Shown here: piece after piece, positions 1-64,000 of the stretch
Numbering within the stretch: the stretch's first letter is position 1
Layout of the letters: each line of letters starts with the position of its first letter
Translations under genes and position numbers: made by a program
NCBI GenBank assembly: GCA_963736005.1
Contig: CAVTNB010000001.1
Coordinates: 1,728,001 to 1,792,000, forward strand
Source of the DNA: an uncultured Pseudomonadota bacterium
GTDB taxonomy: Bacteria; Vulcanimicrobiota; Vulcanimicrobiia; Eremiobacterales; Eremiobacteraceae
Length of the DNA: 64,000 nucleotides
Reading direction: 5' to 3'
The notes under the pieces: generated by a model
The model's input: only the letters and a program-made list of their open reading frames with translations
Told to the model about the DNA's origin: nothing
The model's database searches: none

Positions 1-555
1 GTAGACGGCGAAGTGCCACAGGTTGGGCAGCGCAAAAAAGAGCATCGCCGTTAAGATGACGACAAAGATCAAGGCGGTGCCAAGATCCGGCTGTTTGAGC
101 ACCAGCAAGGTTGGGGGCACGATGGCCGCCACCGGCACCCACAGCTCGCGCAGCCGCCGGTAATTCCTCTTTGGATCTGCAAGCAGCGCGGCGATCGAGA
201 GAATGGTCAGGAGCTTTGCCGGCTCGGATGGCTGAAAAACGATCGGGCCAACTCCTATCCAACGCTGCGCACCCAGCGCCGAATGCCCCGCGACGGCAAC
301 CGCGCCCAGGATGATGATGTTGACGACGTACACGGGCAACGCCCAGCGCTGCCAGAGATGGTAGTCAATGAAGGCCAGCCCAAGCATCGCCACAACCCCG
401 ATCGCGAGGTACGCTGTTTGACGAATCAGATCTCCGGAACCATCTGCAGAATGAAGGGTTGCGCTCTTGATGATGACGAGCCCAAATATGCCGAGGGCGA
501 TTGCCGTTAGCGCGAGTGGATAGTTAAAGCAAAGATACCAAGGCCGCTCGAGCAC
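1..555 (-). CDS. rodA: Rod shape-determining protein RodA (SEDS family), 3'-truncated by the window edge
   Basis: Manual translation from GTG at 555 (GGAGG SD upstream) gives MLERPWYLCFNYPLAL...GHSALGAQRWIGVGPIVFQPSEPAKL, containing the SEDS GAxRW and QPSE motifs; lies downstream of minE. Confidence 0.88.
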   Translation of the reverse strand, partial: MLERPWYLCFNYPLALTAIALGIFGLVIIKSATLHSADGSGDLIRQTAYLAIGVVAMLGLAFIDYHLWQRWALPVYVVNIIILGAVAVAGHSALGAQRWIGVGPIVFQPSEPAKLLTILSIAALLADPKRNYRRLRELWVPVAAIVPPTLLVLKQPDLGTALIFVVILTAMLFFALPNLWHFAVY

Positions 556-570
556 GGCACCTCCGAATGC

Positions 571-1047
571 CTAGGTTGACGGCTCGTCGAGGCCCGTCTC
601 TGGCAGAAGGTTTCCGTTGCTGCCCCCGTCACTCGCGGCATCGGCACCGTAGTGGCCATTTTGGGCAGTCTCCTGCGGCTTTACGCGACTGCGGCGGCGC
701 CGGCGCCGCCGTACGGTGCTTCCATTGCCCACGCGATGGCCGTTGCCTCCAACCGCCAGACGCTGCCGTTCGTGCTCGATCTGTTCGCTGGACTTCACGT
801 TGACCACCGGGATGTTGGCGAGCAGCATGAAGCGTCGTTCCGCACTTTCAAAATGGAAGTCGAGACCGTGCTCGTCAATGTCCAGATATCGCTGGACCAC
901 TGACAGCATCTCGGTTTTCATCGCATCGAACGTTTCCGGCGCGAGCGACACACGGTCAGAGAGCAGCACCAAGCGCAAACGCTCCTTGGCAAGGCTGCGG
1001 CTCGATTCTTCGCGGCGGAAAAACTTCGTCAGAAAATCCAGCATCAT
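571..1047 (-). CDS. minE: Cell division topological specificity factor MinE with a long C-terminal extension
   Basis: N-terminal amphipathic helix, AKERLRLVLLSDR contact helix, LLANIPV; follows minD. Confidence 0.93.
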   Translation of the reverse strand: MMLDFLTKFFRREESSRSLAKERLRLVLLSDRVSLAPETFDAMKTEMLSVVQRYLDIDEHGLDFHFESAERRFMLLANIPVVNVKSSEQIEHERQRLAVGGNGHRVGNGSTVRRRRRRRSRVKPQETAQNGHYGADAASDGGSNGNLLPETGLDEPST

Positions 1048-1048
1048 C

Positions 1049-1993
1049 TCATCCTTTCGCCGCTCTCGATCGCGAGAAGTTTAACTTCGAAAGCACGCCC
1101 GAGAACCAGTCTTTTCTTTCGGTCAAATCAGGAATAGGAACGTCTTCCCCAAGCAAGCGCGAGGCGATGCGCCGCAGCGCCTGACCGGTTGGCGAACCAG
1201 TCATATCGATCACCGGATTGCCGCGGTTGGTTGCGACGATGACCTCTTTGTCGTCTGGGATGACGCCGACAAGGTCCAGCCGGAGAATCTCAAGCACGTC
1301 GTCGACGCTCATCATGGTGCCCTTCTTGACCAGTTGTGGACGCACGCGATTGATGATGAGACGTGCCGGCATGTCATTCGGCAGTAGGCCAGCGACCCGG
1401 TCGGCGTCTCGAACTGCTGAAACCTCGGGGGTCGTCACCACGATCGCTTCCTGGGCGCCAACGACTGCGTTGCGAAAACCTTGCTCGATACCGGCGGGGC
1501 AATCGATGAGGACGACGTCAAAGGTCTCCCGCAGCTCGTCGATGAGATCGATCATGTCCTCTGGCTCGATTTCATCTTTGTCGCGATTCTGCGCGGCCGG
1601 CAGGAGCATGAGCGAGCGGCGCACGCGATCGCGCACGAGCGCTTCGTCGAGCTCGCAGCGTTCTTCGATCACGTCGAGCGAGTGCAGGCGCACCCGGTTT
1701 TCCAAGCCCATGACGACATCGAGATTGCGCAACCCAACGTCTGCATCGACGACGACGACGCGCTTCCCGGAATCAGCAAGCGCAGCGCCCAGGTTCGCCG
1801 TCACCGTCGTCTTGCCAACGCCGCCCTTTCCGGAGGTGATCACAATTGCTCGACCCAAGGTCCCGCTCGCAGGAGCCGATCTTCGGCGCTTGCGCGGAGC
1901 GGGTTCGGAAACAGTCCGCGCCTCTTCAATCGTCGGGGGGACGGGCGCAGGCAGAGCGAGGATTTCTTGTGGTTGATGCACGTCGTTGCTCAT
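1049..1993 (-). CDS. minD: Septum site-determining ATPase MinD, second copy, with N-terminal extension
   Basis: SGKGGVGKTT, DADVGLRNLD, PEVSAVRDADR and a C-terminal amphipathic helix; ATG at 1993 overlaps the upstream minD stop (ATGA). Confidence 0.9.
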   Translation of the reverse strand: MSNDVHQPQEILALPAPVPPTIEEARTVSEPAPRKRRRSAPASGTLGRAIVITSGKGGVGKTTVTANLGAALADSGKRVVVVDADVGLRNLDVVMGLENRVRLHSLDVIEERCELDEALVRDRVRRSLMLLPAAQNRDKDEIEPEDMIDLIDELRETFDVVLIDCPAGIEQGFRNAVVGAQEAIVVTTPEVSAVRDADRVAGLLPNDMPARLIINRVRPQLVKKGTMMSVDDVLEILRLDLVGVIPDDKEVIVATNRGNPVIDMTGSPTGQALRRIASRLLGEDVPIPDLTERKDWFSGVLSKLNFSRSRAAKG

Positions 1994-2778
1994 CGTTGAC
2001 CCACCACGATGCGGCGTAATCGGTTCCACAATCCATCGTCTTGCAACTCGAGTGCCGGAATATTTTCACCCAACAATCGGCGCGCCATCGTGAAGTAGAT
2101 GGCGGACAGCCTGCGGCTGGGATCCAGCGATACCGGCTGGCCGCGATTGGTCGTATCGATGATTTCTTCGTCGTCAGGCACGACGCCGAGGACTTCGCGG
2201 CTCAAAATTTGCGCAACATCATCAACGCTGAGCATGTCGCCCGTGCGAACCATGTCCGGCCTGACTCGGTTCACGACAAGCCTCGCCCGCCGCGTGCCCA
2301 GCATGCCGATAACTCGATCTGCGTCGCGGATCGCGGACACTTCGGGCATGGTTACCACGATCGCCTCGTCTGCGCCGGCGACGGCATTGCGAAAGCCATG
2401 TTCGATGCCCGCCGGGCAATCGATCAAGACAGCGTCGAAATCTGCTCCAAGGGCGTGCACCACGCGGGCCATCTGCGATTCGGACACCGATTCCTTATCC
2501 TTGGTTTGCGCTGCCGGCATCAAAAAAAGTCCTGGCAGGCGCTTGTCCTTGATGAGTGCTTGCCGCGGCTGGCAGCGGCCTTCGGCAAGATCGACCACGT
2601 CGTAGACAATACGCTTTTCAAGTCCGAGCACGAGATCGAGATTGCGCAGACCGATGTCCGCATCGACGAGCGCCACTTGCTTTCCCAATCGCGCCAGGGC
2701 AACACCGAGATTCGCGGTGGTCGTCGTTTTGCCGACGCCGCCCTTTCCGGAGGTGACGACGAAGATATTGCCTTTCAC
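1990..2778 (-). CDS. minD: Septum site-determining ATPase MinD, first copy
   Basis: SGKGGVGKTTT, DADIGLRNLD, PEVSAIRDADR and membrane-targeting GLWNRLRRI; GTGA overlap with minC. Confidence 0.95.
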   Translation of the reverse strand: MKGNIFVVTSGKGGVGKTTTTANLGVALARLGKQVALVDADIGLRNLDLVLGLEKRIVYDVVDLAEGRCQPRQALIKDKRLPGLFLMPAAQTKDKESVSESQMARVVHALGADFDAVLIDCPAGIEHGFRNAVAGADEAIVVTMPEVSAIRDADRVIGMLGTRRARLVVNRVRPDMVRTGDMLSVDDVAQILSREVLGVVPDDEEIIDTTNRGQPVSLDPSRRLSAIYFTMARRLLGENIPALELQDDGLWNRLRRIVVGQR

Positions 2779-3569
2779 CGCGACCTCACTTTATCACGCC
2801 CGGGAACCGCAGCAGCAATGGTAATCTTTCCCTCAACGATGCGCGCTACCTCGGGCACTGCGGGATGCCTCGCAACGTTTCCCTCGGACGGTGCAGACGC
2901 GATCGAACGCGAGATGCGTAGCTGGGTCGGCTCCAATCGCAGAGCGTAGACTGCAGCGCGGTCGTCACCCTCTGCGCCTGCGTGGGCGACACCGCGCAGC
3001 GTACCCCACACGACGATGTCGCCGGTCGCGATGAGCTCCGCGCCCGCATTGACGTCGCCCATCACCACGATGCTGCCGAAGGCGCTCAGGCTCTGACCGG
3101 AGCGCAGGTTTCCTTTATAATAGCAGTGTTGTGCGCTGGCGCTGCTTGAGGCAGTCCGGGGTACGGCCGACCCGTTGCCGGATCGCGCGGCTTCGCGCGC
3201 TGCCGCCTCGCCCTGCTCGTGAGCGGCCCTGCGCACGTGGGCTGGCTCGGTCCGGTCGTCTCGAACTCGTGGTGCGGCCGCCACGCTGGCGGCAACGATG
3301 TGAAGTCCCGCGGCGCGCGCTGCCACCGCCACCTCTTCCGCATCACAGACAGCGCCATCGGCACCAATCCCAAACTCTTCTAAGGTGGCGATGATACCCT
3401 CTAGATCAGCAGCATCAAGCGCTTGGTCGCCAAGCATGAGCACGGCTCGGCCGCCGCGATAGAAATTGGGCAGCGTTGCGAGCCGCTCGCGCAGCTTGCT
3501 GACAATCGGAGTGAGCGGTCGCTCATGCAGGTGAAGCAAGAGACCGGATTTTGTACCTTTGATTTGCAC
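2775..3569 (-). CDS. minC: Septum site-determining protein MinC
   Basis: VQIKGTKSGL N-terminus and C-terminal beta-helix (LRSGQSL, GDVNAGAEL, VWGTLRGVAHAG); start GTG 3569 chosen. Confidence 0.93.
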   Translation of the reverse strand: MQIKGTKSGLLLHLHERPLTPIVSKLRERLATLPNFYRGGRAVLMLGDQALDAADLEGIIATLEEFGIGADGAVCDAEEVAVAARAAGLHIVAASVAAAPRVRDDRTEPAHVRRAAHEQGEAAAREAARSGNGSAVPRTASSSASAQHCYYKGNLRSGQSLSAFGSIVVMGDVNAGAELIATGDIVVWGTLRGVAHAGAEGDDRAAVYALRLEPTQLRISRSIASAPSEGNVARHPAVPEVARIVEGKITIAAAVPGRDKVRSR

Positions 3570-3775
3570 CGGGCGCCTCTGGTGCCGCCTTTGCGGACCG
3601 CCCCTTTTTCCCTTGTGGACGCGGCGGCGAATAGATTGTGGACACACTGTGCACGAAGCTGAATAGCAGCTGTACGAAAGGCGCAGGGAGCCGCAGGCAG
3701 CCTGTCGCAAAGTGCTCATTACATCCCCGCTCCGTGGGCGCCGGAGCACACCTGGGGCATCGCGGGAGACCCACC

Positions 3776-5761
3776 ATGAAGCAGATATATAAACGCAGCA
3801 TCGCCTTAGCCGTGCTGGCCAGCCTCGTCGTGACCAGCACGCCGCTCCCGGCCGGAGCCATCTCAACGGCCACCGAGATTCGCATCGGTCAGGAGGCCGC
3901 TCGACAGGTCGACCAGGAAAACCCGATCCTCACCGACCCAATATTGAATAACTGGGTCAATACCATTGGCGGCAACGACGCGCAGTATCGCGCACGTCCC
4001 GACATCAACTACACGTTCAAGATCATCGACACCAACGACATCAATTCGTTCTCGCTGCCGGGCGGGTTCATTTATGTCAACTATGGCCTACTTAATTTTG
4101 TCAACTCGGACGACGAGCTCGCGGGCGTGTTGGGGCACGAAATCGGTCACACCGAGCGCCGGAACCAACTTACCCTTAACGCCAAAGCTCAGGTGCTCAA
4201 TATCATTTTGGGCGTGTTGTCGTTCATCTCTCCGTTCGTGTGGCGTTTCGGCGGATTGATCAATGGTCTCTCCGTTGAAAAAATGTCGCGAGTCGACGAG
4301 CTCGAAGCCGACCAGTATGGCCTCTTGCTGATGAGTCGAGCCGGCTACGACCCGAATGCGATGGTTTCGTTCATGGAGCGCTTGGGCAACGAAGATGCCG
4401 CACAAGGTAACGATTTGCTCAACAAATATTTTGAAGATCACCCCGAATCACCGGATCGGGTTTCGCACCTGCGCGGTTATCCGGAATTGTCACAGACCAC
4501 ACCCGAGCAACAACTGGCGGAAGCCATTCACGACGAGGACGAGGGCCGCTACGCCTACGCGCAGCACAAGTTCGACATGGTGCTTGCAAAAGAACCCAAT
4601 AACCAACTGGCACTCTTACACGAGGGCCAGGTGGACGTCGCTCTTGGTGACTACAGCGAGGGGCAATTGGCGCTTGGTAAGGTCCAACATGCTCCCGCTC
4701 TCACCTCCGCTGCGCAGGCAGCCGTGCAACGCGAGATGGCGCTGCTACCCGAAGCCCAAACTCCCGGTGGCAAGCTACTCGACCCAGATATTACCCCCCT
4801 GGTGAAACAAGTTGGGAATGCGCTTGCCTCGACCAAGGCCACGCAAGCATCGCTCGACGATCACATTAAGCTTGCCAAGGACGACCTGCATCGATTTAAC
4901 GATCGCTTGAACAACATGTCGTACGAAGTCCCTGACTTCAGCCAGGTTGACATTCAACCCGGCAGCCGGTTGGACGGCGTCTTGAGCGACCTCGCGCATC
5001 TGGCCAAAGACATCAACATCGTTGAAGACAAGGCATATGCGCTGATGCAGAACTCGCCCGACATGTTCAAGGATGACGTCAGCGTTCTCAACGAAATGCA
5101 GGCGCCACTCCATCGCAAGACCATGACGGCGACCGATCGAGAATTGCTCCCGTACTATCCAGATATTCTCACGCAGATGAATACGTCGCAAAGCGACCTG
5201 ATTTCTGGCGTCACTTCGGTTCGAGGTGCACTGGCGCTTGGCTGGGAGGCGATTGCGCCGCTTGACGATTACTTCCGCGAACTCGACCGGTCGCAGCTCG
5301 ATTTTGGCGGTGACATCTCCCCGCGGACGGCTCAGGATCTCAAGCCGCTCGCGGTCAAGGCCGAGACGGCACTCGATGCGGCTGCCGCGGCCGCAGAAGT
5401 AGCTCAGACCTCGTACTTCAACGCTCAGGCTCGTCAACTCATCAGTCAAATCACCATGCTTGGCGTTGGTCTTTCGGAACCAAGGTACGAGACGCTCACT
5501 CACGTTATCTCGCGGAGGATTGGCATCGATCCTCCGAGCTACGAAGAGACGGTCAGGCTGGGACTCTCTGCGGGAGACCTCACAGCAGCAACATGGCTCG
5601 CGGCGGAGGAAAAGGTGCCGGTGAGCACGGTCATCAACGAAGAACGCGCCACTGGTAAAAGCGTCATCGATATGGCGGTTGCGAAGGGCCTCTCCCAAGA
5701 ATCGCTCGAAGTCATCTTGGGTCTCATTTACGAAGGCTACACGGAGAAGCCGCTTGATTGA
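3776..5761 (+). CDS. Exported M48-family Zn metalloprotease (BepA/YfgC-like) with TPR-like and long helical C-terminal region
   Basis: Signal peptide, NSFSLPGG, HEIGH (HExxH), SRVDELEADQYG, DHP; ATG 3776 with GGGAG SD. Confidence 0.85.
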   Translation: MKQIYKRSIALAVLASLVVTSTPLPAGAISTATEIRIGQEAARQVDQENPILTDPILNNWVNTIGGNDAQYRARPDINYTFKIIDTNDINSFSLPGGFIYVNYGLLNFVNSDDELAGVLGHEIGHTERRNQLTLNAKAQVLNIILGVLSFISPFVWRFGGLINGLSVEKMSRVDELEADQYGLLLMSRAGYDPNAMVSFMERLGNEDAAQGNDLLNKYFEDHPESPDRVSHLRGYPELSQTTPEQQLAEAIHDEDEGRYAYAQHKFDMVLAKEPNNQLALLHEGQVDVALGDYSEGQLALGKVQHAPALTSAAQAAVQREMALLPEAQTPGGKLLDPDITPLVKQVGNALASTKATQASLDDHIKLAKDDLHRFNDRLNNMSYEVPDFSQVDIQPGSRLDGVLSDLAHLAKDINIVEDKAYALMQNSPDMFKDDVSVLNEMQAPLHRKTMTATDRELLPYYPDILTQMNTSQSDLISGVTSVRGALALGWEAIAPLDDYFRELDRSQLDFGGDISPRTAQDLKPLAVKAETALDAAAAAAEVAQTSYFNAQARQLISQITMLGVGLSEPRYETLTHVISRRIGIDPPSYEETVRLGLSAGDLTAATWLAAEEKVPVSTVINEERATGKSVIDMAVAKGLSQESLEVILGLIYEGYTEKPLD

Positions 5762-5785
5762 AACCCTCGCACAGCGCGCATCCCG

Positions 5786-5814
5786 AAAGGGGCAGCCGAA
5801 CGGTTGCCCCTTTT
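5786..5814 (+). terminator. Intrinsic terminator after the M48 peptidase
   Basis: AAAGGGGCAGCCG-AA-CGGTTGCCCCTTTT hairpin with T tail. Confidence 0.7.
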
Positions 5815-5843
5815 GCCAATCTTCGCTGAGGAAGCGCTAGACC

Positions 5844-6830
5844 GTGGGCAGCGCGGGGCGCTGGGCATCTCATCTCCGTCGCCAGGTCGACCTCAAACAA
5901 GTTGATGCTGAAGCGCATGAAACAGTAGCCCTCGGCGTTGCAGGTCCTCGTCGCGAAGATTTTCTGCAGGCACTCTTGAGCGCGGGGCCGGCGCGCGATG
6001 GCTCGATCATTGCGTGCAAGACGCCTGACGATGCGGTGAGCCCCTCTGGGGTGTCCGTCAATGCCGCCGTCTATTGCCCGGACTCAGAGTCCCAAAATGG
6101 AGCGCTGGCACGTGTTTCTTCGCTGCCATTTGCAGTCTGCGTCGTGCGCACGGGTGGGTCGGGCGGAGCCGACGAGGCACGACTTGCGACCGCTGCGCCA
6201 CCAAAAAGACCGGTGCTTGGTCAGGCAACCGTCTATTATGTGAGCGCCATGGAACTGGCGCAGTTGCGCAAGTACTTGCTGCCGGACATCGTGCGCCTCT
6301 ATCGCGGCCGCGAGACTGCACTCGCCTCTGCAATTCCGGCATTTCGCCCGGTCGTGGCCGCCAAGCTGACCGCGGACTGCGCTATGACGTGCTTGAAGAT
6401 TGCCGCGGCGTCAGCAGTTGCCGATCATATACCGGTGCTTGGGCTCTTGACCGGTGGCATTGCGTCGGCCGGCGATACCATCGCGATCACCGCCTTGCAG
6501 ATGCGCATGCTGCTGCGCATCGCTGCCGCGTATGGTAAGAAGCAGGAGTTTGCGCGCATCTTAGAACTGCTGCCGGTTGTGGGAGGCGGCTACGGCTGGC
6601 GCGCCCTCGCGCGCGAGGCATCGGGGTTCATTCCGATTGCCGGCATTCCGATCAAGGCTGCGATTGCGTATGCCGGTACGCTCGTGGTCGGACAAGTGGC
6701 CTCTCATTACTATGAGACTGGTCTCCACATGTCGAGCGGTGCCATTGGCGCTATATATCGCGAAGCATCCACCCAAGCGCGTGAATTTGCGCGCAGCCTC
6801 ACGACTCGTTCAAACCGCAAGAGCAAATAA
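5844..6830 (+). CDS. Hypothetical protein with DUF697/EcsC-like C-terminal helical membrane-associated region
   Basis: 328-aa ORF; pattern IP..G...GD.I.IT..Q..M...IAAAYG...GGG.GWR..AR...GFIP..G...KAAIAY.GT resembles DUF697-type proteins. Confidence 0.6.
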   Translation: MGSAGRWASHLRRQVDLKQVDAEAHETVALGVAGPRREDFLQALLSAGPARDGSIIACKTPDDAVSPSGVSVNAAVYCPDSESQNGALARVSSLPFAVCVVRTGGSGGADEARLATAAPPKRPVLGQATVYYVSAMELAQLRKYLLPDIVRLYRGRETALASAIPAFRPVVAAKLTADCAMTCLKIAAASAVADHIPVLGLLTGGIASAGDTIAITALQMRMLLRIAAAYGKKQEFARILELLPVVGGGYGWRALAREASGFIPIAGIPIKAAIAYAGTLVVGQVASHYYETGLHMSSGAIGAIYREASTQAREFARSLTTRSNRKSK

Positions 6831-6839
6831 CCAGCGTTA

Positions 6840-6881
6840 TGTAGCAGAATGGAAAAGCGGACCTGAAGGTCCGCTGCTACA
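6840..6881. repeat. REP-like palindrome (GTAG type) whose TAG is the recR stop codon
   Basis: AGCGGACCT-GA-AGGTCCGCT followed by GCTACA, with an outer TGTAGCAG/CTGCTACA stem; near-identical copy at 40438-40463. Confidence 0.75.
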
Positions 6882-7476
6882 ACGAGCGGCGGCCCTCCAG
6901 AGCTCGAGTGAGGGTCACCTCATCAGCGTAGTCCAGGTCGCCTCCGATCGGGAGGCCGTACGCGAGCCGCGTGACCTTCACCCCGACCGGTGCGAGCAGG
7001 CGCGCAAGATACAGAGCCGTGGACTCACCTTCCGCGTTGGGATTGGTCGCGATAATGACCTCGCTCGTGTTTTCTTTGCCGACTCGATCGACCAGTTCTT
7101 TAATTTTGAGTTGGCCAACACCAATGCCCTCGATGGGCGAGATGAGACCGCCAAGCACGTGGTAGCGCCCGCGATAGCTCATCGTCCGCTCGATCGCGTA
7201 CACATCTTTTGCTTCGCCCACCACGCAGAGCAGGCTCGGATCGCGTCGTTGATCGCTGCAGATCGTGCACGGATCAGCTTCGGTGAGCGAAAAGCACCGG
7301 CTGCAGAATCGCACTTTCTCTTTGACGTCCAAAATTGCGCGGCTGAGCGCCTCGGCATCTTCCTTCGAAGCCGAAAGCAAATAGAACGCTAGGCGCGCGG
7401 CAGTCTTCGGGCCGATGGTGGGAAGCTTCTCGAGTTCGCCAATCAGCGCCGAGAGAGGAGGTGCGAGATAATCCAA
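6877..7476 (-). CDS. recR: Recombination mediator RecR
   Basis: [13 protein letters not shown]hH, C4 zinc finger, TOPRIM ([12 protein letters not shown]), GGDLDYAD. Confidence 0.97.
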
Positions 7477-7482
7477 CGTTTC

Positions 7483-7785
7483 TTACAGCCCGGGAAGTCC
7501 GAGACCACCGGCCAGCGGCCCCATCCGCGATGCTGAAAGCTCGGCGACTTTGGCTTGAGCATCTTTGAATGCGATGACGATGAGATCTTCCAGCGTCTCG
7601 ATGTCGCTTGAGTCAACTGCTTGCGGGGCGATCTTGATGCGCTGCGCATGGCCGTGGCCGTTGAGGGTGACCTCGACTGCGCCAGAACCAGCGGTGCCAG
7701 TCACGGTTTCATGGCCGAGATCTTCTTGGATCTTTGCGAGCTGTTCTTGCAGTTTGCGGGCTTGGCGCAAGAGATTTTGGTTCAT
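7483..7785 (-). CDS. ybaB: Nucleoid-associated protein YbaB/EbfC
   Basis: QARKLQEQL...GSGAVEVTLNG...DIETLEDLI; between dnaX and recR. Confidence 0.95.
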   Translation of the reverse strand: MNQNLLRQARKLQEQLAKIQEDLGHETVTGTAGSGAVEVTLNGHGHAQRIKIAPQAVDSSDIETLEDLIVIAFKDAQAKVAELSASRMGPLAGGLGLPGL

Positions 7786-7795
7786 CGTTCTCGTC

Positions 7796-9436
7796 CTAGA
7801 TTAAGTCGGCACCAAGCACGGACTCGGCAAGGGAGAACGCCCCCGCCTCGGTCACGCGTTTGGCCGTGGCCAGTTCGGGAACGACGATCCATTCGATGCC
7901 TGGCGCGGGGCCCCACACTTCGCCGATGGCGGCAGCAATGACATCGGCCATTGCGGGCTCGGCGAGCAAGTCCCGATTGAACCGGCTGGGCACGCCCAGA
8001 GTGACCATCTGCGCGCTTGCATCGACAATAACCGCGTGCTCGAGGTGACCGTAACATGGCTTGGAACGCTCTTTGACCGCGCTCTTCACTTGGGGCCAGA
8101 GCGCCTGAAGTTTTGAAAGCGTGAGCGGCTCTCGGCCTTGGGCAGCGGCGTTGACCTGCAGCTTGGAGCCCACGTTCGGTATTGAAGCCGCAGGCAGCGC
8201 ACTCTTGCCGCGACGCGTGGTTGGGGTCCCGAGTGCCGGCGTCGGCGCCCCCGGGCTCCCGTTTGGAGAACCTGCGCGTTCCTCAAGCGCCCGCAGCCGA
8301 TCGGAGAGACTTTGTAGACTCAGCTCGTCAGTTGGCAGGACGACGCGCATGAGCGCGAGCTCTAAGTCGATGCGCGGTTGTGCCGAGTAGCGCTGAGAAA
8401 TCGCATCGGAAAGATTGCGCAGCACGGCCAAGACGCGGATGCGCGGGATGCCCGCAGCCTTAGCTGCCAGGCGCTCCGCTGTTTCGGCCGGCACTTCCGT
8501 TTTCAATACCTCTGGACTCACCTGCGCTAGCAGCGCGAGCCGAAACCAGCGCAACAGTTCTTTCGAGAGCCACGCAGGATCCGTGCCTCGATCGATCGCC
8601 TCGGACAACGTCTGGAGAACGGCTTTGGGATCGGAAGCAGCCACGGCCTCAGCAGTGCGCTCGACCAAGTCGTACACCGGAGCGCCGAAGGCTGCGTCGA
8701 GCACGGCATCATCGATCTTGCCATTCCCCGCAAATCCGAGAGCCTGTTCCAGGAGCACGAGCGCGTCGCGAAGCGCTCCGTCCGCAAGAAAGGCGATGCG
8801 TTCGAGTGCGCTCGTCGTCACCGCGATACGCTCTTTTTTTGCAACCTCGGCGAGCCGCTGCCCGATATCCTGTGGCTGCACGCGTCGAAACTCGTAACGC
8901 TGGACGCGCGAGAGAATTGTCTGGGGCACTTTATTCGGTTCGGTGGTCGCAAGCACAAAAACAACGTTATCCGGCGGCTCTTCCAGCGTTTTGAGCAGCG
9001 CATTAAACGCTTCGGCGGTCAGCATGTGGACTTCGTCGACGATGTACACTTTCGTGCGAAATTGGGAGGGTGCAAACTTGACGCGCTCACGAAGTTCGCG
9101 AATCTCGTTGATGCCGCGATTGCTGGCGGCATCGATTTCAACGACGTCGAACGCCGTGCCAGCAGCAATGGAGAGACAGGCTTCGCACGCTCCGCACGGG
9201 TCCGGGCGCGGTCCACCGCGCTGGCAATTCAGACACTTTGCGAGAATGCGCGCCGCGGAAGTTTTGCCGGTTCCACGCGGTCCAGCGAACAGGTACGCGT
9301 GCGCAACTCTAGAGTTCTTGACAGCGGCCTGCAAGCCAGTGACGACAGCTGGCTGCCCCACCAGCTCGTCGAAACCCATCGGCCGATACTTGCGGTACAG
9401 CGTCACAGATTGACGCTCGGGAACAAAGGATGACAC
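7796..9436 (-). CDS. dnaX: DNA polymerase III subunit gamma/tau
   Basis: LYRKYRP, GPRGTGKTS, EIDAASN, DEVHML, LKTLEEPP; start GTG 9436 is approximate. Confidence 0.95.
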   Translation of the reverse strand: MSSFVPERQSVTLYRKYRPMGFDELVGQPAVVTGLQAAVKNSRVAHAYLFAGPRGTGKTSAARILAKCLNCQRGGPRPDPCGACEACLSIAAGTAFDVVEIDAASNRGINEIRELRERVKFAPSQFRTKVYIVDEVHMLTAEAFNALLKTLEEPPDNVVFVLATTEPNKVPQTILSRVQRYEFRRVQPQDIGQRLAEVAKKERIAVTTSALERIAFLADGALRDALVLLEQALGFAGNGKIDDAVLDAAFGAPVYDLVERTAEAVAASDPKAVLQTLSEAIDRGTDPAWLSKELLRWFRLALLAQVSPEVLKTEVPAETAERLAAKAAGIPRIRVLAVLRNLSDAISQRYSAQPRIDLELALMRVVLPTDELSLQSLSDRLRALEERAGSPNGSPGAPTPALGTPTTRRGKSALPAASIPNVGSKLQVNAAAQGREPLTLSKLQALWPQVKSAVKERSKPCYGHLEHAVIVDASAQMVTLGVPSRFNRDLLAEPAMADVIAAAIGEVWGPAPGIEWIVVPELATAKRVTEAGAFSLAESVLGADLI

Positions 9437-9655
9437 AATCTTGGCTGTTCTGTCGGACGGATGTGCTTTCCTAGACAGAGGGACTGAGGCTCGCGAAGCC
9501 GTAGGTTTCAAGAGCAGATATCAGGGGTATAACAAAGCAAGCGTCAAGGTTTTTCTGGCAAAGCTACTGGCTGCGGTATGTATGAAGCCGCCGCACTCTT
9601 ATTTTTCCCGCGCGCGCGCCTATAGTACATAAGGAAGGTTCATCACACAAACGTC

Positions 9656-11308
9656 ATGTCTGTCGACATCGACCTCAACGAGGCCTTGAGGCGTCACTTC
9701 GGTTATCGCCATTTCTATTCGGGCCAAGAAGAGGTCATCCATCGGGTTCTCGAGGGTAAGGACACGTTGGCAATTCTGGCGACTGGTGCAGGCAAATCGC
9801 TCTGCTACCAACTGCCCGCATTGTTACTCCCCGGAACGACGGTCGTGGTCTCGCCGCTCATCGCGCTCATGAAAGATCAGCTCGACATGCTGGCGGATGC
9901 AGGCATCAGCGGCACGATCGCTCTCAACAGCACGTTGACCGAGGATGAGGAAATCTCTCACCTCGAGCGCATCGCGCGCGGTAATTTGAAACTCATTTAC
10001 GTCACGCCCGAGCGGCTCGAGGACGAGAGCTTCGTCGATCTGATCAAGCGTTTGCACATTCCACTGTTCGTGGTCGACGAGGCGCATTGCATCTCTCAGT
10101 GGGGTCACGATTTTCGCCCCGCATATTTGAATTTGGGCCGCGTCATTGCTGCCCTCGGACATCCAACCGTGCTCGCGTTGACCGCCACAGCGACACCCGC
10201 AGTCCGTGAAGACATCGTCATGCAGCTCGGCATCCAAAACGCCAAAGCCATCGTGCGCGGCTTTGACCGCCCGAACCTCGTCTATGAGGTGGCGCGGACC
10301 GCAAGTGATGAAGACAAACTGCGAGTGTTGCGCAACAAGCTTGGAGGCCCCCTGCGCAACTCGCTTGGGATCATCTATACCGCCACGATCAAAAATACGT
10401 ACGCCGTCTCTGAGTACTTGCGCGAGGAGCTGGGTATCGACGCGGACGTGTACCATAGCAAGCTGCAAAAAGCGGAACGAGATCGCGTTCACGACCATTT
10501 CATGAATGAAGACGTTAAAGTGGTCGTCGCCACGAATGCCTTCGGCCTGGGCATCGACAAGCCCAATATCCGTTTCGTGATTCACTATGATTTGCCGGGC
10601 AGCGTCGAAGCATATACCCAAGAGGCCGGACGGGCGGGTCGAGATGGTCAGGAGTCGCTCTGTCTTTTGCTCTATCGCCAAAGCGATACGCGGGTGCAAA
10701 ATTACTTCTTAACCGGTAAATACCCAGACGTGGAGGAAGTGCAAAAAGTCTACGGGACGCTGCAGTACTTCGAGCAACAGGATAACGGCGTTTCCCTCTC
10801 CGATCTGCGGAAGATCTCCCAATTGCCGCTCACCAAGCTCAAAGTGATTCTCGCGTTGCTCAAAAAGGGCGGGTTCATCCGCAACGTTTCGAAGGGCATG
10901 TACGGCTTGCCACCAGAGGTCAAAAAGCGCGCCGAGCGTTCTCTCAATCTCGCGAGTTACGAAACGAAGAAATCGTACGACCAGAGCAAGCTCGCGATGA
11001 TGTTGCAATATTGCGAGACACGCAGTTGCCGGCGCAAATTCATCCTCAACTATTTTGGGGAGGAATTCGATCGCCCGAACTGCGGCGCGTGCGACAACTG
11101 TCTGGCAGCGTTGGCCAAAGGGCCGGTGGTAGTGCTGAGCGAGGAAGGCATCGAATTCCGCATCGGCGATGTCGTCCATCATCCGAAGTTTGGCCAGGGT
11201 ACGGTCGAACGAGCAGAGCGAGATTTAGTGACCGTTCTGTTTCCAAGCCACGGCTATAAGACGCTCCTGGCCACCGCCGTCACTCGACAAGTGCAGCAAA
11301 TCGCCTAA
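9656..11308 (+). CDS. recQ: RecQ-family DNA helicase, no HRDC, with C-terminal Tudor-like domain
   Basis: [35 protein letters not shown], zinc-binding CRR...CGACDNC. Confidence 0.92.
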
Positions 11309-13017
11309 TGGGGTCGGGCGCGCTTTTTCGATTGCGCGTGCTTGTGCTTGCCGCCGGCGCCGCGGCGCTGCTCACGTGGAGTAGTTGGCAAGCCGCCCGT
11401 CCGAGCTCAAACGCGCAACCGAGCGAAGCTCCGTCGGCCTCTCCAGCTGCGGCGGCGTCCGTTTCGCCCACTCCAACACCCGGTGAGTCGACGCAGCCAT
11501 CAAGCTCCCCGGGGCCCAGTGAGTCGCCGACCGTCGCGCCGACCCTCATCCCGTCATCGCCGCAACCCGTGCAGCTCGAGCAAGCTTCGCTTGTGTTGAT
11601 CCTCGGTCGAAGCACATCTGTCACTGTGAGCTCGCCACCCAGTGGCGTTCTGATGCTCTCAGGATTCGACCCGACGATCGTGCGCGCGATTTTCAATCCC
11701 ATCGACCGGACGATTGACGTGTCAGCCCTCCACACGGGGTCGACGACCATTACCGCAACTGACAGCTTCGGTCTGAATGCAACGCTTGCGGTCTCGGTCC
11801 TTGCTTACGCAGGTAAGGCATATCCCTCGACGTCGGTGACCATCACCGGAGACCCAGCCTCGTCAAGCTACGTGGCGGAGGCAGCCGCCGCCGCGGCACA
11901 GCTTGTGGCTTATCCGCAGCCCGGCGCGCACGTCATTGCAGCGCCCCAAGACGTGCGCGGGAACATCGAACTCGCACCCGACAATTCCGTGTCAGTGACC
12001 GTTCCGTTATCCATGGCCGGACCCGGCTACGCTCCCTATCATCAAGATATCAGGGTCCTGGTGACGAATCTCGCGCAGCCGGGAATCGGGCCAAAGAATT
12101 TGCTCGTGTCCGACTTTCCCGAAACCATCGTCGAGAACGGCACCCTCTTTTATTCCGACGTGACGTTCGAGCAACCAGCACGTCTGCTGTACTACCACTA
12201 CGCCAACTCGGCTTCGCAGCCGCGCATGGTGGTGGTCAAAGCGCAAAACAACGGCATCGAGTCGAGCCTGCTGGAGTTGATATCGGGCATCGCCGGTCCC
12301 AACGCCAACATTCTTGCTGTGGGCCATGAATCGACGAAGCGTTTCTTGGTCAACGAAGCCGCAAGCCAAGGACAAGTGTTCGAAGTGCCTGCGCATGCAA
12401 CGGTGAACGTCGTCGATCAACTGTTGCCTGCGGGCACGCTTGTCAGCGGTCTGATGCAACTGCGCGTGATTTCCGGCAGCGGCGTCCGCGTGGCAGTCGT
12501 CGTGCAAGACGCCTCCGAGATTCCCGTCGGCCCGATATCGGACACGCTGCTCTCGAGCGCGGTCAAACACGCTCGCGGCGTCTATTCAGTTCCGGATTTT
12601 TACTACGACCTCTCCTATAGCGTAGGAAGCGATCCCGCGGTGCTCCTTATCGGGAAACTACCTTTGCCGAATCTTGTGCAAGGCGAGGTGTTGGGAGGCG
12701 ACTACGGGGTGAAGCAATCCGCGTCGCTGACACTGCTCAATCCAACCGGAAGCGACGCGCGGGTAGGCATGTGGTTCGAACCACGCGGGGGCCGCGCAAC
12801 CGGTACCTTTTTGATCAATGGCGAGCTCGTCCAGCTGCACCCGGTCGAATTCGGAAGGCCGGCACTCGTTCGAGGTTTTGAGGTACCGGCACATGGTTAC
12901 CAGCGCGTCAATATCGTGACCATGCCTGAAGGCGGATCGTCGTATCCGGTGAGAGTGCTCTTTGCGTCGCAACCGCCGCCTAATGCCAGTTGGGATATCT
13001 CTTCGTCCGTGTATTAG
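11308..13017 (+). CDS. Exported hypothetical protein: Pro/Ser-rich linker, Ig-like segment and beta-rich C-terminal domain
   Basis: Signal or TM segment, PS-rich linker, 569-aa ORF coupled to recQ by TAATG. Confidence 0.7.
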   Translation: MGSGALFRLRVLVLAAGAAALLTWSSWQAARPSSNAQPSEAPSASPAAAASVSPTPTPGESTQPSSSPGPSESPTVAPTLIPSSPQPVQLEQASLVLILGRSTSVTVSSPPSGVLMLSGFDPTIVRAIFNPIDRTIDVSALHTGSTTITATDSFGLNATLAVSVLAYAGKAYPSTSVTITGDPASSSYVAEAAAAAAQLVAYPQPGAHVIAAPQDVRGNIELAPDNSVSVTVPLSMAGPGYAPYHQDIRVLVTNLAQPGIGPKNLLVSDFPETIVENGTLFYSDVTFEQPARLLYYHYANSASQPRMVVVKAQNNGIESSLLELISGIAGPNANILAVGHESTKRFLVNEAASQGQVFEVPAHATVNVVDQLLPAGTLVSGLMQLRVISGSGVRVAVVVQDASEIPVGPISDTLLSSAVKHARGVYSVPDFYYDLSYSVGSDPAVLLIGKLPLPNLVQGEVLGGDYGVKQSASLTLLNPTGSDARVGMWFEPRGGRATGTFLINGELVQLHPVEFGRPALVRGFEVPAHGYQRVNIVTMPEGGSSYPVRVLFASQPPPNASWDISSSVY

Positions 13018-13022
13018 GTCCG

Positions 13023-13051
13023 TTGTCATCGCTTTGTCATGTGGCTCTCAT
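13023..13051 (+). promoter_or_regulatory. OmpR/PhoB-type tandem direct-repeat operator (Pho-box-like)
   Basis: TTGTCAT-cgct-TTGTCAT-gtgg-CTCTCAT, three heptamers at 11-bp period. Confidence 0.6.
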
Positions 13052-13080
13052 CAACATTTTAACTGCTGGACCGGCTTGGC

Positions 13081-13107
13081 TGAAACCAAACGCGAATGCA
13101 TTGCGTC
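13081..13107 (+). promoter_or_regulatory. ECF-sigma-type promoter
   Basis: TGAAAC-N17-CGTC about 40 nt upstream of the ATG at 13150. Confidence 0.5.
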
Positions 13108-13149
13108 AAACGGTTAGACCCCAAAATTCTCCTAGGAAAGGCATGACCC

Positions 13150-13530
13150 ATGAATCGCAAAGTTTTCGCAGTCTTCGGTCTCGTCGGCTTGCTCGCCAGC
13201 TTCACTGCCCGCGCCGATGCAGCCGTTTTCTACATCTACCGACCAGTGCCCGTGACGGTGCCCGTGCCCATCACTGTGCCCGTCGTTGCCTTTGACGCTG
13301 ACGACCGCTTTACCGGAGCCTACGATGTCCAGGGCGTGGTGACGTCGTTTGTGCCCTACCATCTCACCATGCGTATCAACGATCGTGAGTACCCCGTGCT
13401 CTTGCACGATGGGACGATCATCAATCCACTCGGTACGACGCTGGCCCCCAGCATGATTGTCAACGTCGCTGGCTGGTGGGACCGTTTCGGCGTGTTTCAT
13501 GCCAACCGGATCAACGTTCTCCGCTTCTAA
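13150..13530 (+). CDS. Small exported beta-rich protein of unknown function (OB-fold/DUF5666-like)
   Basis: Signal peptide ending ARA/DAA, motif LHDGTIINPLGTTLAPSM, AGGAAAGG SD, own terminator. Confidence 0.75.
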   Translation: MNRKVFAVFGLVGLLASFTARADAAVFYIYRPVPVTVPVPITVPVVAFDADDRFTGAYDVQGVVTSFVPYHLTMRINDREYPVLLHDGTIINPLGTTLAPSMIVNVAGWWDRFGVFHANRINVLRF

Positions 13531-13569
13531 ATCACAAACAACCTTAACCCAGACGAGACTGACCGAAGA

Positions 13570-13602
13570 GATCGCGCCACATGAAGGGCGCGATCCCTTT
13601 TT
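13570..13602 (+). terminator. Intrinsic terminator
   Basis: GATCGCGCC-N8-GGCGCGATC stem followed by CCTTTTT. Confidence 0.7.
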
Positions 13603-13628
13603 GCGCCGCTGACCCATGACATCAAACG

Positions 13629-14660
13629 CTAGGCCAACTCGCGATAAAGGCCAACCAGCCGCTGGGCAACGGCAGTCCAAGTAAACTCTCGCGCCCGCAT
13701 TTGGCCGCGCTCCAGCATCGGGCGCAGCGCCGCGTCATCCCGCAGTACTCGCGTGAGAGCATCAGCAAATGCCCGTTCGTCGCCCGCCTTCGCGAAGAGC
13801 GCGCAGTCACCTAAGACTTCGTGGAGCACGGGTATCGCCGACGCGACCACCGGCAGCCGCGCCGCGATCGCTTGAAGCGGCGGCAGACCGAAGCCTTCGT
13901 AGCGCGATGGAAAAACGAGGACCCTTGCTTTGGCGTAGAGCGTGCGAAGGGTCGGCTCATCAACGTATCCACGCAGATGCACCCGATGGGCAACACCAAT
14001 TTCCTCCGCGACGCTTTGGACTCTTTGAGCATACGGTGTCTGCGCGCCAACGCTCACGAGCGCAAGCGCCGGCACGTGAACAAGGGCTCGCACGGCGGTT
14101 TCCAAGTCCTTTCGCGCCTCGACGGTTCCAACCGCAAGCGCGAACGGCGGATCCTCGGGCTCGCGCGCGATCGCGAACCATTCTTCGTCGACACCCGCGC
14201 CGGCGATCGCGATCTTTTCAGGCCCGATCCTTAAGCGGGCGACGATCTCGTCGCGCGCCGTCGCCGTGTCCGCCGCGATGCGATCCGCCTTACGCACCAA
14301 AAGGCGCTGCGCCGTCGCAAAATACGCTCGGCTGTAGAACTTCCCTCGCACCGCGCCGCTCAACCACGCAAGGTCATGGAGCGTCAGGACGCATGGATGC
14401 GGAGACCAAAGCGATAGGGTACCGCCCGTAAAGTGGGTGACGTCTACCCGCAGCTTTCGGGCAACCCGTGGTGCGATCACTTGATCCCACCATACGCGGC
14501 GGTCAAACCGCCAGATATCGACACCCGGCTGAAAGATTTCCAGCAAGACAACATCCGCGCGTTGGCGCAGCGCAGCGGCGAGCTTGCGAGCGTAGGTGCC
14601 GAGCCCGGTCGGGGTTCCGAACGCAAATTGCGTTTCGAGCGCCACGCGAATGGGTTTCAT
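13629..14660 (-). CDS. Glycosyltransferase family 4
   Basis: TLHDL, VGTVEARKD, FPSRYEGFGLPPLQA; ATG 14660. Confidence 0.9.
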   Translation of the reverse strand: MKPIRVALETQFAFGTPTGLGTYARKLAAALRQRADVVLLEIFQPGVDIWRFDRRVWWDQVIAPRVARKLRVDVTHFTGGTLSLWSPHPCVLTLHDLAWLSGAVRGKFYSRAYFATAQRLLVRKADRIAADTATARDEIVARLRIGPEKIAIAGAGVDEEWFAIAREPEDPPFALAVGTVEARKDLETAVRALVHVPALALVSVGAQTPYAQRVQSVAEEIGVAHRVHLRGYVDEPTLRTLYAKARVLVFPSRYEGFGLPPLQAIAARLPVVASAIPVLHEVLGDCALFAKAGDERAFADALTRVLRDDAALRPMLERGQMRAREFTWTAVAQRLVGLYRELA

Positions 14661-15381
14661 GGCGCGTTTTTTGGTCACCCTGCATGCGTCGGAGCGCGGC
14701 TTGTGCGTCTGGCTGATCCGGATGAATGCGCAGGAGCCGTTCGAACGCTGCTCGCGCCTGTTGCTGATTGCCAAAACGCAGTTGGGCAAAACCGTAGGAC
14801 AAGAGGTAGTCCTCATTGAGCGGTGCCAAGTTCGACGCCTTGGAAAAAGCATCGACGGCAAGACGACCACGCGTACGTGCCAGAGCAGGGTCGGCGGCGG
14901 CCAAGGCAGCCGAAACTTGAATCGTTCCCGTCGTTGCGTACGCGGCCGCGAGGTCCGCACGGTCGATAAAATTGTTGTGCAGTCGCTTGATCAACGCGGC
15001 TTCAATGGCGAGCGCCGCGTCGTAGTTCCCCTCCCCGGTGAGATGCCTGGCAACCTCAGCGGTTCGGCCAACGGCCTTCGCTGCAATGTAGCGATCGATC
15101 GCTTCATCCATGCGACCCATAGCCGCCAGTGCGTCGCCTTCCTCGGCCAGGCACGCCAGCCCGCACGCGGCTCGCTCGAATTCTGCGAGCGCTTCTTTTG
15201 GGTCGCGATCCATGAGGGCACGGCCGCGATCCTCGTGCAGCAGTCCCCAGTTTGGCTCTAGGCGAAGGCCCGCATTAAACCGTGCGATCGCCTGCTGGGT
15301 GTTGCCCACAAGCAAGGCGCGGTTGCCCGCATCGTCATCCCACCATGCCCGCAGCGGGTTCAGGAAAAGAACTCCCAACAC
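14503..15381 (-). CDS. Membrane-anchored TPR protein (both ends uncertain)
   Basis: TPR-like repeats; hydrophobic N-terminal segment extends upstream of the first canonical start; C-terminus overlaps GT4 by 158 nt. Confidence 0.7.
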   Translation of the reverse strand: MLGVLFLNPLRAWWDDDAGNRALLVGNTQQAIARFNAGLRLEPNWGLLHEDRGRALMDRDPKEALAEFERAACGLACLAEEGDALAAMGRMDEAIDRYIAAKAVGRTAEVARHLTGEGNYDAALAIEAALIKRLHNNFIDRADLAAAYATTGTIQVSAALAAADPALARTRGRLAVDAFSKASNLAPLNEDYLLSYGFAQLRFGNQQQARAAFERLLRIHPDQPDAQAALRRMQGDQKTRHETHSRGARNAICVRNPDRARHLRSQARRCAAPTRGCCLAGNLSAGCRYLAV

Positions 15382-15434
15382 AATGACGGCCGCAACGCAT
15401 AGCCACGTTGCGGTTCGCTTGGAAATCCTTGACG

Positions 15435-16721
15435 CTAGAATTTGACGCTGAAGTAGAGGTTCTGGCGATTCTCTGTCCAGTTCGACAATGGGGCAGCATC
15501 GTCAGTATATACGTTGCGGTTGAAGAACAGATTGATCGAAGAGTTGGACTTTGGGATGTTGTAGACGAGGCCACCGGCGTACGCCGTGGTGTGCTGCGTC
15601 AAGCTTTGCGTCAGCGTATTGAGGTCGACGCTCCCTGCAAGCTGTTCGGAGAAGCTCCCTTTCACGGTCAATCTCGACGTCACCGGCACCGCGACTGAGG
15701 CTGCACCAACGTATTGTTGCAGATCGGTCGAACTAGGATACAGAACGATCGGCCCAGCTGCCGTCTGCGTCATCGGTATACCGCTCGGCTGATTGAATGC
15801 GCTGGGATCGAACGCAGTACCATTGGTTTGCTGTAGTGTTTGATACAATCCGTCAAGGCTCACCGTGGCTCTCCGGTTGAGGAGCGGCAACGCCAATGTC
15901 AAACCGCCGTTGAACGAATTGTAGTTCGAAGCCGACGCGAAGGCAGGACCGAGAATCTGGTTTGCGAGCGACAACGGCTGCATGGACGTCAGCGACTGTT
16001 CGCCCAGCCGCACCTTGACGCCGAATTTCGCCAATCGCAGCGGGATGCTCAGTTGCACCGAGGAGCCTTGCAACGAGGGCGTATAGCCACCATACCAATA
16101 GGGGCCCTGCGCCGAAAGCGAGCTCACGAGGGGAAACGCCAGGAAACTCGTCGCCGCGGCGTCTGCATCTTGGCGGCCGGTGGCATTCGCTTCCGCCGCC
16201 AGCGCGCCGTTGGCTTGACCAGCAAGTCCGAAGGTGTTGCCCAGCGTCGAACCCGACCCCACTTGTGGAAAATTGTAAAAGGCGAAGACGGCCGGCCCCT
16301 GCGACGCAAACTGGGTAGATCCGGGAGCGTGCAAGTTTGGCGAAGCGTTTTCGAGACTGACCGAACTTTCCGCCCCGAAAAGTTTGAACTTGAGGCCAAG
16401 CACCGAAGCATCAACAGCGGCGAAGGACGGTTGCGCAGCGGAAGAATCGAATGGTTTGGAAATCTCACCAAAGAGCTGCGGAGCAGTCGAACTGGTTGCT
16501 AGCGGAAGGGTGAATTGCAAGCCAGAAGCCGAGCCGGAAAGGGCGTTTGCATTTTGATCGGCGCCGGGGAACACGACGACATCGCCGTGGTTGGATGTGT
16601 CGAGAATTCGGCCAATGGAAAGGCCAGCGGCGTTCGACGAATCGTCGGCGCGGGCTGCGGAAGAGAAGACAGCAACCGCCGCGGCCACGGCGACGGCACC
16701 CAACAGAATCCCCCGCTTCAA
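15435..16721 (-). CDS. Putative outer-membrane beta-barrel protein
   Basis: TTG 16721 with GAGGAGG SD, signal peptide ending AARA, alternating beta strands, C-terminal beta-signal NLYFSVKF. Confidence 0.75.
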   Translation of the reverse strand: MKRGILLGAVAVAAAVAVFSSAARADDSSNAAGLSIGRILDTSNHGDVVVFPGADQNANALSGSASGLQFTLPLATSSTAPQLFGEISKPFDSSAAQPSFAAVDASVLGLKFKLFGAESSVSLENASPNLHAPGSTQFASQGPAVFAFYNFPQVGSGSTLGNTFGLAGQANGALAAEANATGRQDADAAATSFLAFPLVSSLSAQGPYWYGGYTPSLQGSSVQLSIPLRLAKFGVKVRLGEQSLTSMQPLSLANQILGPAFASASNYNSFNGGLTLALPLLNRRATVSLDGLYQTLQQTNGTAFDPSAFNQPSGIPMTQTAAGPIVLYPSSTDLQQYVGAASVAVPVTSRLTVKGSFSEQLAGSVDLNTLTQSLTQHTTAYAGGLVYNIPKSNSSINLFFNRNVYTDDAAPLSNWTENRQNLYFSVKF

Positions 16722-16902
16722 AGCGACCCTCCTCGAGTCATAATACTTCAACTTTGTTCGGCCGTCTGTGCGCGCCGCGACAGGTCGTGCGTCATGACTA
16801 GCCACTGACACCGCTTCACATGTTCGCCCGCTCACGCTTTCGGCGGGCCTCAGTTCCATCCCCTGCGACTTTTGGGTCCAGGCCAGTCCGCGCCCTATGA
16901 AA

Positions 16903-17310
16903 TCAGGCTTTTGGTGCTGTTTCGCGGGCCTGATAACGCTCGATGATAAGCAGCGCAGCGTAGCCGTCCAGCGGTTCTTTCGGAACGAGGAGTCCGCGTG
17001 GAACAAGCCGCCACAATCCTTTGGGCGGATGGTCTTCATAGTATCGTCGGCGCGCTTCGAGACTCGTGTTGCGTTCGTCCACGAGGGTCACCGGAAGTTG
17101 TGGCCAGCGCTCGTGAATGATTGCCATCACGAACTCTGACTTCGTCGCATTGCCGACACAGACCATACGGATGTTTCCATTTTTCACGTCATGCGCGAGG
17201 CGCGCCACAAGGCTCCCCGTCGGAACGATTTCGAGTGCCAACCTTGCGCCATCCACCGAGAGCACGGCGTAGCCGCACTTCATCAGACCCGGATCGACTC
17301 CGACGTACAT
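16903..17310 (-). CDS. YqgF/RuvX-like RNase H-fold nuclease
   Basis: YVGVDPG..KCG, VGNAT, VDERNTSLEARRRY, DGYAA. Confidence 0.82.
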   Translation of the reverse strand: MYVGVDPGLMKCGYAVLSVDGARLALEIVPTGSLVARLAHDVKNGNIRMVCVGNATKSEFVMAIIHERWPQLPVTLVDERNTSLEARRRYYEDHPPKGLWRLVPRGLLVPKEPLDGYAALLIIERYQARETAPKA

Positions 17311-17335
17311 GCTTTGCGCGTCTGGCGGGTTGCCG

Positions 17336-18253
17336 CTATTTGGAGGAGACGGTGAGCTCGGCACTGAGCGGGCCTGCGGCGTAGATGTCGGTTGCCGCGA
17401 CGGCTTTGACGACCGCGGGACCGGCATTCGCGACCAATTTGGTGACGGCGCGATTGAAAACGTCCGGATCGGTCGTGGGATTATCAGCAAGCATGGGCGG
17501 CATTCCGTGATCGATGGCACTGTGGCTGATCGCGGTATTGAGGTTGAACAGCGCGGCTTGATCCGCGCTGATATTTCGACCATCGGCGACCGTTACTGAC
17601 GCAATGATCTCACCCTTGCGGTAGATCAACCCGTCTTTGTAGACCTGGAGCGAAAACTTCCAAGGGCCGCCGCGGAAGATGTTTTCACCCGCCACCGGGA
17701 TGACGATTGCCTGGGTAGGCTGCAGCGATTTGATATAGGCGGCGGTTTGCTCGATCTTTGCTTTGGCATCCGCGCTACTCACGCTCGTCCGGTATGGCTG
17801 CACGGGGAAGTTGCGCGAAAGATTCGCGACGCCCTGGAAAAGCAGTGACAGCCTGTCTTCGATCTGCGGCAGCGAATCGGTCGACCTCACGATGAATGCC
17901 GGCGTGAGGGCTTCGCCCGCGCGCAGCACGACCGGGTCTTGCAAGAGCTGATCCCGTTCGTTCGTGAGGTTCGCGATCTGCGCGTTGAGTTTCGCGATGG
18001 AGAAAAGCGCTTGGCGCGCGTCCTGCGAGACGAGCAAGAGAACACCGACGACCAAGAGCGCAATGATCATGCCGAAGCCAATGGCAAACAGCGTGCTCGT
18101 GTAACGCGGGCGCAGCCCGAAGAGCGTCATGCGCCGGCGACCCACCAAATGTCCGACGCGGTCGCCGATGTAGGCGATCACGCCTGCCACCACAACGATG
18201 CCGACGATGGTTAGAAACGCGCCAAGATCCGGAAACGAAATTGTAAGAAACAT
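17336..18253 (-). CDS. DUF3084-family membrane protein
   Basis: GVIAYIGDRVG..VGRRRMTLFGLRPRYTS signature; located after lptF/G. Confidence 0.8.
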   Translation of the reverse strand: MFLTISFPDLGAFLTIVGIVVVAGVIAYIGDRVGHLVGRRRMTLFGLRPRYTSTLFAIGFGMIIALLVVGVLLLVSQDARQALFSIAKLNAQIANLTNERDQLLQDPVVLRAGEALTPAFIVRSTDSLPQIEDRLSLLFQGVANLSRNFPVQPYRTSVSSADAKAKIEQTAAYIKSLQPTQAIVIPVAGENIFRGGPWKFSLQVYKDGLIYRKGEIIASVTVADGRNISADQAALFNLNTAISHSAIDHGMPPMLADNPTTDPDVFNRAVTKLVANAGPAVVKAVAATDIYAAGPLSAELTVSSK

Positions 18254-19336
18254 CTACACGCTCGCTGCCTGGCGCAACAGCCAGATCCCGGTGAGTGAGA
18301 AGACGACATTCGGTAGCCACGCCATGACAAGACTGGTCGAGGGGTTGGATTGCCCAATCGCGAGGCAAATGGTCGTCACGACATAGAACGCAAATACGAT
18401 CGCGATGCTGATCCCAAACCCCGCTCCGGATGACGAGCGTTGCGGTCGAATGCCGAGCGGAATAGCCAGAAGCGCAAAGACCAGGCACGCGAACGGGCGC
18501 GCGAGTTTGCTGTGGTAGGTGACGAGCAATCGCGCATACCGAGAAGCATCCTTGGCCTTGACGTCGCCTTGCAACAGGGTACGGATTTCCGCGCGACTCA
18601 TGTCCTCCGGCTGTTTGCCTTGCTCGATAAGCTGGCTTGGATCGGCACCAATGTCGATCGAAAGCTGTGGATTGTCGATTCTTTCACAACACGGGTCGAG
18701 CACGTATTCTGTCGCATCGAAAAATTTCCACGAGTTGCCGTGATACGCCCCTCGCGGGGCAAAAAGGAGCGAGAGGGGCGTGGAGCCGCGGAAGACCTCG
18801 ATCGTGGTATTCTGCAGCTCGTCTTTTTTTGGGTCGAACCCTTGCGCCATGGTGAGCTGCCGGTCGCCATTGGGGAGCGACGTGTTGACAATTTGATCCG
18901 TGAGAATCTGCGTGCCACCCGATTGAATCTCGCTGCGCAGAATCTCCTCGGCCTTCGTGGTGGCCGTCGGCACGATGATTTCCTGGAACCACAATCCGAC
19001 GAGCGAAGCAGCGAGTCCGACGGCTACCATCGGCGCAGCGATGCGGTACACGCTGATGCCGCCAGCGCGCATGGCTGTGATCTCAGAGTCTCCCGATAAC
19101 CGGCTCATAGCCAGCAACACGGCGAGCAACATCGACATCGGAAACGTCAAGACAAGCGTTGCCGGCAACGTATAGACAAAGTATTTTCCAGCGGCCAGGA
19201 GGCTAGCGTGCTCTTCGGAGACGAGACGCGCGATATTGAGGAGCTCGCCCGCCACGAACAACAAGGTGAAGGCAGCCAAGCCAAAGAGAAAAGGACCGCC
19301 AAGCGTCTGCACCATGTAGCGGTCGAGGATCTTCAC
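18254..19336 (-). CDS. lptG: LPS export permease LptF/LptG
   Basis: KILDRY, DSEITAMRAGGIS, AWLPN; follows lptB; F versus G not distinguishable. Confidence 0.88.
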   Translation of the reverse strand: MKILDRYMVQTLGGPFLFGLAAFTLLFVAGELLNIARLVSEEHASLLAAGKYFVYTLPATLVLTFPMSMLLAVLLAMSRLSGDSEITAMRAGGISVYRIAAPMVAVGLAASLVGLWFQEIIVPTATTKAEEILRSEIQSGGTQILTDQIVNTSLPNGDRQLTMAQGFDPKKDELQNTTIEVFRGSTPLSLLFAPRGAYHGNSWKFFDATEYVLDPCCERIDNPQLSIDIGADPSQLIEQGKQPEDMSRAEIRTLLQGDVKAKDASRYARLLVTYHSKLARPFACLVFALLAIPLGIRPQRSSSGAGFGISIAIVFAFYVVTTICLAIGQSNPSTSLVMAWLPNVVFSLTGIWLLRQAASV

Positions 19337-20076
19337 AGGCGAAAACTTTCGCCCAAATAAAATTGCCGGGCTACCGGCGACTCGGCAACCTCGGATGCAC
19401 TCCCCGACACCTGGATCTTTCCGCGGTTGAGGATATATGCTCGGTCGACAATCGCGAGCGTCTCGCGCACTGCGTGGTCGGTGATAAGAATACCGAGGCC
19501 TTTGGAGCGCAGCAAACGGATGATTTCTTGGATGTCTGCGACCGCAATGGGATCGATGCCGGTGAATGGTTCGTCAAGCAGCAAGAAGGTCGGATCGGTT
19601 GCAAGCGCACGCGCAATCTCGACTCGACGCCGCTCGCCGCCCGAGAGCGTCTCAGACATGGCCCCCGCCAGCGAGTCGAGGCCGAACTCGGCGAGCAAGA
19701 GCGGCAGACGCCGTTCTTGTTCGTGCGACGAAACGCCCCGCTGTTCCCAAATGAGCCGCACGTTATCCGCAACCGAGAGCCGTCGAAAAACCGACGACTC
19801 CTGCGCGAGATAACCGATGCCTTCGCGCGCGCGAATGTGAATGGGTTGGTGCGTGATGTCGGTTTGCGAGCCATCAGCAGACGTGAGGAGTACCGAGCCG
19901 CCGTCCGGCCGCACCAGGCCAACCACCATGTAGAATGTCGTTGTTTTGCCGGCACCGTTGGGTCCGAGCAACCCAACGACTTCGCCAGAATTTACCTCGA
20001 GACTGACGCTGTCAACGACGGTGCGTGGCCCGTACGTTTTCGTGAGCGATCGGACATCAATCGTCCGCATTTGCAT
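19333..20076 (-). CDS. lptB: LPS export ABC ATPase LptB
   Basis: GPNGAGKTTTFY, YLAQESSVFRRL, LSGGERRRVEIARAL, DEPFTGIDP, ITDH. Confidence 0.96.
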   Translation of the reverse strand: MQMRTIDVRSLTKTYGPRTVVDSVSLEVNSGEVVGLLGPNGAGKTTTFYMVVGLVRPDGGSVLLTSADGSQTDITHQPIHIRAREGIGYLAQESSVFRRLSVADNVRLIWEQRGVSSHEQERRLPLLLAEFGLDSLAGAMSETLSGGERRRVEIARALATDPTFLLLDEPFTGIDPIAVADIQEIIRLLRSKGLGILITDHAVRETLAIVDRAYILNRGKIQVSGSASEVAESPVARQFYLGESFRL

Positions 20077-20084
20077 CTTGTCGA

Positions 20085-20666
20085 TCAGGGCTTCGCGCCT
20101 CCGCCGGGTCCTTTTCCGAAAAGTTGTATCTGCTGTAAGTCTAAGTCGGCGATCGCGCGCGTCCCCGTTAGCCGGTAGCCGCCCGGGTCTATCGCGACGA
20201 CGTGTCCGACCGCGGTCAAAAGTCGGGTCTTCTCATCGTACGTCATGTTGTCTGAGTCGAGCGTATCGCCGGCTGTCGTGCGGGCCAGCACACCGCCCGA
20301 GAGGGCGACGTCGTGGCTGCCCTCGTCCACAATCGCTACCGGTGCGGTTACCGTTAGCCTCGGCTTGCCTCCTTTAAAGAAGTGCAAGGTGTTATCGTGG
20401 AACGTTCCTTGCTGCAAGTTGGTCGCATAGAGTACGCTTGCTGCTTCCAGCGTGTACTCTCGCTGACCATTCGTGATGTTGCTAATCGTGACGGGACGCT
20501 GCTTTGTCCCCTGCGCGCTGATCTGATAAACGGGTCCGGTTTTGACGCTCCCGGGCGACGGGGATTCCCGCGCGGACTGGTTGCTTGCGCACGCTGCACA
20601 ACACAGCGCAAGCGAGAGAGCGATCATCTGCGAGCGGACCAAAACCTCGGCTGCTCCCCTCTTCAT
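20085..20666 (-). CDS. lptC: LptC-like beta-jellyroll protein, possible lipoprotein
   Basis: Hydrophobic segment with AAC lipobox-like end, repeated V.LSGGV/LTAVGHV jellyroll strands; upstream of lptB; ATGA coupling. Confidence 0.75.
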   Translation of the reverse strand: MKRGAAEVLVRSQMIALSLALCCAACASNQSARESPSPGSVKTGPVYQISAQGTKQRPVTISNITNGQREYTLEAASVLYATNLQQGTFHDNTLHFFKGGKPRLTVTAPVAIVDEGSHDVALSGGVLARTTAGDTLDSDNMTYDEKTRLLTAVGHVVAIDPGGYRLTGTRAIADLDLQQIQLFGKGPGGGAKP

Positions 20667-21904
20667 TGCACGCGCTCCATGCTTTTGCCAAGCGCGAGCG
20701 TTAGACCAAGCATGGGCCACGCGACAATGAGCAGGAAGGTGGTCACAACGTCGATCGCGTTCTGCGCCGCGGAGGCGACAAAGCCACAGACGAGTGCGGC
20801 GAACAACAACGTGCGCTCGCGATCGGCGGGATCGATCGACCTCTTGACCTTCGCGCACTCAGCGATCGCCACAATGGTAAACCATGTGGTTGCAGCCAAC
20901 CCGAGCACGCCATACTCGATGAGGATGTGCAGCGGCAGACTATGCGCGTGGACTTCATTGCTGGAGTATTCGGGCAGGCGAAAGTAAGGGTAGACGAGGT
21001 GAAAGCCAAAGGGCCCGACACCGGTCAATGCAAAACGCTGAGCAATGCGCAGGGCGCCAGCCCACACGGCCAGGCGCGACGCATTCTCGCTTGGGTCATG
21101 CGCGACGTCTCGGAATACCGTGGCGAGCAGCGCCAGCCCCACGACGGCGGCGACGACATATGCAAGTAACGGGCGTCGGCCGAATTTTTGTACGAAGAAA
21201 ACCAGCCCGAGCATGAGGCTCATGATGGCCGCACGCGATACGGAGAGGAGCAAGCCAAGCACTCCGGCAGCAGCAGCCCCAACGCCGATCGCACGCAGCC
21301 AGCCAGGCGACGCCACTTGTGCGAGCGCTATGGGAATCAAGAAAAGCAAATAGCCAGCGAGCTCGTTGGGCTGCAGAAACGTTCCGGACGCTCGGCCGTG
21401 CTCGTAGGCAAACATCGCAGGTGGCAGCTTCATAACGGACAGCACGCAAGCAATAAGTGCTGCGATCGCACCTGAGATGAGATAGCATGCCAGAAAGGCG
21501 TGGCGCGTGCTTTTGTCCCCAAGCACTTCGATCGACGCGACGAGGAGGACACAACCCCCAAGAGTCGTGACAAGAGAGAATATTCCCACTTTGGGTTCGA
21601 TGGCCCACGCGAGGGCGATAAGTTGCGACACGACGATCGCACATAGAGGGAGCCACAGCGCTTTGGGAAATTTGCGAACGCCGCGCAAGAAAAGAAATGC
21701 GAGCGAGACAAGCGTCGCGATCGCGGCTGCGCAGCCCAAGAAGAGGGCGAGCGTCCGGCTCGGATGCGGCGCGGTCGGCGGCAGCGTCCCTGCGAAAACG
21801 ATGAGCAAGGGCAAGAACGGACCGAGGACGGCGAAGGCGAACGGGGCGAGCGCCACCGGCCAGGCGGGAACGCTGCGAGTCGCTTGCATGATAGGCTGCT
21901 TCAC
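20663..21904 (-). CDS. O-antigen ligase (WaaL/Wzy_C) family membrane protein
   Basis: Many TM helices; RASGTF.QPN.LAGYL, SRAA, R..VW, GVGPFGF, HAHS. Confidence 0.85.
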   Translation of the reverse strand: MKQPIMQATRSVPAWPVALAPFAFAVLGPFLPLLIVFAGTLPPTAPHPSRTLALFLGCAAAIATLVSLAFLFLRGVRKFPKALWLPLCAIVVSQLIALAWAIEPKVGIFSLVTTLGGCVLLVASIEVLGDKSTRHAFLACYLISGAIAALIACVLSVMKLPPAMFAYEHGRASGTFLQPNELAGYLLFLIPIALAQVASPGWLRAIGVGAAAAGVLGLLLSVSRAAIMSLMLGLVFFVQKFGRRPLLAYVVAAVVGLALLATVFRDVAHDPSENASRLAVWAGALRIAQRFALTGVGPFGFHLVYPYFRLPEYSSNEVHAHSLPLHILIEYGVLGLAATTWFTIVAIAECAKVKRSIDPADRERTLLFAALVCGFVASAAQNAIDVVTTFLLIVAWPMLGLTLALGKSMERVQ

Positions 21905-23085
21905 GGTCGGCTCGAAGCCACCGCTAATGCAGCGGCTGCAACCGCTGCGGCGCCTCCCGGAGCGCCCATGCGACTTCGGCCCACCTCGCCCATCAAGGTC
22001 ATCTGGCGTGGATCCTCGATGAGCCGCACGACCCCCCGTGCGAATTCATCCTTGTCGGATGGCAAGACGAGCAACGCGTCGCCGAGCAGCCGCTTCTGGC
22101 GCATCCGGTACCACAACATTTTCTTTGGGTTCTCGCCTGGCTCGAGCGCGGCTACCACCGGGCGCCCGGCACCAGCCGCTTGTTCGTTTGCGGTACCGGC
22201 TTGTCCGAGAACGATCTGCGATGCAGCCAGCACATCTCCGAAAGCGCCACGCACGAGCACCACTTCGAGCGAGCCGTGCGTCGCTTTGGCCACAATGCCT
22301 TCATCTCCGCCCGGATCGGGCATTGCGAATCCCTCCGAGCGCAACGCGGCGACCAAGGCAAGCGCGTCAACGCTCGGAGCGACTGCCATGAAGGCCTGGG
22401 TGGCCTGACCTCGCGATTGTAACAGCTCGGCGATGGCCATCAGGCGTCCCAGCATGGCAGCCGCGACGCGTGGCGCGTCTGCTCTGCTTCCCGGCAACAC
22501 CCCAAACCTCGCGGCTCGCGGGTCCGCCGCCACGTCCACCTGTCCGCTGCGAATGCCATCCATCATCGCATTGCCAGCGTATTCGGCGCGAATCCCGCTT
22601 GCCCGCAGCGAGAGCGCGGTCGGTTCGTCGCGAGCGAACGTGAGCATCGCCTTGCGCGCGATCCATCGCTCGATTGCCGAATGCGCAGAGACGTAATCCG
22701 ACTTGGCAGTCGCAACAAAGATCGTCGGGCGGCCCGCGACCAGGCTCATGGCGAGGCAGAAAACGTCACCGACCGCGATGATAACGCTGCGTTGTCGCTG
22801 GGCCCGCAGAAAACGATTCTGTCGCATCAAAAGTCTCAACAGGCCGCTGCGCAGATCCAAGATCAGATTTCGCAGATTGATGTTTGCGACGAGGCCCCCC
22901 GAAGGCATGTCTTGCTGCGGCCCTACGGGTTGCAGCCAAGCGTCGGCGCGGGCGCGGCCAACAAGCGGGAAGTGCTCGAGGAGGGTAGACGGGTCGAGGT
23001 TTCCTATGGCGCGCCCAATGTAGCCTGCAATTGCAGCTTCACCATACCCGTTGCTCACGAGCAAAATGTCGGTGCCCGTCTTCAC
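21901..23085 (-). CDS. Lipid-A-disaccharide synthase-related GT-B protein (TIGR03492-like)
   Basis: LVSNGYGE, MPSGG, AVGD, TAKSDY, LPGSR, GQAGTANEQAAG.G.PV, RQKRLLG, RMGAPG. Confidence 0.8.
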   Translation of the reverse strand: MKTGTDILLVSNGYGEAAIAGYIGRAIGNLDPSTLLEHFPLVGRARADAWLQPVGPQQDMPSGGLVANINLRNLILDLRSGLLRLLMRQNRFLRAQRQRSVIIAVGDVFCLAMSLVAGRPTIFVATAKSDYVSAHSAIERWIARKAMLTFARDEPTALSLRASGIRAEYAGNAMMDGIRSGQVDVAADPRAARFGVLPGSRADAPRVAAAMLGRLMAIAELLQSRGQATQAFMAVAPSVDALALVAALRSEGFAMPDPGGDEGIVAKATHGSLEVVLVRGAFGDVLAASQIVLGQAGTANEQAAGAGRPVVAALEPGENPKKMLWYRMRQKRLLGDALLVLPSDKDEFARGVVRLIEDPRQMTLMGEVGRSRMGAPGGAAAVAAAALAVASSRP

Positions 23086-23852
23086 GGAAGCCCGGCGCGC
23101 AAGCGCTCGCGCGCTTCTTCGGAATCGTTACGCCGGAGCGGAAGCAAGCGATACGAAAATATGCTCGAGGTGCCGTTGTCGATGTGCAGCTCCAGTCGTC
23201 CGACATGCGAAGCGTAGGCTCCAGGATGCGCGATTGGGATACCGTTGATCACCTGCGGCTGCCATAATGCTTCATGCGAGTGGCCACCAAGGATGGCGGC
23301 GAGACTGCCGAAACGCTGCGCGATCTCGCGATCCGCGGGCAACCCGAGATGGGAAAGAAGGATGGTGGGCGTGGCCTTTGCCGGTGGTTTGGCCAAAAAT
23401 TCTTCAAGAGCCGTCGTGGGACTCAAAAAGCGCCAGCCAAAAATTTTTTCCCACCCGCTACCGGTTCGATACTGCGGCACTAACAGCGCAAGAATGCGAA
23501 CCGGCACGCCGTTGCGCTCGACCGTCAGAGAACGCGCGAACGCGGGCTCGCGACTGCGCAAGTCAATAAGGTTCGAACACACAAGCGGCATCTGTAACTT
23601 GCGCGCGCGGGCGAGAAAGGCGCCATGCAGGTAGTGAAACTCACGGTTGCCGACCGCCATGGCCGCATATGGAGCTTTGGCGAGCTCGTTTGCGATCGGC
23701 TCGGCGTTGCGATAGAAAACCGACGAACCCGCGAGCGCATCGCCGCAATCCACGAGCAAGCTGCCGGGCTCGACAATCTCAGCCAGCCGCTCGCCAAAAC
23801 CTGCGGAAGCGTGGATGTCGGACGTGTGATAGATAACCAGGCGATCCGTCAC
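23082..23852 (-). CDS. Calcineurin-like metallophosphoesterase (5'-nucleotidase/UshA N-terminal type), cytoplasmic
   Basis: HTSDIH, DCGD, GNREF, LSHLG, GGHSH; GTG 23852 overlaps the lpxB stop; no signal peptide. Confidence 0.85.
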   Translation of the reverse strand: MTDRLVIYHTSDIHASAGFGERLAEIVEPGSLLVDCGDALAGSSVFYRNAEPIANELAKAPYAAMAVGNREFHYLHGAFLARARKLQMPLVCSNLIDLRSREPAFARSLTVERNGVPVRILALLVPQYRTGSGWEKIFGWRFLSPTTALEEFLAKPPAKATPTILLSHLGLPADREIAQRFGSLAAILGGHSHEALWQPQVINGIPIAHPGAYASHVGRLELHIDNGTSSIFSYRLLPLRRNDSEEARERLRAGLP

Positions 23853-24997
23853 GAAGCCGCCCGCTCCTCGAGCTGGTCCACCACAAATCCGGCGATCTGT
23901 GCCAGCGTATCCGCCGGGCCGAGAGCGGCGCGAAGCGAGTCGTAGGCCTCCAGCTGCTCTCGCCGCAACGCCTCGCGCTCGAGCAAGGAGGTCGTAAGAT
24001 CGACAAGGTTCGGCACCGTAAAGCGCTCCTGCAGCAGTTCTGGAATGATCTCTCGCTCCATGACGAGGTTTGGTAAGGTGACCCGGTGCAGAAGGTGCGG
24101 AGGAAGCCTGCGCCCAGCTATACGCCGCTGCAGTGTTGACAGAACGTAGAAAGCAATTTGCGGAACTTTGACGAGTGCCGCCTCGAGCACGGCGGTGCCC
24201 GAGGCAACCCACGCGACATTGGCTGACTGCAAGGCTCGCACAGCGCTTGTCTGCGCGATGGTCAAGCTTCCCGGACCACCGCTACGACTCCACAGCGTCT
24301 CAATTCGGTTCGCAAGGCTCGGCGATGCTGCAACCGCGACGAAGGAAACGCCCACGATGCGGCCGAGCTCGCGCGCCGTGCGTGCTAGTGTCGGCACGTG
24401 GTGCTCTATTTCTTCGCGACGGCTCCCTGGCAAGACCGCGATCAGCGGTGCTTGCGATGAAGGCTGCGTGCTTCTGGGAGGGATCACGGAGACGAGCGGA
24501 TGTCCGAAGTACGCAACCCGCAAACCATTGCGAGCATAAAAGTCGCGTTGGTGCGCGAAAGGAGTCAGAGGCACGGTGAGCGCCGCAACCGCGCGAGCTT
24601 GCTCGAGGTTGTCAAGCCATGCCCCCGGCGGGAAATAGTAGACGATGGGTGCGCCGTAGCCTCCCTTGCGCAGCCAGCGCACGAGCGTCAGATTGACGGC
24701 GCCCGCGTCAACCGGAATGAACAAGCGCGGCGGACGCCGGCGCATGGCGGCCTCGAGCCGGCGCAAGACGATGTAGAGCATTGGAATTTTGGGCAGGATG
24801 GAAAGCGGTCCGATGCTCGCAAGCTCGGGCGACTCATAAGAAATCTTCGCGCCCGCTTGGCGCAGCCGCTCCCCCCCGATGCCTGCCAGCGTTAATCCAG
24901 GGTGAAGCTTCCGAGCTGCGCTCGCGAGCAATGAGGCTTGCAGATCGCCCGATGCTTCACCCGCAACGAAGAAGACATCGGCGGGTTCGTACTTCAA
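23849..24997 (-). CDS. lpxB: Lipid-A-disaccharide synthase
   Basis: AGEASGD, GHPL, LPGSRREE, ASGTAVLE, LPNL, PELLQ. Confidence 0.92.
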   Translation of the reverse strand: MKYEPADVFFVAGEASGDLQASLLASAARKLHPGLTLAGIGGERLRQAGAKISYESPELASIGPLSILPKIPMLYIVLRRLEAAMRRRPPRLFIPVDAGAVNLTLVRWLRKGGYGAPIVYYFPPGAWLDNLEQARAVAALTVPLTPFAHQRDFYARNGLRVAYFGHPLVSVIPPRSTQPSSQAPLIAVLPGSRREEIEHHVPTLARTARELGRIVGVSFVAVAASPSLANRIETLWSRSGGPGSLTIAQTSAVRALQSANVAWVASGTAVLEAALVKVPQIAFYVLSTLQRRIAGRRLPPHLLHRVTLPNLVMEREIIPELLQERFTVPNLVDLTTSLLEREALRREQLEAYDSLRAALGPADTLAQIAGFVVDQLEERAAS

Positions 24998-25812
24998 CGC
25001 TTGAGAATGCCACGATCGGTTTGCTCTTGCAAGAATGCGAGGAGTTCGCGTCCTTCATCCGTGCGCACGATGTCGCGCAGGCGCTCGAGCGCGCTCGAGA
25101 GATTGAGGTTCGACCGATAGAGAACGCGATACGCTTCTTTGAGATCGGCGAGCGACTCTGGCGAGATATTGACGCGCTTGAGTCCTACCGTGTTCAGACC
25201 GTACACGACCGTGGGGTTGCCTTCCACGAGCACGAAGGGTGGGATATCCTTCACAACCCTGCTCATGCCGCCAATCATTGCCATCCGGCCGACGCGGACA
25301 AACTGGTGCACGCCCGTCATTCCCCCAATGTTCGCGCCGTCGCTGACCAAAACGTGACCTGCGAGCTGGGCGCCATTTGACATGACGACTCCATCGCCGA
25401 TCCGGCAATTATGCGCGATGTGGACGTACGCGAGCAGGAGATTGTTGTTGCCGATGACGGTTTCGGTCTGGGCCCCTGTTCCGCGATGGATGGTGACGTA
25501 CTCACGCAACACATTGTGGTCACCGATGCGCACGTAGGAAACTTCACCCCGATATTTCTTATCCTGCGAAGCAGCGCCGATGACCGCGAAGGGATGAATC
25601 TCATTGTCGCGGCCAATCACCGTGTGACCGTTGACGATGACGTTGGACAACAGCTTCGTTCCATCGCCGATGGAGACGTCGGGACCGACGATGCAAAACG
25701 GGCCAATTTCAACGCCCCGCCCAAGCTTCGCATCGGGATGGACGACCGCGAACGAGTGGATCGATAGCCTCGGACCAGTGGGAACCGAATTGCGCGCGGG
25801 TAGTGGTTTCAT
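24994..25812 (-). CDS. lpxA: UDP-GlcNAc O-acyltransferase
   Basis: Hexapeptide repeats, QDKKY.GE, REYVTIHRGT, HIAHNC, HQFVRVG, GLNTVGLKR. Confidence 0.97.
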   Translation of the reverse strand: MKPLPARNSVPTGPRLSIHSFAVVHPDAKLGRGVEIGPFCIVGPDVSIGDGTKLLSNVIVNGHTVIGRDNEIHPFAVIGAASQDKKYRGEVSYVRIGDHNVLREYVTIHRGTGAQTETVIGNNNLLLAYVHIAHNCRIGDGVVMSNGAQLAGHVLVSDGANIGGMTGVHQFVRVGRMAMIGGMSRVVKDIPPFVLVEGNPTVVYGLNTVGLKRVNISPESLADLKEAYRVLYRSNLNLSSALERLRDIVRTDEGRELLAFLQEQTDRGILKR

Positions 25813-26285
25813 TAGAGGTGCAGCACCGAGGCGTCCAGCCGGAAGAGACGCGTATCCGAAACGATGGAGAATGCGAGCTCAGCACTGCAGACCAATTGAT
25901 CGTCGACGCGTGCTTCGGCATTGAGTCGTCCATAGTTCATCCGAATCCACATCACGTTGACTTCCATTTCGAGCTTGTCGCCCGGAACGACAGGCCTCCG
26001 AAACTTTACTTTATCGACCCCGGCCAAATATGGCACTGAGGTGCTGGCGCTGCTGGGCTCGATGACGGTTGTGCCGCCGAGTTGCGCCATCGCTTCGATG
26101 ATCAACACGCCCGGCATCACCGGATTATTGGGAAAGTGCCCCGCAAAGAACCATTCGTTCACCGTCACGTTCTTATATCCCACCGCACGCTGTTGGGGAA
26201 CGAGTTCGGTGATACGGTCGATCAGCAAAAATGGGTAGCGGTGGGGCAGAATCTCCATAATGGAGCGGACGTCAACGTAAGCCAC
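25812..26285 (-). CDS. fabZ: 3-hydroxyacyl-ACP dehydratase
   Basis: LPHRYPFLLIDR, GHFP..PVMPGVLIIEAMAQ. Confidence 0.97.
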   Translation of the reverse strand: MAYVDVRSIMEILPHRYPFLLIDRITELVPQQRAVGYKNVTVNEWFFAGHFPNNPVMPGVLIIEAMAQLGGTTVIEPSSASTSVPYLAGVDKVKFRRPVVPGDKLEMEVNVMWIRMNYGRLNAEARVDDQLVCSAELAFSIVSDTRLFRLDASVLHL

Positions 26286-26321
26286 TTTGTCTTCTCCGCG
26301 TTCTAAAGGTCAGGGACGTGC

Positions 26322-27167
26322 TTAGCGCGCCCCGGCGGCCGCCGCAAGTGGGGCGCGCAACTCGCGTGCTGCCGCGACATGCAGCGCGTGACCAGATTTG
26401 AGCGCGATGACTTCGCAGCGCGGATACAGCCCGAGCAACGCAAAGTCGCCGATAAGGTCGAGCACCTTGTGCCGCACGATCTCGTCCGGAAAGCGCAGCG
26501 GCCCCATATAGTCGTCGCGATCGATGACGACGGCGTTATCAAGCGAGCCGCCCAGCGCGAGCCCTTGGGAATAGAGCGCTTCGACCTCAGCCCGAAAACC
26601 AAACGTGCGATTGGGGGCAATCTCCCGCAAGAAATACTCGGGCGTCAGCGCTCCCGTTTCGAGAAATTGATTGCCAACCGGTTCTGGAAACGCAACGAAA
26701 AAGTTAATCTTGAACCGGTCGGCAGGGATGCACACGAGCAGTTTGTCGCCATCGCGGTGCCAAAAGGGGGAGCTCAGCGTCAAGACCCGCCGCGGCACGC
26801 GCTGCTCCTGCAGGCCCGCGTCGGCGATTGCGCGCGCGAACGGAAGCGCGCTGCCATCCATGATCGGAATCTCTTCACCGTCGATGAGAATCTGGGCATT
26901 GTCGACGTCCATGCCCAAGAGCGCCGCGAGCACGTGCTCGACGGTGTTGACTTCAGCAGTCGCCGATCCAAGGGTGGTGCAGCGAACGGTCGATCGAACG
27001 GTTTCAGGCGTCGCGGCGATGCGCGATCCATCGGCCAAGACGAATGAAAAACCGGCATTCGCCGGCGCTGGAGCTATCGTGACGGTGGCTTTACAGCCGG
27101 TATGAAGACCGACGCCTGAGAGGGCGACCTCGCGGGCGAGCGTGTGTTGATATTCCACTTTCACCAA
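26322..27167 (-). CDS. lpxC: UDP-3-O-acyl-GlcNAc deacetylase
   Basis: GVGLHTG, TVEHVLAAL, EIPIMDGSA, RTFGF, HKVLDLIGD, GH. Confidence 0.97.
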   Translation of the reverse strand: MVKVEYQHTLAREVALSGVGLHTGCKATVTIAPAPANAGFSFVLADGSRIAATPETVRSTVRCTTLGSATAEVNTVEHVLAALLGMDVDNAQILIDGEEIPIMDGSALPFARAIADAGLQEQRVPRRVLTLSSPFWHRDGDKLLVCIPADRFKINFFVAFPEPVGNQFLETGALTPEYFLREIAPNRTFGFRAEVEALYSQGLALGGSLDNAVVIDRDDYMGPLRFPDEIVRHKVLDLIGDFALLGLYPRCEVIALKSGHALHVAAARELRAPLAAAAGAR

Positions 27168-27173
27168 CGGGCG

Positions 27174-28217
27174 TCACTGAGATTTGCGCGACTCTTCGAG
27201 CATCTTCATCAGCGCGCGCACTTGTTCGAACAGCTTAGGCAACTTCCGAATTAGAACCTCCTGCTCGAGGTTCTCGCGGTGCGGCTTCGCGTAGTAGCCG
27301 GAGACGTTGGAATTGGCCGGCCACGAACCGATGACTTTCGCGCCTGCACCGACGACGCTTCCGTCGCCGATCTCAATATGCCCTGTGACGCCAACTTGCC
27401 CAGCAAGCACGACTCGTTTTCCCAGCTTCGTGCTGCCTGCGATCCCACACTGCGCGCAGATTGTGCAGTCTTCGCCGATCTGGACATTGTGCGCAACTTG
27501 CACGAGGTTATCGATTTTCGTGCCGGCACCAACCGTCGTCGAACCGGTAACAGCTCGATCGATTGTCGTGCATGCGCCGATCTCAACGCGATCGCCGATC
27601 ACAACGTTGCCGATCTGCGGAACCTTGATTTGCTCCAATCCGACCCGCACGAATCCGAAGCCATCGCTTCCAACGACGCAGCTCGCGTTGAGCACGCAGC
27701 TCGTGCCAACGATGCAATCATCCAACACGACGGCATGAGGGTGAAGCAGCGTGCCTGCACCGATGCGTGCGTTCTTGCCGACGTACGAACCACTGAGCAG
27801 CAGGCAACCCCCCTCGAGGGTGGCACCCTCCCGCACGATCACGTTCGGCCCAATCCATACGCCCGCGCCACGCGTGACGCCCGACTCGACGACCGCGCTT
27901 GCATGGGTGAACTCACCACTTGGCAGCAGCGGCGCAAACGATTGCAAAACCTCTGCCAGTGCCGCTCGCACGTTTTGGACCACAATGAGCGTCTTGCCAT
28001 TGCGCTCGGCGTCCTTTGCCCCAGGCGGTGCAAGGATCGCTCGCGCGCGCGAGCGCAACGCTCGCTCGAGCCAACGCTCGTCGACCGCAAACGTCAGGGA
28101 GTCTGCATCCGCTTCGTCGACCGATGCGACACGTTGGATGGCTGCGTCCTCATCGCCGACAACCGTTCCCCGGGTCAGCGCGGCGAGCTCGCCTAGGCGC
28201 CGACTCACGCTCGTCAC
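27174..28217 (-). CDS. lpxD: UDP-3-O-acylglucosamine N-acyltransferase
   Basis: GSDGFGF, KVPQIGNV, TIDRA, KIDNLVQVAHNV. Confidence 0.96.
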   Translation of the reverse strand: MTSVSRRLGELAALTRGTVVGDEDAAIQRVASVDEADADSLTFAVDERWLERALRSRARAILAPPGAKDAERNGKTLIVVQNVRAALAEVLQSFAPLLPSGEFTHASAVVESGVTRGAGVWIGPNVIVREGATLEGGCLLLSGSYVGKNARIGAGTLLHPHAVVLDDCIVGTSCVLNASCVVGSDGFGFVRVGLEQIKVPQIGNVVIGDRVEIGACTTIDRAVTGSTTVGAGTKIDNLVQVAHNVQIGEDCTICAQCGIAGSTKLGKRVVLAGQVGVTGHIEIGDGSVVGAGAKVIGSWPANSNVSGYYAKPHRENLEQEVLIRKLPKLFEQVRALMKMLEESRKSQ

Positions 28218-28224
28218 AAGACCG

Positions 28225-28638
28225 TTACTGACTCGGCGGGGGCGATGAGGACGTGTCGATCTTTAGCGCTTTTTCGACATCGATCGTGATATCGTCGCCT
28301 CCATAGTCAACACCGAGTTTCGTCACCACGAGTTGGTAGTGCCGGTCGCTCGCGATCTGCTTGACGGCATCGCGCACGTCGCCCGTAACTTCGTCTTGCC
28401 AGCGCTGGCTTTGTTGTTGCCATTGTTGGAACGCTCTGCGCTTCTCGGTTGGGCCAATCTTGCTCTCATTGATGGCATAATAGTTCGCTTGCAGCTGGCG
28501 CGAGTAGTTGATGAACTTCGGCCAGCGCTGTTCGATACTGCTAATGTTGACGACGGCAACCGTGGAGTGCGCCCGTGCGCAACCGCTCGCCACAAGCGCG
28601 AGCAGGAGCGTAGCGGCAAAGGTGTTGTGTATCTTCAT
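28225..28638 (-). CDS. Short Skp/OmpH-like lipoprotein
   Basis: ASGC lipobox, VAVVN head strand, AVKQIA...LVV...YGGDDIT.DV tail. Confidence 0.7.
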   Translation of the reverse strand: MKIHNTFAATLLLALVASGCARAHSTVAVVNISSIEQRWPKFINYSRQLQANYYAINESKIGPTEKRRAFQQWQQQSQRWQDEVTGDVRDAVKQIASDRHYQLVVTKLGVDYGGDDITIDVEKALKIDTSSSPPPSQ

Positions 28639-30023
28639 GATCCCCCCGAACCGGATGCTTGCGGTGTTGCGGTTGTGGTTTGGAGCGCGCTTAATGCCTT
28701 TGATACTTGATCCGTCACGTTGATGGCAGAACCAGCGCCGCGCACGCTGGTCAGCACGACGGCGATTCCGTCCTTGCGCGCAATGTCTTGTACCTGGGCG
28801 GTAATCTGATCGACGATCTTTTGATACAGGTCCCGCCGCTCGGCCGCGACCTTGTCAGCTTGCGCAGAAAGAGCTTCATTGTCTTGAAACTGCACATGGG
28901 CGATCGAACTGTACTTGGCGACCAAAGCGGCTCGTGTTGCCTCGTAGGCAGTCGTTGCCCGGCTGGCCTCTGCGACATAGCCGGATTGCATTTGGTCGTG
29001 GACGCTTTGTGCTTGGGCTTGATACTTCGGATTGTTTGCGAGTTTTTGATTCACAACGTTTAACTGCTGCTGGAACTTGCCGTTGAGAGCGACCAGTTGC
29101 GGCTGCATCTGCGTTTGCACGTCTTTTTGGCGCGCGACGAGTTTGGCTTGCGTAGCGTCCTGGGTTGCCTTGCGCTCTGCTTCATAGCGGGTGGAAGCTT
29201 GAGCTTGCAACTGCTTGGTGTACTGGGCGAGTTGCGCATTGTCGCGGGACTTCATTGCATCGATCTTCGCCTGCTCGTTTTGTTCGATCGTCTGCAGTTG
29301 CGCATTGTCCTGGGCTCGCTCTTTGTCGGACAGCGCGAGATCTTGCAATTTGGCCTGCAAGTTGAGCTTTTGTTCCTGATCGGCTTTCACAACGCCAACC
29401 TGATACTGCGTCTCTTGGGTTGAAAGCTGGGACGCCCGAAGCGCGAGTTTGCCTCGCACGTCGGCGGCGAGCAACTGTTGCACGTTGCGCAAATGATCGG
29501 CATCCTGCTTGAAAAGTGCGTTGCGATAGTTGTTGAGCGTCGAGAAGGCCTCTTGCTGCATGGCTTTGGCCTGCGAACCGAATTGCTGCTGCAATCCCCC
29601 CAGCACGCCACCCGTGTCGGGGTTTGCCCCAAGCGTGGTTGCCTGCAACTGGCTGATGGCTTGCGCTTCTTTTTGCTCGTAGTAGGTGCGGCGCGCCGAA
29701 AGGTCGGCCTGAAACGTTGTGGCGGCCGCCGACAGCTCATTTTGCATTTGATTGTAGGCAGCGGTTTGCTGTGCCGTCATGTCGGTGGGCTGAAGCGATG
29801 ACTCCTGTTGCAGGAGCGTAATTTGATCTTGCATCGCTTGCAGCTGTGCGTGCAGCGGATGCACCGCCACGACCGCGTCGATGTCCACGTATCCAACCGA
29901 CCCCCCGGCCTGCGGCGAGCCGAGTCCCAAGAGGCCGCCGCCGGCCCGGTGACCGCAGCTGGAAAGACCGAACGCCACTGCAACCAGCAGTGCACCCACA
30001 CGGGAAGCCGTACCCACTGTCAT
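28635..30023 (-). CDS. Long Gln-rich coiled-coil Skp/OmpH-like lipoprotein
   Basis: ATG 30023, LSSC lipobox, VGYVDID..V..HP head, long Q/A-rich helices, IARKDGIAVVL...NVTDQV tail. Confidence 0.72.
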   Translation of the reverse strand: MTVGTASRVGALLVAVAFGLSSCGHRAGGGLLGLGSPQAGGSVGYVDIDAVVAVHPLHAQLQAMQDQITLLQQESSLQPTDMTAQQTAAYNQMQNELSAAATTFQADLSARRTYYEQKEAQAISQLQATTLGANPDTGGVLGGLQQQFGSQAKAMQQEAFSTLNNYRNALFKQDADHLRNVQQLLAADVRGKLALRASQLSTQETQYQVGVVKADQEQKLNLQAKLQDLALSDKERAQDNAQLQTIEQNEQAKIDAMKSRDNAQLAQYTKQLQAQASTRYEAERKATQDATQAKLVARQKDVQTQMQPQLVALNGKFQQQLNVVNQKLANNPKYQAQAQSVHDQMQSGYVAEASRATTAYEATRAALVAKYSSIAHVQFQDNEALSAQADKVAAERRDLYQKIVDQITAQVQDIARKDGIAVVLTSVRGAGSAINVTDQVSKALSALQTTTATPQASGSGGS

Positions 30024-30031
30024 GCTCGTTG

Positions 30032-30832
30032 TTACTGCAGCGCTTTCACGACATCTGCCGTTACGTCGGTGCCGCCATACACTCGGTTGCTCGCATCGAT
30101 GACAAGCAGCAGGTGCTTGTCCTTTGCGACGCTCGCAATCGCTGCGTTGGTCGAGTCGATCACGGGTTGCAGCACCTTTTTTTGCTCGGCGTCCAGTTGG
30201 CTGTTGAAACTCGTCGTGATCTGCGCGCGCTGGTCCGCGCTCTTGCCTCTCAGTTGCGCTTCGAGCTGCGCGGCGAGCGTCTGACGGAACGCCAAAAAGT
30301 CGTCGTTGGCTTTTTTCACCTTCGGCTGCTGATCGAGTTGCGTTTGATCGACGTAGCCCACGGCCGACGGCGGCGGCGAGTTGACGGGCGGCAGCACGGG
30401 TCCCGGCTGGTTGAGCATGGAGATCACGTCCTGGGTGATATCGAGCCCGCCATAGATGACGATCGTCTTGTCGACAACAACCGAGAGCCCGCGATTGGCT
30501 GCGACCGATGCGATGGCGGCCTGAGCGCGACCGAGCAGCGGACCAAACAGCTCGCGCTGCTTTTGCGCCGCTTGGCCGTTGAAAGTTTGATAGATCTGCT
30601 GCTGTTGCGCCGGGGTCTTGCCTTTGATGGCCGCTTGAAACTGCTGCGCCAGGCTGCGTTGATATTGCGCGAACTCTTGTTGCGCCGCGACGAACGGCCC
30701 GAGTTGGCCGAGCGCAGACTGATCGACGAAGCCGATATCGGAGATGTCCGTAGCGAGCACTTGCGGCGTAAAACACAAGAACAACGCGAGCACGATTGCC
30801 GCGACGCCGGGAGTGCGATGGAACCAAACCAT
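30032..30832 (-). CDS. Skp/OmpH protein with two tandem domains
   Basis: Signal peptide; two repeats (IGFVDQ...YGGLDITQDV and VGYVDQ...YGGTDVTADV) joined by a Pro-rich linker. Confidence 0.85.
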   Translation of the reverse strand: MVWFHRTPGVAAIVLALFLCFTPQVLATDISDIGFVDQSALGQLGPFVAAQQEFAQYQRSLAQQFQAAIKGKTPAQQQQIYQTFNGQAAQKQRELFGPLLGRAQAAIASVAANRGLSVVVDKTIVIYGGLDITQDVISMLNQPGPVLPPVNSPPPSAVGYVDQTQLDQQPKVKKANDDFLAFRQTLAAQLEAQLRGKSADQRAQITTSFNSQLDAEQKKVLQPVIDSTNAAIASVAKDKHLLLVIDASNRVYGGTDVTADVVKALQ

Positions 30833-30849
30833 GTGGGTGCCTTTCCTTG

Positions 30850-33069
30850 TTAGAACGATTGTCCGATGCCGAACGATGTGTGCGATCCTTGGTTGCCGAC
30901 GGCAAAATCGATACGGATGACTTGCGGCAGCAGCGGCGTCTGGACGCGAATGCCGATGCCGAAGTCGGTCTGGAATTGGATAGGAGCATTCACGTAGGTG
31001 ACGGCCAGCGGTGCCGGAGTGAAGAACGGCGCGTGGGGACCGCCCGGTGGTATTGGGGTTGGCGCCGGTGATGGCCCCAGGACGGGGGTAATGTACGGCG
31101 CATCGCCCGAGTCGGCGAACAGGGCAATGCCGAACTTCTTGTCGCTCGTCACGGGGATCCGCAATTCGGCTTGCGCAAGCACCTCGCGATTGCCGTAGTA
31201 GATGAACTTGGTGCCGCGAAGCTGCTGATCGGAGAGACTGAACAAGTCGTTGTACGGCAACGAATTAGGTCCGCCGGACGCGAAACCATAGTTGAGGTGC
31301 AGCGCGAAGCTCGAGTGACGTCTCACCGGCCAAAAGTGCGAGTAGTCAACATCGGCCTTGCCGAAATTGTAGTCTGAGCCAAAAGCGTGCAGCGACAGCT
31401 CGTCTGAGAAGCTGGCAGTACCGCCGTGCCGCGGGTTTGTGACGTCATCGCGGTTATCTTTGAAGATAGCCGGCGTGATGCTGCGCAGCGAGGTTGAGCC
31501 AAGCTGGTTTGTCGTTCCGGTCGTGCCTTGAATATTCGCCCCTTGCAAGGCAAGGAACGCCTGCGGGAAACCGGCCGCGGTGACGTCCTGGAACAGGCGC
31601 GTCGACGTGAGCCCGATATTCAAGCGTGTCCAGTCTGCTACCGGATGACCAAAGCTAATGGAAAAACCGGCGCTGCGTGCGGTGTAATCGGCGACTTGGT
31701 TGGTACACGGGCTGCCATTAGATGGACACGGACCGCCGCTAATGGTCGTGGACGTGCTCGTGCCAAGCGACGTGTTGATCGAGGGTGCGGTGGGAGTCAG
31801 CGAATAAAACGGGTTGTTCCCTGGAATTTTGTATACCGGACGCGGCTGGTTGGTTTGCAAATTGTTGAATATGTTGAAGCTCAGCGAATCTGCTTTGAAC
31901 TTGTGAATGTACGGGATGCCGATGCCAAAATTGACGTTGCTGAAGAACTGGCCCTTTTGCAGATTGACGGACGCGCTGTTCCCCGTGCCTCCTAAATTAT
32001 TCTGAGAAAAAGAGAGGCCGAAGCCGAATCCCTGGCCGAATTGCCCGCCGCCTCCATAACTGACGTTGACGCCGGCGGTGCCATTGCGCTGCTCGGTCAC
32101 CGTCCACACAAGCGTGAGATACCCGCACTTCGTTCCAAACGGCTTCGTGGCCAAATCGACCGACTTGAAGAACTGGGTGTTGTAGATCGCTTCGTAGTCG
32201 CGCCGCAGGCCCGAGTCTGAGACCAGATCGCCTGGATGCATGCGCAAGAGCCGCCGGATGACGTAATCCTTGGTGACGCTGTTCCCCGCGACTTCGATCG
32301 CCCCAATTCTCGCTTCGCAAATCGTCACGTCGACGACGCCCGGATGATCGACTTCAGGAGCGCCATCCACCACCGCGGAGAGGCCGGCATTCTTGTAGAT
32401 GTCCGAGATGCTGTTGAGGTCCTGGTTGAAGACGTCGCCTGAGAACACCGTACCGGGCTGCGTTTTCATACCCTTCTGGAGGAGCGGCGTTGGGAACACG
32501 TGGTTTCCGGAGAAGTTGACAGCCGTAACGGTGACGCCTTCTTTGACCGCAATGTTCACGGCACCCGAAGAATCGATCTTGATATCTTGCACGTGACGCG
32601 TGCCGATGTAGCCCAGCTTGTCGTAGTACGAATTAATTTTTTGTACGTCGTCGCGCAAGGTGTTGGTATTGAGCACGGAGCCGATGGTCGTGTCCATGAG
32701 CGCGAGGAGCACGTCGGACGAGACCTCCTTGTTCCCGGAAAACGCGAGCTTGCTCACGACTGGATTTTCCACCACGATATAGGACACGGCAACCCCGCCG
32801 GGCGTCGCGTGGATATCTGTCTTGACGTCGGTAAAGTAACCCAAGCCTAAGATGGCCTGTTGGTCGGCGGCAACCTGCTTGTTATCGAGCGGCAGGCCTG
32901 GCTGCACGCGCACGACCGCGGCGATTCGATCCGTCGGGACGTGACTATTTCCGCGGATGTTGACCGCGGTAACGACTGGCTGCGGCGCTGCAGTGGTCGT
33001 TAGCCCGCACGCGAGTGCGAGCACGGCGACGGCCACCGCTGCAAGGGCGAGTCGCAACGGCTTAGACAA
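30850..33069 (-). CDS. bamA: Omp85/BamA outer-membrane assembly factor with about three POTRA domains
   Basis: POTRA repeats (GN...V.E), DNRDD..NP..G, LRG, ELRIP, G.GIR, IRIDFA, C-terminal IGQSF. Confidence 0.92.
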   Translation of the reverse strand: MSKPLRLALAAVAVAVLALACGLTTTAAPQPVVTAVNIRGNSHVPTDRIAAVVRVQPGLPLDNKQVAADQQAILGLGYFTDVKTDIHATPGGVAVSYIVVENPVVSKLAFSGNKEVSSDVLLALMDTTIGSVLNTNTLRDDVQKINSYYDKLGYIGTRHVQDIKIDSSGAVNIAVKEGVTVTAVNFSGNHVFPTPLLQKGMKTQPGTVFSGDVFNQDLNSISDIYKNAGLSAVVDGAPEVDHPGVVDVTICEARIGAIEVAGNSVTKDYVIRRLLRMHPGDLVSDSGLRRDYEAIYNTQFFKSVDLATKPFGTKCGYLTLVWTVTEQRNGTAGVNVSYGGGGQFGQGFGFGLSFSQNNLGGTGNSASVNLQKGQFFSNVNFGIGIPYIHKFKADSLSFNIFNNLQTNQPRPVYKIPGNNPFYSLTPTAPSINTSLGTSTSTTISGGPCPSNGSPCTNQVADYTARSAGFSISFGHPVADWTRLNIGLTSTRLFQDVTAAGFPQAFLALQGANIQGTTGTTNQLGSTSLRSITPAIFKDNRDDVTNPRHGGTASFSDELSLHAFGSDYNFGKADVDYSHFWPVRRHSSFALHLNYGFASGGPNSLPYNDLFSLSDQQLRGTKFIYYGNREVLAQAELRIPVTSDKKFGIALFADSGDAPYITPVLGPSPAPTPIPPGGPHAPFFTPAPLAVTYVNAPIQFQTDFGIGIRVQTPLLPQVIRIDFAVGNQGSHTSFGIGQSF

Positions 33070-33207
33070 TGGTGGAATTGCTCCTCAAGTGCCTCGGTCC
33101 GGGAACCCCCGCCCGAGGGAGCAGTTGGGTTGCATCATGTGGCCGGGGAACGGGACGTTCTGTTCCGATGCTTTGGATGCGATTCCTGCCCGCCGGTGCG
33201 CTGCCGC

Positions 33208-36200
33208 TCAGCGGAATGTGTAGCGAAGATTGAAGACGGTGGTGTAGAGGGCATAGTCCGGTCGAGATGTCTGTAAGACATCGAGCGCGAGATAATCTTG
33301 CAACCGATACGACACGCCGTACGCTGTGGTCACGGGCACGCTGAACGACGATTGATACACAGCTGAGACCGACGGCGTGAATCGCGTGCGCAATTCCAGC
33401 GCAAGGTCGCCATATTGGTTGAAGATGAGCGAAATCGATTCGATGTTTAATTCCGAAGCGAGCGCGGACTCGACCGGATAGAGCAAACTGCGCGTCAGCT
33501 GTGCGTTGAAATAGCTCTGCGCTGTCTGCACGAGCGTCGCTTGCGCTTGACTCGGATTCGAACTCGTCAGGGCGGCTACTTGAGGTGCGTGCAGCAGCGT
33601 GGCGATGATCTCGTCGCGCGACATCGACGGGTTCGACTCGAGATCGGTGTTCAAATTGTCGACGCGCCCCGACACGGTGAGCGTAATCTGCGCACCACTG
33701 ACATTGGTGACCGCAGTCGCGTTGAGCGTCGGCAACAGACCCGACGTTGGATCGAAGGTGACCGTTCCAGAAATCAGCCGGAACGTCGTGTCAAAGTAGC
33801 CGACTTGGCCACGGATTGCTTGGAATTGGCCCGAAAGGGAAGGCGACTGCAAATTCCCCGCGATCACAATGCCGCCGGTCGTCGTCAGATCGATCGAGCT
33901 GCCACCGCGAATGCGTACGTTGTTGTTGGCGTTGAGGCCAACGTTCATATCCACGGAAGGCAACGAAAATCCGGTTGGGGCCGGCGTTGGCCGACCAATG
34001 GTGGTGAGCGTGTGGCTGAGTGGACCCCACAAACCGCCGCCGTAGACGATCGTGTGACCCGGCCGCAAGGGAGGCACGCCTGGTGCTTGCGCCGTTTCCG
34101 GCGCCTTCACTGCACCGCCTTGCGCCAGCGCGTCGATGGCCGAAAACGGGATCGTCGCGTTGGAAATTCCCACCGTCCCCGCGACGTACGGCGTCGGGCC
34201 GGATCGCGTGAAGCTCAACTGGCCGTTGACATTTCCAGAGATCCAATTGGGGACGTTGACTTGCGTGTTGTGGAGCGACACGCGCGACCACAACTGGAGA
34301 CCTGCGTACGAACGTAGGCCGACGGCCGGCACGATGTGGGCTGCGCCTTGCACGTCGACGGAACCCGACCCAACCGTGCCGTGGAGATGTTGTAAGGTAA
34401 TGGTATCATTCTCGAAGCTCGCATCTGCGCTCGCGTCCGTGACGGGAACGGTTTGCAGTGGTGAATGCACCGAAGCACCACTGATGCGAGCGGTACCTTT
34501 GCCCACGGGATCGCCCGCCGTGCCGCTAATCGTTGCCTGCGCGTCGAGCTTGCCTTCGAGGGTGGCGAAGCGCTTCGTCACCGGGTCGAGCACGCTCAGG
34601 TCCATGCCTTCGACGGACATGGCGAAGTCAACACGTCGATCCTTGGGCCCGAGGGCGAGTGGGTGCAGCTGAACGGGTAGATTCCCCCTGACGCTGAGAC
34701 GTCCGCCCTTGCCTGCAAAAGTAATCGACGTGTCGCCGATGCTCACGTCACCCGGGTCGTATTGCGCGTGCAGGACGGCTTCATCAAATGCCACATCGTA
34801 AAAGCTCCCCGTTGTTGCGTCCACATCTGCGACTGCTCTCGGACGAGAGAGCGATCCGGAAACAGTCACATGGCCGGTTGCGTGACCGTGGAGCGATCCG
34901 GGGAGACGCAAGGTCGTGGCGAGGGTTGCAAGATGTGGAGCCTGCACGGAGGCATTTCCAGCGATGCGCTGTCCGGCAAACCCGAAGCTGCCAGACCCAA
35001 GCGCCGTCAAGAAAGGAAGCTTCAGCGTGCCTGCGGTGAGGGTCATGCCTGCATCGTCGACGCTGAGCTTGCCTGAGAATTCTTCGATTTGTATGCGACG
35101 CAAATAGCCGTCGTGGAGCGCGAAGGATGCGCTGCCTGTTGGCTTGTGCAGCGTTCCACGCATCGTGCCATCTGCATCGAGGAGACCTGAAAGGCCAAGA
35201 TTCTCCTGATGGAAGAGCGGCAATGCTTCATCGACAGCAAGACTGCGCACGTGCGCCCGTACGTGGTACCGGGCCGTTGCAAAATCAGGCAGGCCGGCCC
35301 GATATCTCGTGAATCCAACACTTCCCGCGAGGCGCATCGAGCCGCCCGGCCCCTTTTGATCGATGACCGCGTGCAGTCCGCTGCGCCGCGACGTCGAGAA
35401 GGCCGTTTGGATGTGACCAAGCGGATAGCCGCGCAGCGCCGCGTTGTCGAGCAGCGCGTCTCCGCTCGCGGAGAGTCCATTGCCTTGCGAAGCCAGCCGA
35501 ACGTCGAACGATCCGGTCCCGGCAAAAATATCGGCGCCGCCAAAGAAATCATTGAAGTCGCTCATATCGACGTGCGGGCTCTTTGCGACAACCGAGAAAC
35601 GTCGAGCTGCCTCATCGGCATCCAAAGCGAAGAGCGAGCTGCCCAATTCGACGGTACCGCCAGAGAGATGCGCCTCTCCGGGCAAAATGCGCATCGAGCC
35701 GTGGAGTGCGTTGAACGCGACACCGCGGATCGTGCCGATGTCCGTGTCGATGTGGCCGTTCACTTTTGGCTGCGACAGTTGGCCAGCGATGCGCGCCTCG
35801 GCACTGTACGAGCCAGTGATCGGGGCACCGCTACCCGTAAAGCGATTCAATGCCCTCAGATCGCCTTCGCGAACTCGAACATCCAACGCCAGCGCTGCAC
35901 GCGAAGTTGACGAACCGGGCCTCACGCCCGAAACGTTGCCATTGATCGTCAGCTGGTTGCCTTCGAGAGCAATGCGGCTTGCGTTGGAGCGCAGCGTCCC
36001 GGCAGCATAGCGGACGTCCAGATCTCCATCGTACGGTATCGCGTTATAGGAACCGCGCACTGTCGCTGCCGCGCTCACCTGCGGCGCATTGCTGGCGCCC
36101 TGCATCGTTGCAAAACCCGATGCGGTGCCATGCGCGCCGCGGAGTCCAAAAGATTGGAGTTGCGCGAGATCGAGGCTTGGCACAACGGCATCGACGGAAC

Positions 36201-38427
36201 CTGTCGGCACTCCGCCACCAGGCAGCCGTGCGAGAGTTCCAAAGGCCCAGATACCGCCGCCCGGAACGATCACGTCGGCGAGCACCGAAGTCGAGGCCAA
36301 AGACGTGTCGACGAAAGCTGAGCTACTTCGCACCGGTAGGCTTGCGACGGATGCGTCGGCGCTGTTCACGTGCGCCCCGCCGATCCAATGATGATCTGCG
36401 TACGCTGCGGCAAACGTGCCCGAGGTTATGCCGCGTGGATGCAGGCTCGGAAAAGCGGGCGCCACGGCTGACAAATTCGCCGTCGCGTCGCCGGCGAGAA
36501 CCGCCGACCTCAGCGCGAAGTTCGGTTCGAACACCACTTCGCCGCGTGCGCTCGCCGTGGCAGCTGGACCGGACACCGTTGCACTTGCAATGCGGACGCT
36601 GCTACTGTTGCCGGCTGCCAGCAGCTCCGCGCGTCCGAGATCGACGCCATCGTACACGACTCTTGTGGCGCGCATGTTGATCCCGATATCTGGCTGGGGC
36701 GCGGTGCGCGAGGGCCCTACGATGAACGCTTCCCCTTCTACGGTTGTATCTAATGAGGGAAGGGCAACCGGTGGGCCGACGATGTCCGCGAACGAGGTTC
36801 GTCCGTTATGGATATGGAGGGGCAGGTGAGATGCGATGAGCACGCCGGACCATGCGTTGGGCGGACCAAACGTGCGCTGCGCCCAGACAAATCCATCGCC
36901 ACCGTCTACTTGGTAGAGCAGCGGGCCAAGCGAAACGCTTTGCGGACCTCCACCGAAGAATGTGCGGATCGAAGCCCGCGCAGGCCCGATGACTTGCGCA
37001 TAACCGTCCCCGCTCAAGTGCGCGACGGGGCCAGTGAAGGACGCCATCCCCTGCGCGACGCCATTTTGAATCACGTTTGCAACGACCGGAATCGTTCCCG
37101 CTGGCGCGACCGCCACAACGGTGCCTTGCGTGCTCACGTGCGCAGAGCTCAGATCGAAGTCGGCTTGCGACCAAAACTTGGCACCCTCGGACGCAACATC
37201 GAGCGCGGATGCCGTCACATGTTCTTGGCGGTAGTAAAACGAGCCGCGCACGGAGGGAAAATGCGCTATGGCGTATCGCGCATTCCCTAATCGCACGACA
37301 CCGGACACCCGGATATCGCTGGGTGGCCCCTCAACTCGGATCGCTACGAACACCTGACCTTCCAAGTCTTGAGGCTTTGTAAAAGCCAGCAAGCGTTTGG
37401 CTTGTTCGAGGTGGCCTTGCTGCTGGGCCTCGATCATGAGCCGCGTACCGCCGAATAACTGCACCGCCCCTTGCGCTAACAATGGTATGCCTGCGGCAAA
37501 CCCGCGCGCGCGACCGACGGAGAGCAACCCGTCTTGGAAATGAAGATCGCAGACGAGGTCCTGAATCGGAACGATCAGGGGGGTGACATGCACTTGTCCA
37601 TCGCGCACCCTGGCGTCGGCGCCGAGGTGCCATTGTTGTGCCTCACCTGGACCGTAGCCAATGGCATACGCCTGCATGCGAATCGTTGCTATGCCGCCTT
37701 GGATAATGAATGCCGGCGAGGGTACGAAAGCGTCGAAGATTGGAGCGATCGGCACTGCGTCGCCCGCCAAGGTCGCGCGCGCAAAAGAGATCCGATCGTT
37801 TTCGAACAGCGTTGCACGAAGCGGAGCCTTACCCATTTTGGTTTGCAACAGGGCCGAAAGCCGCCCGCGGCTTTGCGCGAGTTTATCAAAGTCGACGATG
37901 CTCTCGATTCCGGTGAGCGCAAAAGACTTGCCGGCTTCGTTGACCGCTTGCGGATCGATGACGTCGATCTCACCATGGATAACCGCGATGTGCACGCGCA
38001 GCGGCAGTGCGGCCGGGTTCGGCGCGCCCCCACCATGCGGCAAGAGCCCTGCGAAGTTCCAAGACCCGTCGCTGCGGCGGCGAAGCGCAACTAGCGGTTG
38101 GTCTACCTCGACCGAGTGCAAGCCGAACAGCCGATCGCTGCGGCCGATGAGCCCGGCGGGTTCGATATCGACCACCAGCCTCTTGGCTGCCAAAAATTCT
38201 TCTCCGCGGTCATCGTCGATCCGCAGATTGGTTATGGTGAGTGTGTGATTGGCGAAGGTGATGACACCGCTTGCGAAGTGGTAGCCGCGCTCCCAGACAA
38301 TGACGCGAAACGCAAGACCAAGCACGCTCGGTCGCGTGGCGGGGATTGCGAGCAGCAGGGCCGCGAGCGCGACGACTGAGACGATCAGAGCACCCGCGAT
38401 GAGGATTGCTTTTCCGAGCCGGCGCAT
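33208..38427 (-). CDS. tamB: TamB/AsmA-like translocation and assembly protein
   Basis: About 1740 aa, N-terminal TM, beta-taco repeats, C-terminal L.SNP.MS.DEII..L motif; upstream of Omp85. Confidence 0.88.
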   Translation of the reverse strand: MRRLGKAILIAGALIVSVVALAALLLAIPATRPSVLGLAFRVIVWERGYHFASGVITFANHTLTITNLRIDDDRGEEFLAAKRLVVDIEPAGLIGRSDRLFGLHSVEVDQPLVALRRRSDGSWNFAGLLPHGGGAPNPAALPLRVHIAVIHGEIDVIDPQAVNEAGKSFALTGIESIVDFDKLAQSRGRLSALLQTKMGKAPLRATLFENDRISFARATLAGDAVPIAPIFDAFVPSPAFIIQGGIATIRMQAYAIGYGPGEAQQWHLGADARVRDGQVHVTPLIVPIQDLVCDLHFQDGLLSVGRARGFAAGIPLLAQGAVQLFGGTRLMIEAQQQGHLEQAKRLLAFTKPQDLEGQVFVAIRVEGPPSDIRVSGVVRLGNARYAIAHFPSVRGSFYYRQEHVTASALDVASEGAKFWSQADFDLSSAHVSTQGTVVAVAPAGTIPVVANVIQNGVAQGMASFTGPVAHLSGDGYAQVIGPARASIRTFFGGGPQSVSLGPLLYQVDGGDGFVWAQRTFGPPNAWSGVLIASHLPLHIHNGRTSFADIVGPPVALPSLDTTVEGEAFIVGPSRTAPQPDIGINMRATRVVYDGVDLGRAELLAAGNSSSVRIASATVSGPAATASARGEVVFEPNFALRSAVLAGDATANLSAVAPAFPSLHPRGITSGTFAAAYADHHWIGGAHVNSADASVASLPVRSSSAFVDTSLASTSVLADVIVPGGGIWAFGTLARLPGGGVPTGSVDAVVPSLDLAQLQSFGLRGAHGTASGFATMQGASNAPQVSAAATVRGSYNAIPYDGDLDVRYAAGTLRSNASRIALEGNQLTINGNVSGVRPGSSTSRAALALDVRVREGDLRALNRFTGSGAPITGSYSAEARIAGQLSQPKVNGHIDTDIGTIRGVAFNALHGSMRILPGEAHLSGGTVELGSSLFALDADEAARRFSVVAKSPHVDMSDFNDFFGGADIFAGTGSFDVRLASQGNGLSASGDALLDNAALRGYPLGHIQTAFSTSRRSGLHAVIDQKGPGGSMRLAGSVGFTRYRAGLPDFATARYHVRAHVRSLAVDEALPLFHQENLGLSGLLDADGTMRGTLHKPTGSASFALHDGYLRRIQIEEFSGKLSVDDAGMTLTAGTLKLPFLTALGSGSFGFAGQRIAGNASVQAPHLATLATTLRLPGSLHGHATGHVTVSGSLSRPRAVADVDATTGSFYDVAFDEAVLHAQYDPGDVSIGDTSITFAGKGGRLSVRGNLPVQLHPLALGPKDRRVDFAMSVEGMDLSVLDPVTKRFATLEGKLDAQATISGTAGDPVGKGTARISGASVHSPLQTVPVTDASADASFENDTITLQHLHGTVGSGSVDVQGAAHIVPAVGLRSYAGLQLWSRVSLHNTQVNVPNWISGNVNGQLSFTRSGPTPYVAGTVGISNATIPFSAIDALAQGGAVKAPETAQAPGVPPLRPGHTIVYGGGLWGPLSHTLTTIGRPTPAPTGFSLPSVDMNVGLNANNNVRIRGGSSIDLTTTGGIVIAGNLQSPSLSGQFQAIRGQVGYFDTTFRLISGTVTFDPTSGLLPTLNATAVTNVSGAQITLTVSGRVDNLNTDLESNPSMSRDEIIATLLHAPQVAALTSSNPSQAQATLVQTAQSYFNAQLTRSLLYPVESALASELNIESISLIFNQYGDLALELRTRFTPSVSAVYQSSFSVPVTTAYGVSYRLQDYLALDVLQTSRPDYALYTTVFNLRYTFR

Positions 38428-38485
38428 GTGGTTACCCTTATTCCCCACCGGGTGCACCAAACCCAGGATTTCCACTTAAATGTCG

Positions 38486-40495
<2,010 letters not shown>

Positions 40496-40517
40496 AAATC
40501 GCAGAGAATTCGTCGTG

Positions 40518-41465
40518 TTATTTATGTTTCTCGCGGAGCGTTCGGCGTGCCTCTTCTTTGGGTGCAACACCCTCGTCAAATAGCGCACTCGTCCAAGGCA
40601 GTCCAAGTACATCTCGCGTGACAGCGCGACCGATATCTCGCTGCGGCATCCCTGTCAGCAACATCAGATAGCTCCAAGCGGCCACGCGATCCTCCGGTGT
40701 CAGCGCTTGGCGCCGCAACCGTCGCTCGGCCGCCGCAATCTCGAACTGCCAGCGTGTCAGCAGGCGCTGCCGAGTGCGTTCGTACGCGCCCGCTTTGAAG
40801 TTTGGGAGCGAAACTCGAAGTGCTCGTGCGCGGAGCCACGGGGCTTGCATGAGTGCTCGTTCGATCGTCGCCTCTTCTTTGGTGCGACGCGCCCCAGCGC
40901 ACGGTGCGCACAACGAAGCTGTTGCTGATTCCGGCATAAAACGTCGCTGGCATGCTGTGCAGCATCGCCAACCAGCTCGGTCGCGCCAATCGTTGAGCGT
41001 TCGCTGCAATTGGGCGAGGCGCGCAACCGTAGCGCCCGCATCTTCTTCCCCGCCCGCGTGTGGCCCGTGTGTGAGCGGTGCGTGAACGTTGTGCGAGTCT
41101 TTGAGGGTTGTGGTACGCCCGCGAAAGCGCGCTCCCTCAAGCAGCAGTTTGGTTCGGCCGCTCGCGACCATAAAACGCAATCGACGAAGGTTTGCCTCTG
41201 GAACGGCGCGGCGCAGTGCTTCGATGATGGTCGGAGCCAAGAAGGTCAATTCATCGCTCCACGCGCTGCTGGCCGTTAGGATCGTGAGGACGCCTGCGTG
41301 CAACTTCGTCGGCCGGCTGCGCAAAGCGATCTGACCACCAACCGCTCGTTCCCACGCAGCGGCGAGCGCCGCGGCCGCATCATCGACGCTTGGCGCGGCT
41401 CGCTTCCCCACATCTTTGGAGTTCCAGCCCCCGAGCAGCAGCCCAAGAGCACGTGGGCCTTTCAT
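40518..41465 (-). CDS. dciA: DciA (DUF721) helicase-loading protein with C4 zinc ribbon and C-terminal extension
   Basis: W...VG..IA..SRP....G.L......SAWS.EL.F; CTAC and CAPC pairs; recF-X-gyrB position. Confidence 0.8.
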   Translation of the reverse strand: MKGPRALGLLLGGWNSKDVGKRAAPSVDDAAAALAAAWERAVGGQIALRSRPTKLHAGVLTILTASSAWSDELTFLAPTIIEALRRAVPEANLRRLRFMVASGRTKLLLEGARFRGRTTTLKDSHNVHAPLTHGPHAGGEEDAGATVARLAQLQRTLNDWRDRAGWRCCTACQRRFMPESATASLCAPCAGARRTKEEATIERALMQAPWLRARALRVSLPNFKAGAYERTRQRLLTRWQFEIAAAERRLRRQALTPEDRVAAWSYLMLLTGMPQRDIGRAVTRDVLGLPWTSALFDEGVAPKEEARRTLREKHK

Positions 41466-42592
41466 CCCGCCTTCACCGCGCCTGCATGCTGTACGTGTCC
41501 GGCCACAATTTCGTACACGCTTGCTGCCGTGTTCTCCGACAAGTCAGGCACGTCGGTCGAGGTGACGAAGGCTTGCTCGCAATCCTCGATGCTGCGCATG
41601 AACGCCTGGCGGCGTGCCGGATCTAATTCGGAGAGCACATCATCCAGCAACAAGAGCGGCGGTTCGCCGGTTGCCTGCGCAAGCAGTGCATATTCGGCTG
41701 CCTTCGTCGCCAGCACCGCCGTGCGCTGCTGGCCTTGCGAACCAAAGCGCGCGAGCGGCTCATCCCCAAGCAAGAAGTTCATATCGTCGCGGTGCGGACC
41801 GACAAGCGAGGTTCTGCGTGCGAGCTCCGCCGGCGCCTGCGCCTCAAGCGCGCTTTCAAGTCTCGCCAGAACCGCGCCGGGGGATTCGTCCCCTTCGGGC
41901 AGCGCCGGAGACGGTTGATAGCGCAGCGCAAGGGGGAGCGAAGCGCCCACCCATCGCGCGTGAACTTCTGCCGCTTCGTGGTCCAAACGGCGCACGTATC
42001 CCGCACGAGCGCAAATCAAGTGCGTTCCCACCGCGGCGAGCTGCGCGTTATACGTCGCCAGCAGCTTGCGATCGACCGCTGGCGCCGACTTGAGCAAAGC
42101 GTTCTTTTGCACGATGATTTTTGTGTATTTGGCATGCTCGCGGTAATACGTCCGCTCCAGTTGCGACAGCGCGGCATTGAGAAAGCGACGCCGCAACGCC
42201 GGCGCGCCGGAGACCAACTGCAAATCAAAGGGCATGAACGTGACCGCGGCGATCCCGCCGAGAAATTGCGCGTATGGCACCGAGCGCCCATTGCGCAAGA
42301 AGCGTTTGCGCGCTCCTTCGCCAACTCGCGTGATCAAGCACGCTGCGGTGACGTCGCCGGATCTCGTGCGCACCCGTGCGGCGACGCGCGCAAGCGGGCT
42401 GCCCGTGCGGATGAGATCGGTTTCGCGAGCCGCGCGAAACGATTTACCCGTGGCGAGCAGCGAGAGCGCCTCGAGCATATTGGACTTGCCTTGCGCATTT
42501 TGACCAATGAACATGCAAACGCCGCCCGGCGGTTCGAAATGCAGAGCGGCGTAATTACGAAAATTCGCTAGGTCGAGGCTGCACACGCGCAC
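41462..42592 (-). CDS. recF: DNA replication/repair protein RecF
   Basis: NFRNY, GQNAQGKSN, GPHRDD, SQGQQRT, LLLDDVLSELD. Confidence 0.97.
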   Translation of the reverse strand: MRVCSLDLANFRNYAALHFEPPGGVCMFIGQNAQGKSNMLEALSLLATGKSFRAARETDLIRTGSPLARVAARVRTRSGDVTAACLITRVGEGARKRFLRNGRSVPYAQFLGGIAAVTFMPFDLQLVSGAPALRRRFLNAALSQLERTYYREHAKYTKIIVQKNALLKSAPAVDRKLLATYNAQLAAVGTHLICARAGYVRRLDHEAAEVHARWVGASLPLALRYQPSPALPEGDESPGAVLARLESALEAQAPAELARRTSLVGPHRDDMNFLLGDEPLARFGSQGQQRTAVLATKAAEYALLAQATGEPPLLLLDDVLSELDPARRQAFMRSIEDCEQAFVTSTDVPDLSENTAASVYEIVAGHVQHAGAVKAG

Positions 42593-42598
42593 CGCGCG

Positions 42599-43712
42599 TT
42601 ATTGGCGCAGCGGCATGAGGATGTAGAGCTGGCGCTCCGCCGCTTTTTGATCGCCGGGATGAATTGCAGCTGGATTGAGCGCGCCGACAAACTCGAGCGT
42701 CACAGTTTCCGCTTCGATGTGGTTGAGAATCTCTACGAGGAACTTTGCGTTGAACGCGATGGTGAGGGGATCGCCCGTGCGCTCGACGTCGATTTCTTCG
42801 TAGGCATTGCCGGTCGTGTCCGAACTGGCAGTGATGACGAGGCTCGTGCCATCCATGGCAAGCTTCACCATGCTCGCGCGGTCGCCGGCCACAACGCCGG
42901 CGCGGCGCAAGCTTGCAAGCAGTTGTGCAGTGCTGGCAACGACTTTCTTGTCGAACTCTTTGGGTATGACTTGTTGGTAGTTGGGATACTGACCATCCAC
43001 CAAACGCGCGCTGATTTTTGCGTCACCAGTGTGGAAGGCGAGTTGGTTGGCCTGGCCGCCAATGACGGTGGCTTCGATCTGCCCTTCGTTCGCCGTGCGC
43101 ACAACCTCACCGAGTCCTCGCGCCGGCACAATCAGCTTCATCGGTTCCTTGACCGGTTCTGCCAAAGCAAGCCGGTAGCGTGCGAGGCGGTATCCATCGG
43201 TTGCAACGAGTGTGGCATGCGTGCCCTCAAGCTCGAGCAAGGTGCCCATGAGCACGGCGCCGCGCGCTTCCTCGCTGCTTGCAGCGAAGGTTACCGCGTT
43301 GACCGCCTCGCGGAAGGCCTTGGCCTCCACCCGAAACATGCCGCTGCTTTGCCCTTCGGGCAGCGGTGGAAATTCTTGCGCGGGCAGGGTGAAAAATTCG
43401 TAATTCGAGCGTTCGCATCGCAGCGTTGCCCGACTCGTCGTCCCCTGCATTTGCAATTTGGCCGCTGGCAAGTTGCCGAGGTAGCCCGCTAAACAGCCGT
43501 GCCGGCACCGTGCACGAGCCCTCCTCCTGCACTTCGGCAGCGATGGAATTCTCAAGCGTCAGTTCGAGATCGGTGGCGCGCACGCTCACGCGCCCGCTTC
43601 GGGCTGTAACGAGCACGTTGTTGAGAATGGGAACGGTCGTATGTGCGTTGACGACCTTGCTGGCAACGGCAACCGCTGCGGCAATGTCCTTTGCGTTACA
43701 GGTGAATTTCAT
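42599..43712 (-). CDS. dnaN: DNA polymerase III beta clamp, split by a one-base frameshift near 43485-43487
   Basis: Frame 1 MKFTC...ATDLE...VPARLFSG; frame 2 YLGNLP...ATDGYRL...YPNYQQVIP...ILMPLR; removing one G from AGCGGGCTAC joins them. Confidence 0.93.
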
Positions 43713-43752
43713 CCAGACCCCTCGGCGCTATACACAAGACGAAAGCGCCGTT

Positions 43753-43960
43753 CATTAGTATGAGAGAGAAATAATAACTCGTCGTCTCTAGTCATAGGCC
43801 CGTGAATAGCGTGGACTGGGCAACGAGCACACGTGTCGTATGGGTTCGCGCTGCGGTTGTGGTGTTCACGAAGTGGGCTGCTTATCCACGTCCTTCACAC
43901 TCCTGCACCATACCGCGCATGTGTGCCTTTTTCATCCACGCCATCCTCACGTTCTCCACC
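43753..43960. other. oriC unwinding half (dnaA-dnaN intergenic): DnaA boxes, GGCC, trio-like repeats, AT-rich tract
   Basis: Minus strand CAGTCCACG CTATTCACG GGCC TAT GAC TAG A GAC GAC GAG TTATTATT; further boxes TTATCCACG 43882, TCATCCACG 43932, TTCTCCACC 43952. Confidence 0.82.
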
Positions 43961-43980
43961 TCACGTGGGGATGGCAGCAA

Positions 43981-45393
43981 TCACCCGTCCTGCGTGATGG
44001 TTGAGAGCACCGAGCGAAGCTTGCTGCGGAACTCCGGATCTCGCTCCATCTGCCCCTTGACCTTATCGCGAGCGTACATCACGGTGGTGTGGTCTTTCTT
44101 GCCAAACTCCCGGGCTATCTGGGGCAGGGAGGCATTGGTGAGGTCGCATGCCAGATACATCGCGATTTGCCGGGGTACCGTCAAGCGCTGGTCGCGCCGC
44201 TGACCCTCCAGCTCCTTTTGGGTGATGCCGTGGAACTTGGCCACCTTGTCCTTAATGAGGGAAATCGTTACTTTGCGCAAGGGCATTTCGTTGATCTCGT
44301 TGCGCAAAACGTCGGCTGCCAGTTCCACCGTCAGCGGCTGTTTATACAGCGACGCATACGCGGTGAGCTTGATGAGCGCTCCCTCGAGCTGGCGGATGTT
44401 CGACGGGATGATTTTGGCGATGTACGAGGTGACTTCGTGCGGCACATCGATCCCGTCGCTCTCTGCCTTCTTGCGCAGGATCGCCTCGCGCGTTTCCAAG
44501 TCGGGTGACTGAATGTCGGTCAGCAGCCCCCACTCGAACCTCGAACGGAGTCGATTCTCCAGTGTCTGGATGTCCTTCGGCGGCCGGTCGCTGGAGATGA
44601 CGAGTTGCTTTTGGGCTTCGTGCAGCGTGTTGAATGTATGGAAGAACTCTTCTTGGGTCTGCTCCTTGCCTTCGAGAAATTGAATGTCATCGATCAGGAG
44701 CACGTCAACCGTGCGATACCGGTTGCGAAACTCGACGGTTTGGTTGTTCTTGATGGCCGTGATAAATTCGTTGGTGAACGTCTCCGAGGAAACGTAGACG
44801 ACCCGCGACCGCGGATCGGCCTGGCGCGCGCGATGTCCGATGGCGTGCATGAGGTGCGTCTTGCCCAGTCCTACCGCACCGTAGATGAAGAGTGGATTGT
44901 ACGCATGGGCGGGGGCTTCGGCCACTGCTTGCGCCGCCGCGTGGGCGAACCGGTTTGTCGCCCCCACGACGAACTGCTCGAAAGTGTAGCGCTCGTTGAG
45001 CCCAGTATGGCGGAAGTCATCATGCGCAGCGGGGATCGCCGGCGCAAGAGGCAACGCGCTATGCGCTTCAAGGGCAATCGGCGCTTGGAAAGACGCATTG
45101 CCGGGCGCGTCATCTGACACGACGGATTCATCGATGACGAAACGCACTGAGATAGGCGACCCGATGATTTCAGCGAGGGTTCCGACGATCGTGCTCTTCA
45201 AACGATTCTCCGCCCAGTCTTTTGCGAAGGCGTTTTGCACGGTGAGCGTCACCTCGTCGGTGGACAGGTTCTCGATGCGCATGGGTTTGATCCACATCTC
45301 AAAGATGGGCTTAGAGAATCGGCTCTCAAGTTCTCCAAGGCAACTCTGCCACAAATACTCCCCTTTTGTCTGGAGGGCGGTTGCAGTTTCCAT
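43981..45393 (-). CDS. dnaA: Chromosomal replication initiator DnaA
   Basis: YNPLFIYGAVGLGKTHLM, LLIDDIQF, RLRSRF, RQIAMYL, KDHTTVM. Confidence 0.99.
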   Translation of the reverse strand: METATALQTKGEYLWQSCLGELESRFSKPIFEMWIKPMRIENLSTDEVTLTVQNAFAKDWAENRLKSTIVGTLAEIIGSPISVRFVIDESVVSDDAPGNASFQAPIALEAHSALPLAPAIPAAHDDFRHTGLNERYTFEQFVVGATNRFAHAAAQAVAEAPAHAYNPLFIYGAVGLGKTHLMHAIGHRARQADPRSRVVYVSSETFTNEFITAIKNNQTVEFRNRYRTVDVLLIDDIQFLEGKEQTQEEFFHTFNTLHEAQKQLVISSDRPPKDIQTLENRLRSRFEWGLLTDIQSPDLETREAILRKKAESDGIDVPHEVTSYIAKIIPSNIRQLEGALIKLTAYASLYKQPLTVELAADVLRNEINEMPLRKVTISLIKDKVAKFHGITQKELEGQRRDQRLTVPRQIAMYLACDLTNASLPQIAREFGKKDHTTVMYARDKVKGQMERDPEFRSKLRSVLSTITQDG

Positions 45394-45527
45394 GGACAGT
45401 CCTTCTACTTCTTCTCTTGAGTTGTGCGGAAAAAAATTTTCGAACCGTCGTGTAGGCGGATCTTGCTTTAGGGCCTCGCGCGTTTGCGTTGAAAAAAGCG
45501 TATTCCTTCAGCGCTGCGCAACTTTCT

Positions 45528-45877
45528 TTATGCACATATGCACAGCGTGCACGTGTTGTGTGTGGATAGCGAGCGCACGCTCACGCGCGAGCCCTTGCAT
45601 GGCGCGAATTTGCAATTCCAGTGAAGCGGACAACGTTCCAGGATGGAGCCAACGCGCAAGGCCATGTGAAAACTGGAACTTGTTGGCCGAAAGCAGCGCC
45701 CCACGGTGAGGAGCACGTATTGCCCGCGCGTGCAAAATGGCTATTCACAGGCTTATACACAGGTGTGAATAGCGGTTTTTCACCGCATCAGAAAACCGAT
45801 CAAAGCCTTGCGGTATAAAGGTTTGAGCGAAAACTCGCTCTTTTTCGAGTGCTCGGTTCATGCACTGCCTGTCCACC
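45528..45877. promoter_or_regulatory. DnaA-box cluster upstream of dnaA (second half of a bipartite oriC, dnaA autoregulation)
   Basis: TTATGCACA 45528, ATATGCACA 45536, TGTGGATAG 45561, CTATTCACA 45741, TTATACACA 45753, TGTGAATAG 45764, CTGTCCACC 45869; gene orientation switches here. Confidence 0.85.
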
Positions 45878-46016
45878 GCTTGCCGCCCGCCAAAAGGCTC
45901 GCAGCGACGCCGCTCGCTTGCTCGACCAAAGGGAGAGCTGTGGGCGACTTTTTCGGCAAGCCCTGCGCCGGCAGCATCGCAAAATGGCGGCAAAGCCGCA
46001 TGAAATCGTAAAAGAG

Positions 46017-46046
46017 TTGACGCGTGCGCCAAAGCCGCCCTATAAT
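46017..46046 (+). promoter_or_regulatory. Sigma70-type promoter of the rpmH operon
   Basis: TTGACG-N18-TATAAT. Confidence 0.75.
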
Positions 46047-46117
46047 AAACAATTGCTTTTGCGCCGAGGCGCATTTTTTGTTCTCACAATCCCGCACGAA
46101 TTTGGGAGTTTGGTTTC

Positions 46118-46255
46118 TTGAAACGAACCTATCAACCGCACAACCGCAGACGCAAGCGCACTCATGGTTTCCAAGCTCGCATGTCGAGCCAGGGCGGAAG
46201 ACGAGTGCTCGCCGCGCGCCGGCGCAAAGGGCGCAAGCGGCTCACCCCCGATTAG
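46118..46255 (+). CDS. rpmH: 50S ribosomal protein L34
   Basis: Manual translation (absent from the ORF track): [45 protein letters not shown]. Confidence 0.97.
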
Positions 46256-46258
46256 GGC

Positions 46259-46633
46259 GTGCGCCGGTACAGCAGTCTCCGTGGCCGGCGTGAATTTGCG
46301 CTCGTGCTTCGTCGCGGCCGGCCTTCTTCGACGAAACATCTCGTTGTCTTTGTGCTCGCGCCACGCGGGTCCAGCGTGCCATCGAAAATCGGCATCGTGA
46401 TTACCAAGAAAGTTGGTAAGGCGGTGGAGCGCAACCGTCTGCGCCGGCGCTGTAAAGCGATCCTCGATGAAACAGCCGCCGCCGCCATCGGCATGTGGTT
46501 GGTCGTCCAATGCAAGCCGACGGCGGCAGCCTTGACGTTTGCGGAGCTGCGGGAACAGCTCAAAGCCACGCTGCAAGAGAGTTTGCGGCGAGCGGGCAAG
46601 GCGTCGGCGGCTCGCGAATCTATCCGCCGATGA
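46259..46633 (+). CDS. rnpA: Ribonuclease P protein component
   Basis: [18 protein letters not shown] motif; follows rpmH. Confidence 0.95.
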
Positions 46634-46836
46634 GCATACTCGTGGGCGGGATCCGGCTTTACCAGCGGACATTGTCGAAATTGTTGCCGCCGGTCTGTCG
46701 ATTTTATCCGAGCTGCTCCGAGTACGCCGTGCAAGCGCTGCAGCGCCACGGCGCGCTCCAAGGTTTGAAACTCGCCGGCCTGCGACTTTTGCGATGCATG
46801 CCCTGGCATCCCGGAGGCTTCGACCCGGTTCCATAA
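46630..46836 (+). CDS. yidD: Membrane protein insertion efficiency factor YidD
   Basis: [11 protein letters not shown]...HG...G...[20 protein letters not shown] overlap. Confidence 0.95.
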
Positions 46837-46869
46837 GGAAGCCGAGTTAGGAAAGGAACGCCCCTACTT

Positions 46870-47856
46870 TTGCTCCATATCGTTGGCCTGATAGCCGTCG
46901 CTTCCAGCGGCCACTTTCTGACGCTTGCCAGCCTCGTCAATCCATTTACCCAGCTCATCAACAGCCTCGGGTCGATCGCCTCATGGGGTCTCGATGCGCT
47001 CTATCGGCTGACGCACAACTACGGCTGGTCCATGATGCTGCTCGCCTTGGCCGTGTCGTTGCTCTTGCTCCCGCTTTCGCTGCAGGCGCTCAAGTCAATG
47101 ACCGAAGCCCAAGCGCTCGCGCCATATTTGAAACGCCTCCAGCAGCGCTACAAGGGCGACCGCCAAAAACTCGGCGAGGAGCAGATGAAACTCTATCGCG
47201 AGCACGGCGTCAACCCGCTGGGTGGCTGTCTACCGATGCTCGCGCAGTATCCGTTCCTGCTCGCCGTGTACCGAGCGATCTATTTGCACAACACGGCCTT
47301 TCAAAACGCCACGTGGCTGTGGATTGGCTCGCCGCTCTCGCACCACTTTCCCAAGTGGCTCGGCACCAATCTCTTTCAGCCGGATTATATTCTCCTGGTC
47401 ATTTACGCGGTGTCCATGTATTTCTCGATGAAGCTGACGCCGACCGTTTCGATGGACGATCAACAGCGGCAAATGATGAATACGCAGGCATTTATCATGC
47501 CCGTCATGATTTTTTTCCTCGCGAGCCGTCTGCACTGGTCGTCCGCGTTCATCCTGTATTGGCTGAGCTTCAACGTGCTCAGCATGGCGGAGCGTTTCTG
47601 GGTCATGAAAATGCCCTCGCGCATCCCGAAGCCGCCGGAAGAAACCCCGGCAACGTTGGCCGGCTATCCGCATGACTGCCCACAATGCAAAGCGCAGTTG
47701 GTCGTCGTCAAAGGCAGCAAGTGCGAAGCGTGCGGCGCAAAGGTCCGCAAGCTCCAGCCGTCGGATAACGGCGCCCGGCGCAAACAAAATACACTGGCAC
47801 CCGATACGGCGGCGGGTGCGCGTTCCATTGATCGAGGCCAAAAGAAACAATCATGA
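46870..47856 (+). CDS. yidC: YidC/Oxa1 membrane insertase (short type) with C-terminal C4 zinc-ribbon-like tail
   Basis: NYGWS, KLYREHGVNPLGGCLP..Q.P, LYW; tail CPQC...CEAC. Confidence 0.93.
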   Translation: MLHIVGLIAVASSGHFLTLASLVNPFTQLINSLGSIASWGLDALYRLTHNYGWSMMLLALAVSLLLLPLSLQALKSMTEAQALAPYLKRLQQRYKGDRQKLGEEQMKLYREHGVNPLGGCLPMLAQYPFLLAVYRAIYLHNTAFQNATWLWIGSPLSHHFPKWLGTNLFQPDYILLVIYAVSMYFSMKLTPTVSMDDQQRQMMNTQAFIMPVMIFFLASRLHWSSAFILYWLSFNVLSMAERFWVMKMPSRIPKPPEETPATLAGYPHDCPQCKAQLVVVKGSKCEACGAKVRKLQPSDNGARRKQNTLAPDTAAGARSIDRGQKKQS

Positions 47857-48542
47857 ACGGTTATGGAGAAGGGCCGCCAGGTTTTGGGCGGCCGCAGCGT
47901 CGACGGTCGACTCAGCGCAGAGGTCCCGTGGGGAACGGCGGTCGCCATCCAGTGCCGCCGCGCAAGCAAACCTGTCCTCCCGAGCTGCGCGACTCGTTTG
48001 TCGAAGCTCGTGATTTTTTGGCAGGTTTGATCGCAGCCCTTGGATTGCCGGCGCGGCTTGGCTTTGGGGGCGTGGATGCGGCTCGCGACGGGCGGCAAAT
48101 TACCATCGACATTCACGCGCTTGCACCCACAAGTCCCGCGCAGTTTTCGGAACACGATCCGCATGACGACGGTCTCGCTATTCTCATCGGCAAGCACGGC
48201 GCCACGCTCGATGCGCTGTCCGCTGTCACGAACGCGGTGATGCATCGCGGGGACTCCAGAGAATTGTTTTTTGCAGTTGACGTCGAGGGGTACCGCGCTC
48301 GTCGCGTTGCGACGCTGCGCTCCATCGCAGTGCGCTGCGCGACCAAAGTGGTGCACGAGCGCGTCGCGGTCGAGCTCGAACCGATGCCGCCCGCGGAGCG
48401 GCGCATCATTCATTTGGCGCTCGCCGCACACCGCGACGTCGCAACCGAAAGCACGGGCGAGGGTCGTGACCGCCGCGTCGTGATCATGCCGAGAGGAAGC
48501 AGCTTGCCGCCGCCAGACGAGGACGACGAAGACCTCCGCTAG
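47853..48542 (+). CDS. jag: Jag/KhpB RNA-binding protein (KH and R3H)
   Basis: LIGKHGATLDAL, DVEGYR, LEPM...ERRIIH, TESTGEG.DRRVVI. Confidence 0.9.
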   Translation: MNGYGEGPPGFGRPQRRRSTQRRGPVGNGGRHPVPPRKQTCPPELRDSFVEARDFLAGLIAALGLPARLGFGGVDAARDGRQITIDIHALAPTSPAQFSEHDPHDDGLAILIGKHGATLDALSAVTNAVMHRGDSRELFFAVDVEGYRARRVATLRSIAVRCATKVVHERVAVELEPMPPAERRIIHLALAAHRDVATESTGEGRDRRVVIMPRGSSLPPPDEDDEDLR

Positions 48543-48547
48543 CCTAG

Positions 48548-49951
48548 ATGCGGAACGCTGCAAGCGACGCGGATACGATTGCGGCGGTTGCGACGCCTCC
48601 AGGCGTTTCCGCCGTTTCTATTATTCGTATTTCCGGTCCACGCGCTCATGAGATCGCCCGCGCATGTTTTGTGCCCCGCTCGCATGCCGATTCTCCATCG
48701 CAAGCGCGCCTGCAGCGCGGCTGGGTTTGCGATCCGCACAACGGCGACCGCATCGACGATGCACTCGCCGCTCACTTCTTTGCACCCCGATCGTTCACCG
48801 GTGAAGATGTCGTTGAACTGCACGTGCATGGTGGCGCGGGAGTTATTTCGTCGTGCCTGACGGTGGTCTTGCGCTTGGGCGCACACTTGGCTGCGCCAGG
48901 CGAATTTACCAAACGCGCATTTCTCAACGGACGGATTGATCTCGCGCAAGCCGAAGCGGTCGCGGATCTCATTGCTGCGGAAAGCGAACGCGCCGCAAAG
49001 GCGGCGGCTCACCGGCTAGCAGGCGAGGTTGGGGCCAGCTTGCGCGCGGTGCGCGAGCAGCTCCTCGACCGGCTGGTTGAGATCGAAGCACACGTCGATT
49101 ATCCAGATGAAGTCGCGCACCCTGATATCGCAGCCCTCGCGGCCACCCTTGCGGTGCAACACGAACGCATTTGCGCACTGCTTTCGGGTTCACGCGCAGC
49201 CCGCATTCTTCGCGATGGCATCGCGTGCGTGATCGCCGGTCCGCCGAATGCGGGAAAGTCATCGCTGCTCAATGCCCTGTTGCAGGCGGAGCGCGCAATC
49301 GTTTCGGAAGTCCCGGGCACAACGCGCGATGTCATCGAGGATCGCATTGTCGTGGACGGCGTTGTCTTGCGCTTGTTCGATACTGCGGGGTTGCGCACGA
49401 CCTGCGATCGCGTTGAAGCGGAAGGGGTCACGCGAGCCGGGCGGGCGATCGACGCGGCAGAACTTGTGATTGCAGTCATCGATGGATCGAAAAAGCTCGA
49501 CGCCAATGCAGAAACTGCACTTGAGCAGACCAAAGATTTACCGCGGATCGTGCTGTGTAACAAACTCGATCTTGGATCGGCCGGTTTCGACGATATAGAG
49601 CAACGCTTTGCAAGTCTCACGCATGGCGCAAACGGCGAGGCCTTTATCGCGGGCAGTGTGATGTGGCCCGCAACCATCGAAGAGATTCGAAAGGCGATCG
49701 CTAGCCTAGGTTGGGGTGGCGCAATCGATGCGAACGCAGCACTCGTTGCCAATGCACGGCAGATCGAGGCCCTCACCCGGGCGCAAGAGTCGCTTGGCGA
49801 TGCCCTTGCGACGATCGAGCATGCACAGCCGATCGACATGGTCTGCCTCGACTTGCGTGCGGCGATCGCGGCGTGCGGCGAAGTCTCGGGGGACACGGTC
49901 ACCGAGGAAGTCCTAGACGGTATCTTCTCGCGCTTTTGCGTGGGTAAATAA
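48548..49951 (+). CDS. mnmE: tRNA modification GTPase MnmE
   Basis: [48 protein letters not shown]. Confidence 0.98.
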
Positions 49952-49966
49952 ACTTAGGCGCACATG

Positions 49967-50007
49967 CGCTGCTACAGAGGCCGCTGCTACAGAGGTCCGC
50001 TGCTACA
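49967..50007. repeat. Three tandem half-copies of the REP-like element
   Basis: CGCTGCTACA three times, separated by GAGGC and GAGGTC; matches the right arm of the 6856 and 40438 elements. Confidence 0.7.
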
Positions 50008-51881
50008 TGTGGGCGGAATCCAGCGATGTGTCGCAGGATTTTGATGTCATCGTCATTGGGGGTGGACACGCCGGCTGCGAGGCCGCACTAGCCGCTGCAC
50101 GAATCGGCGTGCGCACGCTGTTGCTGAGCGCCAATCTCGACACGATCGGTTTGATGCCGTGCAATCCCTCCATTGGCGGCCCGGCGAAAGGCCAACTCGT
50201 TCGTGAAGTCGACGCGATCGGTGGCGAAATGGCGCGCTGCATCGATCGTACGTATCTCCACTCCCGCTGGCTAAACGAAAGCAAAGGCCCGGCTGTGCGA
50301 ACGCTGCGCGCACAAGCCGACAAGCGCGCGTACGCGCAACGAATGAAAGAAACGGTCGAGTCACAGCGCGGCCTTTGGGTGCTTCAGAGCCTCGTCACGG
50401 ATCTTCTCGTCGAGGCCGACGTCATCGACGGCGTGCGCTTAGCAACTGGCTCGTGCGTGCGCGCGCGTCAGGTCATCATTGCGACTGGAACATTCTTAGG
50501 CGGCAAGTTGTTTGCCGGCGAGAAAGGAATGCCGGGCGGGCGCGCGGGCGAAAAGCCCGCCCTGGGTTTGGGGCTAGCATTGCAGCAGCTTGGCTTTGAA
50601 ATGGGCCGGCTCAAAACTGGCACGCCGCCGCGCATTCACGCGGACAGCATCGACTATTCCAAAACCTTAGAGCAGCCTCCGCATCCAGTGCCGCTCATGT
50701 TCTCGTATTCGAGCGCGCCGCAATTTCCAGGTCCCCAACTCTCTTGCTTCATCACCAACACGAACGAGGCAACACACGAACTGATTCGGGCGAATCTGCA
50801 TCGCTCGCCGATGTATGGGCTGCATCTTATTGAAGGAAAGGGTCCCAGGTACTGTCCCTCTATAGAGGACAAGGTGATGAAGTTCTCCCACAACCCGAGT
50901 CACCAAGTCTTTCTTGAGCCGGAAGGCTGGCATACAAAGGAAGTTTACGTGGGTGGGTTCTCAACCTCGTTGCCCCCAGAGGTGCAACTCGACATGCTGC
51001 ACACATTGCCTGGCTTGGAGCGCGCGGATATGATGCGCTCAGGTTATGCAGTGGAGTATGATTTTGTGAGCCCAACGGAACTCTTCGCGACTCTCGAAAC
51101 AAAGAAAGTGTCGGGACTCTTTCACGCCGGGCAGATCAACGGAACATCGGGTTACGAAGAGGCGGCCGCGCAGGGAATTGTGGCGGGCATCAACGCAGCG
51201 CAACGCGCCCTCGGGCGAGAACAAGTGACGCTTTCGCGATCCTCGTCGTACATCGGCACGCTCGTTGACGACCTTATCACCAAGGGCACGATCGAACCCT
51301 ATCGGATGCTGACCTCCCGAGCAGAGCACCGCTTGTTGCTTCGTCACGACAACGCCGACGAGCGGCTCACACCGGTTGGTCGAAGGGTCGGTCTGGTGGG
51401 CGACGAGCCCTACGAAGCGTTCGGGAAGCGTCAGGAGCTCATGCGTGCGGAGCTTGGGCGCGTTCGGCAAGCACGACTGGACGTCCAGGGTGCCCAACGC
51501 TGGGGCGTCCAAGCTGGAACTCCGCTGGTTGAGATCTTGCGAAGGCCGGAGGTGGCGTATGCAGATGTCGCAGTAGACGATGCTTTTCCGGGCGAGTTGG
51601 GCGACCGGGTGGCCATCTGCGTGAAATATGAGGGGTATATTACGCGCCAAGCCGCGGCAATCGAGCGTCTGGCAAAAGCCGATGATGTGAGAATTCCGGA
51701 TGGCTTTGACTTCGAAAGTTGCCATGGGCTCTCGCGGGAAGCGCGAGAGAAACTGTCGCTACGACGACCGGCAACCCTAGGGCAGGCGAGTCGCATGCAA
51801 GGGATCACGCCATCAGACATAGCGGTGCTTTTCGTGTATGCTCGCAGGGAACAGGCTGGAGCGACTGGCCGCAGCGCGTGA
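50007..51881 (+). CDS. mnmG: tRNA uridine modification enzyme MnmG (GidA); true start may be GTG 50028
   Basis: [56 protein letters not shown]. Confidence 0.98.
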
Positions 51882-52546
51882 TCGAAGATGAAACCAGTTT
51901 GCTCCGAGCTGGGCTTCGGGAGCTCAAGCTTCAGGCGACAAGCGGGATCGTTCCCAAGTTGCTCGACTACGGTCTGTTCCTCTTAGAAGAAAACACCCGA
52001 ACGAACTTAACGGGAGCGCGCTCGTTAGCTAGCTTCATTACTAATCACGTTCTCGACAGCCTAGCTCCATTGTCATTGTTGGATCTTCAAGATCCCGTTA
52101 TCGACCTCGGGAGCGGTGGGGGATTGCCAGGCATTCCGGCGGCGATCGCCTATCCGGGCCACCATTTCGTCCTGATAGAACCGCGAGCCAAGCGCGTCAG
52201 GTTCCTAAAGATGGCAATAGAACGGCTTGAACTATACAATGTAGTAGCCGTGAAGGCATCAGCCCGGGGGCCAGGCGCGGCGCACTTTCGCGCGGTGTCT
52301 GGAACGGTCTTAATTCGTGCCCTTGCACCGCCGACGTTGGCCTTGGAACTGGGATTGGAGCTACTGCGTCCGGGCGGTACGCTGCTTCTCTACGAAGGCC
52401 GGTCCTCGCACCCCACCAATGCGCAGAAAAAGACCGCTGCGAGGCTAGGCGCAGGGGAAATTATGGTGAAACGAGTTCGCGTGCCTGGTTTGATGGCTGC
52501 CCGCCACGCCTGGATTATCAAGCGGGCGAAGAGCTCTCTCCGCTAG
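51878..52546 (+). CDS. rsmG: 16S rRNA m7G methyltransferase RsmG (GidB)
   Basis: [36 protein letters not shown] overlap with mnmG. Confidence 0.93.
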
Positions 52547-52979
52547 ATTGCGTCGTTCTGGTTTGGGCGAGGCCTAAAGCAAGGTGCTCGAGTAGCTCGA
52601 TGGGAGGCTTGCGAAAACGTTGCTTGAGAAACACCATCTCGCGCCAAATGTTGAAGCACGATGCCTTCTTGCCCGCCATTGGAAAGCGATCAAAGTGCGC
52701 GACAATGTTTGTGAGTTCACGAGCCTTGGTTACTCTAAAGTACGAGCCAGCCGTTCGATCCTTTCCGGGGAAACGAGGTTTGACATTATAAATCGATCCG
52801 ATCCCGCCAAAGAAGCTCTGGAGTCGACGCAGCACGGGAAGGTCGGCAGCCTCACGTTTGACGGCGAAATAAAGCGCCGGCACACGGCCAGACCGGCTGA
52901 ACGTGAAGGTTGCCTGAGCTTCGCAAAAGCCCGTCACATACCAGGGGTCGGGAAAATGTTTCACGGGAAACTGTTCCAC
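52518..52979 (-). CDS. Free-standing single-motif LAGLIDADG homing-endonuclease-fold protein, probably catalytically altered
   Basis: PWYVTGFCEAQATF (cf. PWFITGFxDAEGSF), DLPVLRRLQSFFGGIGSIY, FRV...L..IVAHFDRFPM..KK...F.IW. Confidence 0.8.
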   Translation of the reverse strand: MEQFPVKHFPDPWYVTGFCEAQATFTFSRSGRVPALYFAVKREAADLPVLRRLQSFFGGIGSIYNVKPRFPGKDRTAGSYFRVTKARELTNIVAHFDRFPMAGKKASCFNIWREMVFLKQRFRKPPIELLEHLALGLAQTRTTQSSGESSSPA

Positions 52980-52987
52980 ATGGAACA
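52957..52987. promoter_or_regulatory. Two tandem parS (ParB-loading) sites
   Basis: TGTTTCACGGGAAACT (52957-52972) and TGTTCCACATGGAACA (52972-52987) versus consensus TGTTTCACGTGAAACA; about 1.4 kb upstream of parAB. Confidence 0.85.
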
Positions 52988-53017
52988 GTTACAATCCTCA
53001 CAGGCGACAAGTCTCGG

Positions 53018-54400
53018 GTGAAATCCAACAAGCCCCTCGACGATCTGCTCGTGTCAACGCTTGGCCCGGGCCATGTCTTTTCCGTTGGTGGCCGCGTCCG
53101 GGACGAGGTGCTGTCTAGTCTCGGGCGACCACAGCCGGACTCGCCCGATCTCGATTACCTAGTCATTGGCGTCCCGTATGACGAAATAGTACATAGGTTG
53201 ACTAAGATAGGCTCTAGCGAGCTTGTCGGTGCGTCGTTCGGGGTCATCAAGTTCACTCGAGATGGCCGCACCGTTGACATCGCGCTTCCCAGACGTGAAC
53301 GGTCGACCGGCACTCACCATCGCGATTTTTTGATAGAGTTTTCGCCAGACATCCCCTTGGAAGACGATCTAAGCCGCCGAGATTTCCGCGTCAACATGAT
53401 GGCGCGCAACCTCGCGACGGGTAACCTGGTCGATCCGTTCGGCGGCGCCGATGATGTGCGCAACGCTCGACTGGCGATTCTCCGGGATGAGGCATTCGTG
53501 GAAGATCCTCTGCGCATCTTACGCGGCGCACAGTTCTCGGCTCGCTTCGACCTCGAGGCAACGCCCCAAACGCTTTCCGCCATGCGCGCCGCGGCGAATT
53601 TGACGAACACCATTGCGCCAGAGCGTGTTGCAGACGAGCTCATCAAACTCCTCACCAAATCCGCGAGACCGAGCGTGGGCTTCGAATTGTTGCGGGCGGT
53701 CGGCGCCCTCTCGCAAGTCATGCCCGAGCTCTTGGAAGGCTGGGGCGTGGAGCAAAACGAGTTTCATCGCTATACCGTGTACTATCACGCGTTGCGCTCG
53801 TGCGACGAAGCGCCTCCCGAGCTTGCCGTGCGCCTTGCCGCGCTCTTGCACGATGTCGGCAAGCCGCGAACAAAATCGGGCCCGCATTTTTATCGCCACG
53901 AGATCGTCGGCGAAGACATGGCGCGCACGATGTTGACGAGGCTGCGGTTTCCAACGGAGGTGGTGCAGACCGTAACGCAACTCATCAGACACCACATGTT
54001 TGCATCTGACGATTCGCTAACCGACGCGGCAGTCCGGCGCTTTATTCATCGCGTTGGCGCCGACCTAGTGGAGCAGCTCTTCGCTTTGAGGCGAGCGGAT
54101 ATTGTGGCATCGGGCTTGCCCGAACGCAACCCAGCCGAACTCGACCGATTCGCCGGACGAGTGAAGATGGAGCTCTCGGGGCCGAGCGCTTTGAGCATGA
54201 ATGACTTGGCCATCGACGGCGGCGCGGTCATCAGCATCATGCGCGAGCTCGGGCTTGCGGGCAAAGAGTTCCGCGGGGACGCCAGGGTTGGGGCCGCGTT
54301 GCGCGCATGCTTAGATGCCGTTCTTGAAAATCCCAAGAAAAACACCGTCGAAGATCTGCGCAAAGTTGCGCGGAATTTTCTCATGCACAAGGAAAGTTAG
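53018..54400 (+). CDS. cca: Class II tRNA nucleotidyltransferase (CCA-adding/poly(A) polymerase family) with HD domain
   Basis: VGGRVRD, DLD, RRDFRVN, EDPLRILR, LLHDVGKP; GTG 53018. Confidence 0.85.
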   Translation: MKSNKPLDDLLVSTLGPGHVFSVGGRVRDEVLSSLGRPQPDSPDLDYLVIGVPYDEIVHRLTKIGSSELVGASFGVIKFTRDGRTVDIALPRRERSTGTHHRDFLIEFSPDIPLEDDLSRRDFRVNMMARNLATGNLVDPFGGADDVRNARLAILRDEAFVEDPLRILRGAQFSARFDLEATPQTLSAMRAAANLTNTIAPERVADELIKLLTKSARPSVGFELLRAVGALSQVMPELLEGWGVEQNEFHRYTVYYHALRSCDEAPPELAVRLAALLHDVGKPRTKSGPHFYRHEIVGEDMARTMLTRLRFPTEVVQTVTQLIRHHMFASDDSLTDAAVRRFIHRVGADLVEQLFALRRADIVASGLPERNPAELDRFAGRVKMELSGPSALSMNDLAIDGGAVISIMRELGLAGKEFRGDARVGAALRACLDAVLENPKKNTVEDLRKVARNFLMHKES

Positions 54401-54405
54401 GTCTC

Positions 54406-55236
54406 ATGATGCACCGAAATGGCGGCACGGCGGTCGCGGGGAGCGCGGAGCTCGATGCTTCGCAACACCTGCGCCGCGCCCGGGTCGTTGCCATTACGAA
54501 TCAGAAGGGCGGCGTTGGCAAGACGACCACGGCGATTAACCTGAGCGCCGAACTTGCGCGGCGAGGCAAGCGGGTGCTCCTCGTAGACATCGATCCGCAA
54601 GGCAACGCCACGACGGGAATAGGCATCGAAAAGTCGTCCGTGCAGAGCTGCATGTACGACGTTATCCTCAAATCCAAAGAGCTGCACGAGGTCGTGCGAG
54701 AAACAGCCGTGAGCGGCTTGTGGGTCGCGCCCTCAACCTTGAATCTCGCCGGGGCCGAAATCGAACTCGTGTCTGCGATGTCGCGCGAGCTGCGGCTGCG
54801 CACCGCACTTGCGTCAAGTTTGGATCGCTACGATCACGTCTTCATCGACTGTCCGCCCTCGCTTGGTCTCTTAACCCTCAACGCCATGAGCGCCGCCGAT
54901 TGCCTCATCGTTCCCATTCAGGCTGAGTATTTCGCGCTCGAAGGTCTCGGCCAGTTGACGCACGTCATCGGTCTCGTCCACCAACACCTCAATCCGAACG
55001 TTCGCATCTTAGGCGTGCTCATCACGATGTTCGACGGACGAACGAACCTTGCGGCCCAGGTGGTTGAAGAAGTCGAGCGATATTTTCCTGGTTTGGTGTT
55101 TGCAACGCGCGTGCCGCGCAGCGTTCGCCTTTCGGAAGCGCCGTCGCATGGCGCACCTATCACGCTGTTCGATCCTAAAGGCAAAGGCGCCGCAGCCTAT
55201 GCCGCGCTTGCGCAGGAGGTTCTCGCTCGTGAATAA
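54406..55236 (+). CDS. parA: Chromosome partitioning ATPase ParA/Soj
   Basis: NQKGGVGKTTT, DPQGNAT, DCPPSLG, QAEYFALEG, RLSEAPSHG. Confidence 0.96.
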   Translation: MMHRNGGTAVAGSAELDASQHLRRARVVAITNQKGGVGKTTTAINLSAELARRGKRVLLVDIDPQGNATTGIGIEKSSVQSCMYDVILKSKELHEVVRETAVSGLWVAPSTLNLAGAEIELVSAMSRELRLRTALASSLDRYDHVFIDCPPSLGLLTLNAMSAADCLIVPIQAEYFALEGLGQLTHVIGLVHQHLNPNVRILGVLITMFDGRTNLAAQVVEEVERYFPGLVFATRVPRSVRLSEAPSHGAPITLFDPKGKGAAAYAALAQEVLARE

Positions 55237-56113
55237 ACCACGTGGACTTGGTCGCGGTTTGGGCGCATTGTTCCCTGGCGTTGCCTCGCCGAGTGTTCTC
55301 ACCCAGACTGCTTCGGGCACGCAGCTTTTCGAGATCGAGATTGAGAAAATCAAGCCGAACCCGCAGCAGCCGCGCCGCAACTTCGACGAAGAATCATTGA
55401 CCACGCTGGCACAGTCGATTACGGCGCACGGTTTGCTTGCGCCGATCATCGTGCGCCGGCATCCTGACCTCAGAGAGAGCTACGAAATTATTACCGGCGA
55501 GCGACGCTGGCGTGCAGCTCGCCTTGCCGGCCTGCGTACAATTGCGGCAATTGTGCGTGAAGCGCGAGCGGGCGAGGCGATCGAACTCGCGATTCTCGAA
55601 AACGTGCAGCGGGCGGATCTCAATCCGATAGAAGAAGCCTCGGGCTACCGTCAACTCATCGAGGAACACGACTTTACGCAGGAGACCGTCGCACAGCGAA
55701 TTGGCAAGAGCCGGCCGACCATCACCAATGCGCTTCGTCTGCTGACGTTGCCTGATGGGGTGCAAGCGCTCGTGCGCGATGGCAAACTCTCCGCGGGTCA
55801 CGCGCGGGCATTGGCGGCAATGCCGCACGCGCGAGCGCAAGAGCTAGCGAACCTTGCTGTCCGACAAGGTTTGAGCGTCCGCGAGCTCGAGCGGATGAGC
55901 GCCGCGCGGGAGAGCAAGAAAACTGCGCAGGGGGTACGACATGCGGCACTCCCGCCCGACGTCGCCGAAGCCGAAAACCGCCTGCGCTTCGCCCTGGCGA
56001 CGCGCGTCTCGCTGCACCCGCGAGCCGCTGGCGGAGGCACGATCGAAATCCAGTATGCGGACGACGGGGAGCTCACGCGCATCCTCGATCGAGTCGCTCC
56101 ACAAGAATACTAG
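55229..56113 (+). CDS. parB: Chromosome partitioning CTPase ParB/Spo0J
   Basis: GLGRGLGAL, NPQQPR, GERRWRA, ENVQRADLNPIEEA, KSRPTITN.LRLL, GHARAL; GTG 55229. Confidence 0.97.
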   Translation: MNKPRGLGRGLGALFPGVASPSVLTQTASGTQLFEIEIEKIKPNPQQPRRNFDEESLTTLAQSITAHGLLAPIIVRRHPDLRESYEIITGERRWRAARLAGLRTIAAIVREARAGEAIELAILENVQRADLNPIEEASGYRQLIEEHDFTQETVAQRIGKSRPTITNALRLLTLPDGVQALVRDGKLSAGHARALAAMPHARAQELANLAVRQGLSVRELERMSAARESKKTAQGVRHAALPPDVAEAENRLRFALATRVSLHPRAAGGGTIEIQYADDGELTRILDRVAPQEY

Positions 56114-56127
56114 CGAAAGGTCGTACG

Positions 56128-57933
56128 ATGAAACGCACTCGGGTGATGGCAGGGGCGATCGCCGCAGTCCTGCTGTCCTCAGTCATGACGGCGGCCGCGC
56201 CGCCGAAATACGCGTCCGTGATCCTGATCTGGCGAGTGCCCGCACCACAAGCGCAAAGCGAGGACGTGCAGGCAGTCGAGGCCGGGCTCGTCGCGGTCAA
56301 CTTCCTTGCCCCGCAGCTGAGCGCCCTGGCCAGGCACCCGGCCGCCAAGGTGACCCTTGCGCTGGACCCGGCGTTCGTCGACGCGCTCGAGCGCGCCGCA
56401 ACTGGTCAGGATGCGATCGCTTTGCTTGCGTCCGGCGCACTAGGCGCTGACGATCCGCGCGCGGCTGAGCTGCTCGCTGTGCTTTCCACGACGGTCGTGC
56501 CCGCAGCGAATTTGCAAGGCGCGCGGGCGGTGACGCGTTTTGTTTCCGATGCCGAGGCGTCGCGGCTTGCGCTCATGGGCGACAGCGCGGCCAGATTTTC
56601 GCACGGCGATGATGCGGATTATGCAGCAACCGCACTGCTGCTCTCGCTCGTCGGCAGCGGGTATGCGCGAGGCCAAGAAGCTCTCCTCAACCGTGACGCG
56701 CTGACGGTGCACGATCTCGCTGCGCTCGCCCCCGAATTCGCGCTGGCATGCAACGACGTGCTTGCACGACTGAAGAAAGCGAGCGCGAGCGGAGCGGTTG
56801 AGTTGGCGGCGCTTCCTGCCTACGAACCAATCGTGCCGCTGGTCATCGATGCGGCCGGTCGAAACGAACGCGTGCCGTTCACAGTTGCGCTCAACGGCGG
56901 CGCGGATGCCGCGGCGGCGGTTGACGAAGGCATGCGCGCTGTTCGTTCGCTCGATCCAACGCACCCTGACCCAGGCCTTGTGTTGCCGAGTGGCGCCTAT
57001 GACGACGAGACGGCCACGTTGCTGCAGTCCCATCGCGCACAATACGGCGTGTTTTCCGAGCGCGTGGTCAAGGCGAGCGTGGGCGCAGCAGCGGCATCCG
57101 TTGCAGATGCGCGCAGCGCCGCATATCGCGCGTACTTGATGGAAACGAGCAAGACCACTACCTTGCCGATCTTTTTCTGCAGCGATTCGGCAAGCACGTC
57201 GATCGATGCGCAGCCGCTGGCCTCGCCAGCTTCGGCAATGGCGGATCGGTTGCAGTCTGTTGTCAAAGCAGCGCTGGACGTGTCGCCAAACGAGAGCGCA
57301 CCGGTCGTCGTTCTGTGTTTGCCGGCAAACGGCTCGATCTTGCACCGTGCGGATCGTGCGTCGGCTCTGGATTTTATCGCAGCCGCGCTTTCAGGCAATA
57401 AATCAAAGGCGCAGACGCCCCATCAATTCTTAAAGGCGCATCCGCCCACGGCCGACACGTACGGTTACGAGGCGGCAAGCGACGTCGGTGGCTTCGATAT
57501 GTGGATGGGTTCCCAAAATCAGATGAGCATGTGGAACGCGCTTTCGGACGCGCGCAGGGCAGCTGGGGGCGACGCCGCTCTTTCAAGTGCGGCAATACGC
57601 GACGCGCTGCTCCGGGCAGAGTCGGGTCGCTGGTTCGCCACGCTCATGCTGCCGCAGCCGCGCTATTTGACCGAAGCAACGCTCGCGCAATTCCGTGCGC
57701 TCATCGCGCAGATCTACCGCGCCGCAAACAAACCGGTGCCAGCCAGCATCGCCCCCGTCAAGCTCAATGCCACTCCTCCATCGAGCACACCGACACCGAC
57801 TGCGACGCGCGCGCCGAGCCCTGCCAGCTCACCCGCGAACGCGAGCGGGGCGAAGCCTAGCAGTTCGCCCCCAAACTTGCCAACTCCAAGTTCAAGTGCA
57901 TCGCCGCTGTTAAGCCCATCCCCGGCGACTTGA
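56128..57933 (+). CDS. Exported GH57-fold protein with degenerate catalytic motifs and Pro/Ser-rich tail
   Basis: Signal peptide; HP..KVTL...P, VEL...PAYEPIVPL, WMG....W..L..AR and AESGRWF resemble GH57 amylopullulanase blocks. Confidence 0.65.
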   Translation: MKRTRVMAGAIAAVLLSSVMTAAAPPKYASVILIWRVPAPQAQSEDVQAVEAGLVAVNFLAPQLSALARHPAAKVTLALDPAFVDALERAATGQDAIALLASGALGADDPRAAELLAVLSTTVVPAANLQGARAVTRFVSDAEASRLALMGDSAARFSHGDDADYAATALLLSLVGSGYARGQEALLNRDALTVHDLAALAPEFALACNDVLARLKKASASGAVELAALPAYEPIVPLVIDAAGRNERVPFTVALNGGADAAAAVDEGMRAVRSLDPTHPDPGLVLPSGAYDDETATLLQSHRAQYGVFSERVVKASVGAAAASVADARSAAYRAYLMETSKTTTLPIFFCSDSASTSIDAQPLASPASAMADRLQSVVKAALDVSPNESAPVVVLCLPANGSILHRADRASALDFIAAALSGNKSKAQTPHQFLKAHPPTADTYGYEAASDVGGFDMWMGSQNQMSMWNALSDARRAAGGDAALSSAAIRDALLRAESGRWFATLMLPQPRYLTEATLAQFRALIAQIYRAANKPVPASIAPVKLNATPPSSTPTPTATRAPSPASSPANASGAKPSSSPPNLPTPSSSASPLLSPSPAT

Positions 57934-57944
57934 CCAAACAGCTG

Positions 57945-57975
57945 TTCTCCACATATGCACAGGGCTTGTGGACAG
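57945..57975. promoter_or_regulatory. Satellite DnaA-box-like cluster
   Basis: TTCTCCACA, ATATGCACA and TGTGGACAG within 31 bp. Confidence 0.55.
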
Positions 57976-58765
57976 AGCTTTAGAGGCCCGTAGAGCTTGG
58001 CGCGGCGCGGTCGTCTGCAGCGTCGGCTCTGTGGATACGACCGGTGGCGCGGGAATCACGATGGATCTCGCGGTGTATCGAACCCACGGGCTAGCAGGGG
58101 TTGCGGTTATCGCCGCGGTGACCGCCCAAAATAGCCGGCGCGTTCTCGAGCTCCAAAGCTTACCGGCTCGTTTTGTGCGGCGCCAACTCGAGGCCGTGTG
58201 GGAGCAAGTTGAACCCAAGGCAGTTTGTATTGGTCTTTTGCCCGATGCTGCCGCGATGCGGGCGGTGGGCTCGTTCTTACGGGGACTCGCGCGACGACCG
58301 GCCATCGTCATCGATCCAGTTATCAAGTCAAGCAGTGGCCACGTGTTCTTGGGTGAACGCGAAGTGCGCGAGCTGCGACGGCTCCTACCCCTTGCAACCC
58401 TTGTGACACCCAACGTGCACGAAGCGGCGACGCTTGCGTCACAGCCTGTAACGACACTGTCGCAAGCCGAATCGGCCGGACGCACGCTTGCGAAATTCGG
58501 ATGCGCCGTGCTTGTGACCGGCGGTCATCTCCCGAACAAGACCTGCATTGACATCCTCGTCCACCGCCAAGGCGTGCATCGATATGCCGGCTCGCGCATC
58601 AAGCGAACGATGCGCGGTTCGGGAGGAATCTTGGCGGCTGCGATCGCCGCCTCGCTCGCGCGCGGTGTGTCGCTGCAGCGTTCGATTGCTCTCGGCCGCG
58701 CGTTTGTGCGCCGTGCCTTTCGTCGCGCCGTGCCGCTGGGGAGCGGCTTGCCCCAGAACCTTTGA
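57968..58765 (+). CDS. thiD: Hydroxymethylpyrimidine/phosphomethylpyrimidine kinase-like protein
   Basis: D..GGAGI..DL, AVTAQNS, IDPV..SSG, TPN.HEA, VTGGH; start uncertain. Confidence 0.82.
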   Translation: MDRALEARRAWRGAVVCSVGSVDTTGGAGITMDLAVYRTHGLAGVAVIAAVTAQNSRRVLELQSLPARFVRRQLEAVWEQVEPKAVCIGLLPDAAAMRAVGSFLRGLARRPAIVIDPVIKSSSGHVFLGEREVRELRRLLPLATLVTPNVHEAATLASQPVTTLSQAESAGRTLAKFGCAVLVTGGHLPNKTCIDILVHRQGVHRYAGSRIKRTMRGSGGILAAAIAASLARGVSLQRSIALGRAFVRRAFRRAVPLGSGLPQNL

Positions 58766-58823
58766 CGCAGGACTTGCGCGGCTGAAACGGTCAAGTGAGC
58801 GCAACGCTACGGAGGATCTGATT

Positions 58824-59843
58824 TTGGCCGTCGCCCAACCTAAAGAGGTTTTGGAACCGCAAGCAAAGCGTCGTCGAATCATGGCCGGCATGCGCCCCAC
58901 CGGAAAAGTGCACGTCGGCCACCTGCTGGGCGCACTGAACAACTTCGTCGAGCTGAGCAAGACCGGAGACTGCTTCTATGAAATTGCCGACCTGCACGCG
59001 CTCACGACCAAATTCCATCGCAGCGCTGAGATCGCTGGCGACGTGCGCGAGATGGTCATCGATTGGCTCGCCGCGGGTCTCGACCCGCAAGCATGCACGA
59101 TCTACGTTCAATCCCGCATTCCAGAAATCAGCGAACTGGGCGTGCTGCTCTCCATGATCACCCCGGTCTCATGGTTGGAACGAGTGCCGACCTACAAGGA
59201 TCAGATCAACGCGCTGGGAGCGGACATCGCGACTCATGGGTTCTTGGGGTATCCCATCTTGCAAACAGTGGACATCGCGATCATGCGGGGCGAGCGCGTG
59301 CCCGTGGGCCAAGACCAAGTGCCGCACCTGGAGCTGTCGCGCGAAATCATCCGCCGCTTCAATCATCTGTACGGCGCGGTGCTCGTCGAACCCGAACCGC
59401 TGCTCTCGCAGACGCCCCTCGTGCCGGGCACCGACGGCCGGAAGATGAGCAAGTCGTACGAGAATGCCATCCTGATCGCCGACGACGAAATCACGACGAT
59501 CGAGAAGATCAAGACGATGTTCACGGATCCGCAAAAGGTGCATAAAACGGATCCCGGGCACCCCGAGACGTGCCCGGTCTTTTTCTTTCAGCGTGCGTTC
59601 AATCGGGCGGCCGCAGACGACATCGCGTCGCGTTGCCGGACCGGCAGACTGGGCTGCGTTGAGGATAAAGCGGACATGGCCAAGCACCTCAACGCGGCAC
59701 TAGCGCCGATTCGCGAACGTCGCAAAAAATTCGCAGCGAATGCGGACCTCATCGAAGAGGTCTTGTATGACGGCACGCAGCGCGCACGCACGGTGGCCCA
59801 AAAGACGCTCAATGACGTCAAGGTGGCGATGCGGTTAGCTTAG
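58824..59843 (+). CDS. trpS: Tryptophan--tRNA ligase
   Basis: GMRPTGKVHVGH, IADLHA, YPILQ..DI, VPVGQDQ..HLE, KMSKS; TTG 58824 with GGAGG SD. Confidence 0.96.
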   Translation: MAVAQPKEVLEPQAKRRRIMAGMRPTGKVHVGHLLGALNNFVELSKTGDCFYEIADLHALTTKFHRSAEIAGDVREMVIDWLAAGLDPQACTIYVQSRIPEISELGVLLSMITPVSWLERVPTYKDQINALGADIATHGFLGYPILQTVDIAIMRGERVPVGQDQVPHLELSREIIRRFNHLYGAVLVEPEPLLSQTPLVPGTDGRKMSKSYENAILIADDEITTIEKIKTMFTDPQKVHKTDPGHPETCPVFFFQRAFNRAAADDIASRCRTGRLGCVEDKADMAKHLNAALAPIRERRKKFAANADLIEEVLYDGTQRARTVAQKTLNDVKVAMRLA

Positions 59844-61027
59844 GAGCGTTGGTAAGCCGCGAGCGCGGCCGTCATCCGTTTGAGCGCTTCGCGCAGGTTC
59901 TCTTCCGAATTCGCGTACGAGAGGCGTAAGAATCCTTTGCCATGCGGTCCGAAGGTGGAGCCCCCGAGCACCGCAACCCCAGCTTCGTTCAAGAGATAGT
60001 TTGCGAGCTTGATGTCGTCAGGCTCGATCTTCGACGCGTTTGGAAAAACGTAGAATGCGCCGCCCGGCGTGCGACAGCTGAGGCCTGGAATCTTGTTGAG
60101 CCCTTCCACCAGAAGATTGCGGCGGCGTAAGAACTCATCGTGCATTGCCTGCACGGGTTCGTCTGGTCCATTGAGCGCGGCGATGCCAGCGTCTTGCACG
60201 AAGGTCGCCGTGCAAGAGACGGTATTGAGAATGAGCGCGGTGACGGCCTCCGCGATGTAGGCGGGCATGACAGCAAAACCAAGGCGCCATCCCGTCATGG
60301 CCCACGCTTTGGAGAAGCCATCGATGAGGATCGTGCGCTCCGGCATGCCAGCGAGCCCGTAATATGAGGCAAATTTGCGATCGTACGCGTGCCGGCTATA
60401 AATCTCATCGCTGATCACGAGGACGTCGTGCGCTGCGACGATTTTTGCGATGGCGGTGATGTCTTCGGCAGTCAAAATCCCGCCCGTAGGGTTGTGCGGC
60501 GAGTTGAGCACCAAAATTTTGGTCTTTGGCGTGATCGCCGCCTCAAGGGCAGACATTTCGAAACGAAAATCGCGCGACTCGAGCAACGGCAGCGACACCG
60601 GTTGAGCACCGACATACGTCACGATGGATCGGTAGGCCGGATAGGCAGGATCGGGGATGATGACTTCGTCGCCTGGATTGAGGAGGGCCATGAGAACGGC
60701 CGCGATGAGGGGTTTCGCGCCAGGTGCAACAACGATGCAGTCGGGCGTCACCGTGACGCCGCGCGTGCGCTTGACGTCCGCGGCGATCGCCTCACGCAGT
60801 TCCGCGATGCCGGCCGCCGGAGTATAATGGGTGCGATTGGCGCGCAACGACGCTACTGCCGCGTCTTTGACATGCTGAGGCGTGTCGAAATCGGGCTCGC
60901 CGATTTCCAAGTGAATAATATTGCGGCCCTGTGCTTCGAGCGCTTTCGCTCGCGCCAGAACGACAAAGGCGCTTTCGGTGCCCAGGCGACGCATGGAATC
61001 GGCAAGGGCGAAGGTCGTTGCCTGCAT
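59840..61027 (-). CDS. PLP-dependent class I/II (aspartate-type) aminotransferase
   Basis: GEPDFDTP, NSPHNPTG, SDEIY, GFSKAWAMTGWRLG, GAFYVF; ATG 61027 with GAGGAG SD. Confidence 0.93.
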   Translation of the reverse strand: MQATTFALADSMRRLGTESAFVVLARAKALEAQGRNIIHLEIGEPDFDTPQHVKDAAVASLRANRTHYTPAAGIAELREAIAADVKRTRGVTVTPDCIVVAPGAKPLIAAVLMALLNPGDEVIIPDPAYPAYRSIVTYVGAQPVSLPLLESRDFRFEMSALEAAITPKTKILVLNSPHNPTGGILTAEDITAIAKIVAAHDVLVISDEIYSRHAYDRKFASYYGLAGMPERTILIDGFSKAWAMTGWRLGFAVMPAYIAEAVTALILNTVSCTATFVQDAGIAALNGPDEPVQAMHDEFLRRRNLLVEGLNKIPGLSCRTPGGAFYVFPNASKIEPDDIKLANYLLNEAGVAVLGGSTFGPHGKGFLRLSYANSEENLREALKRMTAALAAYQRS

Positions 61028-61109
61028 CAAACTGCTCCTCAATGCGGGGATATGTACGGTTTTCGCGCCTGAGAAGAAGCGTCCCTGGAGTGGTTCGTGC
61101 GCAGCGCGT

Positions 61110-63014
61110 TTAGTCGCGAATGCCTGTTCCGTTTGGCCCGGCGCTTCGAATATGGAAATACGACTGTACGATTGCTTGGGCAACGGGAGCCGCGTTGACC
61201 GCACCAAAGCCGCCACTTTGATCCATGAACACGACCACGGCAATCTGGGGATGGTCGTATGGAGCGAAGCAAACAAACCAAGCGTGATTGCGGCCGGAGG
61301 GATTGTCGATCGTAGGTACGTTCTCGGCAGTGCCGGTTTTGCCGGCGTAGTGAAAGCCCGGAATAAAGACGTTGTGCGCCGTGCCGTAGTCGCTCTCGAT
61401 GGCGCCCAGCATGCCACGGCGAATCAGCGCGAGGTCGTCGTCCGAAACGGGCACGTGGCCTTCGACCACCGACCCAAAACGTTGCACAATACGTCCGTGG
61501 GGATCTCGAATCTGGCTGACGAGATATGGTTGGTATAACGTGCCGCCGTTGGCAACCGCGCTCACGACCTTGAGCATTTGAATTGGTGACGCTTCAAGAT
61601 AGCCTTGTCCGATCGCCATATTGACGGTATCGCCCCCGTACCACTCGTCTTTGTAGACGCGTGCCTTCCACGCGGGCGTCGGCAAAATGCCGGTCGTTTC
61701 GCCCGGAAGATCGATGCCGGTTGTGTGACCGATGCCGTAGTCCGCCGCGTATGTATCGAGTCGATCGATACCCAGCTCGTGACCAACCTGATAGAAGAAG
61801 ACGTCGCACGATTGGGTGATTGCGGTCGGGATGTCGAGCGTTCCGTGTCCACCGGCGCGGTCGTCGTTAAAAATGTATCCGCCCAAATCGAAATCGCCGC
61901 CGCAAAAGCGCGTTGAAGCGGCGTTCATCATGCCGCTGCCGAGTGCGGCCGATGACGTAATCAACTTGAAAGTCGAGCCGGTCGGATATGCGCCCGAAAT
62001 CGCACGGTTAAAGAGAGAGTGAAGCGGGTCGTTGAGATAGGCATCGTATTTCTTTTGACTGATGCCGGCCGCGAAATCATTTGGATCGATGTTGGGCTGG
62101 CTGACGAAAGCCAAGATCGCTCCGCTGTTTGGATCTTCAACGATGGCGGCGCCCCCCGTGCGATGACCGATGCGCAATGCCAGCGCGTGGATCTGCGCGG
62201 CCATGGCGCTTTCGGCAGCTTCTTGCAGTCGCCAATCGACTGTGAGCACCGCATCGTTGCCAGGGATCGCCTGGAAGCCGGTGACCTCGGCCACCGCCTC
62301 GCCCGCGGAGTTCACTTTGATGCGACGCCCGCCTTCGCGTCCGCGCAGCCAACGATCGTACGTATACTCCAGACCGTCTTCGCCCACCACGTCATTAGGC
62401 CCGTAGCCGGCTGATCTGCGCTGTTTGTACTCCTCCTCCGTAATCTGACCGACGTAGCCGAGAAAATGCGACCCCAGGGTGTGGTGCGGATACTGCCGCA
62501 CCGGGATGAGCTCGACGCCCATGCCTGGGAAGCGATCTGCGCGTTCGGAAAACCTAGCGACCTCTGTTGGCGTGAGGTCTTCTGCAATGTTGATGGGACC
62601 AAGCGGTATACTGGTCGTGAGGGCGTCGAAGTCCGGATAGCCGACGCCATTTTGATTGAGGAGGCGATGCCACAGCTCGTCGGCCGGTAATCCGAGCAGC
62701 TGTGCTAACGCTGAGAGCTCGGCGTTCGGGTCTTTGATCTGCATCGGCACGATTTGCACGACGAACGAAGGCCGGTTGCGAGCGATGACGATGCCGCTGC
62801 GATCGTACAGCACGCCGCGAGGCGCGCTCACGGGAATCGTGCGCAACTGATTGAGATTCGCCAGGCGTTCGTAATAGGTGCCTTGGCCCAGCTGCAGCCG
62901 GGCAAGCGTTGCAATGAGAATGGCCAACGCCAAGGCGATGGCAACGCCGAACGCGACCATGCGGCGAAGGCGTGGCGCGGGCGCCTCTTCACGATGGAGG
63001 ATCGACCCGGCCAC
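61110..63014 (-). CDS. mrdA: Penicillin-binding protein 2
   Basis: APRG.LYDR, STFK, SCD and KTGT motifs; follows mreD. Confidence 0.95.
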   Translation of the reverse strand: MAGSILHREEAPAPRLRRMVAFGVAIALALAILIATLARLQLGQGTYYERLANLNQLRTIPVSAPRGVLYDRSGIVIARNRPSFVVQIVPMQIKDPNAELSALAQLLGLPADELWHRLLNQNGVGYPDFDALTTSIPLGPINIAEDLTPTEVARFSERADRFPGMGVELIPVRQYPHHTLGSHFLGYVGQITEEEYKQRRSAGYGPNDVVGEDGLEYTYDRWLRGREGGRRIKVNSAGEAVAEVTGFQAIPGNDAVLTVDWRLQEAAESAMAAQIHALALRIGHRTGGAAIVEDPNSGAILAFVSQPNIDPNDFAAGISQKKYDAYLNDPLHSLFNRAISGAYPTGSTFKLITSSAALGSGMMNAASTRFCGGDFDLGGYIFNDDRAGGHGTLDIPTAITQSCDVFFYQVGHELGIDRLDTYAADYGIGHTTGIDLPGETTGILPTPAWKARVYKDEWYGGDTVNMAIGQGYLEASPIQMLKVVSAVANGGTLYQPYLVSQIRDPHGRIVQRFGSVVEGHVPVSDDDLALIRRGMLGAIESDYGTAHNVFIPGFHYAGKTGTAENVPTIDNPSGRNHAWFVCFAPYDHPQIAVVVFMDQSGGFGAVNAAPVAQAIVQSYFHIRSAGPNGTGIRD

Positions 63015-63020
63015 GCTTAA

Positions 63021-63596
63021 TTACTTCCGCGCATGCGCGATGGCTCGTAAGGCAAGCAACGTTATCGCGGCTGCCACCGCGTTGAGCAAGACTTGCCAAA
63101 GCAACTCATGCGAGTAGCGGTGGAACATGCCGCGTTCGCCCAGCCCTACTTCCATAACGAGGTAGGTCACGATGCCGCGCACGATCGTGGCGCCGGCCAC
63201 GGCCGACACAAAAACGGGCAGCGAGTCAGAGAAAAACGACGTGTTGAGCAATCCTGCGCCGAAGCCGACGAGCGTTGCACCAAGGACGTTTGCTCCGCCG
63301 CTTCCTAAACCATCCTCAACGAGCCCGGCACCGAAGCCCAAAATGCCGCCGGTGGTCACGCCGCAACGCAACCCTGTCCACACGAGAAGGACCGTGAGCA
63401 GACTCGGGTGCGCTCCACCCAATGAAACGGAGCGCAGAATCGTGGACTGCGCAACGATAGCGCACAGTGCAAGCGCGGCCAACCAAACAAACTTGGGTCG
63501 CACGGAGACTTCGGCGTCTTGGGGGCGAACCCGTTCGCGAGGCTGCGCCCCCTCCGGGCGAAGGCGGTGCGTTGCCGCCGGGGTCAACGAGCTCAT
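63021..63596 (-). CDS. mreD: Rod shape-determining protein MreD
   Basis: Hydrophobic protein with G...GF.AGL..D; between mreC and mrdA. Confidence 0.85.
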   Translation of the reverse strand: MSSLTPAATHRLRPEGAQPRERVRPQDAEVSVRPKFVWLAALALCAIVAQSTILRSVSLGGAHPSLLTVLLVWTGLRCGVTTGGILGFGAGLVEDGLGSGGANVLGATLVGFGAGLLNTSFFSDSLPVFVSAVAGATIVRGIVTYLVMEVGLGERGMFHRYSHELLWQVLLNAVAAAITLLALRAIAHARK

Positions 63597-64000
63597 GATT
63601 TGCGAAGCACGAGCACGTGCGCGAGCCCGTTAAAATCGACCGCGGGGAAGACGACGGCGGATTGGTTCAGCGCGTTGTCCTTGCGGTCGACCTCGCGTAC
63701 CGTGCCGATGATGATGCCGCTTGGGTACACCTCGCCTTGCCCCGTGATGACCGCGTCACCGGCGCGCACCTTTACGTCCTGTCCAATGTATTTCATTCGA
63801 ATGTGTTGCCAAGTCCCTGTGGCGATCCCCCAGCTGCGAGCGTCTCGTAGGTACGCAGGCACGTTACTTGTCGGGTCGATGATGAGCAGCACGTGCGCGT
63901 CGTGAGCGCCCGCATCGACGACATGGCCCACGAGCCCGTCACCGTCGACCACCACGGCATCCAGACGCACGCCGTCGCGGAAGCCACGATCGATCTGGAT
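63593..64000 (-). CDS. mreC: Rod shape-determining protein MreC (5' end outside the window)
   Basis: IDRG..DGV, GLVGHV, GD.VITG...YPSGI.IGTV, PAVDF. Confidence 0.9.
   Translation of the reverse strand: MQIDRGFRDGVRLDAVVVDGDGLVGHVVDAGAHDAHVLLIIDPTSNVPAYLRDARSWGIATGTWQHIRMKYIGQDVKVRAGDAVITGQGEVYPSGIIIGTVREVDRKDNALNQSAVVFPAVDFNGLAHVLVLRKS

Follow-up and report, generated by a model that had tools for sequence, protein, structure and literature searches.

The known niches of homing endonucleases, colonised by way of introns and inteins, include the genes for rRNA and tRNA and conserved sites in coding sequence. The free-standing homing endonuclease genes of phages (Seg/Mob type, which spread by "intronless homing") encode GIY-YIG or HNH enzymes. 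Domestication of a LAGLIDADG protein has been documented mainly in WhiA and HO. The ParB paralogue Noc has a site of its own, NBS. WhiA is reported to be linked to parAB expression in Streptomyces (PMC3384342). A literature search, with most subscription journals outside its coverage, returned WhiA papers and general reviews, and a LAGLIDADG gene at parS was not found among them.

The window, which is the whole 64,000-nucleotide stretch of DNA analysed here, contains a small open reading frame (ORF) between rsmG and cca, upstream of parA and parB. The features of the locus are given in Table 1. The initial annotation had described an apparently dead LAGLIDADG gene at parS. This observation was confirmed, and the ORF, the fold, Gln22 and the parS overlap were all found. 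The interval given there ends at 53020 and also includes the 38-nucleotide spacer and the cca start codon.

Table 1. Features of the rsmG-parB region, numbered from the first nucleotide of the window.
Feature	Position	Strand	Remarks
rsmG (gidB), conserved part	51938..52546	+	TIGR00138, E = 3.9e-33; longest ORF from 51719
Single-motif LAGLIDADG ORF	52518..52979	-	153 aa; GTG start at 52979, alternative GTG at 52964
Convergent overlap of the ORF's poorly conserved 3' tail with the last rsmG codons	52518..52546		29 nt
LAGLIDADG motif, residues 15-23 (VTGFCEAQA)	52911..52937	-	From alignments; family motif VTGF.EGEG
Proximal parS-like 16-mer TGTTTCACGGGAAACT	52957..52972	.	2 mismatches; counterpart of the single parS in gene-less relatives
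Distal parS-like palindrome TGTTCCACATGGAACA	52972..52987	.	1 mismatch, central; contains the ORF start codon
cca (tRNA nucleotidyltransferase)	53018..54400	+	Divergent from the LAGLIDADG ORF; GTG start
parA	54406..55236	+	
parB, start approximate	55241..56113	+	TIGR00180, E = 2e-56

The gene is free-standing, as had been claimed. An intron or intein setting was ruled out: rsmG and cca are both intact, and no intron family was matched by Rfam between 51000 and 55000. The sole Rfam match in that interval is a chance-level riboswitch (E = 0.65, under the gathering score). CCA-adding enzyme models match cca at E = 3e-58, which is below the curated cutoffs of those models. The ORF has a GC content of 0.548, compared with 0.58–0.63 in its neighbours, and a GC3 of 0.59, compared with 0.63–0.70. 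A foreign origin on the grounds of composition was set aside because these differences are too weak. No further copy of the gene exists in the host's own genome.

The ORF protein belongs to the LAGLIDADG fold, on which Pfam, the search of solved structures, AlphaFold and Foldseek agree. The Pfam model LAGLIDADG_1 (PF00961) covers residues 16–115 with an E value of 1e-08 and 36.4 bits (cutoff 23.1). A search of solved structures returned 60 chains, all of them LAGLIDADG meganucleases, with a best E value of 2e-13. NCBIfam contained no family that matched the ORF. The AlphaFold model has a pLDDT of 90.2 and a predicted secondary structure of H12-22, E23-28, E35-43, H44-56, E62-66, E78-83 and H86-98. 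Foldseek ranked the I-OnuI family and the homodimeric I-TnaI highest, with E values of about 1e-8 to 1e-7. The C-terminus consists of two helices that are conserved inside the clade described below. All 9 invariant and 24 near-invariant residues of the family are present in the window protein, and the conserved residues on predicted beta strands include T26, S28, Y37, F38, Y64, Y80 and R82.

The homodimer that the initial annotation had proposed is also predicted, with the LAGLIDADG helix as its contact. The homodimer model scores 0.53 against 0.00 for the best control, with an interface at residues 9–22, a run-to-run contact agreement of at least 94% and a partner pLDDT of at least 85. Of 30 solved homo-pairs 20 reached the same mark, as did one of 23 single chains. 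This outcome may stem from the model having memorised solved dimers of the I-CreI type.

The catalytic acid is lost. The ORF sequence GFCEAQATF aligns with GLIDAEGSF, which places Gln22-Ala23 where the catalytic Glu-Gly would be. The codon of Gln22 (CAG) is at 52914–52916, the position of the catalytic Glu in the family consensus. In the alignments this residue is opposite the Glu of DAEG in I-OnuI-type chains and the Glu of EGEG in the family. The metal-binding acid (Asp or Glu) at the end of the motif is absent from the window protein, with Gln22 in its place. By analogy with the acid-to-amide mutants I-CreI D20N and I-MsoI D22N, for which no double-strand cleavage is reported (PMC2655683), the change from Glu to Gln22 should abolish double-strand cleavage.

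Mismatches of parS-like sites were counted against the 16-bp palindromic consensus, which we take to be TGTTNCACGTGNAACA. The two 16-mers of the window overlap by one base, and this overlap forces part of their mismatch to the consensus. Read on the minus strand, they are codons 1–8 of the ORF (GTG GAA CAG TTT CCC GTG AAA CAT), as originally described, and the distal palindrome ends at 52987, 30 nucleotides before the divergent cca GTG (53018). With only about 30 nucleotides between that palindrome and the cca start, the promoter of the LAGLIDADG gene must be in or beyond cca. A scan for sigma-70-like promoters from 52300 to 53400 returned 0 sites. Six 16-mers in the whole 2,844,058-base assembly have two or fewer mismatches. 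Apart from AGTTCCAGGTGGAACA on C1, the window pair are the only palindrome-like 16-mers with both arms intact, and the distal copy is the only site of the genome with one mismatch or fewer. The pair are the sole good parS-like sites of the 2.84-Mb assembly, which is beyond chance.

The second palindrome is present only in gene-carrying genomes. Gene-less relatives have one site at the equivalent place, with one outer mismatch, and a single parS was seen at the locus in all four gene-less relatives inspected. Either a trace left by cleavage and subsequent repair or an operator for the protein could account for the second palindrome.

The gene is present in 5 of 41 relatives (the window's genome counted) and in 0 of 17 genomes from the other eight genera of the host's family. 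This patchiness counts against a centromere role, since a core factor would be more widespread. In all five gene-carrying relatives the gene lies between rsmG and parS-cca, and the proposed order of rsmG, LAGLIDADG gene, parS, cca and parAB is kept in 5/5. One relative (L095) contains a truncated, decayed remnant. Within the phylum Omnitrophota the gene was found in 10 of 201 genomes, with a single copy per genome.

These genes were placed in a parS-anchored LAGLIDADG clade, a grouping defined in the present analysis. The clade is composed of single-copy, patchily spread genes and spans at least six phyla. A quick tree splits 51 clade rows from 30 outgroup rows (SH-aLRT 100), and in it the window copy clusters with other Eremiobacterota-labelled copies (support 91–94). 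The nearest outgroup, its sister clade, is made up of homing endonucleases of 23S-rRNA introns and lies inside bacterial 23S rRNA genes. A parS-like site lies within 150 nucleotides upstream of 48 of 52 clade loci (the union of two site models), compared with none of 31 in the outgroup. The remainder of the same loci, 365 kb, contains 3 core parS matches. Metagenomes hold at least 529 copies of the gene. Such an upstream site is also present at 71 of 80 metagenome loci, and the N-terminal peptide is translated parS in 68 of 95 homologous proteins. The parA gene is within 4 kb at 42 of 49 clade loci. Some copies adjoin parS sites that are remote from parAB, and in one Omnitrophota order the stop of the gene abuts the parA start.

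The catalytic Glu or Asp is kept in 55 of 95 homologues. Among the replacements Gln occurs most often, and Lys does not occur. The expectation that acid loss would be conserved across the family did not hold. Glu is kept in all 34 Omnitrophota- or Planctomycetota-labelled copies; its presence in most of the wider family fits ordinary selfish homing better than a host function. In Eremiobacterota, the reading frame is intact in 7/7 copies and the acid is missing in 6/7, with Cys or Ser at the catalytic position of other copies. In genus g2, the copy of G013 has Glu; Glu is also present in P0004, at 78% identity, and in the copy from the complete genome of Velamenicoccus archaeovorus (L046).

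Selection was assessed with dN/dS from few, related, close pairs, inter-genus pairs being saturated (dS above 1 or undefined). On this basis, every pairing of the three Gln-bearing copies G000, G002 and L120 gives a dN/dS of 0.12, far below 1, as the initial annotation had anticipated for a domesticated gene. Neighbouring genes at the same dS give 0.16–0.19 (rsmG) and 0.10–0.19 (cca). Between G000 and G002, the ORF has a dS of 0.74, rsmG one of 0.745 and cca one of 0.53. A dN/dS of 0.06–0.15 was obtained in a second Gln clade (L125, L127, L130, L133), of 0.12 in a His-bearing pair and of 0.07–0.24 in Glu-bearing neighbours. Purifying selection on the Gln form matches that on rsmG and cca in strength, and this form is not decaying. 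Loss of the acid together with continued selection is the signature of domestication.

The 29-nucleotide overlap with rsmG adds some constraint to the ORF, yet dN/dS drops further, to 0.08–0.09 in the Gln-bearing pairs, once the 3' tail is left out.

A perfect parS was found near 0 of 114 gene-carrying loci. A nearby site with two or fewer mismatches is present for 16 of 24 acid-less copies versus 28 of 90 acid-bearing copies. In the Velamenicoccus order, the gene was seen upstream of parA in 14 of the 26 loci with 900 nucleotides of upstream sequence, and these 14 carriers have no site with one mismatch or fewer anywhere in the genome. Five genomes of this order with no intact copy do have such a site (G250, G251, G259, G166, G249). 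Worth recording is that G166 is the holder of a decayed remnant and that the site of G249 is a poor match. Other gene-less genomes of the order have a different parS type, GTTTCCACGTGGAAAC. In Eremiobacterota, a site with one mismatch or fewer is present in 2 of 5 gene carriers versus 16 of 20 gene-less genomes. The tendency of the gene and canonical parS to exclude each other is suggestive only, the genomes compared being mutually related.

The reading preferred here, which we hold at about even chances, is that a homing-endonuclease lineage settled at the centromere and is kept in this host as a non-cleaving homodimeric DNA binder. The ancestors of the clade would be homing endonucleases encoded by group I introns of 23S rRNA, and the clade would have become anchored at chromosomal parS. 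The start codon would have come to lie inside a parS-like palindrome, with the frame running through the resident parS into the LAGLIDADG domain. In a lineage that is probably Eremiobacterota, the metal-binding Glu would then have been replaced by Gln22 and the protein kept under purifying selection. We infer that the protein is expressed and binds DNA, as an I-CreI-like homodimer that would set its conserved beta-sheet saddle on one palindrome of the overlapping pair at the 5' end of its gene. Occupancy at the genome's only candidate parS locus might compete or cooperate with ParB loading. The same binding might also, or instead, regulate the gene's own transcription and the divergent cca-parA-parB unit.

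A broader proposal can be put forward tentatively. The LAGLIDADG clade may be an unrecognised resident of the centromere, for which parS is both homing site and workplace. Selection may be keeping dead versions, which would join ParB as a third DNA-binding component and either gate ParB loading at the only parS or shield parS from cutting relatives. The overall interpretation in the initial annotation is supported in part. The fold, the free-standing position, the lost acid, the predicted homodimer, the synteny and the dN/dS agree with it; the acid loss is not family-wide, the decay is contradicted, and parS binding and repression by ParB loading are putative. WhiA serves as an analogy only, as the architecture differs and no WhiA-type Pfam model matched the window protein at E ≤ 1.

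The initial annotation had also offered a homing element that took parS as its niche and then decayed. The niche is supported by the patchy, single-copy distribution and the one remnant, and the decay is contradicted by the dN/dS of 0.12. In its full form, an ordinary selfish homing-endonuclease gene at a parS niche, with a copy recently inactivated, of no host function and drifting to loss, is quite unlikely. Its patchiness (5/41 relatives, 10/201 Omnitrophota-phylum genomes, one copy per genome), the truncated remnant in L095, the outgroup of rRNA-intron endonucleases, the acid kept in 55/95 homologues and the GC and GC3 values slightly under those of the neighbours all fit such a gene. Drift does not fit a dN/dS of 0.12 in three Gln genomes at dS up to 0.74, equal to that of housekeeping neighbours, or the same dN/dS outcome in two further acid-less lineages. 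Nor does it fit the presence of all invariant residues and the intact frame of 7/7 Eremiobacterota copies, 6/7 of them acid-less. Selection that persists without catalysis would also be expected if the dead dimer is kept because its occupancy of parS shields the only centromere from active relatives on foreign DNA. Active-looking (Glu) and dead copies do occur in related genomes, with Glu in G013 (genus g2) and in P0004, and Gln as the commonest replacement with Lys absent fits selection for a protein that binds without cutting. This shielding role is nevertheless rather unlikely, as there is no sign of active copies circulating in the population and the dS equal to the flanks argues for vertical descent here.

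The protein could instead remain an endonuclease or nickase through residual metal binding (by Gln22 or Glu20), homing into or nicking parS DNA. Lys105 and the remaining pocket are conserved, single-site I-MsoI D22N is reported to have retained detectable nicking (PMC2655683), and the perfect parS at 0/114 gene loci is what a parS-cutting enzyme would impose. These points are met by Gln in both active sites of the homodimer and by the lack of double-strand cleavage reported for I-CreI D20N and I-MsoI D22N (PMC2655683). The Cys and Ser of other Eremiobacterota copies cannot bind metal likewise, and acid-less copies adjoin somewhat better parS sites (16/24 versus 28/90 at two or fewer mismatches), so that residual cleavage is improbable. 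A selected function other than parS binding is very improbable; it would consist of protein contacts (ParA, ParB or a WhiA-type surrender of DNA binding) or of a maturase-like RNA chaperone. LAGLIDADG proteins have become maturases, and PDB 2ab5 is among the weak structure matches. The gene's stop abuts the parA start in one Omnitrophota order, and the LAGLIDADG domain of WhiA may have ceased binding DNA (PMC3384342). Against this, an intron is absent nearby, the constant partner across phyla is parS DNA and no particular neighbour gene, and strand residues of the DNA-binding saddle are among those kept from phylum to phylum.

If a lineage lives at the centromere parS in six or more phyla, homing endonucleases would have a niche of a new type there, and a selfish nuclease would be pitted against chromosome segregation. 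What is new in this window is a branch without the catalytic acid that is still under selection. The Eremiobacterota branch is a natural experiment, with no catalytic acid and selection at the housekeeping level. If the protein binds the palindromes, it would give a direct handle on modulating ParB loading at a single centromere, and evolution would have supplied a ready-made meganuclease scaffold that does not cut and whose palindromic target is defined.

The closest known systems are the homodimeric rRNA-intron enzymes I-CreI, I-MsoI, I-CeuI and I-TnaI. The window protein shares with them the Pfam family, the fold, a length of about 150 aa and the one LAGLIDADG helix, here the predicted dimer interface, and a palindromic site of about 20 bp, as in I-CreI-type enzymes, would be expected for it. 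Unlike these enzymes, its gene is free-standing and at parS instead of rDNA, and it has Gln for the catalytic acid while still under purifying selection. WhiA (DUF199) is likewise reported to be a LAGLIDADG-derived bacterial protein without catalytic acids that does not cut DNA (PMC3384342). The window protein differs from it in being single-domain, lacking an HTH, keeping Lys105 and having a patchy gene. Seg/Mob-type genes are similar in being minimal ORFs between conserved genes, beside and not inside the presumed target, and in the gene-bearing allele being altered at the site. The window gene is unlike them in encoding a catalytically disabled LAGLIDADG protein, in a bacterial chromosome, at a non-coding centromere site. 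Noc and NBS offer the parallel of a second protein that reads a parS-derived palindrome beside the ParB system, the reader in the window being putative. The window protein differs from Noc in its unrelated fold and its origin from a mobile element.

The LAGLIDADG ORF matches the Pfam model LAGLIDADG_1 over residues 16-115 (E=1e-08; 36.4 bits, the curated cutoff being 23.1), and no NCBIfam model matched it. In a sequence search of solved structures, every one of the 60 distinct chains matched at E<=1 was a LAGLIDADG meganuclease, with 2e-13 as the best E-value. In these alignments, GFCEAQATF of the query lies opposite GLIDAEGSF of the solved chains, which places Gln22-Ala23 at the catalytic Glu-Gly. 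The AlphaFold model, built with a 42-sequence alignment as input (pLDDT 90.2, pTM 0.82), is composed of a LAGLIDADG core followed by two long helices. Its best Foldseek matches in the PDB comprise domains of the I-OnuI family (E about 2e-8; query-normalised TM 0.6-0.7) and the homodimeric I-TnaI (TM 0.66/0.69). Both the fold and the Gln-Ala substitution had been proposed in the initial annotation, and both are borne out. A two-copy model scored 0.53 against 0.00 for the best control, with at least 94% of contacts common to runs, a partner pLDDT of at least 85, and an interface formed by residues 9-22, 45-52, and 99-104. Of the solved homo-pairs, 20 of 30 attained the same mark, as did 1 of 23 single chains, and the score is to be read as likeness to solved similar dimers, not as a demonstration that the window copy dimerises.

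Features at the rsmG-cca interval and downstream of parB
Feature	Position	Strand	Description
LAGLIDADG ORF	52518..52979	-	153 aa, GTG start; from ORF listing
Proximal parS-like 16-mer	52957-52972		TGTTTCACGGGAAACT; 2 mismatches to TGTTNCACGTGNAACA
Distal parS-like 16-mer	52972-52987		TGTTCCACATGGAACA; 1 mismatch to TGTTNCACGTGNAACA
cca start	53018		GTG; 30 nt past the distal 16-mer
601-aa ORF	56128-57933	+	directly after parB; signal-like N-terminus, Ser/Pro/Thr-rich C-terminal tail

The 16-mers were scored against TGTTNCACGTGNAACA, which we take to be the parS consensus. They have one base in common, and on the minus strand both make up codons 1-8 of the ORF. rsmG, cca, parA, and parB are all intact in the window, and no intron model matched between 51000 and 55000. 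The earlier description of a free-standing gene, whose start is written over two tandem parS-like sites shortly before the divergent cca, therefore holds. In a scan of the whole assembly (2,844,058 bases in 6 contigs, 84% complete), this pair contained the only convincing parS-like sites, and the distal one was the only site within one mismatch. At this completeness the assembly appears single-locus, and most genomes of the same family have exactly one site within one mismatch. A single centromere site in the rsmG-cca interval therefore seems to serve chromosome segregation in the window bacterium and its family.

The link to parS extends to the homologues. Of 117 candidates from a protein search, 97 passed E<=1e-3, most of them 130-190 aa long; the motif region is present in 95, the other two being truncated N-terminally. 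The N-terminal peptide is parS translated in one of two frames in 68 of the 95, and reads METFSRGT/METFSRET or, in the frame used in the window, MF.(M/L)EQFPV(K/E)H. The DNA set for the parS-linked clade has 52 loci (L010-L058 from named genome records, plus the window's genome, G013, and G023). The DPWY codon, 3' of the parS-encoded codons, served as reference point, and 38 of the 52 have a 16-mer with parS-like arms in the 120 nt before it. The inner 12-bp parS core lies within 150 nt in 39, and one or the other is present in 48. By the same criteria, 0 of 31 more distant outgroup loci (L059-L089) have a parS-like site. The remaining 365 kb of the clade loci contain the core only 3 times, and 71 of 80 additional metagenome loci have a parS-like site. 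The commonest layout is a pair of sites at a distance of 15 nt: a parS-like one, and a palindrome with parS-type arms, a variable and often AT-rich centre, and the start codon at its dyad. In the 4 kb considered, parA is present at 42 of the 49 loci L010-L058, versus 0 of 31 outgroup loci.

Gene order and orientation differ between the labelled groups. The arrangement is rsmG> <LAGLIDADG parS cca> parA> parB> in Eremiobacterota- or Vulcanimicrobiota-labelled loci, parS LAGLIDADG> parA> parB> in Omnitrophota- or Planctomycetota-labelled loci, and <parB <parA parS LAGLIDADG> in Thermoanaerobaculia-labelled loci. In one Omnitrophota order (the Velamenicoccus order), no more than 0-10 nt separate the LAGLIDADG stop from the parA ATG, and 9 of 14 loci of the L090-L104 set have TAATG, read as letters and not by frame, where the two genes join. 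The first parS of L090-L104 is closely preceded by a promoter-like CTTGAT...TTAAAT, so that the gene in these loci looks like the first cistron of the par operon. Some copies are away from parAB, beside bioA, bioF or bioD-like genes, rsmG, or UDG genes, yet parS is still upstream; the constant partner is therefore parS DNA, which the 5' end of the gene always faces. The rsmG-X-parS-parAB synteny, which the initial annotation proposed to check, stands in part: all five copies among the window's relatives lie between rsmG and cca with parS on the cca side, but the layout differs across phyla and some copies are off parAB. Copies at L121, L126, L130, L019, and L150 have biotin-synthesis-type aminotransferase/dethiobiotin-synthase-like genes, rsmG, or a UDG-family gene as neighbours. 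Locus L017, on a contig labelled as a Pacearchaeota archaeon MAG, has a family member beside bacterial-type cca and ksgA (RrnaAD), and this label may be a binning or labelling error.

The gene is present in 5 of 41 genomes of the window's relatives (own genome counted): besides its own, in 4 of 24 other genomes of its family and in 0 of 16 genomes from the two other families of the class. The copy in the unpublished genome G013 is included in the distribution count, the synteny count, and some dN/dS pairs. A single copy was found in six of six genomes checked. Four gene-less relatives were inspected (G001 and G003 of the window's genus, G005, and G007). In these, the rsmG stop is followed by one parS with one mismatch and then cca, with 4-32 nt between the stop and parS in G001/G003, and none has a second palindrome. 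The insert thus consists of little more than the ORF itself and the second palindrome. Of 201 genomes sampled from the phylum Omnitrophota, 10 gave a match at E<=1e-15, and in the Velamenicoccus order the gene is upstream of parA in 14 of 26 loci having at least 900 nt of upstream sequence.

A quick maximum-likelihood tree was constructed from 81 proteins (51 parS-linked and 30 outgroup rows). Many inner branches are weak; the parS-linked rows split from the outgroup with an SH-aLRT of 100 and group largely by phylum label. Each of the four tested outgroup loci is located within a bacterial 23S rRNA gene whose match exceeds the model by 1.4-1.9 kb, and three of the four have group I intron matches. 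(E/D)GEG is kept in 31 of 31 outgroup proteins. The clade is therefore a descendant of rRNA-intron homing endonucleases.

Loss of the catalytic acid, whose conservation among homologues the initial annotation proposed to check, is not general. The residue at this position in the 95 homologues (from P0001-P0097) is E 52, D 3, Q 17, A 8, G 8, V 3, I 2, S 1, and L 1, so that 55 keep an acid. In the 80 metagenome loci it is E 63, D 2, Q 6, A 4, H 2, C 1, L 1, and I 1. Glu is kept in all 34 Omnitrophota- or Planctomycetota-labelled copies. In Eremiobacterota it is found in one of seven (G013), with Gln in the window's genome (G000), G002, and G023, Cys in G004, and Ser in L016 and L018. Because P0004, 78% identical to the window protein, still reads EAEA, the Gln of the window's subclade is a fairly recent single-base change. 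The replacements of Glu are skewed toward Gln and include no Lys, in counts that are phylogenetically non-independent. Glu-to-Lys is a single transition. This skew may reflect selection for forms that bind without cutting.

dN/dS was calculated by the Nei-Gojobori method from the DPWY codon to the stop, excluding the parS-encoded codons; more distant pairs were saturated. Between the Gln-bearing copies of G000, G002, and locus L120, it is 0.120 for G000-G002 (dN 0.089, dS 0.743), 0.121 for G000-L120, and 0.128 for G002-L120, and 0.084-0.093 without the last 11 codons, which overlap rsmG. The same comparisons give 0.16-0.19 for rsmG (dS 0.745 for G000-G002) and 0.10-0.19 for cca (dS 0.53 for G000-G002). 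The match in dS between the ORF and its neighbours fits vertical descent along with the flanks. A ratio below 1 had been proposed earlier as a check and is what is seen; of the alternative offered there, a homing element that took parS as its niche and then decayed, the decay is contradicted by this ratio. A second, unrelated Gln clade (L125, L127, L130, L133) has dN/dS of 0.06-0.15 at dS 0.58-0.79, and its Glu-bearing neighbours 0.07-0.24; a His-bearing pair has 0.12. No relaxed constraint after acid loss was seen in the three lineages, for which there are few pairs, and these are related. In the 42-sequence alignment, none of the 9 invariant and 24 near-invariant residues is lost from the window protein, including Lys105 and the strand residues T26, S28, Y37, F38, Y64, Y80, and R82. 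The nuclease-dead window form is not decaying and is conserved like a housekeeping gene, so its selected activity is independent of the catalytic acid.

The quality of parS beside the gene also varies. No perfect parS lies within 150 nt upstream at any of 114 distinct gene-bearing loci, and the best upstream site has at most two mismatches in 16 of 24 acid-less copies versus 28 of 90 acid-bearing copies. True empty sites of the Velamenicoccus order (L105-L107) have 2-4 perfect TGTTCCACGTGGAACA copies upstream of parA. Locus L095 (G166) has in this place a truncated, degenerate remnant of about 50 codons, beginning PWFINGFCEAEAAF and closed by a stop immediately ahead of parA; canonical parS copies flank it, one a perfect TGTTCCACGTGGAACA and one with 1 mismatch. 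Occupied sites, such as those adjoining the intact copies of its sister genomes, have a form lengthened to 17 nt by an additional base in the gene-facing arm. No gene-bearing genome of the order has a site within one mismatch genome-wide; G250, G251, G259, and G166 do, and other gene-less genomes use a GTTTCCACGTGGAAAC type. Gene-less Omnitrophota loci L112-L116 have an 18-bp palindrome, AGTTTCCACGTGGAAACT, upstream of parA, not the canonical 16-mer. The 17-nt site of gene-bearing relatives resembles a hybrid that combines a half-site of each of these two types. In the window's family, 2 of 5 gene-bearing versus 16 of 20 gene-less genomes have a site within one mismatch, in a tally to which the unpublished G008 and G011 contribute. 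This pattern would be expected if active enzymes cannot coexist with canonical parS; it is a lead only, because the genomes are related and the one-base overlap of the 16-mers forces a mismatch.

For the family as a whole, the best description is a lineage of homing endonucleases that has the chromosomal centromere site as its niche and probably also as its target. The most economical putative function of the window protein would be sequence-specific DNA binding at its own parS locus, because of the LAGLIDADG saddle, the conserved beta-sheet surface, and the position on a palindrome. Literature searches found no paper on LAGLIDADG genes at parS, and LAGLIDADG is not mentioned in PMC8987985. 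The same acid-to-amide change in I-CreI (D20N) and I-MsoI (D22N) is described in PMC2655683 as leaving the enzymes inactive in vivo and without double-strand cleavage in vitro. Reviews of domesticated homing endonucleases (PMC3384342) cover WhiA, HO, and maturases; the new point from the window is a nuclease-dead form that is conserved, not decaying.
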